Assembly: GCA_051117555.1 (NCBI GenBank)
Contig: JBNPEG010000021.1
Span: forward strand, 1 to 37,747
DNA: 37,747 bases
Direction of reading: 5' to 3'
Source: Elainellaceae cyanobacterium
Lineage (GTDB): Bacteria; Cyanobacteriota; Cyanobacteriia; CAZCXK01
Position numbers and translations under genes: made by a program. Positions 1 through 37,747 of this stretch are shown piece by piece. The notes beneath the pieces were generated by a model. It was not told the DNA's origin. It searched no databases and saw only the letters and a list, made by a program, of their open reading frames with translations. Every line of letters begins with the position of its first letter. The first letter of the stretch is position 1.

Positions 1-69
1 CAGCAAGAGACTGATTCTGTTCCGCTGTCTCCTTTCGCGATTCGCATGAAAGCTCAGGGATTGCTGTAG
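1..69 (+). CDS. 3' end of probable DUF433-family antitoxin (partial, runs off window)
   Basis: Frame 1 reads QQETDSVPLSPFAIRMKAQGLL* with TAG at 67-69, directly abutting the ATG of a DUF5615/PIN-like gene, the usual DUF433-DUF5615 arrangement. Confidence 0.55.
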   Translation, partial: QQETDSVPLSPFAIRMKAQGLL

Positions 70-222
70 ATGGCAGTTCAGTTTTATATGGATGTGCACG
101 TTCCCCTTGCCATTACAGATCAACTCCAACAGCGAGGCGTAGATGTTTTAACCGCAATTGAAGATGAACGGGCTGAACTCAATGATTTAGCGTTAACCAC
201 GTCTTTTATAGTCATATGTTAG
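70..222 (+). pseudogene. Truncated DUF5615 PIN-like toxin
   Basis: MAVQFYMDVHVPLAITDQLQQRGVDVLTAIEDERAELND matches the DUF5615 N-terminus. The resemblance is lost after about nt 186 and the ORF stops at 50 aa, without the expected 'RVLFTQD' segment. Confidence 0.7.
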
Positions 223-789
223 CCCTAGCGCGATCGCCATACGCTTGATTGCCACACTTTTAGCAGCGTGGCAATTTGGGAAGGGCGGAGGGAGGCTCAT
301 GACTTAAAAGATAGAAATCTACGTTTCCCACATCTGCACTTAAATTAGTTCATGAGGATGTCTTGAAAGTACTGGCCATGAAGCAATTTGCCAGCCTAAT
401 ACCAATTCATAAGATAATCTGATTTGAAATCCTCTAAATTTTGTGGGTGCAAAGCATTGAATCCTTCTCAAAGGTTCTCTTAAATCATAAAACCTCTTTT
501 CCACCATTAACTCTGGAAAAATATCTTGAAAGGCAAATCGATTATTCGAGATTACTCTTGCCTTTCTAAATCAAAATCAGTATATTTGTACTAATTTGCG
601 TAATAGCTTTTATGTTTGTGCAGAGTTTCCACACCCTGCATAGTTCCATCAAAGTATTTTCTAGTTCTGAGTATGTAATTAATTTTCATACTTACGTCGG
701 TGTGACTATGCACTGATTGAGATCATCATAGGAACTTTGGGAAAGTGTCTGCGTTAACGGTAGTGAATTTTTTATGGGAGATAAATAAT

Positions 790-1074
790 ATGTTCTTCGA
801 AGGTATTCATACAAGTGGCAAGTCCGATGGTGAGCTTTCTCAAATGTTGAAACAGCTTCAAGCAACTCCTGAAGAAAATTATTCTAAGCCTGAAGTCAGT
901 AAGCTGATTGGGCACATAGATGATGCTATTGCTCATGCTGATGAACCTGTGATAGAGCGGGCATTGCAAAGGGCAGGTCTAAGTTCAGAAGAAATGGTTT
1001 TCCTACTTCAAGAATCTAGGAGGCATGTCACGAACTTGGGCAAATTAAGAAAATCTAAATCAAGCGGTTTGTAA
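790..1074 (+). CDS. Hypothetical helical protein (94 aa)
   Basis: ORF 745..1074; the ATG at 790 is preceded by a GGGAG RBS-like motif; 9 bp gap to the next ORF. Confidence 0.6.
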   Translation: MFFEGIHTSGKSDGELSQMLKQLQATPEENYSKPEVSKLIGHIDDAIAHADEPVIERALQRAGLSSEEMVFLLQESRRHVTNLGKLRKSKSSGL

Positions 1075-1083
1075 GACTGAACT

Positions 1084-1347
1084 ATGGATTTTCCAATTAA
1101 TTTTTCGAGTAGTCAATCCGAACACGAGCAAGCTGCGGCAATCTTAGATACGGTTGCTAAGGCAATTCAAGATCCAAATTATAAAGAGCACTTATCGCCC
1201 TATGCGATAAGTGCCCGTCAGCAGTTCTCTGAACCACCTAGTAGACTCATCAACCATCTTAAGAATATTGAGCAAAATGCTGTAGCTGGCGGATATAATA
1301 ATTCAGCGATTGCTATAAGTCATATAGTTCAGTTCTTGGAACAGTGA
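1084..1347 (+). CDS. Hypothetical protein (87 aa)
   Basis: ATG-started ORF in AT-rich DNA, operonic spacing with the upstream ORF, followed by an imperfect hairpin at about 1350-1371. Confidence 0.6.
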   Translation: MDFPINFSSSQSEHEQAAAILDTVAKAIQDPNYKEHLSPYAISARQQFSEPPSRLINHLKNIEQNAVAGGYNNSAIAISHIVQFLEQ

Positions 1348-1459
1348 ATAGAACTTTCATTGAGGAGTTCTAAAGAAATTAGGATTTTCTTTTATCTCAA
1401 CAGTGACAACTTTCTAACAAGCTCTGAAATCTCTGAAACCCTCATTCTCCCTTTGCTAG

Positions 1460-1966
1460 TCAAAAACTGTCTGGAGTATTTTTAGCTCTTTTTAAAAATT
1501 CTATTTCCTTAATTATGCCTTCCTCATAGTTGCGAGTTAGTCCAAGTTCATCTTTGATAATAGTGCTCAGATGTTTTATTCCTACTTCCAGTTTTCTTCT
1601 ATCTTCATCGGTGTTATTAGGGTGACTCAAATCTTTCTCTAAGGCGGAAAGATATTGCAATAAACGGCCGGTTCTTTTATAGACGCTCCTGCTTTCTATT
1701 TGATCTCTTAGATGCGAGATATATTCTACTTCTTTCAATCGTTGATCAAGTTCATTATTTATAAGTCCTCGTTGAAACTCTTTTGAGAAATTCAGTCGAG
1801 CGTTCAAGGCAGAGGATCTAATTTTTTTCTTACTTGATAAATCATTCAGTCTTTTCCAGGAGAACAAAGAAAACCAAAGTGCTAGAATGCTTATTAGCAT
1901 CGAAAAAATGAGAACGCACCACAGAATGATATTCTGAAACACCTTTTTACTCCTAATAATTCCCAA
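1460..1966 (-). CDS. Hypothetical protein, N-terminal TM helix plus helical domain
   Basis: 168 aa ORF with hydrophobic IILWCVLIFSMLISILALWFSLFSW followed by a charged helical region. Confidence 0.65.
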   Translation of the reverse strand: MGIIRSKKVFQNIILWCVLIFSMLISILALWFSLFSWKRLNDLSSKKKIRSSALNARLNFSKEFQRGLINNELDQRLKEVEYISHLRDQIESRSVYKRTGRLLQYLSALEKDLSHPNNTDEDRRKLEVGIKHLSTIIKDELGLTRNYEEGIIKEIEFLKRAKNTPDSF

Positions 1967-1977
1967 TAAATATAGAA

Positions 1978-2811
1978 TTACAATTCAATCCCTCGAAGTG
2001 AGTGTCTGATATGCTCGATATGATCTTTATTAACTTCAATTTTATCTAGGCTAGCGCTTGTAGACTGCCTATCGATGGTGTGCAAGATTTTCTCGCGAAT
2101 GCGTTCATTGAATTTAGCTAATTCTGGGATTCTGCTTTGTAAATTCGGTTGTGTTTGTTGGTAGCTCACAAGGTCTTCAAGTGTCTCCTTAATGTTTTTC
2201 AGTTCAAATTCAATACATTTTGAGACAGCCTCTTCCTGATGAACATTACTCGTTTGTAATAAGGCTTCTATTGCTCGTAAACGGTCTTGCACAGAACACA
2301 AACTTTCCAAGCCTCTCTTTTGTTCTAGTTGATCAGCAGATAAAGTGGCAATTTGGTATTCTAACCACTGTGTTCTAGTTGCTAAAAGGGATAATCGTTT
2401 ATCTATCCAATCCAATAAATCACTTTTTGCTTCCTCAACAATGGCTTGCTTTTGATTTTCTCGATCGATAACATCTACTAAAATCTTAAAACCTAACATT
2501 ACAGTAGCTACAGTAAGTACACTCCCTAGCAAAGAGAAAAATACTGTATTCATCAAATCGCTATTATATTTTTGAATACTTTCCAATTCGCTCTGTTCTA
2601 TAGAGCCAGGAATGGGATTTTCTTCGTCAGATGCCTCGGTAGTACTAGAACTAGGCGATGTTTCTGATAAATCTGGGGGAGGGTTTTGTACAGCTTGAGC
2701 TAGAGATAGATTGGGTTTCTTTAGAGAAACAGATACAGCACCTCCCCAATGATTGTCTGGTAACTGAAATGACAAAGCGACCAAGAGCTGAATCGTCACA
2801 AAAAATGGCAT
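1978..2811 (-). CDS. Hypothetical membrane protein (signal-like N-terminus, S/P/E-rich linker, TM helix, coiled-coil C-terminus)
   Basis: 277 aa ORF; TM segment VFFSLLGSVLTVATVMLGFKILV; heptad-like C-terminal half. Confidence 0.7.
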   Translation of the reverse strand: MPFFVTIQLLVALSFQLPDNHWGGAVSVSLKKPNLSLAQAVQNPPPDLSETSPSSSTTEASDEENPIPGSIEQSELESIQKYNSDLMNTVFFSLLGSVLTVATVMLGFKILVDVIDRENQKQAIVEEAKSDLLDWIDKRLSLLATRTQWLEYQIATLSADQLEQKRGLESLCSVQDRLRAIEALLQTSNVHQEEAVSKCIEFELKNIKETLEDLVSYQQTQPNLQSRIPELAKFNERIREKILHTIDRQSTSASLDKIEVNKDHIEHIRHSLRGIEL

Positions 2812-2845
2812 ATGTCACCCCCAATTCAAAAACTAAGCTATTTGT

Positions 2846-3253
2846 TTATTTGCCAGTGGGTTTGATTCGATGATGTGCTTTAAGGATTTCACACAATATT
2901 CCTTGATCTGTTGGGTTAGCGTGAGTAATCCGCTTAATCATGTTCATTGCGGTGTTCTTATCAACGGCAATCTCCCTTGCCAGTCTCCGGACACCAATTC
3001 CTTTATTAGTTTCCATAACCAGAACAATTGCCAAAAACCACTTATGTAAATCTACACGAGTTTTATGAAAAAGCGTACCAACTGTCACACTATATGATGT
3101 AAAACAATTGTTACAGTGATATCGCTTTTCCCGTTTGTAGGCGGTCCCATTTGTAGCGCCACAGTAGGGACACATCGGTATACCGTGCCATCGAATCTGT
3201 TCTAGGTAATCTAGGCATTCTTCATGATTCTGTAGCATTTCAATAACCCACAA
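2846..3253 (-). mobile_element. IS1595-family transposase N-terminal part (Zn ribbon plus HTH), no DDE domain
   Basis: ECLDYLEQIRW..CPYCG..YHCNNC..SVTVGTLFHKTRVDLHKWFLAI..GIGVRRLAREIAVDKNTAMNM is the IS1595 Zn-ribbon/HTH pattern. The ORF ends at 135 aa, before the catalytic domain. Confidence 0.8.
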
Positions 3254-3461
3254 AAATTTTGTAGACGGACTACAAAGACTTTTGCGGGTTGTTGAGCAGA
3301 ATTAAATGTGGCTTTCTGATTTGTTACATCTTCTTTATGGAGTAGGTTAGCAGCTTAAGGACGGATTTTAGGATGGATGAAGCTCACTGTTGAATTATCG
3401 AAGGCATTACTCGATGGTTAGCAGTGCCTACCCTTATCAAGAATTTTTGGATAGGAAACAC

Positions 3462-3724
3462 GACATCTACTTCAACACGTCGCCTACTGGAAAAACATAC
3501 CTTCCCGAGTTTGGGACTATACCATCGGTGGCTACCAAGTCATCAAAAAATGGCTCAGCTACCGCGAAGAAGCCTTGCTTGGCCGCCCCCTTAAACCTGA
3601 AGAAGCTCGCGAAGTCACATTTATGGCTCGCCGCATCGCCGCTATTCTATTGCTAGAACCGCAGCTTAACGCCAACTACGAAGCCGTGAAAAACAATACC
3701 TACGATTGGCCTACCGAAAAATGA
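3462..3724 (+). pseudogene. C-terminal remnant of a Type ISP-like restriction-modification enzyme
   Basis: With one frameshift near 3477 the sequence reads DIYFN-VAYWKNIPSRVWDYTIGGYQVIKKWLSYREEALLGRPLKPEEAREVTFMARRIAAILLLEPQLNANY..*. The 'W.Y.IGGYQV.KKWLSYR' motif is characteristic of Type ISP C-termini. No start codon or upstream domains. Confidence 0.75.
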
Positions 3725-3808
3725 TTTACTCGTTAATCCAATTGTCTAAAAACAAGGCCAAAAATAAAACTACCTCGCTCTGCTAAAACGTTATCGGGAG
3801 AATTTCCA

Positions 3809-4045
3809 ATGAATACAAATTCATCAGCTCCAAACATACAGCTCGTTGAATCACTTGTTCAGGTCATTCAATCTCTTTCAGCCAACGAGCAAGTGTTACT
3901 GCTAGACAAATTATTGAGTGAAATCCCCTATCCATCGATAACAGAAATGATGCATCTTGCAGAGCAAGGAAAAAGCTTTGACTTTTGGCGCGACGAACCT
4001 GACATTTACACCCTCGATGATAGAGAATCCATCACAGGGTCATAA
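3809..4045 (+). CDS. Putative antitoxin of a PemK/MazF module
   Basis: 78 aa with acidic C-terminus SFDFWRDEPDIYT, overlapping the start of a PemK-like frame. Confidence 0.6.
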   Translation: MNTNSSAPNIQLVESLVQVIQSLSANEQVLLLDKLLSEIPYPSITEMMHLAEQGKSFDFWRDEPDIYTLDDRESITGS

Positions 4046-4203
4046 AGGATGATGTCGTTTTAGTACAATTTCCATTTACAGATCTGAGCCAGTCAAAACT
4101 TCGTCCGGCAATCATTCTCTGGATTGATCCAGTCGGTACAGATGTTGTCGTTTGTGCCATTACCTCCCAAAACCTCAATCGACTAGAGGAAGGTGAATTC
4201 CTA
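4036..4203 (+). pseudogene. PemK/MazF toxin N-terminal fragment, start codon lost
   Basis: Frame reads (R)VIKDDVVLVQFPFTDLSQSKLRPAIILWIDPVGTDVVVCAITSQNL, matching 'DVVLVxFPFTD..K.RPA'. AGG at 4036 sits where ATG is expected; the resemblance ends at about 4203. Confidence 0.75.
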
Positions 4204-4364
4204 AACTCATCAAGAAATATCGCTCCATCCAAGCGGATATTCAGCCCATCATCGAACGGTTACAGCAGGGGATTTTTCTGGGCGATCGCGACGCAGCTTG
4301 GCTCAATGTGGAAACGGGAATTAAGAAGGCGATTGAGTCCATGAAAACTAAACGATATTTCTGA
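4203..4364 (+). pseudogene. Chimeric remnant: RelE/HigB-like toxin fragment fused to a TIR-like C-terminus
   Basis: One frame reads KLIKKYRSIQADIQPIIERLQQGIFLGDR (RelE-like) then DAAWLNVETGIKKAIESMKTKRYF* (resembles the last helix of cyanobacterial TIR domains). The junction is at HIP1 GCGATCGC 4282-4289. Confidence 0.55.
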
Positions 4365-4416
4365 CGCAGTTCAACTTGCACATCATGTTTTGTTAACGAT
4401 TTATAGCAAGTCAGAC

Positions 4417-5781
4417 TTATCCCTGGTATTGCACCCGGTAGATGCGATTATTCATCTCCTCAGTAAATAACAAACTACCATCTGGCATCACCAGCACTCC
4501 CACCGGACGACCCCAGGTTGTAGGGCCTAATGGGTCAGTCAAAAACCCGGTGACAAAATCTTCGTAATATCCGTCCGGGCGACCATCTGTAAACGGCACA
4601 AATACAATCTTGTATCCCGTTCCTCGGCTGCGATTCCATGACCCACGAAAGGCAACGAATGCGCCGTTGCGATACTCCTCAGGGAAGGTGTCTTGCGTGT
4701 AGAACTTGAGCCCCAGTGCCGCAGAATGCGATTGAAAAAGCACGTCCGGCGTTTGAGTTTCAGCGGCAAGGTCAGGATTTAGGCTGCGATCGCCCCGGGC
4801 TTGCCTCGGATCGAGCAGATTGGGCTTCAAATAGGTGTAGGGCCAGCCATAAAATTCTCCGTATTGAATTCGCGTGAGATAATCGGGCACCAAATCATCG
4901 CCCAATCCATCGCGCTCATTCACCGTGGTATAGAGTTCGCCCGTGACCGGATGAAAATCAAGCCCCACCGGATTGCGAAGCCCATAGGCAAAGGTTTCCA
5001 TGTTTGAGCCGTCCAGGTTCATACGCTGCACCGAGGCGCGCGGCAGCGGTTCGCGATCTACATTTGAGCGAGAGCCAATCGAGACGTAGAGTTTTTGCTC
5101 GTTGGGTGAGACGATCACGTTTCGCGTCCAGTGTTGGCGGTAGCCGCCTCCCGGTAGGTCAGCGATGGGTTCGCCTCGCCCGGTCAGTTGGTCTTGCCCC
5201 TGAGAATAGGGAAACCGCAGGACGGCGCTGCTATTGCCTAAGAAAAAGAAATTATCAGTAAACGCCATGCCAAATGGGATATCGAGCCCGTTTTCAGGAC
5301 CGGCGAACTGCTCTTTGACATCGGCAACACCGTCACCGTTCGTATCTTTCAGCAACCGAATGCGGTTTTGCCGAGTCTCCGTCACGAGCACATCGCCCGA
5401 TGGCGTCAGTGCCAGCCAGCGCGGGCGATCGAGCCCGTCGGCAAAGACATTAACCGTAAACCCTTCCGGAACATTCAGCGTCGGATTTTGCGGAACCGGC
5501 ACTACATTTGGGCTTTTCGCCACGCTTTGACTCGCATAGGGAGGCGGAAGATCGGAGACGCTGATGCGAATTGGAGCGGGGGATAAGGGGGCTGTGGGGA
5601 TGACCGCCGACTCAGGCGGAGTCGTGGTTTGTTTGGGCTCTGCGGTTTCTGGACTGGATACTGCGTTCGGCGTTTCAGACGGCTTTGTCGCGTCTGACGA
5701 CTCGTCGGGGGGCGTAGATGAGGTCGTGCAGGCAGTCAGCGCAATGACTAGACAGAAAAGAGGTAGTCGAAACAATTGCAT
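4417..5781 (-). CDS. Glucose/sorbosone dehydrogenase family (beta-propeller) lipoprotein
   Basis: Lipobox LTAC; motifs HWTRN, GLRNPVG, VNERDGLGDDLVPDY, HSAALG, GSWNRS, GRPVG. Confidence 0.9.
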   Translation of the reverse strand: MQLFRLPLFCLVIALTACTTSSTPPDESSDATKPSETPNAVSSPETAEPKQTTTPPESAVIPTAPLSPAPIRISVSDLPPPYASQSVAKSPNVVPVPQNPTLNVPEGFTVNVFADGLDRPRWLALTPSGDVLVTETRQNRIRLLKDTNGDGVADVKEQFAGPENGLDIPFGMAFTDNFFFLGNSSAVLRFPYSQGQDQLTGRGEPIADLPGGGYRQHWTRNVIVSPNEQKLYVSIGSRSNVDREPLPRASVQRMNLDGSNMETFAYGLRNPVGLDFHPVTGELYTTVNERDGLGDDLVPDYLTRIQYGEFYGWPYTYLKPNLLDPRQARGDRSLNPDLAAETQTPDVLFQSHSAALGLKFYTQDTFPEEYRNGAFVAFRGSWNRSRGTGYKIVFVPFTDGRPDGYYEDFVTGFLTDPLGPTTWGRPVGVLVMPDGSLLFTEEMNNRIYRVQYQG

Positions 5782-5912
5782 AAAAGCTAAGGGTGCGATC
5801 GCCCTTCAAAACAGCTAATTCCCCACGGATGCGCATCAGCCAGGGGCGCCAATTGTTTCTATTCTAGTCAGATCAATGGGTATTGAGGTATCTATCCGCG
5901 TAGGGGAGTTTT

Positions 5913-5940
5913 GCAGGGCACGGCATGCCCTGCCCCCACA
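5913..5940. repeat. REP-like imperfect palindrome
   Basis: GGGCACGGCATGCCCTGCCC in the intergenic region downstream of the ABC operon; resembles GTAG-family cyanobacterial REPs. Confidence 0.5.
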
Positions 5941-5990
5941 AACGTGACAAGTCGGCAGATTTAAGGCGTCGCTGAATTCAGGGGCGCGCT

Positions 5991-6896
5991 TTAACCCTCA
6001 ATCAACCCACTCTGCTCTAAAAATTCGCGGGCGACCTCATCGGGTTCCCGGCTATTACCAGCGACTTCCCAATTGAGCGATCGTATTGTTTCGGCGTCGA
6101 GCATCGCAGATAGTTGGTTGAGCGCATCCGCAATTTCAGGATACTCGTCTAGAATCTCTTGTCTGACAATGGGCGCGGCTGGATAGGGGGGCCAGAAATT
6201 TTTGTCGTCTTCTAACACCAGCAAATCGTAGGCGGCAATTTGACCATCGGTGCCGAAGCCGGTTGTGACATCAATTTCACCCTCCTCAATGCCGGAGTAA
6301 AGCAGTCCTGGATTGAGTGCTACCACATCTTCGAAGTTAAACCCGCCGTAGGTTTCTTTCAAACCAGGCAGTCCATCATCCCGCTCGGTAAACTCCTGAG
6401 TGGTGCCAAAGGTTAAATCGCTGGCTTTATTGGACAGGTCGCTCACCGTTTGAATTCCCAGCTCATTCGCTTGGGGCTTTGGCATTACTAAGACGTAGGT
6501 GTTATTAAAATTAGTAGGCTCAAGAACGGCTAGACTAAATTGCTCGGCGTAGGCGTCTTTAACCGTCGTGTAGACTTCTTCGGCTCCCATGCTGGAGTCA
6601 AACTCCATACCCAGGTGAGTCAGCAGAGAGGTGCCCGTATATTCCGGATAGATATCAATTTCTCCGTTGACGATCGCCTGATGGTTTTCGCTCGATCCAC
6701 CCACTGGCGTGTAATCTGCATTAAACCCAGACTCATCCAGCAAAATTTCGTAGAGATTGCCGAGCACATACTGTTCGGTGAAGTCTTTGGAGCCCACCCG
6801 AATCGTTGGCGCGTCTGAATTGCTACTACTGCAAGCCGCAAAGATTCCGACGGATGCACCCACTAAAACACCGACAAAGACACGTCGTCCGAGCAT
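5991..6896 (-). CDS. Glycine betaine/osmoprotectant ABC transporter substrate-binding lipoprotein (OpuAC/OsmX-like)
   Basis: VGSKDFTEQ, YPEYTGT, FNNTY, LEDDKNFWPPY motifs. Start chosen at ATG 6896 (AGGAG RBS, GRR..lipobox FAAC) rather than 6974. Confidence 0.92.
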   Translation of the reverse strand: MLGRRVFVGVLVGASVGIFAACSSSNSDAPTIRVGSKDFTEQYVLGNLYEILLDESGFNADYTPVGGSSENHQAIVNGEIDIYPEYTGTSLLTHLGMEFDSSMGAEEVYTTVKDAYAEQFSLAVLEPTNFNNTYVLVMPKPQANELGIQTVSDLSNKASDLTFGTTQEFTERDDGLPGLKETYGGFNFEDVVALNPGLLYSGIEEGEIDVTTGFGTDGQIAAYDLLVLEDDKNFWPPYPAAPIVRQEILDEYPEIADALNQLSAMLDAETIRSLNWEVAGNSREPDEVAREFLEQSGLIEG

Positions 6897-6970
6897 TAGA
6901 ATTCTCCTGAAAAGTATGAAATAAACGATTAACGTAAAACACATCGACACATACGATTGACCCAGAGTGA

Positions 6971-7000
6971 CCAAAATCGACCGAAATCGACTGAAATCGA
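6971..7000. repeat. 10-bp tandem repeat, three copies
   Basis: CCAAAATCGA CCGAAATCGA CTGAAATCGA between the permease and binding-protein genes. Confidence 0.7.
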
Positions 7001-7003
7001 TAA

Positions 7004-8083
7004 TTAAGGCGATGACGTCGCTTCTTGGAGTCGTTTAGGGCTGATCTGACGACTGCGATAGAAACGGATGAATTCAAAACCTGTGATCACCGCCACGCTA
7101 AACACGGCGACTAAAAACAAGCTCAATCCGCTCTGGAGCTGATCAAGGGTGGTTGAGATGCCGATCGCCAGCCATAGCAAAGAGGCGATCGCCAGCCCGC
7201 TCGTCACCAGTAACACCAAGAATGAATTCCCCGGCTGCCATCGTCGAGGAAACAACGCAGCAACTAGGCTCAAGAGCAGGACTGGAAAGCCGATCGCCCG
7301 ATATTCTGCATGGAGGCCGGTTAACACCACAGGGGTTCCCGATCCATCCACCGATAGCTCCCACGGTAGCAACACGCCAAAGATTAATGGCATCACCGCA
7401 ACGGCTAATAAAACACCGATCAATCCACCCGATACCCTCGTCTCCTCTTTTAAGCCTTTTGGCGTTGCCCACCCTTCTAAGCGACCAAATGCTTCCTCAA
7501 AGTAGAAAGCCAGCAACGTCGCAGGCAAGGCTCCAGCCAGCATAATGTGGTCTTTGTTGAGGGCATGACCGCGTAAGATCAAATCTCCCAAGCCGCCGCC
7601 GCCAATAAAGGCTGCCAGAGTCGTACTTGCTACTACTACCACGGCTGCGGTGCGCACCCCCGCCATGATAATCGGCAAGGCAATGGGCAGTTCTAGCCTG
7701 AGCAAAACTTGGCGATCGCGCATTCCCATGCCCCGCGCAGCTTCCTTGGTATCCGCATCTACCTGCTCGATCCCAATGGTGGTATTAATCAGGATAGGCA
7801 AGGTGCCAATGAACCCCAGCGCGACTAAGGTCGGAGGCGTCCCAATTCCCAAAAGCGGCAGAGCAAGGGCGAGAATCGCCAAGCTTGGAATCGTGCGTCC
7901 GATTTTGCCAACAGTGAGTAGGGTATCTCGGAGCCAGAGCATCCGTGACCCCAAAATGCCTAAGACCAGTCCTAGCACGATCGAAATGGTCAGCGCGATG
8001 AATGTAATCGTCAAATGCTGACTCAGCGCAGTCGTAAATTCTTGAGACTGGTTGATGATGTAATCGCTCATCTCTCCCAACAT
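7004..8083 (-). CDS. Osmoprotectant ABC permease with long hydrophobic C-terminal extension
   Basis: TIPSLA, EAARGMGM (EAA loop), ELPIALPIIMAGVR, IGGGGLG motifs, plus about 150 extra aa with about 4 hydrophobic segments. Confidence 0.9.
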   Translation of the reverse strand: MLGEMSDYIINQSQEFTTALSQHLTITFIALTISIVLGLVLGILGSRMLWLRDTLLTVGKIGRTIPSLAILALALPLLGIGTPPTLVALGFIGTLPILINTTIGIEQVDADTKEAARGMGMRDRQVLLRLELPIALPIIMAGVRTAAVVVVASTTLAAFIGGGGLGDLILRGHALNKDHIMLAGALPATLLAFYFEEAFGRLEGWATPKGLKEETRVSGGLIGVLLAVAVMPLIFGVLLPWELSVDGSGTPVVLTGLHAEYRAIGFPVLLLSLVAALFPRRWQPGNSFLVLLVTSGLAIASLLWLAIGISTTLDQLQSGLSLFLVAVFSVAVITGFEFIRFYRSRQISPKRLQEATSSP

Positions 8084-8093
8084 GGGCTATCTC

Positions 8094-8774
8094 CTATTTT
8101 GCGACCGAGCCAGGCAAACTCCGCTCCACTCGCCCGATAATCTGGTCAAATAAAACTGCCAGGACAGCGGCACCGATTGCGCCCGCTGCAATTTTGTCGT
8201 TGCGGGTGCCGCCAGCGGCAATTCCTTCAAAGATTAAATTGCCCAGGCTATTCGCACCAAAGAAGGATGCTAAGGTTGCCAAGCTGATGGTCGAGACGGT
8301 GGCAATGCGAATTCCGGCAAAGATGACGGGGAGGGCAAGAGGAATCTCAACCTGAAGTAAAATGCTGCGATCGCGCATCCCCATGCCTCTAGCAGCTTCG
8401 ATGATTGCGGCGTCAACTCCATTAATGCCAACTGCCGTATTGCGAATAATCGCAAGCAAGGAGTAGAGCGTTAGCGCAATGATAGCGGGTGTAAATCCGA
8501 TACCCACAATGGGCACCAAAATGCCAAACATTGCTAGACTCGGCACCGTGTACAACATGCCCGCCAGTTTAATCACAGGGTCATAGAGCGATCGCACGCG
8601 TGTAATCAACACCCCCAGCGGAACACTAATGAGAATTGCAAACACCAGGGTCACTAGGGTAATGAGCAGATGCCCTCCCAGAAACTCCATCACTCGGTCA
8701 GGACGACCCACACCGGGCACATAATACAGTAGACCGTCCTTGATGCTGACAAAAAAGCCACCTAAATTTTCCAT
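8094..8774 (-). CDS. Osmoprotectant ABC permease
   Basis: YTVPSLAMFG, EAARGMGM, EIPLALPVIFAGIR motifs. Confidence 0.92.
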   Translation of the reverse strand: MENLGGFFVSIKDGLLYYVPGVGRPDRVMEFLGGHLLITLVTLVFAILISVPLGVLITRVRSLYDPVIKLAGMLYTVPSLAMFGILVPIVGIGFTPAIIALTLYSLLAIIRNTAVGINGVDAAIIEAARGMGMRDRSILLQVEIPLALPVIFAGIRIATVSTISLATLASFFGANSLGNLIFEGIAAGGTRNDKIAAGAIGAAVLAVLFDQIIGRVERSLPGSVAK

Positions 8775-8800
8775 AGTTGAACCCAGATTGAACCCATCGG

Positions 8801-9940
8801 TTATCTCGCCAGGACAGGGGCAGCGTGGGGCTGTTTGATCAGGCGCTGAGCATCGTCTGCCGCAACCAAACCCACAAGGCGGCGATCGCCATCGAGAACC
8901 GGCAAAAACCGCACCCCATAGCTCAACATTTCTGAGAAGGCATCCCGCATGGTTGCTTCTTCTTCAGTGGTTGCAATGATCTCATGCACGATTTCGTGAG
9001 CATACTTACCAGGCTGAGCCTGGACTCCTTCAAGGGTGACATAGCCAATCAGCGTTTGAGTATCGTCGACGATAAACAGGCTATCGAGGTCGTGCTGCCG
9101 CATCCGCTTGACCAGATCAGAGGCAGGTTCATCGTAGTAGCCGAGCGTCGGATTGGTATGCATCACCTCGCTGACGCGCACGAGCGTCAGCTTTTTCAAC
9201 CCTCGATCTGAGCCGACAAAATCTGCAATAAACCCATTGGCAGGATTGGAGAGAATATTCGTCGGCGTATCAATCTGCTGAAGGACGCCACCCACTTGCA
9301 AAATGCAGATGAGCGTTCCCATTTTGAGGGCTTCATCAATATCGTGCGTCACGAACATGATGGTCTTTTTCAACTGCTTCTGTAATTGGAGAAACTCATT
9401 TTGCAGGCGATCGCGCGTAATCGGGTCGATTGCGCCAAAGGGTTCGTCCATGAGCATCACAGGAGGATCAGCAGCAAGCGCCCGTGCCACACCCACGCGC
9501 TGACGCTGCCCGCCCGAAAGCTGCCGAGGATGGCGATCGCGAAACTGTACCGGGTCGAGCCCTACAATGTCTAGCAGCTCATCCACGCGGCGATCGATGC
9601 GAGCCTTGCTCCAGCCAAGCATTTGGGGCACAAGGGCAATATTGTCTCGAATCGTGAAATGAGGGAATAGACCAATCTGCTGGATAACATACCCAATGTT
9701 GCGCCGTAGCTCAATCGTGTCTTGTTTAAGAATGTTGCGTCCTCCAACAAAGATGGCGCCACTGGTTGGCTCGATCAGACGATTCACCATTTTCATGGCG
9801 GTGGTTTTGCCACATCCCGATGGCCCAATGACGACGCAGGTTTCGCCTTCAGGAACAGAAATCGTTAAATTCTGTACCGCAGGCTTGCCTGAGCCTGGAT
9901 ACAGCTTCGTGACATCATCAAATTGGATCATCGGCGTCAT
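8801..9940 (-). CDS. Betaine/choline ABC ATP-binding protein with C-terminal CBS pair (OpuCA/OsmV-like)
   Basis: Walker A GPSGCGKTT, IGYVIQQIGLFPH, LSGGQRQR, MLMDEPFGAIDP, VTHD; CBS-like C-terminus. Confidence 0.95.
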   Translation of the reverse strand: MTPMIQFDDVTKLYPGSGKPAVQNLTISVPEGETCVVIGPSGCGKTTAMKMVNRLIEPTSGAIFVGGRNILKQDTIELRRNIGYVIQQIGLFPHFTIRDNIALVPQMLGWSKARIDRRVDELLDIVGLDPVQFRDRHPRQLSGGQRQRVGVARALAADPPVMLMDEPFGAIDPITRDRLQNEFLQLQKQLKKTIMFVTHDIDEALKMGTLICILQVGGVLQQIDTPTNILSNPANGFIADFVGSDRGLKKLTLVRVSEVMHTNPTLGYYDEPASDLVKRMRQHDLDSLFIVDDTQTLIGYVTLEGVQAQPGKYAHEIVHEIIATTEEEATMRDAFSEMLSYGVRFLPVLDGDRRLVGLVAADDAQRLIKQPHAAPVLAR

Positions 9941-10481
9941 TTTAGAGGTTTTTTTTAACTAAATTTTTCAACTAATTATTGATTTGTGGGTATTGCCATT
10001 ATTGAAACGTCTACTAATTAATAGAAATTAACTCAGATTCTTCGGTAACTGTCCACACTATTTCAATCTTTCTTAATTAAGAAAAAATAGTCAAGAAAGA
10101 CTTAAGTGGAGGCACTTATGATCGAATGTTTTCAGATAAAAATCTAGACACTTCAACTATTGCACGAGTTTTATAGATGCAATAGTTTTATTCTTGCTAA
10201 ATTCAAGTACTTTGGTAACCTTATCTGGATTTCAAGTAGCGATTTGTTTCAGGTATTACAAAATTAGATTCTAAAGCAATAAGTAGATAGCCGTAATCAA
10301 ATATAAAACCCTATGTTACGTGCGGTGCAGGGCCTTGAATCTGTTTCTTAATGATGGCGATGTATTTATAAATCATTAGGTTTAGGAACGTATTGGTTTT
10401 AGGGGGGTGATGCGTTACGCTACCGCTAACACATCCTACGAAAATTTGAGACTATCTACTTACGACTTAAACAATTTCCAA

Positions 10482-12125
10482 ATGAATCCGTTTACAGTTC
10501 GGCAGGCGTTAGACTTGCCAATATTCGCATCTTCGCAATTGGTTGCAGGCAAAAAAGGACTGGATAATTCTATTCATTGGGTGCATGTGGTTGACATCAC
10601 AAATGCTCATTATCAATGGGAACGAAAAGGAGTCCTGCTTTTAACAAGTGGGTTAGGACTTTATAAGAATCCAGATCATCAAAAATCTCTCGTTAATCGA
10701 CTGACTCAACTCGGATTTGCAGGGCTAGTACTCAGTACAGAGCACTATTTTGACCACATTCCAGATATCATTCGTCATGATGCCGACCGTCTCGGGTTGC
10801 CCATCATCGAAACGCCTCCTGATCTACTATTTATTCAAATCACTGAAGCCATCTTAGAACGCCTTGTTAATCAGCAATATACGTTACTTCAACAGTCGGC
10901 ACACATCAATCAGCAACTTACTAACCTCGTTCTGCAAGGAGCCTCCCTCCATGATTTAGCGTCCACACTCGCTGAATTACTTCAGAGAGCGATCGCCATT
11001 GAATCTCCTACCTTTCAGCTATTAGCAGCGGCACCCTATGGCCTGACCGATCCAGCCTGGGAGCATACTATTTCCCAGGGGCGATCGATGCCTGAGATCA
11101 TCCATCATCTAGCGGATAGGAAAGCCCATGAGCAACGGATGCAAACCTTGAAACCTCAGCACCTGCCGCCCAATTCTGAGATAGGCATGACGATGGCGCG
11201 CGTCGTTGCCCCCGTTGTGGTCAACCAGATTATTTACGGCTATATCTGGCTAGTTGTAGGGCATCAACCCTTGACTCCGCTGGATGAGCTTTCATTAGAT
11301 CATGGTGCTACTGTTGCTGCGCTGATGTTGGTCAAAGAGCAAGCTGTCCGCAATGTAGAAGACACCCTACACGGTGACTTTTTTACTCAACTATTAGAAG
11401 GAAGTAGCCCGCTAAGCCTGTTGCAAGAGCAAGCTCAACGATTAAACTACCGCTTAGATCAGTCTCATCAAGTCTTATTGATTCGGCATGCAACGTCCTC
11501 ACAAAAAGCGATTCAGCCTCTTCAAGTATCAATAAAACAAAGATTAGCTCAGTCCTATCGATCGTTCTTGATCGTCGGTCGAGACGATCATCTCGTCGTC
11601 GTGTTAGAGTGCGATCAGCCGAGTCAAGGAAAGCATCTTGCAGACGACTTATTGACGACGCTAAGCCCGCTGACCTGTCCATTAATCATTGGCATTGGCA
11701 CGGTTTTCCCTGCGGGAGATACTCATTCCAATGGCGTGCGGCAAAGTTATGAACACGCGCAGGAGGCTACCCAGATTGGTATCCTGCTAAAACGACACGG
11801 GGCGATCGCCTTCGAGGACTTAGGACTTCTTCATTGGCTCTATCACCTGCCTCCTACTCATCGAGCTAACAATCTCTATTTGCATCATGTGCGTACACTT
11901 ACCGCACATGACGAACGACGCGGAGCCCAATTGCTAGATACGCTTGAAACCTACCTCGACCGAGGATGTTCGATCGCAGAAGCGGCTGACGTCTTATATA
12001 TCCATCGCAACACCTTGCTCCATCGCCTCGAACGCATCGAATCGCTGTGCGACCTCAATCTACGAGATGCCATTCAATGTTTGAACCTGCATGTCGCGAT
12101 TAAAAGCTACCGGCTGCATGGTTGA
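10482..12125 (+). CDS. PucR-family transcriptional regulator
   Basis: N-terminal PucR motif (LVAGKKGLDNSIHWVHV..LLLTSG), C-terminal HTH LLDTLETYLD..AADVLYIHRNTLLHRLERIE. ATG 10482 preferred to 10407. Confidence 0.92.
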   Translation: MNPFTVRQALDLPIFASSQLVAGKKGLDNSIHWVHVVDITNAHYQWERKGVLLLTSGLGLYKNPDHQKSLVNRLTQLGFAGLVLSTEHYFDHIPDIIRHDADRLGLPIIETPPDLLFIQITEAILERLVNQQYTLLQQSAHINQQLTNLVLQGASLHDLASTLAELLQRAIAIESPTFQLLAAAPYGLTDPAWEHTISQGRSMPEIIHHLADRKAHEQRMQTLKPQHLPPNSEIGMTMARVVAPVVVNQIIYGYIWLVVGHQPLTPLDELSLDHGATVAALMLVKEQAVRNVEDTLHGDFFTQLLEGSSPLSLLQEQAQRLNYRLDQSHQVLLIRHATSSQKAIQPLQVSIKQRLAQSYRSFLIVGRDDHLVVVLECDQPSQGKHLADDLLTTLSPLTCPLIIGIGTVFPAGDTHSNGVRQSYEHAQEATQIGILLKRHGAIAFEDLGLLHWLYHLPPTHRANNLYLHHVRTLTAHDERRGAQLLDTLETYLDRGCSIAEAADVLYIHRNTLLHRLERIESLCDLNLRDAIQCLNLHVAIKSYRLHG

Positions 12126-13373
12126 GGACGGGGATGGGGCTGAGCTGGGCTGGAGCCATCGAACATACCAGTTGATAAACTCCACTACCGACGCTTCCAT
12201 CAAGGGTGATAGATGGCCTGGCTGATAGGCTGCTGAGCAAATTCCTGCATAATTGTGTTCACATAGTTGCCAGTCTTGCTCGCTCGTTGCCCGCCAGACT
12301 GCTGCGACATCGTCAATCGAATAGTCGCGTCCTTCAACGGCATCATCACGCACTAGAAAGGCGACTTCGACTTGAGTTTGACGCGCATTGACCGGAATCA
12401 CGCGGGTTGTCATCGCGTAGTCAGCATTGGCGTGCCCCCAGAAATTTGGCAATCCAATTAATCGCAGGCTGCCTACATTCGCGTCGGAGATCTCCCCCAT
12501 GAGGGGTGCCGTGAGGCGACCGTCGAGACTTTCAGTTAAGAAGCCTTGTTTGAGGGGGAACCGTGAGACGCGAAACCAAGCCCCATTTGGAAAGCTCACG
12601 TCACGGGGGTGCAAGCCCAGTACTTCCCAGTGACGATGGGCATCCGCCAATGTCTGCTGAAAGCGATAGTTGCCGTTGCGATCGTCTCCCGGCAAGCCAG
12701 AATCGTAATTCGCCATCATAAATTCAGGATGGGCACCCTGACAGTGATAGCACTCTCGGTTGTTTTCGATGATGGTTTTCCAGTTGGCATTCACTTGATA
12801 GCGATCGCGCGCAATCACCTTAGCGCGATCAAGCCGATGGGGAAAGAGCTGAGGGGCGATCGCCTCTACTGCTGCTTCAAAGTCGGGTGGGTGCGGTGAT
12901 AGACAGACAAATACTAATCCGGCGAGTTCACGAACGTGAGCAGACATTAAGCCGTGGGCGTCTCGATCAAAGTCATCGCCCATAAACCGAGCCGCTTTCA
13001 GGGTGCCGTTGAGCTGATATGACCAGCCATGATACGGACAAACCAGCGCTTTAGAACAGCCGCGATCGCCCCATGCTAAGTTCGACCCACGATGGCGGCA
13101 CACGTTGAAATGAGCCTGTACGCTACCATCATGATCTCGAACTATAATCAACGATTCATCACCTACTTTGAATGTGATGTACTGACCCGGTGTTGCGATC
13201 TCGCAGCTATGGCCTGCAAACAGCCACTGGGTCTGAAAAATTTGGCCCATGTCTGCATCAAAGATTGCCTCATTGGTGTAGAAGGCTTGCGGCAGTGTCA
13301 TGCCGGGCGTGTAGCGTTCAAGTAATGAGATTAGGGTATTCATGGGGAAATGAAAGATTGACTTGCTATCCAA
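12060..13373 (-). CDS. Rieske non-heme iron oxygenase alpha subunit, GbcA/Stc2-like betaine demethylase
   Basis: Rieske CRHRG..CPYHGW; mononuclear-iron motif NWKTIIENNRECYHC..H; distal EQD. Alternative start 13343. Confidence 0.85.
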   Translation of the reverse strand: MDSKSIFHFPMNTLISLLERYTPGMTLPQAFYTNEAIFDADMGQIFQTQWLFAGHSCEIATPGQYITFKVGDESLIIVRDHDGSVQAHFNVCRHRGSNLAWGDRGCSKALVCPYHGWSYQLNGTLKAARFMGDDFDRDAHGLMSAHVRELAGLVFVCLSPHPPDFEAAVEAIAPQLFPHRLDRAKVIARDRYQVNANWKTIIENNRECYHCQGAHPEFMMANYDSGLPGDDRNGNYRFQQTLADAHRHWEVLGLHPRDVSFPNGAWFRVSRFPLKQGFLTESLDGRLTAPLMGEISDANVGSLRLIGLPNFWGHANADYAMTTRVIPVNARQTQVEVAFLVRDDAVEGRDYSIDDVAAVWRATSEQDWQLCEHNYAGICSAAYQPGHLSPLMEASVVEFINWYVRWLQPSSAPSPSSTMQPVAFNRDMQVQTLNGIS

Positions 13374-13397
13374 TTCGTCAAATCTGCCTCGATCTGG

Positions 13398-13425
13398 GTA
13401 GGGACAAAGGACTGTTTGCCCCCCA
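13398..13425. repeat. Degenerate GTAG-type REP palindrome
   Basis: GTAGGGACAAAGGACTGTTTGCCCC between the oxidase and Rieske genes. Confidence 0.4.
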
Positions 13426-13437
13426 GCGTTTAGTCAT

Positions 13438-14616
13438 TTAAACCCGCAGTGATGGCACAAAGTCTCGTTCGATCAAAGCCGGACGGTTAAACGTAAAGAG
13501 AGACATATCGTGTTGGGAGACTCCGTCAATGGCAAGGTCACTCAAAATTTGCCCCAGCAAGCTAGCAAACTTGTAAGCATGCCCTGCCCCCACGCAGGCA
13601 ACGATTTGCGGGAGGTTGGGGAGTGCATCGAGGATAAAGTCCCGATCGGGTGGAAGGGTGTATAAGCACGTCTTGGTATACAGTTTGGGACCCACAAAGT
13701 TAGGGATATGCGTCGTCAAAAAGTCATCAAGCTGCTGTTCTCGCGCCGCGTTTGGCTCAAAGCTGCGAGTCTTAGCAGTAACCACGTCACCGGAGGCATC
13801 AATGGCGGCTTTGGTCGCAACTTCACCATAGATGGGAAAGCCATAATAGCTCGACTCATCTTTCCACTGGAAGACGGGAAATCGTCCGATAGAAAATTCC
13901 TTTAGATTCGGTGTCGAATAGTAGGTGACTTGTTCTTGCGTGACCGTCAGCGGAATCTGCATTCCCACGGATGCCAGCAGGGAGCTAGTCCATGCTCCAG
14001 CCGTAACCACAAGCCGATTACACGTAAACGATCCTTTTTCCGTTTTGATAAGAACTCCGTCTCCCAACTGATCCGGTTGGATGCTGATGACTGGACATTC
14101 TGCCAAAATCGTTGCGCCGTTGCTACGCGCCAACGAAATGTGAATTGCGTTGCCTCGTGATGGATCAACGATGCCGGTTTGTTCCTGATAAAGAGCGATC
14201 ACCTCGCCTTGGGGCTGAAATTGGGGAAAGCGATCGCGCAATTCATCCGTATCTAAGCGCTCATACGCAATGCCGGCTCGATCCATTGCAGTCGCATAAT
14301 CTTCGACAATTTGTCGGTAGGGGCGATCCTGATACGCAATTTGTACCCCCCCCGTTTTTATCACCGGCGAAATCCCCGATTCCTCAGCAATGGCATCCCA
14401 TGCTTGGTAGGCATAGGGAGTTAGACGCGCATATTTTTCTTGATGATAGGCCAGCCGGATAATCCGCGAATAATCTTGAGATCCTCCATTCAAATGAAAG
14501 AGAGGAAACTGCTCAATGCCAAGCACCTCCGCGCCAACGCGCTTCGATAGCCAGTAAAGCGCTGCACTACCAATACCGCCACAGCCGAGAACGATGTAGT
14601 CGAAATGGGTTTTCAT
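13438..14616 (-). CDS. solA: Monomeric sarcosine oxidase / N-methyl-L-tryptophan oxidase family flavoprotein
   Basis: GCGGIG FAD motif, GGSQDYSRIIRLAY, TAGAW, KTCLYT (covalent-FAD Cys motif), GHAYKFA. Start at ATG 14616 (MKTHFD). Confidence 0.88.
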   Translation of the reverse strand: MKTHFDYIVLGCGGIGSAALYWLSKRVGAEVLGIEQFPLFHLNGGSQDYSRIIRLAYHQEKYARLTPYAYQAWDAIAEESGISPVIKTGGVQIAYQDRPYRQIVEDYATAMDRAGIAYERLDTDELRDRFPQFQPQGEVIALYQEQTGIVDPSRGNAIHISLARSNGATILAECPVISIQPDQLGDGVLIKTEKGSFTCNRLVVTAGAWTSSLLASVGMQIPLTVTQEQVTYYSTPNLKEFSIGRFPVFQWKDESSYYGFPIYGEVATKAAIDASGDVVTAKTRSFEPNAAREQQLDDFLTTHIPNFVGPKLYTKTCLYTLPPDRDFILDALPNLPQIVACVGAGHAYKFASLLGQILSDLAIDGVSQHDMSLFTFNRPALIERDFVPSLRV

Positions 14617-14779
14617 GAAAGACTCGCTCGATGAAGAATGATGCCACAATCCGATGTCATTACGCCTCATGATAAGGAGGATGCTTCGAAAGACTCAATG
14701 GCGATCGCGCACAACGTTTTCGGCCAACTCTTGTGCAAATTCATCAGATCACCCCCATTCTTCAAGAACAGTTTTTGTT

Positions 14780-16063
14780 TCACCGCTCCAACAAGCGTCT
14801 CGTCTGCTCTGCAGCAGCTTTCATCGCCACCTCAGGGTCAAACTGCCCGCGCAATGCTTTCCCTAAATAATCCTGTAAAATCAGCGAGGCGTTGGCATAG
14901 TCTGCAATGGGCGGGCGTAAGATTGCCTGCTCTGCGGCATTCACCAGATCAGGCGTTGGTAGCAGTGCCGTCCGGCTAGGAATGTAGCTCGTTTTTTGGA
15001 TGAATTGCTGCTGGGCTGACTGGCTGGTGAGATATTCAATCGCTTGCCATGCCTGGTTTGGATGCTGCGATCGCCTCGCAATGCCAAAGCCCCAACTGCC
15101 TTTGCAGCCTCCGCCCGTCTCCCCCTCAGTGTGAAGCGACATAGGAATCCGCTTGATCTGATCCCGTAAGGGTGAATTATCGGTTTCGGCTCGACTTAGC
15201 ACAAAGGGCCAATTTCGCATAAACACCGATTCCCCTTGCTGGAAGGCGAGAAACGCTTCGTCATCCGTATATGGATTGGTGATAGGCGGCGATATCCCCA
15301 ACTCAATCGTCTTCAAGAGAAATTTAACAGCGGCGATCGCCTCTGGATGATCCAGCCCGACCGCTTGCGTTTCAGAATCAATCCAAAAGCCACCATAGCC
15401 GTGGAGCACCTCGACAAAGGTGGTGACGAGCCCTTCCCGCTGAGACTGCCAGAGATATCCCCAGGGCGCAGCGCCTTGAGCTTGCAAAGCTTGAGAGATT
15501 TGTAGCAGATCTTGAAACGTAGTGGGGGGCGAATAGCCTGCTTGCGTCAGCAAATCATCCCGGTAATACAGCATGCCAAAATCAGCCCGAAACGGAATGC
15601 GGTACAGCCCGTCTCCATAACGTCCGGCGGTGACCTCACTGTCAACAAATGAATTCAATTGATCAGCCGAAATCTTGGGGTCGAGATTTTTCAGCCAGCC
15701 TCGCGCGGCTAATTCGGGCACCCATATCACATCGAGGTAGATAATGTCGCAGAGCGATCGCTCGGTCACCTCCAAGGTGCACAGTTCTTTGAGATTAACG
15801 GTGATATCTCCTTGGGGATTGTTTAGCCCGATCGGGCGAATGCGAATATCGGGATGATTGGCCTCAAAGTCTTGAATAATGTCTGACCAATAGGGAATCT
15901 CAGATGCAGGAACTACGAGCGTTAGCGACACGGGAGGCCACGTCAGATACAGCACCCCTAAAACCACCAATTGCGCGATCGCCAGTCGTCCCCAGATGCT
16001 GGTTAATCCAAAGACGTGCAACACTTTTCGAAATTTGTACCACGGTCGGCTACGTTTCATCAT
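14780..16063 (-). CDS. Sugar-type ABC transporter substrate-binding protein (stand-alone)
   Basis: DIIYLDVIWVPELA, LYRIPF..DFGMLYYR.DLL, FMRNWP motifs; no permease adjacent. Confidence 0.85.
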   Translation of the reverse strand: MMKRSRPWYKFRKVLHVFGLTSIWGRLAIAQLVVLGVLYLTWPPVSLTLVVPASEIPYWSDIIQDFEANHPDIRIRPIGLNNPQGDITVNLKELCTLEVTERSLCDIIYLDVIWVPELAARGWLKNLDPKISADQLNSFVDSEVTAGRYGDGLYRIPFRADFGMLYYRDDLLTQAGYSPPTTFQDLLQISQALQAQGAAPWGYLWQSQREGLVTTFVEVLHGYGGFWIDSETQAVGLDHPEAIAAVKFLLKTIELGISPPITNPYTDDEAFLAFQQGESVFMRNWPFVLSRAETDNSPLRDQIKRIPMSLHTEGETGGGCKGSWGFGIARRSQHPNQAWQAIEYLTSQSAQQQFIQKTSYIPSRTALLPTPDLVNAAEQAILRPPIADYANASLILQDYLGKALRGQFDPEVAMKAAAEQTRRLLER

Positions 16064-16256
16064 CTCGGGTATCTAGACAGGCGATCGCCTCTGCTCTATT
16101 CTCTATCCTCCTCTGTTCTGATCGGGTGTCGATTTATCATGCAAATAGGGGAGTGCGTTATACCAAGTCGAGCTCGGGATCTGGTATTTTCTCACAGGCA
16201 GAACTCCCGTTCTAGACTTGGATGAAGGTTAGAAATTATTGAGGAGTTTTGCATCC

Positions 16257-16832
16257 ATGCTCACATCTACAGACTTCCGGGGACTATTGAATCCACGGTT
16301 TTTTAATAATCTTTTACCTGTTCCCTCCACCAACCAGTTTAAGCAGGGCACTCTCGCTCCCCCCTTTCAACTACTCGATGTCCAGGCAGGAAACCAAGTT
16401 AGGCTGTCTGACTTTACAGGGCATTCTCGATCAGACTCGGAAGCTCCCAGGCGCTCGGTTTTGTTAGCGTTTACTCGCATCTTTACCGAAAAGCAATATT
16501 GTCCCCTCTGTTTTCCTCACACCGTTGCGCTGAATAAAGCCTATGACCAGTTTCGAGAGCGAGGCGCTGACGTCTTGCTGATTACAAGCACCGATCCAAA
16601 ACAAAGCCAGATTGTCGCTCAAGATTTGGGGCTGAAAATGCCGTTTCTAAGTGACCCCAGTTGTCGTGTCTTCCGAGCCTATCAAACTGGGCAAGCATTA
16701 GGCGCACCGCTTCCGGCTCAGTTTGTAGTTGATTCAGCCGGTAAACTTCGATTTCGGCATTTATTCTCATTTTTGTCACCCAACGCCGATATTGAGCGAC
16801 TCCTATCCGAAGTGGATCGGGTGATGACCTAA
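16257..16832 (+). CDS. AhpC/TSA peroxiredoxin-like protein
   Basis: APPFQL, FTRIFTEKQYCPLCFPH (CxxC), LSDP, PAQFVVD; ATG 16257 follows GAGGAG. Confidence 0.85.
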   Translation: MLTSTDFRGLLNPRFFNNLLPVPSTNQFKQGTLAPPFQLLDVQAGNQVRLSDFTGHSRSDSEAPRRSVLLAFTRIFTEKQYCPLCFPHTVALNKAYDQFRERGADVLLITSTDPKQSQIVAQDLGLKMPFLSDPSCRVFRAYQTGQALGAPLPAQFVVDSAGKLRFRHLFSFLSPNADIERLLSEVDRVMT

Positions 16833-16911
16833 AAGCAGTCAATCTGCACAGAAACCAATTGGTTTGAGCCATGATAAATCCGTAGAGTCGAAGAGACATG
16901 GGTTTTCCATA

Positions 16912-17955
16912 ATGCAGAAAAATGACACCCCTGCGCTAATTGCTACCCTGTTATTTACGGTTGGGCTCATTGGAGCCGGGATCTGGTGGGTTACTCAGCA
17001 GGTTAATGTTGATTTGGGCAATGTGATCCGCCGTCAGCAGGCGACGTCTCAATCGACTTCCAGCACGTCAACTCCAACAGGAAACCGCCTGTCTGATAGT
17101 CAGGTGCCATCTGGGCTATTTAACTATGGGGGCAGCACGACGTGGGCTCCAATTCGAGGTTCGGTCGATCAGGCAATCCAGCAAGCCCATCCTCAATTCC
17201 AACTGCGCTACACAAACCCAACTAATGCTGCACCAGGTTCTGGAACTGGTATTCAAATGCTGTTAGACAATCAACTATCCTTTGCACAGTCGTCTCGATC
17301 GCTTAGTGCTGATGAATATCAGGCCGCTCAACAGCGCGGGTTTGCGCTCAAAGAGATTCCGGTTGCGCTCGAAGGAATTGCGATCGCCGTTCACCCTGAC
17401 CTAGACGTTCCGGGACTGACGCTGAATCAACTAAACGACATCTATACCGGGCAAATTACAAACTGGAGCCAAGTAGGTGGCCCCAATTTGGCGATTGTTC
17501 CCTATTCTCGACGTGAGGACGGCGGAACCGTCGAATTCTTCATTAGCAATATTCTCGGTGGCGCAGATTTCAGCAATAGCGTTCAATTTCTACCCACAAC
17601 GACACAAGCATTGCGGGCTGTCTCGTCTACTCCTGGCGGAATTTACTATGCATCAGCTCCCGAGGTCATCGGGCAGTGTACCACAAAGCCATTACCCATT
17701 GGCATTCAGCCCAACCAGTGGGTAGCCCCGTATCAAGAGCCGCTCGTACCGACCTCTCAATGCCCAGCTCAACGCAATCAAATTAATACCGCCGTGTTGC
17801 AAAGCGGAGCGTATCCAATTACACGCCGATTGTTTGTCATTGTTAAAGTCAACGATCAAATTGACCAGGAGGCCGGGGAAGCTTATGCAACCCTGCTTCT
17901 CTCGAATGAAGGTCAAGAATTGCTAAATCAAGCTGGCTTTGTGCGGATTCGCTGA
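16912..17955 (+). CDS. PstS-like (PBP domain) membrane-anchored binding protein
   Basis: N-terminal TM; FNYGGSTTWAP, GSGTGI, FAQSSR, IYTGQITNWSQVGGP, YPITRRLFV motifs. Confidence 0.85.
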   Translation: MQKNDTPALIATLLFTVGLIGAGIWWVTQQVNVDLGNVIRRQQATSQSTSSTSTPTGNRLSDSQVPSGLFNYGGSTTWAPIRGSVDQAIQQAHPQFQLRYTNPTNAAPGSGTGIQMLLDNQLSFAQSSRSLSADEYQAAQQRGFALKEIPVALEGIAIAVHPDLDVPGLTLNQLNDIYTGQITNWSQVGGPNLAIVPYSRREDGGTVEFFISNILGGADFSNSVQFLPTTTQALRAVSSTPGGIYYASAPEVIGQCTTKPLPIGIQPNQWVAPYQEPLVPTSQCPAQRNQINTAVLQSGAYPITRRLFVIVKVNDQIDQEAGEAYATLLLSNEGQELLNQAGFVRIR

Positions 17956-17978
17956 TTAAACAGTCTCAAATCGATGAA

Positions 17979-18677
17979 CTATGCTTGAACCTTCGTGATA
18001 GATTCGGCGGGCAAGCATAGCAAATTGTCACCATAGGTTTGGATCAATCCTTTCTGACGGAGCTTACCCATCAGCCGAGTCACAGTCACTCGCGTCGAGC
18101 CAATCGCACTGCCAATCTGAGCATGGGTTAAGACCCAGGGTAAGCAATACCCCGTTTCACAAGGTTCTCCATATTCTTCGATGAGAAGCGTTAGAAAGCC
18201 AAGTAACCGATCAATGGTGCGACGCTGACCCAATGTACTGAGCCAAAGTAATTTCCGCTGATGCTGGTAGCGAAAGGCATCTAGCACTTCTCTGCGAAAG
18301 TGGGGCCAATTATCTAAATCATGCCAATACATCCAGATAACGGCAGTCTGATCAACGTGGGCAAAGCTCTGAAGCGTAAAAGGAGACTGAGCCACAATCT
18401 CAAACGGTTGCCCTGCGCCAACAAATCCCAAAAATGCTTCTTCAGAATTTAAGCTTGACAGACGAGACGCACTGCCAGTCGCAGTCGCGCTCACCTGTGC
18501 CTCACCCACCAGCCTAACTGAGCCTCGCTGAACGAGATACAACAATCCAGGGCGGGCAGGCACCTTTTCATCTTTGCTAAAAATTCGACATCGATAGTGT
18601 TCCTGAGCCCAGTCAATAATTCGCTGCCAGGTCAGGAACGGTCGAGATGAATCTGATTGGGGGGATACTGAGTACAT
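17979..18677 (-). CDS. devH: Crp/Fnr-family transcriptional regulator, DevH homologue
   Basis: RPFLTWQRIIDWAQEHYR, WHDLDNWPHFRREV and HTH LTHAQIGSAIGSTRVTVTRLMGKLRQ match DevH as I recall it. Confidence 0.85.
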   Translation of the reverse strand: MYSVSPQSDSSRPFLTWQRIIDWAQEHYRCRIFSKDEKVPARPGLLYLVQRGSVRLVGEAQVSATATGSASRLSSLNSEEAFLGFVGAGQPFEIVAQSPFTLQSFAHVDQTAVIWMYWHDLDNWPHFRREVLDAFRYQHQRKLLWLSTLGQRRTIDRLLGFLTLLIEEYGEPCETGYCLPWVLTHAQIGSAIGSTRVTVTRLMGKLRQKGLIQTYGDNLLCLPAESITKVQA

Positions 18678-18789
18678 AGGAAGAGAGGGGTTGATCAGTC
18701 GAGACTTCGTGAACAGAACGGGGGCAAGTTGAAGCCAAGAAATCTGACAAGCTTTGCAGCCAAACAGGTTTCAATTGAAACTCAAGATA

Positions 18790-18831
18790 AGCGTATCGTT
18801 TATCCGTATTTGGTAAGGTAAGGAAAATTAC
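18790..18831 (-). promoter_or_regulatory. Canonical NtcA-activated promoter of devH
   Basis: GTA-N8-TAC at 18818-18831, exactly 22 nt spacer, then -10 TACGCT (TAN3T) at 18795-18790 on the minus strand. Confidence 0.8.
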
Positions 18832-19044
18832 GTAGCTGTGTTAATTTGAACACACTTTCACACGGCAAACTCGGAGCTTCTTTGGAAAAATTTACAATCT
18901 TGAGCCAAGGCTGAAGAATACTCGAATTGGATGGCGTTGGGTTTATTCCAAACGTAACCTCCATAAACTAGAACACACAATGCGCTTTAAGTAAATTTGC
19001 TGACACCATTTAGATGATTTGCCACGATTTCTACCGGTGATATT

Positions 19045-20058
19045 TTGATTGACCCTGCACTATTTTCAATCCGGTATTGGCTTCGGCAAATCCTTTACGA
19101 TGCCGTTAGATCGACCTTTCCGAGTGGGGAAGCTGGGGCATCATCTGAATCTCTGATGTCTAAATCGCCACGCCAACTACACCCATTTAGCGTTCCTGTG
19201 AACAGGCTGAAAGACTCCAAAAACCTCTGCTATGTTTCCGCGATCGCCTTTAAACTGTCAAATCTGGTGAAAAATCCGCCATTAGGGGTGGCTCAGAAAT
19301 TAATAACCCTCCTCTCTGAGGCTGACGCCCCGATGCGCATTGACGCGATATCAGAATTATCTAATATCTGGCAACACATTCACGTAACTTGGACTGACCC
19401 TGGATGGATTTATCTGCAAATAGGCGATCGCGGACTTGCCGAATGGCTCACACTCCTCACGAATCCGTTGCTTGACGCGGGCGATCGCCCGATGATTCTC
19501 CGCAAACCACAAAATCGATTGCCTAGTTTTGCTGGATATAATAGCGAATTTTTTCAGAAATCAAACACTCTATTTGAAATTCAATACAGCCATGCTCGAT
19601 GTTGTTCTCTTCTGAAATTGGGCGATCGCGACGGATTAATTCGATTGAGTTCAGATCAGAATGCAACCTCACCTCATTCCCTCAATCATGACCTTAATCA
19701 CATAACTATACACATTGCCGACCCGATTCCTCTCCCTTGGCTTCGTGCAGACGCGATGCTGCAATTTGATCATCCCGCCGAACGAGCATTAATGCTTCGC
19801 TTAATAGCGACTTGGGATGAGCTATTAGATCGGCCACCCGCTCATCCTCCATTGCAGCCCAAGAACTACATGAAGCTTGCTCATCAGCTCAGCCAAGAAT
19901 TCCAGACGTTTTATCAAACCTGTCGTATGTTCGGTGACGAGAAAACTAATAGCCCAGGCCGAGTTCAAGCTCGACTCGGGCTTACTCTCGCAACCCAACG
20001 AGTCTTAAGGCTAATTCTCGAAAACGGAGTGGGGGCGATCGCTCCCGCACTGATATAG
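19045..20058 (+). CDS. DALR anticodon-binding domain protein (ArgRS-like, no catalytic domain)
   Basis: YVSAIAFKL, PGWIY, IQYSHARCCSLL, LSQEFQTFYQTCR, ARLGL..ATQRVL..GAIAP; no HIGH motif seen. Confidence 0.8.
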   Translation: MIDPALFSIRYWLRQILYDAVRSTFPSGEAGASSESLMSKSPRQLHPFSVPVNRLKDSKNLCYVSAIAFKLSNLVKNPPLGVAQKLITLLSEADAPMRIDAISELSNIWQHIHVTWTDPGWIYLQIGDRGLAEWLTLLTNPLLDAGDRPMILRKPQNRLPSFAGYNSEFFQKSNTLFEIQYSHARCCSLLKLGDRDGLIRLSSDQNATSPHSLNHDLNHITIHIADPIPLPWLRADAMLQFDHPAERALMLRLIATWDELLDRPPAHPPLQPKNYMKLAHQLSQEFQTFYQTCRMFGDEKTNSPGRVQARLGLTLATQRVLRLILENGVGAIAPALI

Positions 20059-20077
20059 AAAATTTCTGCCGGAGGGG

Positions 20078-20106
20078 GTGACAGGATATTTTCAGTGTGA
20101 TATTCT
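20078..20106 (+). promoter_or_regulatory. Sigma70-type promoter of Yfr2
   Basis: GTGACA (20078-83), 17 nt spacer, TATTCT (20101-06), placing the start at about 20113. Confidence 0.7.
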
Positions 20107-20112
20107 CGGAGT

Positions 20113-20175
20113 GTGTGAGGAGCGAACCAGCAAGGGCATCGAGACGAAACACGGTCAGTCGTCGATGCCCTTTCT
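20113..20175 (+). ncRNA. yfr2: Yfr2-family small RNA
   Basis: 5' GTGTGAGGAG (complementary to the Yfr1 CTCCTCACAC motif), then stem GGGCATCGA/TCGATGCCC with GAAACA in the loop and a short U-run. Confidence 0.75.
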
Positions 20176-20322
20176 GATGTTTAAATCGATTTCAAGCATT
20201 AATTCCTTTCAAGTATCAATTTCAAGTATCGCAACCGCCACAATCTTCATTAAGAGTCATGTCCTAGGCTAGGCTTACGCTAGGAATCGGCTGCCATTAC
20301 AAGTCCATCCTATTCTGGGCCA

Positions 20323-21201
20323 TCACAACAAGAATTCTTCAATGGCTCCGGCAACGCCATCATTCATTACATCGGGTGCGACCCACTGCGCCTTAGCCTT
20401 GACCTCAGCCGGGGCGTTGCCCATTGCCACCCCAATTCCCCCATATTCAAGCATTTCAACATCGTTAAAGTTATCCCCGACAGTCATAACTTGGCTAGAT
20501 TGAAGTCCTAACATAGTTTCAGCAAGATACTGCACGGCCACTCCTTTATTGACCAAAGGGTTAGCCGCCTCGAAGAAGGTTGCAATTGATTTAGTGAAAT
20601 ATAATTCTGCTGGCGTATATTGCTGGCGTAGTGACGATAAGACATGATCAATTAAGTCAATGTTGTCACTCAAGGCTAAGACTTTGGTGGGTTCCTGAAT
20701 TAATGCGCGACGCAAGTCGCCGACCACAATCGGCTCAACGCCAGAACGTTCTGCATACTCCCGCGTTTCAGAGGTGATTTCGCGAACGTAAAGCTGATCG
20801 TCAATATAAAAATGAATGGACAGCAGATGATTTAATTCAAGCTGCTCAAAATGCTCAAGCAGCTCAGTTGCGACGGTTTTGGAAACTGCCCAATGGCGAT
20901 GGAGCTTCGATGTGTGAGGATCTTTAATTAACGCACCTTGGTAGGCCAGCAGCGGCAGAGTCGAACCGACGTCATGATAAAACCGCAGGGCAGATCGATA
21001 CATTCGCCCCGTGGCGATCGCCACCTGAATCCCTTTCGCTTGAGCCGCTTGAATAGCGCATTTTACAACAGGCCGAATTTGGTTCGATTCTCCGGCAAGG
21101 GTGCCATCGATATCTAAAACAAGGAGACGAATATCGCGGTGAGCCATGGTGTATTGAATCCCCTGAGTAGAGGTCGAATTAAAGGCAGTCATCGAGTTCA
21201 T
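20323..21201 (-). CDS. Cof-type HAD-IIB hydrolase
   Basis: LDIDGTL, ATGR, NKG, GDNFNDVEML, AMGNA, DGVA motifs. Confidence 0.93.
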   Translation of the reverse strand: MNSMTAFNSTSTQGIQYTMAHRDIRLLVLDIDGTLAGESNQIRPVVKCAIQAAQAKGIQVAIATGRMYRSALRFYHDVGSTLPLLAYQGALIKDPHTSKLHRHWAVSKTVATELLEHFEQLELNHLLSIHFYIDDQLYVREITSETREYAERSGVEPIVVGDLRRALIQEPTKVLALSDNIDLIDHVLSSLRQQYTPAELYFTKSIATFFEAANPLVNKGVAVQYLAETMLGLQSSQVMTVGDNFNDVEMLEYGGIGVAMGNAPAEVKAKAQWVAPDVMNDGVAGAIEEFLL

Positions 21202-21240
21202 TACTGAGGGTAGCAGCCTGAGTCCCGAAGTGGAGCCAGG

Positions 21241-21325
21241 TTATACCAATTCTCGATTTTGGATTGGCGATTTTGGATTGGCGATTTTGGATTGGCGATT
21301 TTGGATTGACGATTTTGGATTGACG
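21241..21325. repeat. 14-bp tandem repeat, five copies (STRR-like), with conserved end motif
   Basis: CGATTTTGGATTG(G/A) five times at 21254-21323, preceded by TTATACCAATTCT; related inverted copy at 33127-33167. Confidence 0.9.
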
Positions 21326-21381
21326 GCCACCAGCCTTGCAAGGGTTCTAGCACTGTTTGGCAACAATAAGCCAACCATTTA

Positions 21382-21426
21382 AGTGCGGGCATCTTGCCCG
21401 CGACATGAGCGAGACGCTCACACTAC
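21382..21426. repeat. REP-like double hairpin
   Basis: AGTGCGGGCATCTTGCCCGC..TGAGCGAGACGCTCACACTAC; two palindromes ending in CTAC. Confidence 0.7.
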
Positions 21427-21554
21427 TGGCGTGGCACAGCTAATTTGGTGGATTAAAGTAGGTTGGGTTGAGGTTACGAAACCCAACAGCAGAAACCCTT
21501 TCGTTGGGTTACGCTATCGCTAACCCAACCTACTATTTTAGGCGTGTCAAACCA
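21427..21554. mobile_element. Putative MITE-like element carrying a REPIN
   Basis: Imperfect terminal inverted repeats TGGCGTGGCA / TGTCAAACCA, flanked by CTAC on both sides (21423-26, 21555-58). Confidence 0.45.
21458..21533. repeat. REP doublet (REPIN-like)
   Basis: GTAGGTTGGGTT..AACCCAAC spacer GTTGGGTT..AACCCAACCTAC; inverted GTAG-type REP pair. Confidence 0.8.
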
Positions 21555-21741
21555 CTACGGGTATGAAACTTCCGCCATCTTGTACTAGCCTGTTCATTGG
21601 TTAGCCTTACTTCGAAGAATTGATGCTAAGACTGGATACGCAATACATTGGAGATTTTGGTAGAGTTTTGCCTAATTTTTGCCAAATCGGGGTTGAGACA
21701 CCGCCCTACAGCACCGTCGTTTCCGTGATAGCCTTTGGGCT

Positions 21742-22701
21742 ATGACTGAGGCACGAAATCGACGTAAAGCAAGTTACCACGTTCTAATTGCAACACTTTG
21801 GCTAACGTTAATAGTACTAGCGGTAAAAGTATGGGCAGGATGGGCAGCACAATCACTCAGCTTATTAGCAGAATCATTACACACCCTGATTGATGGCTTT
21901 AGCGTCATGCTGAGTCTTATCGCCGTGTCGTCCCCTTATCGATTTTCAAGTCGAGACGTCTGGGGACACAGTCAACAAGAAACGGCAATGATTTTAGGAC
22001 TGACCTCGTTTCTGGGGTTCACCGGATTCAGCTTACTCATACTCTCGATTCAACAACTCGAATTGACGAGTCACTATTTGAGCACACTTTTTCCAGTACA
22101 GATTGGCTTACCCTTGGTGCAGCTCTTTGGAGTCATTGTCGCAGTCAGCTTTTGTCTAACCATTTTTGTGCGCTACGAAGCCGGTGTATTAGAAAGCGGA
22201 GCATTGCGACTCAATGCTCATCAGCTTCTTCGTCATGCATGGCTAACACTGCTGGTTTTTATTGCACTGGTTGGAATTTGGCTCGGCTATGCTTGGGTTG
22301 ATCCGTTGCTTGCTCTCCTGCTAGTGCTGCTTATCATTCCCGGTTTTTGGAGAATTTTATGCTGGCATCTACCCTTATTTGTGCGTCAGGTGGCGATCGC
22401 CCCCGAAGCAATCATTCAAATTGTCAAACAAATTGAAGGGATTACCCACTGTTATCAAATTCGATCGTGGGGTATCGTCGGGCGGCAAGTTGTTGTGGAA
22501 ATGAGGCTGACGATTCATGCAAAATTTGCGGACATGGCTCCGGTAATTGCAGAAAAAATCGAAGGGCGAATCCGAGAAAACTATGGGCCCGTCAACGTTC
22601 GCATTCAGATCGATGACAGCCATCTGCCCCCATCTCAGACGCTCAATAGTGAAAATTTGCATGCGTTTCCAGATTTGAACGGGAAGCCAGATTGGAACTG
22701 A
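21742..22701 (+). CDS. Cation diffusion facilitator family transporter
   Basis: SLSLLAESLHTLID, six TM segments, C-terminal ZT-dimer-like domain. Confidence 0.85.
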   Translation: MTEARNRRKASYHVLIATLWLTLIVLAVKVWAGWAAQSLSLLAESLHTLIDGFSVMLSLIAVSSPYRFSSRDVWGHSQQETAMILGLTSFLGFTGFSLLILSIQQLELTSHYLSTLFPVQIGLPLVQLFGVIVAVSFCLTIFVRYEAGVLESGALRLNAHQLLRHAWLTLLVFIALVGIWLGYAWVDPLLALLLVLLIIPGFWRILCWHLPLFVRQVAIAPEAIIQIVKQIEGITHCYQIRSWGIVGRQVVVEMRLTIHAKFADMAPVIAEKIEGRIRENYGPVNVRIQIDDSHLPPSQTLNSENLHAFPDLNGKPDWN

Positions 22702-22717
22702 ACGGTACAATCAGGAT

Positions 22718-25630
22718 ATGGGAAAATCTTCAAACCACACTCCTCCATTATTCATTCTGGTGGACGGGCATTCGCTGGCGTTCCGGTCATACTATGCCCA
22801 CGCAAAAGGTCGAGACGGCGGCTTGCGAACTTCTACGGGCATTCCGACCAGTGTGTCATACGGGTTTCTCAGATCTTTTCTCGACATGATGGAGGCTGAG
22901 CAGCCCGATTATGCAGCGGTGGCGTTTGACCTGGATGCTCCGACGTTTCGCCATGACGCAGATTCTACGTATAAGGACGGTCGCGTCGAAGCGCCAGAAG
23001 ACTTTTTCCCAGACCTGGAAAATCTGCAAACCATTCTCAAAGCGTTTAATCTCCCCGTACTCACTGCTGAAGGGTTTGAGGCAGATGATGTGCTGGGCAC
23101 TGTGACCCGACGCGCCAGTGAGGCGGGCTTTCAGGTCAAGATTCTCAGTGGCGATCGCGATCTCTTTCAGCTTGTTGATGCTGACAAACAAGTGTCAGTG
23201 CTGTACTTGAGCAGTGCATTTGGTCCGCGTGGCAACTCAGGCGCCATGGAAATCGGCCCCCAGCAGGTTGAAGAAAAGATGGGCATCGTGCCGACTCAAG
23301 TCGTTGACTATAAAGCGCTCTGCGGCGATTCGTCCGATAATATTCCGGGTGTGAAAGGCATTGGCGCAAAAACAGCGGTTCAGCTTCTGAGCGAATATCA
23401 ATCCCTAGAGGGGATTTATAACGCAATCGAACAGACTAAAGGCGCTGTCCGCAAAAAATTAGAAGCAGGTCGAGACAGTGCCTTTCACTCGCAATTCATG
23501 GCACAAATTCACTTAGATGTGCCCCTTGACATCGAGCTCGACGACTGCAAGCTCAAAGGCTTTGATCCTGATGCAGTTGCTTCTCTCTTGCAACATCTTG
23601 AATTTCGGCAGTTTATCAATCGCTTGCCCAAACTCCAGCGCGTATTTGGCGGAGAGGTATCGGCAGATGAGATTGCGGCCATTTCAGATGGCAAACCCGC
23701 TCCCGACGATGACGATGATGATCTCTGGTTTTTTAGCCCAGAAGAGACCAATGCCAGTCAACGGGTGCTCAAAGCAACCATTACGCCCACCCTCATCGAC
23801 ACGCCTGAAAAGCTCGAAACACTCGTCAAAACGCTCCAAGGATGCACCAATCCTGATATTCCGGTTGCGTGGGATACTGAAACGACCGCCCTAGACCCTA
23901 GAGATGCCGACCTTGTTGGCATTGGCTGCTGCTGGGACAGCGCTCTCGACGATGTCGCCTACATTCCAATTGGGCATCACACTGGCAAAAATCTAGATCT
24001 CTCTCTAGTGTTAGATACGCTCCGTCCGATTTTGGAGAGCGTCCAGTATCCTAAAGCATTTCAAAATTGCAAATTTGATCGACTCGTTTTGCGGGCTCAG
24101 GGCATTCATATTCAAGGGGTTGTGTTTGATCCCATGTTGGCAAGCTATGTCCTTAACCCTGAAGCAAGTCACAATTTGGGTGATTTGGCACTGCGCTATC
24201 TCAACCTCGCTACCCAGAGCTACAGCGACTTGGTGCCCAAAGGGAAAACCATTGCCGATTTAGACATCGAATCAGTTGCAGACTATTGCGGCACCGATGT
24301 ATACACGACATTTCACCTCGTTCCTAAACTTCGGGCAGAATTAAACGCTATTCCTCGGCTGCAAGAACTGTTTAAGACGGTCGAATTGCCGCTGGAAGCC
24401 GTTTTGGCAGAGATGGAATATCAGGGCATTCGGATTGACCGAGAGTACCTCAAGACATTTTCTGAAAATCTCAGCAAAGATTTAGAGGCCTTAGAAAAGC
24501 AAGCCTATGAGTTCGCGGGCGAAGAATTTAACCTGGGATCGCCGAAGCAACTGAGTGAGCTGCTATTTGAAACCTTGAAACTCGATCGGCGCAAGTCGCG
24601 CAAAATCAAGACGGGCTATTCAACAGATGCCGCCACGCTCGAAAAGCTCCAGGGTGATCATCCCGTCATTGATGCGATTACCGAGTATCGAACCCTTTCC
24701 AAACTCAAATCAACCTACGTCGATGCACTTCCAGATTTGGTGCATCCCAAGACGCAACGGGTTCACACTGACTTTAATCAAGCAGTGACTGCAACCGGGC
24801 GATTGTCGTCTTCAAATCCCAATTTACAAAACATCCCGATTCGGACGGCCTTCAGCCGTCAGATTCGAGCGGCATTCGTGCCAGAACCTGGTTGGCTTTT
24901 GGTTGCAGCAGATTATTCTCAAATTGAGTTGCGAATTCTGGCTCACTTGAGCGAAGAGCCTGTGCTGGTTGAAACCTATCGCAATAATCAAGATGTGCAT
25001 CGCTTAACGGCACAACTGCTCTTTGAAAAGGATGACATTACGGCTGAAGAGCGGCGATTAGGGAAAGTCATTAACTTTGGGGTGATTTACGGCATGGGAG
25101 CCTCTCGATTTGCCCGGGAAGCAGGTGTGAGTCGAGGCGAGGCTAAGATCTTTATCGATCGCTTCTATGAGCGGTATCCGCTGGTGTTTGAGTATTTGCA
25201 ACGCATGGAGCGGCAGGCGATCGCCACTGGATATGTGCAAACCATCTTAGGCCGCCGTCGATATTTTAATTTCACAAGCGATCGCCTCAAACGATTGCAT
25301 GGGACTAATCCTGATGATATCGATCTCAACCAAGTTCGTTCACCAGGTCAATACGATGCGGGCTTGCTTCGAGCGGCAGCGAATGCCCCTATTCAAGGAT
25401 CGAGCGCCGACATCATCAAAATTGCGATGGTGCGGCTGCATGAGGTTCTCAAGGACTATCAAGCGCGTCTGCTATTGCAAGTTCATGACGAATTGATATT
25501 TGAAGTGCCACCCGATGAATGGCAAGACATACAGCCCAAGATTAGATCTGAGATGGAATCTGCTGTTGATCTCAGAGTTCCGCTCGTCGCAGAGGCAAAT
25601 GCAGGGCAAAATTGGATGGAAACCAAATAA
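22718..25630 (+). CDS. polA: DNA polymerase I
   Basis: LVDGHSLAFR, EADD, GDSSDNIPGVKGIG, DTET, TGRLSSSNPNLQNIP, DYSQIELR, QVHDEL. Confidence 0.99.
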   Translation: MGKSSNHTPPLFILVDGHSLAFRSYYAHAKGRDGGLRTSTGIPTSVSYGFLRSFLDMMEAEQPDYAAVAFDLDAPTFRHDADSTYKDGRVEAPEDFFPDLENLQTILKAFNLPVLTAEGFEADDVLGTVTRRASEAGFQVKILSGDRDLFQLVDADKQVSVLYLSSAFGPRGNSGAMEIGPQQVEEKMGIVPTQVVDYKALCGDSSDNIPGVKGIGAKTAVQLLSEYQSLEGIYNAIEQTKGAVRKKLEAGRDSAFHSQFMAQIHLDVPLDIELDDCKLKGFDPDAVASLLQHLEFRQFINRLPKLQRVFGGEVSADEIAAISDGKPAPDDDDDDLWFFSPEETNASQRVLKATITPTLIDTPEKLETLVKTLQGCTNPDIPVAWDTETTALDPRDADLVGIGCCWDSALDDVAYIPIGHHTGKNLDLSLVLDTLRPILESVQYPKAFQNCKFDRLVLRAQGIHIQGVVFDPMLASYVLNPEASHNLGDLALRYLNLATQSYSDLVPKGKTIADLDIESVADYCGTDVYTTFHLVPKLRAELNAIPRLQELFKTVELPLEAVLAEMEYQGIRIDREYLKTFSENLSKDLEALEKQAYEFAGEEFNLGSPKQLSELLFETLKLDRRKSRKIKTGYSTDAATLEKLQGDHPVIDAITEYRTLSKLKSTYVDALPDLVHPKTQRVHTDFNQAVTATGRLSSSNPNLQNIPIRTAFSRQIRAAFVPEPGWLLVAADYSQIELRILAHLSEEPVLVETYRNNQDVHRLTAQLLFEKDDITAEERRLGKVINFGVIYGMGASRFAREAGVSRGEAKIFIDRFYERYPLVFEYLQRMERQAIATGYVQTILGRRRYFNFTSDRLKRLHGTNPDDIDLNQVRSPGQYDAGLLRAAANAPIQGSSADIIKIAMVRLHEVLKDYQARLLLQVHDELIFEVPPDEWQDIQPKIRSEMESAVDLRVPLVAEANAGQNWMETK

Positions 25631-25668
25631 GCTGATTGATATAGATCTGCTCTTTCCCTAGTTGACTC

Positions 25669-26361
25669 ATGGACCAACTGGATATCTTCATCTTGGCAGT
25701 CTATCTAATTACGGTTGCCTACATTCTCTATCAGGCAAGAAATGCGCTAGCCCAGCAAACTAAAATCTCGCTCAACGCAGATCAGCTCAATCAAGAGCTT
25801 GAGAGACGGGGAATTCAGGAGTACGTCGAGATCGATCTTAAATTTGAGGGAAGCTATTTGCTAAGCGATGATCCGAAGGCAGATAAACAGCCCAAGACCT
25901 TGGCACTCAACGTCAAAAATAATTCAGATGATGCCATTTATATCGATTGGGATAGAAGTTCGCTGACTGATTTGGGGGGGCGATCGCGACGAGTGATTCG
26001 CCTAGTATCTTACAAAAGCCTAGACCTCTCCTATCCTCAGGTGTTTAGCGTTGTAGGGCCTGGACAAACGCTTTCAGAAAAAATTACGGCAGAAGATTTG
26101 CTCGAGCGAAGTGCCGAAACCGATACGCTCGAAGCAACGAAACCTCTTATTAATATTCAGGGACTAAAAGATTCAAAAGATGACAGCAAGAAGGCGCTTC
26201 ACAACGATTTTATGGCAGAAAAAGCGCCCTTGAATTACTATCTATGCCTAGTTATGCGGATTGCTGACCCTGCCGACCCTGCTCGGGCCGATCGCCTCTA
26301 CAATGTTCGCTGCGAAATTCAGGTGAAAAAATTGCCGTGGACGATTGTGCTGCCCTGGTAG
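25669..26361 (+). CDS. Hypothetical protein with N-terminal membrane anchor
   Basis: 230 aa ORF with N-terminal TM helix, co-oriented after polA. Confidence 0.75.
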   Translation: MDQLDIFILAVYLITVAYILYQARNALAQQTKISLNADQLNQELERRGIQEYVEIDLKFEGSYLLSDDPKADKQPKTLALNVKNNSDDAIYIDWDRSSLTDLGGRSRRVIRLVSYKSLDLSYPQVFSVVGPGQTLSEKITAEDLLERSAETDTLEATKPLINIQGLKDSKDDSKKALHNDFMAEKAPLNYYLCLVMRIADPADPARADRLYNVRCEIQVKKLPWTIVLPW

Positions 26362-26406
26362 GCGAAATCGTGATCGAAATGGGCAATACCCACTAGACTA
26401 GACATA

Positions 26407-26810
26407 AGGGAAGAGTAGGCGAAGGCGGTTGCAGGCTGTAGCCTGAGGAAAGTCCGGGCTCCCGAAAGACCAGACTTGCTGGGTAACGCCCAGTGCGGGT
26501 GACCGTGAGGATAGTGCCACAGAAACATACCGCCGATGGAAAGGTTGAAGATGACTGTAACGTCAGACTACAACCTTTCACAGGTAAGGGTGCAAAGGTG
26601 CGGTAAGAGCGCACCAGCAGCGTCGTGAGGCGCTGGCTCGGTAAACCCCGGTCGGGAGCAAGGTCGGAGGAACGACGGTTGGTCTTTTACCGGTTCCGTG
26701 TTTAAGTACCGCTAGAGGCATCTGGTAACAGATGTCCCAGATAGATGACCGCCCTTCTAATGGTTCATCCATTAGAAGAACAGAACCCGGCTTATGTCCT
26801 ACTCTTCTCT
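26407..26810 (+). ncRNA. rnpB: RNase P RNA (type A)
   Basis: GAGGAAAGTCCGGGCT, AGTGCCACAGAAA, GGTAAACCCC, AACAGAACCCGGCTTA; P1 stem AGGGAAGAGTAGG/CCTACTCTTCTCT; -10 TAGACT at 26394-99. Confidence 0.98.
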
Positions 26811-26824
26811 AAATCTCGCTTGAT

Positions 26825-27559
26825 ATGAGTTTTAGCGATCTGCGTCGACACAAACAACTTCAACAGTTCGTCCAAAAGCTTGGACTCGATGAATCCATAC
26901 CCGTAAATTGGTCGTTGCTGCATCAAGCTCTAACCCATGCTACATTTTCAGCTCAGGCAAACTACGAAAAGCTCGAATTTGTTGGAGATGCGGTAATTCG
27001 TCTAGCTGCTGCAGAATTTTTATACGAAACATATCCTGATGCGACTGAGGGAGAGCTTTCGGCCATTCGTTCGGTATTGGTGAGCGATCGCATCTTGTTT
27101 GAAATTGCCGAATGTTATGGGCTTGAGCGCTATCTTTTAATCGGCAGCAGCGCCGTAAGCAATCGAGCCGGACGACAAACCAGACTCGCCGCTGCCTTTG
27201 AAGCTGTCTTAGCAGCACTGTATCTCAGCACCCATACCCTCGAACTGGTTTGCCCCTGGTTAAATTCTCACCTGCAACACTACACCGAAACAATTCGCCA
27301 AGACCCGACCTTCCATAACTATAAAGGTGCCTTGCAAGCGTGGACGCAAGCTCATTGGCAAACTCTGCCTGACTATCGAGTGACTGAAATTGGGCAAACT
27401 TATGGAGACATGGAACGGTTTGTCGCCGAAGTTTGGTTCCAAGGCAAATCCTGGGGGCAGGGCAAAGGTCCGTCCAAGAAGGCAGCTGAGCAAGCGGCTG
27501 CGCAAGCAGCATTTCAAACCTTGCAGCAAATGACTGAGTCACAACACCCACGCGCATGA
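26825..27559 (+). CDS. rnc: Ribonuclease III
   Basis: ALTH, YEKLEFVGDAV signature, C-terminal dsRBD (NYKGALQ..G.GPSKKAAEQAAA). Confidence 0.95.
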   Translation: MSFSDLRRHKQLQQFVQKLGLDESIPVNWSLLHQALTHATFSAQANYEKLEFVGDAVIRLAAAEFLYETYPDATEGELSAIRSVLVSDRILFEIAECYGLERYLLIGSSAVSNRAGRQTRLAAAFEAVLAALYLSTHTLELVCPWLNSHLQHYTETIRQDPTFHNYKGALQAWTQAHWQTLPDYRVTEIGQTYGDMERFVAEVWFQGKSWGQGKGPSKKAAEQAAAQAAFQTLQQMTESQHPRA

Positions 27560-27569
27560 GGGTTAGACG

Positions 27570-28631
27570 GTGAACAATCAGGATGACCTGGGAGTTGTCA
27601 TTTTGGGGGCGGGGCGATGGGGAACTCATTTAATCCGCAATTTTCTAAGTCAACCGTCATGCCGGATTATGGCGATCGCCGACCCCTCTACTGAGCGCTT
27701 GCACGCTGTATCTCAACAGTTTGACTTGGATTCGGCCACGACACTTACTCCCCATTGGGACGTTGCCTTAGATGTGTCCGATGTCGATGCCGCTATCGTT
27801 GCGACACCCGCCAGCACGCATACGATGCTGATTCGGGCGGCCTTGGAACGAGGGCATCACGTTTTAGCCGAAAAACCCCTGGCATTAAATCCTACCGAGG
27901 CGATCGCTCTCTGCCAGCTCGCTCAACGCCAGAAACGGCAGCTTGTTGTTGACCATACCTATCTCTTTCATCCAGCAATTCAAGCCGGACACCATTGGAT
28001 AAACGCCAATCGGTCCTCAATTCCCCACTACGGCTACGCTACCCGTACTCACCTCGGCCCCATTCGTCATGATGTGGATGCGCTTTGGGATTTAGCCATT
28101 CATGATATTGCGATTCTCAACTATTGGCTCAATGACGTCCCGATTCAGGCTCAAGCATACGGACAAACCTGGCTACATCGCAGCGTTCCTTCCCCTAATT
28201 CGGAGTCAAACCTGTCCGATTTAGTGTGGGTAAGATTGGTCTATCCAAGCGGGCTTCAAGCCTGGATTCATCTCTGTTGGCTCAATCCTGATAAGCAGCG
28301 CCGCCTTTGCCTGGTTAGCGATCGGGGCACGCTAATATTCGACGAACTACAGGCAGAATCGCCGCTCACCCTGCACCGAGGCTGCCTCGACTCCACTCCG
28401 GATGGCTTTCATCCGATTTATCAAGAAAAGGCAATAATTCCTGTACTGCCAGAGGAACCCCTTCAGCGCGTTTGTGCTCACTTTTTGCAATGTGCTCGCT
28501 ATAACCAACCATCCCCTATCTCAGCGGGATGGGTCGGCGTTCAGCTCATCCAAATTATTGATGCGTTAGCGCGATCGCTCAATCAAGAAGGCTCTCTCGT
28601 TCATCTCAGCCCGCTTTCACGCGAATCATGA
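27570..28631 (+). CDS. Gfo/Idh/MocA family oxidoreductase
   Basis: GAGRWG, ATPASTH, HVLAEKP, DLAIHD motifs. Confidence 0.92.
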   Translation: MNNQDDLGVVILGAGRWGTHLIRNFLSQPSCRIMAIADPSTERLHAVSQQFDLDSATTLTPHWDVALDVSDVDAAIVATPASTHTMLIRAALERGHHVLAEKPLALNPTEAIALCQLAQRQKRQLVVDHTYLFHPAIQAGHHWINANRSSIPHYGYATRTHLGPIRHDVDALWDLAIHDIAILNYWLNDVPIQAQAYGQTWLHRSVPSPNSESNLSDLVWVRLVYPSGLQAWIHLCWLNPDKQRRLCLVSDRGTLIFDELQAESPLTLHRGCLDSTPDGFHPIYQEKAIIPVLPEEPLQRVCAHFLQCARYNQPSPISAGWVGVQLIQIIDALARSLNQEGSLVHLSPLSRES

Positions 28632-30641
28632 CCGGCTGATCGACGCTGAGCGAGGTGTGTCTAGAGACGGCAGCCCTGAAGACGGGATGTCAGCAACAGG
28701 AAGCGCAATTTCAACCGTCGTTCCTTGTCCAATGCCAGCACTGTGCAGAGAAATTCCACCCCCCATCAGCTCGATTAGGTTTCGAGAAATTGCTAAGCCC
28801 AAGCCCGTTCCCTCAAATTTTCGCGTGGTACTCCCATCGACCATGACGAAGGGACGGAAAAGTTTGTGCTGCTGAGTTGGATCGATGCCAATGCCGGTAT
28901 CTTCAACAGATACAATAATCCACGAATCGAATGCGTTGGATGGATAGAGATTAGGTGATGAATCGCTACCATACCCCTGAGAGCTATTGTGAGAGCTATT
29001 GATCGTTGCAGGCCGTAGGGCAGCCGTTTCAATCCGAGCATCGATCATAATGCCGCCTTGATCGGTAAATTTAATTGCGTTGTAAATGACGTTTAAAAAT
29101 ACTTGCTTGAGTTTGGCAGGGTCAGCTTTCACAGTAATCGATTCAGGCAAATCAATAGCATTCAGCTTGAGCCCCTTTTGATGAATTTGAACGGCTTGTA
29201 AATCAATGACTTCTCGCAAAATCTGCTGCAAATCGACGGGTTCCATCACAAGTGAAACGGTTCCAGCCTCAATCTTGGCAATGTCGAGTAAGTCGTTGAT
29301 AATTTTCAGCAAATGCACAGCCGCTTCATCGGCCCGTTCTAAAAATTCCATTTCTTCCTCGTGGCCATCGCAGCAATCATCTCGGACGAGACGAATGCAG
29401 CCAATAATTGCATTAAGAGGCGTGCGGAGTTCGTGGGATGTATTTGCCAAAAATTCGTTCTTGAGCTGATTAGCAGTTTCTGCTTCCTGCCATGCGGATT
29501 CCAGTTCTCTAGCCCGATCTTCGAGACTCTTCACCATCTTGTCGAGTACTTCCGCAAGCTGATTGATCTCACGAATTCTAAAGTTTTTAGGCGTTTTCTC
29601 TAGGGGACCTCGATCTTGGATATGTCGCGCATATTTGCCGAGCTGTTCGATCGGGCGAGCCAAATCTCTCGCCATAATCAGCATGCCAGCGAGTAGAGCT
29701 GCTAGCAACGCGGTCGTCGACACCACTAAAATTCGTTTGATGTCTTGTAGCCCGTGCAGTGCGCTATCGAGGCGAGTGACCGCTAAGACAACCCATGTTT
29801 GCTCATCAGAGGGCGTCAGTGAAATAGAAAGAGGCGTATAGCCCGCTAACCATTCTGTATTATTTCCTAGAAATAGGAGATGACGAACGTCCTGCTCACC
29901 TCGTAACGCGCTATTCATAATATTTTGAAATCGTTCGTCGCCTTTTTCGTCCTCGATGTTCTTTCCAACTCGATTCGCCAGAGGATGAGCGAGAAATGTA
30001 CCGTCATCTCGCAAAATGACGGTGTAGCCAAGCAGCGACCCTGCTTCACCGCTTTCAAGCTGTCGAAGCACCGCTTGTGCACTGAGAACGTAGCGTAACT
30101 GTTGTGACTTGTCGTAGACAGGCGTACTTACGACTAAATCAAGCTGGCTTTGTAATTCAGATTGTTCGGATTGCTGACTCGTCGGCGAAAGCACTGGATA
30201 TACCTGATAGCGATCGCCACTAGAAAAATCGTCTGTTTGAGCCCAATGTTGTACTGATGGAAATTCGATGAACTGGTTTCCGCATGTGCTCGCCACAATC
30301 TCCTGAGTTTGCCAGTCAGTGAGCTGTAAGCAGGTTACATCCGTTGGAAGTTCTGGCTCCAGTCTTTCCAAAAATGATTGAGAAATATCGACTGAAGCTG
30401 CCTGTAGGGCTGATGTTTGACTCGCAGTCAGCAGATTTGTCTTGAGAGCTTGAACAGAAATTTGGACATTCTCTGCTTTGCGCTGAGCACTCTCAGTCAG
30501 ATTTTGGCGTGCTGTATAGAGAAGACTTGAGCGAGCCTTCTTGAAAACGACAGCGAGTCCGATTAGCAAGACAGGCACGCTAAGCAGCAAAATCCGAAAT
30601 AGGAGGATACGGCGGAAGGAGGGTTGACGGAGCATAGCCAT
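28626..30641 (-). CDS. Membrane sensor histidine kinase (Cache-like, HAMP, HisKA, HATPase)
   Basis: Two TM helices; FLANTSHELRTPLN H-box; NAIKFT, DTGIGI, GTGLGL. Confidence 0.95.
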   Translation of the reverse strand: MAMLRQPSFRRILLFRILLLSVPVLLIGLAVVFKKARSSLLYTARQNLTESAQRKAENVQISVQALKTNLLTASQTSALQAASVDISQSFLERLEPELPTDVTCLQLTDWQTQEIVASTCGNQFIEFPSVQHWAQTDDFSSGDRYQVYPVLSPTSQQSEQSELQSQLDLVVSTPVYDKSQQLRYVLSAQAVLRQLESGEAGSLLGYTVILRDDGTFLAHPLANRVGKNIEDEKGDERFQNIMNSALRGEQDVRHLLFLGNNTEWLAGYTPLSISLTPSDEQTWVVLAVTRLDSALHGLQDIKRILVVSTTALLAALLAGMLIMARDLARPIEQLGKYARHIQDRGPLEKTPKNFRIREINQLAEVLDKMVKSLEDRARELESAWQEAETANQLKNEFLANTSHELRTPLNAIIGCIRLVRDDCCDGHEEEMEFLERADEAAVHLLKIINDLLDIAKIEAGTVSLVMEPVDLQQILREVIDLQAVQIHQKGLKLNAIDLPESITVKADPAKLKQVFLNVIYNAIKFTDQGGIMIDARIETAALRPATINSSHNSSQGYGSDSSPNLYPSNAFDSWIIVSVEDTGIGIDPTQQHKLFRPFVMVDGSTTRKFEGTGLGLAISRNLIELMGGGISLHSAGIGQGTTVEIALPVADIPSSGLPSLDTPRSASISRS

Positions 30642-30946
30642 GGAGACGTTCCAACTGACAAATGCGAAACCTAGGACGGTAGGCTAATTTAAAGAGTAGT
30701 ATTCAACAAAGCTTGCAAGCTTGAGCATCCCCTGAGATATCAAAGCCTCTTGACATAGATGAAGTATCGAATAAGCCTCTGGGCAAATATTAAAACCCAA
30801 ACCGCCCAGCCCTGTTTTAACTGATTTGACTGTAATCCAAAACTGCTGATGAAATGTCGTATCGTCATTTGACGAATTCAGAAAGATGGGTCTCAATGGA
30901 TTACTGACTAGGTTAACAGTTCTTGAGTTTCCAACGTTATTGATGA

Positions 30947-32116
30947 ATGTCTAAACAAACCAAGCTTAGCTATTCCATTGCTTGGATTAATCGAATTGCT
31001 GACGTTCCTCAACAGGAGTGGGATGCGTTGGCAATGCCGCTAAAAACTCCCTTCTTCGAGTGGGCATGGCTGAACAACATGGAGGCGTCGGGGAGCGCAA
31101 CGGCCCAAGCAGGATGGCTACCCAATCATTTAACAATCTGGCGAGGACGTACCCTAGTCGGAGCAGCTCCTCTCTACTTAAAGGGACACAGCTATGGCGA
31201 ATTTGTCTTCGATCACCAATGGTCTGATTTGGCGTATCGCTTAGGTGTGCAATATTATCCCAAACTATTGGGAATGTCACCCTTTACTCCAGTCGAAGGA
31301 TATCGATTTTTGATCGCTCCGGACGAAGATGAGGACGAATTGACGGGGATGATGGTAGGAGCCATCGATCATTTTTGCGATCGCCATACGATATCGGGCT
31401 GCAATTTTTTATATGTCGATCCCGATTGGCGATCGCGCATGGAACAGCTTGGCTTTACGAGTTGGCTTCATCATAGCTACGTCTGGGCAAATGATGGGTA
31501 TACCACGTTCGATGATTATTTGGCTGCCTTCAATGCCAATCAACGACGCAATATCAAGCGCGAGCGCAAAGCCATCGAAAAAGCTGGGCTATATATCAAG
31601 CCATTACTGGGTGACGACATTCCTAAGTCTCTATTCTCGTCGATGTATCACTTTTATAGCGATACCTGTGACAAGTTTGGCTGGTGGGGCAGCAAATATT
31701 TAACTCGCCAGTTTTTTGAGCAGCTCTATAGCTCATATCGCCATCGTGTACTGTTTATGGCAGCCTATGATCAGCACGATGAGCGAAAACCCGTTGGCAT
31801 GTCCTTTTGTCTGACGAAAGGCGATCAGCTGTATGGTCGCTATTGGGGATCATTGCAAGAATTTGACTGTTTGCACTTTAATGCCTGCTACTATGCCCCT
31901 ATCGAATGGGCGATCGCCCATTCCATTCAGGTCTTTGACCCCGGCGCTGGAGGACGACACAAAAAACGTCGAGGGTTTCCAGCGACTCCTAACCATAGCC
32001 TGCACCGATTTTACAACCCCCGTCTGAATCAGATTCTTTCGTCGTATATGGGCGAAGTCAACGCACTTGAGCAACGAGAGATTGAGTCAATCAATCAGGA
32101 ACTGCCGTTCAAGTAA
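30947..32116 (+). CDS. GNAT/FemAB-like protein (DUF482 family)
   Basis: PLYLKGHSYGEFVFDHQW, YYPKL..PFTP, LYGRYWG, LHFNACYY, GAGG.HK..RGF. Confidence 0.9.
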   Translation: MSKQTKLSYSIAWINRIADVPQQEWDALAMPLKTPFFEWAWLNNMEASGSATAQAGWLPNHLTIWRGRTLVGAAPLYLKGHSYGEFVFDHQWSDLAYRLGVQYYPKLLGMSPFTPVEGYRFLIAPDEDEDELTGMMVGAIDHFCDRHTISGCNFLYVDPDWRSRMEQLGFTSWLHHSYVWANDGYTTFDDYLAAFNANQRRNIKRERKAIEKAGLYIKPLLGDDIPKSLFSSMYHFYSDTCDKFGWWGSKYLTRQFFEQLYSSYRHRVLFMAAYDQHDERKPVGMSFCLTKGDQLYGRYWGSLQEFDCLHFNACYYAPIEWAIAHSIQVFDPGAGGRHKKRRGFPATPNHSLHRFYNPRLNQILSSYMGEVNALEQREIESINQELPFK

Positions 32117-32155
32117 GCTTTGCAAGCAAGCTTCGGATGATAGATACGTCAGTAC

Positions 32156-32644
32156 TCAAGGACAGGTTGTTCCAACAACATCGGGAATGCGCCCCAGCTG
32201 TCCTTCGCAGAGAATTGCAAATGCTGTTGTCCCATCTCCAGTAGGGCCAATCCAAACCTTGCCAGAAAATCCCCGAATTCCGCTGTGCTCTCCGATCGGA
32301 GCTGCCGTCGTCATTGCGATAGAGTCTGGACTGAGTCCCAGCGGCAATGACGTGTAAAGGTAATATCGAGAATCGGTCTTAAATCCCAACTCCAGATCAG
32401 TCAGACTCCCAAAACGGTTGTGCTCGACATAGTGAAACTGTTGTGCTCGGTTAATGGTAGACACAAAGGCTCGTGCCTCTGACTCTTTGGCTTTATTAAG
32501 TTGTGCCAATACGGACGGAAGAGCGATCGCTGAGAGAATTGCTAACACGAAAACGACGACCATCAACTCAATGATCGTAAAGCCTTGATACCTCGTGCGA
32601 GATTGGCTCGCGCGGTAGATAAAATGACAGACAATCAGAGGCAT
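32156..32644 (-). CDS. Type IV pilin-like protein (cyanobacterial pilin G/H type)
   Basis: Prepilin site QG|FTIIELMVVV..AIALPS; KAKESEA..INRAQQ; C-terminal Cys pair. Confidence 0.9.
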   Translation of the reverse strand: MPLIVCHFIYRASQSRTRYQGFTIIELMVVVFVLAILSAIALPSVLAQLNKAKESEARAFVSTINRAQQFHYVEHNRFGSLTDLELGFKTDSRYYLYTSLPLGLSPDSIAMTTAAPIGEHSGIRGFSGKVWIGPTGDGTTAFAILCEGQLGRIPDVVGTTCP

Positions 32645-32888
32645 AAATGTTTACATCGCAAAGTTTAGGAGAGGAACTAAACAATCAGTGGACGGGCCCG
32701 GCTTGGCGTGGGCGAGGTGCTTCCGTAACCAAACAGGCATCCGGTTAAATTCGTAACCCACTAATTTCTTTATGCACAGAATTCTTTAAGAGTCCGGATT
32801 ATCCCGGTTGACAACCCGCAGAAAAAAATTTATCCCAATCATCGGGCGAATTAATCCGTCAAGGAAAATGTCATCCAGGAACTATCTC

Positions 32889-32960
32889 AGCACTTCACCC
32901 GAAGCACTTCACCCGATAATTCAACGAAATCTATCGAAATCTATTGAAATCTGTCGAATC
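32889..32960. repeat. Short tandem repeats (14-mer twice, 10-mer three times)
   Basis: AGCACTTCACCCGA twice at 32889-32916; CGAAATCTAT CGAAATCTAT TGAAATCTGT at 32925-32954. Confidence 0.75.
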
Positions 32961-33126
32961 GTACCAATCCGTCAAGGAAGGATCATAGATATAGCGTTAG
33001 CCAGATAGCTTAGGACATGACTCCTGCCTGAAACCAAAGCTGGGGGAAGCTATCTGGCGTGCAACCGCATCAAGAACTGTGGCGGCTGCTATAAACAGGC
33101 TGAATTCCTTTCAGGATTTGTGTCCG

Positions 33127-33167
33127 CCAATCCAAAATCGCCAATCCAAAATCGAGAATTGACATAA
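33127..33167. repeat. Second copy of the 14-bp repeat element (two units plus end motif)
   Basis: CCAATCCAAAATCG twice then AGAATTGACATAA; reverse complement of the 21241 element. Confidence 0.85.
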
Positions 33168-33224
33168 GACCCTATCTAAGGGTTCAGTGAAGAATTTGGA
33201 ATATGCCATGTAAACTCTTTCCGT

Positions 33225-33257
33225 AATGTAACAATCTGCAACATAGACTTTTATAAT
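33225..33257 (+). promoter_or_regulatory. crtP promoter with putative HLR1 (RpaB) site
   Basis: Minus-strand GTTGCAGA-TT-GTTACATT at 33225-42; -10 TATAAT at 33252-57. Confidence 0.55.
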
Positions 33258-33294
33258 AAGAACTACGAATAAACCTAGCTCTAGAGGGTATTAG

Positions 33295-34731
<1,437 letters not shown>

Positions 34732-34839
34732 TGTAGAAAGCTAAAGCTGTGTTTGAAGATTCGCGTTGTTGAGCGCTGAGAGCTATAAGCTATAAGCTAA
34801 TGGCTGATTGCTCCGATGTTTTTTCCAGTCTGCGATGTA

Positions 34840-35769
34840 ATGCTGCAATTGCCCGACTCTCCCCCTAAAACTAAGTTGGTACCTCTAGAGGACGCATACG
34901 AACTCTGTCGTCAAATTACTGCTAAGTACTCCAAGACGTTTTACTTGGGTACATTATTGATGTCGGAAGAAAAACGCCGAGCCATCTGGGCTATTTATGT
35001 GTGGTGCCGTCGTACGGATGAACTGGTCGACGGGCCTGGAGCCGCATCAACGACTCCCGCGACCTTGGATCAATGGGAACAAAATTTAGAGGCGGTCTTT
35101 TCAGGGCATCCGGTTGATGATTTGGATGTGGCGCTTGTCGATACGCTGGAGCGTTTTCCAATCGACATTCAACCCTTTCGCGACATGATCGCAGGGCAGC
35201 GTATGGATTTGTATCGCAGCCGATATCAAACCTTTCATGAGCTCAATCTCTATTGCTATCGAGTTGCCGGAACGGTGGGCCTGATGTCAAACGCTGTGAT
35301 GGGGATCGACACTTCTCAGGCAACGGCTCCTTGGGTCAATCCAGCCGATCTGCAAAGCCCAACCGAAGAGGCGATCGCCCTTGGGGTTGCCAATCAGCTC
35401 ACGAATATTCTGCGAGATGTCGGGGAAGATGCCCGTCGAGGTCGCATCTATATTCCGCTTGAGGATTTGGCGCTATTTAATTACACTGAGCAAGATTTGC
35501 TGGACGGAGTCATTGATGAACGGTGGCGAGAACTGATGCGGTTCCAAATTCAGCGGGCTCGAAAGTTTTATGCTAGTGCAGAGCAGGGGATAAGCAGGCT
35601 GAGCCCCGATGCGCGATTACCCGTCTGGGCAGCCCTGATGCTCTACCGGCAAATTCTAGATGTAATCGAACGAAATAGGTATGACGTGTTTACAAAACGG
35701 GCCTACGTTCCAGGAATTCGTAAGCTACTGACTGTGGCGATCGCCCGCATGCGATCGCAAGTTTTGTAA
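34840..35769 (+). CDS. crtB: Phytoene synthase
   Basis: [41 protein letters not shown]; start MLQLPD at 34840. Confidence 0.98.
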
Positions 35770-35795
35770 TAATCTGTAATATTCTGGTTTAGAAT
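35763..35795 (+). promoter_or_regulatory. Putative HLR1 site plus -10 box upstream of the RpaB paralogue
   Basis: Minus-strand ATTACAGA-TT-ATTACAAA at 35763-80; -10 TAGAAT at 35790-95. Confidence 0.55.
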
Positions 35796-35863
35796 CAATA
35801 TCTAATCTTCAACCTTAAACGCTAAAGGCGTGTTGCTGCTGCTAGTAAGGAGTTCACAGAAAA

Positions 35864-36583
35864 TTGTCGAGGGAGACGAAAAAAATCTTGGTTGTAGATG
35901 ATGAAGATGCAATTCGCCAGATTTTAGCGACTCGGCTTGCGATGAGCGGATATGACGTGACGACTGCTGCTGATGGAGAAGAAGCCCTCCGCCTCTTTTC
36001 GCACGTAGCCCCCGATCTGATTGTCTTAGATCTGATGATGCCCAAATTAGACGGGCTCACGGCGTGTCGCGAGTTACGCAAAATCAGTGACGTACCGATC
36101 ATCATGCTGACAGCCTTGGGTCAAATTTCTGATCGAATCCAAGGATTAGAAATCGGCGCAGACGATTATGTCACCAAACCATTTTCACCTAAAGAGCTAG
36201 AAGCTCGGATTCGAGCCATTCTTAGACGAACTGAGCGATGGGATGGCACTAAAGGATCGACCCAAGAAAACGTCGATGTCATCCAAATGGGACGGCTGAG
36301 AATTGACATGAATAAACGGCAAGCCTTCGCGAATAATCAGCGCATTTGCTTGACTGGTATGGAATTTGATTTGCTCCAGTTGCTCATTCAAAATGCTGGT
36401 GAATCGGTATCTCGCGATGACATTTTGCAAAAAATTTGGGGATATAGCCCGTCTCGCCATTCTGATTTGAGAGTAGTTGATGTCCATATCTCTCGCTTGC
36501 GGGCAAAGCTAGAGGAAGATCCGACAAATCCTGAATTTATTCATACAGATCGCGGTAAAGGCTACTTCTTTCCCCCGATTTAG
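35864..36583 (+). CDS. OmpR-family response regulator, RpaB/Ycf27 paralogue (SrrA-like)
   Basis: KILVVDDE..IRQILATRL, LDLMMP, KPFSPKELEARIR, LTGMEF, RVVDVHISRLRAKLE.DP; TTG start after AAGGAG. Diverges from canonical RpaB in places. Confidence 0.85.
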   Translation: MSRETKKILVVDDEDAIRQILATRLAMSGYDVTTAADGEEALRLFSHVAPDLIVLDLMMPKLDGLTACRELRKISDVPIIMLTALGQISDRIQGLEIGADDYVTKPFSPKELEARIRAILRRTERWDGTKGSTQENVDVIQMGRLRIDMNKRQAFANNQRICLTGMEFDLLQLLIQNAGESVSRDDILQKIWGYSPSRHSDLRVVDVHISRLRAKLEEDPTNPEFIHTDRGKGYFFPPI

Positions 36584-36596
36584 TCTGAAAAGAAGC

Positions 36597-37613
36597 ATGG
36601 CGCGGTGGCTGATAGGTATGCCTTCTCTCTCTCAACTCGCGGTTTCATTCGCTCTAGGAAGCGTTGCTATCGGCATCACCTGGCTTCTCGTTCAGGGGAA
36701 TGACTCTTGGCGATCGCCCACCCCATCGGCATCTCTGCCTTCGGTTGAGCAACCTGCAAATTCTCATGCTCCCACTACTGAACGTCTTGCAACTCAGTGG
36801 TTTGTGACTCCTGCACAGGCGATCGCCCTGATCGCAGACGGCGCAACTCTTCTCGATGCCCGATCAAATCGCCAACACACCCGAGGCATGATAGATGGAT
36901 CGGTTGCCGTCAGTTGGCAGCAATTTTCTCAAGAAGATGCCCCAAACCGGGGAAAACTTCTCGATGATCCCACTCAGCTTGCCGAAGAACTCCAGAACGT
37001 CGGCGTTTCTAATAATGTCCCGATAGTAGTGGTGGGCGATCCTATCCGAGGATGGGGAGAAGATGGACGAATCGTTTGGATGCTGCGAACCCTAGGGCAT
37101 CAGCGCGCCGTGTTGGTTGATGGTGGCTATGATGCGCTAGTAGCAGCCGGAACACCAACGGTGGAATCAGTCTCGCGATCTGCAACGACTCCAGGAAATT
37201 TTGCGATCGATAGAACTCCTCAATGGACCATCCAGCGAGATGACCTTAAAGCAGCCCTCGATAACCCCCAGTGGGTGATCGTAGACGTGCGTGAAGATCG
37301 AGAATTTGCAGGGCACACGCCCTACGGGGAACAGCGTGGTGGACACGTGCCTGGAGCAGTGCATCTTTACTACAAAGATTTGATGGATGAACATGGCACC
37401 ATCCTTCCCCGGCGCGAACTGCTGCGGGTGTTAGCTCAGCATGGCATCCGACCGGATGCTCAGATTGCGGCTTATTGCACAGGAGGCATTCGCTCTGGGT
37501 GGGTTACGGCGGTGTTAACGAGTGTTGGGTTGGATGCCAAAAACTATGCTGGATCGATGTGGGAATGGGCAGCCTCACCGAGGGACGACTATCCGCTAGT
37601 TGAGGATGATTAG
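36597..37613 (+). CDS. Double-domain rhodanese / sulfurtransferase with N-terminal membrane anchor
   Basis: LLDAR, DGG, VDVRE..EF.G, GGHVPGA, active-site YCTGGIRS, YAGSMWEW. Confidence 0.9.
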   Translation: MARWLIGMPSLSQLAVSFALGSVAIGITWLLVQGNDSWRSPTPSASLPSVEQPANSHAPTTERLATQWFVTPAQAIALIADGATLLDARSNRQHTRGMIDGSVAVSWQQFSQEDAPNRGKLLDDPTQLAEELQNVGVSNNVPIVVVGDPIRGWGEDGRIVWMLRTLGHQRAVLVDGGYDALVAAGTPTVESVSRSATTPGNFAIDRTPQWTIQRDDLKAALDNPQWVIVDVREDREFAGHTPYGEQRGGHVPGAVHLYYKDLMDEHGTILPRRELLRVLAQHGIRPDAQIAAYCTGGIRSGWVTAVLTSVGLDAKNYAGSMWEWAASPRDDYPLVEDD

Positions 37614-37620
37614 GTCCCAT

Positions 37621-37659
37621 GATTTCCAATTAAGATTTCCAATTAAGATTTCTGTTAAG
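37621..37659. repeat. 13-bp tandem repeat
   Basis: GATTTCCAATTAA twice plus a degenerate third copy. Confidence 0.7.
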
Positions 37660-37747
37660 ACGGCAGCAGATTATGCTGCAAAGTCCCACATCACAGGGTT
37701 TTCGTCTAAGTAATTGGTGACGCTGCGCCCTATTTGATCAATAGTTG

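Follow-up and report, generated by a model that had tools for sequence, protein, structure and literature searches.

Gene content of the locus

The window analyzed here, a 37,747-nucleotide stretch of the genome of a filamentous cyanobacterium, contains between positions 5991 and 14670 an OpuC/OsmF-type ABC importer operon, a divergently oriented pucR gene, a gene for a Rieske oxygenase (Rieske1) and a gene for a flavoprotein of the monomeric sarcosine oxidase (MSOX) family (MSOX1), jointly denoted cluster 1 below (Table 1). An earlier note on this DNA had described the same contiguous set of transporter, regulator, Rieske and MSOX-family genes, and this observation is confirmed for all four components with respect to both position and strand.

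Table 1. Features of cluster 1 (coordinates refer to the window)
Feature	Coordinates	Strand	Domains and properties
SBP, quaternary-amine ABC importer lipoprotein (OpuC/OpuB/OsmF/EgtUC type)	5991..6974	-	PF04069 OpuAC, 228.7 bits
ABC permease with C-terminal extension	7004..8083	-	BPD_transp_1, residues 35-192 only
Second ABC permease	8094..8774	-	BPD_transp_1, 73.5 bits
ABC ATPase, ProV/OpuCA type	8801..9940	-	ABC_tran and two CBS domains in tandem
A+T-rich divergent intergenic region, transporter operon/pucR	9941..10406	.	GC 0.386 in 10001-11000
PucR-family transcriptional regulator	10407..12125	+	PucR, GGDEF_2, HTH_30
Rieske1, predicted group Vb Rieske non-haem-iron N-demethylase	12060..13373	-	Rieske, Ring_hydroxyl_A
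MSOX1, divergent monomeric sarcosine-oxidase-family flavoprotein	13438..14670	-	DAO, 146.5 bits; upstream of Rieske1, same strand

One predicted operon encodes the whole importer: an OpuAC-type substrate-binding protein (SBP), a pair of BPD_transp_1 permeases and a CBS-domain ATPase of the ProV type. The SBP, which probably starts at Met27 (position 6896), has a lipoprotein signal peptide ending in the lipobox Cys; it scores 149 bits against the OsmF equivalog model NF049931, below the cut-off of 400, and its best PDB matches (160-194 bits) are OpuBC-derived sensors, EgtUC, OpuCC and A. fulgidus ProX. The first permease ends in an additional hydrophobic stretch of ~150 residues (window positions 7004-7540) for which a Pfam search gave no match. 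For the second permease, the top NCBIfam models are ProW and the choline permease, each scoring below its cut-off; the ATPase passes the proV model TIGR01186 (362.4 bits, cut-off 326.6). Another OpuC/OsmF-type importer is encoded in the same genome on contig C1.

All three domains of the PucR-family regulator score above the respective Pfam cut-offs, and the 3' end of its gene overlaps that of the convergent Rieske1 gene by 66 nucleotides. The intergenic region that separates pucR from the transporter operon presumably holds promoters and operators; an Rfam search of this region produced no match, and no motif common to it and the region upstream of msox1 was found.

A distinct clade of group Vb Rieske oxygenases

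Rieske1, probably translated from Met11 (position 13343), contains the [2Fe-2S] motif C-R-H, x17, C-P-Y-H (C-x-H-x17-C-x2-H) in alignment with Stc2 and its relative 3n0q. According to two published studies (PMC7948474; PMC10952381), group Vb enzymes are defined by an iron triad, a bridging Glu, a Cys pair and an Asn. The His-His-Asp iron triad, the bridging Glu and the Cys-x-x-Cys pair are all found in Rieske1: residues E207, C208, H210, C211 and H215 are invariant across all Vb groups of our alignment, the counterpart of D367 in 3n0q is the conserved Asp, and N205 and W360 are also present. N205 occupies the position of CntA Tyr203, where Asn was taken to mark demethylases (group Vb) and Tyr or Phe to mark C-N cleaving enzymes (group Va); Asn is found at this position in 8/8 cyanobacterial, 10/10 Chloroflexota/Actinomycetota, 7/7 GbcA and 5/5 Stc2 rows of the alignment, and CntA has Tyr.

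The best NCBIfam model for Rieske1 is that of GbcA (NF058607), which it matches with 400.2 bits, short of the 670-bit cut-off. Full-length matches in PDB are to 3n0q (326 bits) and Stc2 (301 bits), and the best-matching entries are 3vca, 4qup and 3n0q. Several Rieske1 homologs are named 'glycine betaine catabolism A' in JGI.

In a broad tree, Rieske1 belongs to a clade of 56 rows (SH-aLRT 100), with CntA and the paralogs from the same genome branching outside it. A careful tree of these 56 rows places Rieske1 inside the Vb clade (support 100/100), in a separate lineage of sequences from Actinomycetota, Chloroflexota and cyanobacteria that belongs to neither the GbcA clade nor the Stc2/HpbB1 clade. 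The GbcA clade, composed of seven sequences above the NF058607 cut-off, excludes Rieske1 with support of 100/100; the Stc2/HpbB1 clade (5 rows, 100/99), which includes Cereibacter HpbB1 and Stc2 (PDB 3vca; L071, identified as Stc2 by its score of 974 bits against 3vca), is nested in a proteobacterial clade, with Rieske1 elsewhere. At the 11 columns that discriminate the GbcA and Stc2 clades, the Rieske1 clade agrees with GbcA at 5, with Stc2 at 1 and with neither at 5. The tree is neutral between glycine betaine and proline betaine as substrates because GbcA and Stc2 group together in a proteobacterial clade, neither of them being closer to Rieske1 than the other.

A cognate reductase gene adjoins the Rieske gene in 17 of the 19 proteobacterial relatives. 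A tblastn search with three GbcB/BmoB/HpbC-type reductases detected none in the 18 Rieske1-clade loci, and the same method found no GbcB ortholog in the host genome, the best match (28% identity, contig C22) being limited to the FNR-like part. As judged from the sequences, Rieske1 is a member of a new Vb clade without a dedicated reductase. The earlier label of a GbcA/Stc2-type enzyme is upheld as far as the complete set of Vb motifs and the placement among quaternary-amine demethylases, rather than among ring dioxygenases, are concerned, but does not extend to membership in either named clade.

A divergent MSOX-family flavoprotein

Translation of MSOX1 more likely begins at Met19 (position 14616), given the alignment of this residue with the first one of the MSOX chain 3bhf. 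The protein scores above the cut-off of NF008425 (290.5 bits against 257) and below that of TIGR01377 (241.3 bits against 479.65), and matches 7exs (195 bits) and MSOX 1el5 (172 bits) in PDB. The marks of the family we take to be the DAO fold, a Cys carrying covalent FAD and an Arg/Lys pair for binding the carboxylate of the substrate. In MSOX1, residues equivalent to R49, R52, K265, C315, Y317 and K348 of the Bacillus enzyme (1el5) are conserved. The canonical sarcosine oxidase pocket, however, is altered, with Gln, Gln and Asp at the positions of Bacillus His45, Met245 and His269. The paralog MSOX2, encoded in the second cluster described below and only 40% identical to MSOX1, has Tyr, Phe and Phe at these positions. 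The Asp that replaces His269 is present in 10/10 cyanobacterial and Anaerolineae MSOX1 sequences and absent from reference MSOX.

Conservation and age of the cluster

The gene order MSOX1-Rieske1-PucR-ATPase-permease-permease-SBP is kept in five other cyanobacteria (loci L009, L010, L011, L012 and L021), with partial conservation in L020, so that the synteny anticipated in the earlier note was recovered. The SBP orthologs in the five fully syntenic loci are 74-96% identical; orthologs of the first permease are 358-361 amino acids long (75-96%), and PucR orthologs (59-87%) occupy the equivalent position in all six loci. Among 400 other sampled cyanobacterial genomes, Rieske1 was found in none. 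Thus, cluster 1 is rare yet conserved among cyanobacteria. Beyond this group, the MSOX and Rieske genes are adjacent in 14 of the 18 Rieske1-clade tree rows, spanning three phyla; in two Anaerolineae loci (L014 and L015), a PucR gene with 34-35% identity adjoins this pair, and in L015 the pair is also accompanied by genes for two OpuAC-domain proteins.

In a genome of the same genus (G158), the region corresponding to window positions 6498-13311 is deleted, with scars at both sides. The window contains 50 sites of the HIP1 repeat (GCGATCGC) against 1.0 expected; 13 of these are in 5991-14616, that is, 1.5 per kb compared to 1.3 per kb in the rest of the window. The normal HIP1 density and the deletion scars support an old presence of cluster 1 in this lineage, in agreement with the long residence proposed earlier from the HIP1 sites.

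A second cluster with a predicted role in betaine catabolism

Contig C160 of the same genome carries cluster 2, in which the gene for a full-length dimethylglycine oxidase (DMGO) is flanked by those for MSOX2, a choline-monooxygenase-like Rieske protein (Rieske2) and L-serine ammonia-lyase (serine dehydratase). The DMGO (809 amino acids) has the DAO, FAO_M, GCV_T and GCV_T_C domains and matches Arthrobacter DMGO (1pj5) with 785 bits over residues 3-805. Rieske2, which bears the JGI name 'choline monooxygenase', has an aromatic residue at the position of CntA Tyr203. Cluster 2 is present in 5/5 of the other cyanobacteria with cluster 1, although these are related genomes and do not constitute independent evidence, and the DMGO has a homolog of >70% identity in only one of the 400 other sampled cyanobacteria. 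In the six genomes with the full cluster 1, the one analyzed here included, cluster 1 never occurs without cluster 2; G158 has lost all of cluster 2 except for the Dus gene. In the relatives, cluster 2 includes a BCCT transporter and a GntR regulator of its own, and in G264 it stands alone, with no Rieske1 homolog (best match 96 bits). Of 16 Rieske1-clade genomes inspected, the host genome among them, 12 have a full-length DMGO-like gene; none was seen in G509, G510, G512 and G515, genomes whose completeness is unreported.

Predicted pathway and candidate substrates

The gene content, together with the synteny in five further genomes, points to a conserved module for uptake and oxidative N-demethylation of a betaine-type compound, as the earlier note had proposed. 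We tentatively interpret cluster 1 as a betaine utilization module that consists of two transcription units controlled by PucR and has glycine betaine as the favored substrate, at a probability of roughly 0.45. The importer would take up a carboxylate-bearing quaternary amine via the lipoprotein SBP, two permeases and the CBS-domain ATPase. Rieske1 would then hydroxylate one N-methyl group, which would leave as formaldehyde, with electrons probably supplied by a general ferredoxin instead of a dedicated GbcB-type reductase, and MSOX1 would oxidize a later N-methyl amino acid intermediate, yielding formaldehyde and H2O2. With glycine betaine as the substrate, dimethylglycine produced by Rieske1 would be converted to sarcosine by the DMGO of cluster 2, and sarcosine to glycine by MSOX1 and/or MSOX2; glycine could be turned into serine, from which the serine dehydratase of cluster 2 would release pyruvate and ammonium. 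Such a pathway, with cluster 2 supplying the rest of glycine betaine breakdown, might serve in nitrogen or carbon scavenging and would imply that a phototroph may feed on compounds thought only to be stored.

Two alternatives that dispense with betaine catabolism altogether appear improbable. OpuC/OsmF-type importers are classic osmoprotectant systems, one more of which is encoded on contig C1, and L019 and several actinobacterial loci possess the enzyme pair without a transporter, so that the importer could serve osmoprotection alone, its adjacency to two oxidoreductases being meaningless. This seems improbable given that the seven-gene order is kept in five other cyanobacteria at only 59-86% protein identity, that the deletion in G158 removed transporter, regulator and Rieske genes together, and that, in the Anaerolineae locus L015, the enzyme pair is independently combined with a PucR gene and genes for OpuAC-domain proteins. 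Even less credible is the public annotation, by which Rieske1 would be the alpha subunit of an aromatic ring-hydroxylating dioxygenase: NCBI homologs bear the name 'aromatic ring-hydroxylating dioxygenase subunit alpha' and the Pfam domain is Ring_hydroxyl_A, but the alignment of such enzymes with Rieske1 is confined to 190-220 residues at the N terminus (69-107 bits), in contrast to the full-length alignments with Stc2-type proteins (301-326 bits), no beta subunit gene is adjacent, and Rieske1 has the Vb motifs.

The choice among betaines is less clear-cut. A self-contained proline betaine (stachydrine) route, in which Rieske1 would produce N-methylproline and MSOX1 proline, with cluster 2 as a separate glycine betaine route, is possible but ranks below glycine betaine. 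The earlier note had argued for it from the lack of a dimethylglycine enzyme; this is correct for the window but fails at the genome level because of the full-length DMGO on C160 (785 bits to 1pj5), so that the earlier interpretation is partly supported overall. Nonetheless, a dimethyl betaine needs just two demethylases, the nearest solved structures are Stc2 and 3n0q (301-326 bits, although this is not a fair contest given that no GbcA structure is among the matches), the pockets of MSOX1 and MSOX2 differ at three positions (Q/Q/D versus Y/F/F), and G510 (L019) has the MSOX1-Rieske1 pair with no full-length DMGO seen. Moreover, cluster 2 has a transporter, regulator, Rieske and MSOX of its own and occurs without Rieske1 in G264, and the known Paracoccus route has a matching logic, with a Rieske enzyme acting before a flavoprotein (PMC3950512). 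On the other hand, Rieske1 is outside the Stc2/HpbB1 clade and matches it at 1/11 discriminating columns, and cluster 1 never occurs without cluster 2 in the six full-cluster genomes. Furthermore, Pfam analysis of eight Rieske1-clade loci (L013-L019 and L024) and of the window detected neither a gene for PutA or proline racemase nor a hydroxyproline gene, whereas Rhizobium loci L078 and L079 do carry such proline/hydroxyproline genes. In addition, Stc2 in the crystal is reported to remove both methyl groups (PMC10952381), which would make an MSOX partner unnecessary. A further option, less likely still, is another N-methylated carboxylate or a broad range: hydroxyproline, alanine, beta-alanine or homoserine betaine, imported dimethylglycine or sarcosine, or glycine and proline betaine both. 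The Rieske1 clade in the careful tree includes no characterized member, the nearest solved relatives of the SBP bind choline/acetylcholine (sensor scaffolds), ergothioneine, carnitine, glycine betaine or proline betaine, Asp replaces His269 in 10/10 cyanobacterial and Anaerolineae MSOX1, and a preprint describes Paracoccus HpbC2B2 as bifunctional with glycine and proline betaine (10.1101/2023.12.12.567942); however, there is no positive pointer to any particular alternative. In Stc2, the substrate carboxylate is described as binding iron (PMC7948474); the Vb motifs imply the same for Rieske1 and therefore exclude choline-like amines. Glycine betaine, the favored substrate, draws support from the full-length DMGO of cluster 2, from the shared occurrence of both clusters and their joint loss in G158, and from the discriminating columns, 5 of which agree with GbcA and 1 with Stc2. 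Several observations count against the assignment: MSOX1 has diverged from MSOX2 (40% identity) and has the Gln/Gln/Asp pocket, the four Rieske1-clade genomes of unreported completeness have no full-length DMGO seen, and Rieske1 is far below the GbcA cut-off (400 versus 670 bits) and outside the GbcA clade. Besides, cluster 2, with its own transporter, regulator and Rieske2 and its solitary occurrence in G264, looks self-sufficient, and therefore cluster 1, separately regulated and with an MSOX paralog, suggests a different substrate.

Comparison with known systems

With the OpuC, OpuB, OsmF (YehZYXW) and EgtUV importers, the importer of cluster 1 shares the SBP fold family, the four-component layout and the CBS-domain ATPase, but differs in the SBP score below the OsmF cut-off (149 versus 400 bits), the ~150-residue hydrophobic permease tail and the genetic linkage to catabolic genes. 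The C160 DMGO can be aligned end to end with that of Arthrobacter (785 bits), and both MSOX1 and MSOX2 belong to the monomeric sarcosine oxidase family; here, however, the genes are cyanobacterial and have genes for Rieske oxygenases and a serine dehydratase as neighbors, and, unlike sarcosine oxidase, both MSOX proteins lack the His269 equivalent.

Like GbcAB/BmoAB of Pseudomonas and Chromohalobacter, Rieske1 belongs to group Vb, with the iron and Rieske ligands, the Cys pair and the Asn in common; it is 36-38% identical to the seven sequences that pass the GbcA cut-off, and the predicted chemistry, N-methyl hydroxylation with formaldehyde release, is alike. It differs in lying outside the GbcA clade, in that GbcB/BmoB was not found adjacent or genome-wide, and in its partners, an MSOX gene and PucR, as opposed to the GlxA-type regulator at Paracoccus and Rhizobium loci. 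The Stc2/HpbB1C1 and HpbA systems of Sinorhizobium, Paracoccus and Cereibacter provide the best solved-structure matches of Rieske1 (3vca, 4qup, 3n0q), and some of these loci have a betaine ABC transporter nearby, as in cluster 1. Rieske1 is 33-37% identical to these enzymes and outside their clade, and their LysR regulator and adjacent reductase have no counterpart in cluster 1. The second enzyme also differs, being an MSOX-family protein in cluster 1, whereas HpbA presumably belongs to another flavoprotein family. The succession of two demethylases, first a Rieske enzyme and then a flavoprotein (PMC3950512), is shared.

Plant choline monooxygenase and Rieske1 are both quaternary-amine Rieske enzymes of oxygenic phototrophs without a dedicated reductase. 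The plant enzyme is ferredoxin-dependent and belongs to group Va, unlike Rieske1, a group Vb protein in which Asn takes the place of CntA Tyr203. Moreover, the plant enzyme makes betaine, which cluster 1 is predicted to destroy.

Gene content of the locus

The genome of this Elainellaceae cyanobacterium comprises 6.06 Mb in 256 contigs, one of which (C201) is the window. HIP1 sites number 50 in the window vs 1.0 expected, as befits cyanobacterial DNA. The gene content from which an earlier note had proposed a betaine uptake and demethylation module, on the sequence alone, was confirmed, with seven genes within window 5991-14670; their coordinates, and those of a second gene cluster discovered by a paralog search of the same genome, are listed in the table. 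The true start of the substrate-binding protein (SBP) is likely Met27 (6896), with a lipoprotein signal after it, and those of the Rieske oxygenase (Rieske1) and the MSOX-family flavoprotein (MSOX1) are likely Met11 (13343) and Met19 (14616), respectively.

Features of the window locus (cluster 1) and of the second cluster on contig C160 (cluster 2, locus L094)
Cluster	Feature	Coordinates	Strand	Remarks
1	OpuAC-domain binding protein (SBP)	5991-6974	-	transporter operon
1	Permease, 359 aa	7004-8083	-	transporter operon
1	Permease	8094-8774	-	transporter operon
1	ATPase with two CBS domains	8801-9940	-	TIGR01186, 362 bits, exceeds cut-off
1	A+T-rich spacer, 466 bp			between the ATPase operon and pucR, which diverge
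1	PucR-family regulator	10407-12125	+	divergent from transporter operon
1	Rieske oxygenase (Rieske1)	12060-13373	-	convergent with pucR; 3' overlap of 66 nt
1	MSOX-family flavoprotein (MSOX1)	13438-14670	-	directly upstream of Rieske1, same strand
2	MSOX2	L094:1408-2565	-
2	Rieske2, choline-monooxygenase-like	L094:3478-4689	+
2	Dimethylglycine oxidase (DMGO)	L094:4750-7179	+	809 aa; aligns along its full length with Arthrobacter N,N-dimethylglycine oxidase (1pj5, 785 bits)
2	Conserved 289-aa protein	L094:7290-8159	+	no Pfam/NCBIfam match
2	L-serine ammonia-lyase	L094:8582-9979	+

Comparison of the region upstream of msox1 with the pucR-ATPase intergenic region revealed no convincing shared k-mers, nor were convincing operator k-mers conserved across seven loci. 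An Rfam search gave no match inside cluster 1, its sole match in the window being an ordinary gene for RNase P RNA (bacterial class A, 26412-26809, 256 bits).

Several features in and around the cluster deserve mention. The 359-aa permease is extended at its C-terminus by a hydrophobic stretch of roughly 150 residues (window 7004-7540), apparently several additional membrane helices, which has no family match, is kept in the cyanobacterial orthologs and is missing from the paralog on contig C1 of the same genome. That contig also encodes a second OpuC-type betaine importer, with a 50% identical SBP. MSOX1 is adjoined by an orphan sugar-type SBP gene (window 14780-16063), which lies outside the cluster conserved in relatives; on C1, a paralog with 44% identity stands at the head of a complete set of genes for a MalK-type sugar ABC transporter, and the C1 regions concerned, for this transporter and the OpuC-type importer together, are L097:761-5147 and 11735-14960. 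A gene for an AhpC/TSA-family thiol peroxidase or redoxin is located nearby (window 16239-16832), and another member of this family is encoded directly upstream of MSOX1 in a related locus (L019:7696-8301); this proximity may be relevant to H2O2 made by the oxidase or may be a coincidence.

Rieske1 and its relatives

Full-length PDB matches of Rieske1 were 3n0q (326 bits) and the stachydrine (proline betaine) demethylase Stc2 (3vca and 4qup, 301 bits). The carnitine oxygenase CntA and aromatic ring dioxygenases matched over the N-terminal 190-220 residues only, and the identification of Rieske1 as an aromatic ring dioxygenase was rejected on this ground, for want of an adjacent beta subunit gene, and for the group Vb motifs described below. 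The sole strong NCBIfam model was that of the glycine betaine demethylase GbcA (400 bits vs a cut-off of 670). Group V of the Rieske oxygenases, acting on quaternary amines, was defined by Quareshy et al., and the sections consulted (PMC7948474, PMC10952381) divide it into Va (CntA, choline monooxygenase, OxyBAC), with Tyr or Phe at the position of CntA Tyr203, and Vb (GbcA, BmoA, Stc2), with Asn at this position and the substrate carboxylate bound to iron; many members have a Cys-x-x-Cys pair. In the alignment, Rieske1 has Asn205, the bridging Glu207, Cys208 and Cys211, and His210 and His215; W360 corresponds to the Trp that contacts the product in Stc2, whose pocket residues were taken from the sections of PMC10952381 alone, and Asp367 is conserved as well. 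Rieske1 is thus a predicted Vb-type N-demethylase on every sequence feature examined.

For phylogenetic analysis, Stc2 was represented by the pSymA sequence, verified by a 974-bit match to 3vca, and the Cereibacter reference by a LysR-Rieske-reductase locus consistent with how hpbR-hpbB1-hpbC1 is described in the part of PMC3950512 consulted. Because the record is a plasmid and the gene neighbours fit, a Paracoccus plasmid gene located beside sox, folD and purU was taken, by these two features only, to be Pden_4896/4897 GbcAB of a preprint consulted in part (10.1101/2023.12.12.567942). None of 22 plasmid or genome-contig relatives reached the NCBIfam GbcA cut-off, and GbcA was represented by seven sequences above it, from one order of Pseudomonadota genomes; CntA and the Rieske paralogs of the same genome completed the set, and two fragmentary rows (L060, L064) were excluded.

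A quick 72-row tree and a careful 56-row tree were in agreement. Proteobacterial sequences form one clade (100/100) containing both GbcA (100/100) and Stc2/HpbB1 (100/99), equally far from Rieske1 in both trees. Rieske1 itself falls elsewhere, in a clade of 18 rows (100/97) that combines Actinomycetota, Anaerolineae and cyanobacteria and in which the eight cyanobacterial rows are monophyletic (99/94) with Anaerolineae as the sister group (100/98); there is no grouping with aromatic dioxygenases, in keeping with the assignment in the earlier note. Because both known activities fall in the sister group, the tree cannot separate glycine betaine from proline betaine. Genetic evidence reported in the sections consulted of the Paracoccus preprint (10.1101/2023.12.12.567942) indicates that one enzyme, HpbC2B2, serves both betaines, and specificity in this family therefore appears to be soft.

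A Bacteroidota clade of 11 rows (L032, L037, L042-L051, L065), inside group Vb of the tree, has Phe rather than Asn at the Va/Vb position; given these rows, the published residue rule may not be clean. Three further Rieske paralogs, 25-29% identical to Rieske1, are encoded on contig C192 of the same genome (L095:3931-5187, 14450-15559 and from about 19071 onward), interleaved with NMT1-type ABC transporters, formamidase-like, acyl-CoA-dehydrogenase-like and MOSC proteins and a TetR regulator; this region, too, may serve the breakdown of nitrogen compounds.

Electron supply and the flavoprotein partner

A gene for a GbcB/HpbC-type reductase adjoins the Rieske gene in 17 of 19 proteobacterial relatives and in none of the 18 loci of the Rieske1 clade. 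Nor was such a reductase found in the genome studied here, where the best match reached 28% identity, confined to the FNR-like part, and all others were plant-type ferredoxins. Since neither the loci of the clade nor this genome contain a dedicated reductase, we infer that Rieske1 receives electrons from a general ferredoxin.

MSOX1 retains equivalents of the Cys of Bacillus MSOX, which we take to be the site of covalent FAD attachment, and of its Arg and Lys, presumably carboxylate-binding. In place of His45, Met245 and His269 (numbering from the 1el5 alignment) it has Gln, Gln and Asp, a combination kept in 10 of 10 sequences from cyanobacteria and Anaerolineae in which the column is represented; the actinobacterial partners retain Met and His. 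MSOX2 of cluster 2, 40% identical to MSOX1 and nearer to the MSOX models, has Tyr, Phe and Phe at these positions (6 of 6 sequences).

Conservation and loss of cluster 1

Of 400 other cyanobacterial genomes sampled, none had a homolog of Rieske1 at E <= 1e-60, and a scan of one genome per species, which detects close relatives only, yielded at least eight cyanobacterial loci. The order MSOX1-Rieske1-PucR-ATPase-permease-permease-SBP is complete in five of these (L009-L012, L021) and preserved in part on a partial contig (L020), with protein identities of 59-97%. Across the Rieske1 clade, the MSOX-Rieske pair is adjacent in 14 of 18 tree rows, the MSOX match in L022 being weaker (42% over 291 aa). 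No such adjacency is seen in L013, L016 or L017, nor in L023, where the contig spans just 3.3 kb and may stop short of the second gene. In Anaerolineae the pair is accompanied by a PucR gene and, in L015, also by two OpuAC-domain proteins.

The window aligns collinearly, at 87-91% DNA identity, with the genome of a same-genus relative (G158, 99% complete), except that G158 lacks positions 6498-13311. In G158, contig C20 (L113) displays a clean 6.8-kb deletion that removed most of the SBP gene together with the genes for the two permeases, the ATPase, PucR and the Rieske protein. What is left is a piece of the SBP gene of about 70 nt (6429-6497) and, 43 nt away, 62 nt from the start of the Rieske gene (13312-13373); MSOX1 is intact, its product 96% identical. 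Because the collinear genome retains these scars, we conclude that the ancestor of the genus had cluster 1 and that G158 lost it by deletion. This deletion and the normal HIP1 density of the cluster (1.5 sites per kb in 5991-14616 vs 1.3 per kb elsewhere in the window) support the long residence suggested by the earlier note. A recent horizontal island was considered and rejected: HIP1 density is normal, GC content is as in the surroundings, the cyanobacterial copies form a single clade, and G158 lost the cluster rather than our genome gaining it.

The second cluster

Rieske2 finds its best PDB match in CntA, carries an aromatic residue where CntA has Tyr203 and lacks the Cys pair; its homologs, named choline monooxygenase by JGI, are nearly all cyanobacterial. 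Cluster 2 is conserved in six other cyanobacterial genomes. In relatives it additionally encodes a BCCT transporter, an EamA protein and a GntR/UTRA regulator. In the genome studied here, a BCCT transporter and a GntR/UTRA regulator, 66% and 48% identical to that pair, reside on a separate contig (C165, L115:4939-7664). The position of the BCCT gene in the relatives is occupied here, in the MSOX2-Rieske2 spacer, by a dispersed small repeat (L094:2738-2908) that recurs in more than 15 places in G158 at 70-96% identity.

All five cyanobacteria with cluster 1 also have cluster 2, and in G158 cluster 2 is lost except for the flanking Dus gene; the two clusters thus co-occur and are lost together. 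Of the 400 other cyanobacterial genomes sampled, only G264 encodes a DMGO of more than 70% identity; this genome has cluster 2 and no Rieske1 homolog. Among 10 further genomes of the Rieske1 clade, a full-length DMGO-like gene is present in six and absent in four.

Which betaine is degraded?

The earlier note had favored proline betaine because glycine betaine requires three demethylations and no enzyme for dimethylglycine is encoded in the window, an argument that fails at the genome level given the DMGO on contig C160. The genome holds Rieske1, DMGO, two MSOX paralogs and serine dehydratase. Rieske1 would convert glycine betaine to dimethylglycine, DMGO of cluster 2 would convert the latter to sarcosine, and the two MSOX paralogs would yield glycine. 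Because the enzyme set is full and both loci travel and vanish together, we rank glycine betaine first as the substrate, with a probability of about 0.45. Proline betaine as the substrate of cluster 1 appears somewhat unlikely. It would fit the possession by cluster 2 of its own Rieske protein, transporter and regulator, and its existence alone in G264: cluster 2 may by itself be a complete route for glycine betaine, in which case cluster 1, whose regulator is of another type and whose MSOX is clearly distinct (Gln/Gln/Asp vs Tyr/Phe/Phe), would serve another betaine. However, no proline-catabolic genes were found beside the Rieske1-clade gene in eight loci scanned against Pfam, or in the window, and at the 11 usable specificity columns, which are few and confounded by ancestry, the Rieske1 clade is GbcA-like at five, Stc2-like at only one and neither at five. 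Another substrate or broad specificity is distinctly unlikely, and a non-functional adjacency or a ring dioxygenase accounts for the small remainder.

A broader scheme, which we regard as doubtful, is a ferredoxin-driven, two-module betaine-mineralising network in a few filamentous cyanobacteria. Cluster 2 (BCCT, GntR, Rieske2, DMGO, MSOX2 and serine dehydratase) would degrade glycine betaine, the group Va-like Rieske2 being a previously unrecognised glycine betaine demethylase. Cluster 1, with its ABC importer, PucR, reductase-less Vb Rieske1 and MSOX1 with Asp for the active-site His, would form a route of its own, for proline betaine or some other amino-acid betaine, in which an N-methyl amino acid oxidase would stand in for the demethylase, an unrelated protein, of the proteobacterial pathway. 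Both Rieske proteins would draw electrons directly from photosynthetic ferredoxin, and such a network would therefore be light-driven.

Implications and comparison with known systems

Of the small nitrogen compounds that algae, plants and microbes release, betaines rank with the most abundant, and their breakdown is ascribed to heterotrophic bacteria. If gene function is as predicted here, certain cyanobacteria that form mats or biofilms would be competitors for this pool of nitrogen and carbon, and would release formaldehyde and H2O2 during betaine breakdown. The Rieske1 clade would then comprise the first group Vb demethylases running without a dedicated reductase, and would supply a candidate glycine betaine demethylation step for the Actinomycetota and Chloroflexota genomes that carry it. 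MSOX1 and MSOX2 represent two natural variants of MSOX with altered active sites, and G158, without both clusters, is a natural knockout for comparison.

A full-text literature search, covering listings, abstracts and the cited sections outside subscription journals, returned no report of gene clusters for betaine catabolism in cyanobacteria; the sections consulted of PMC9321204, PMC12324868 and PMC12478193 present these organisms as producing and importing glycine betaine. All protein families involved are already known; what is new is the Rieske1 clade, the absence of the reductase, the pairing with MSOX, the control by PucR, the host phylum and the two-cluster arrangement.
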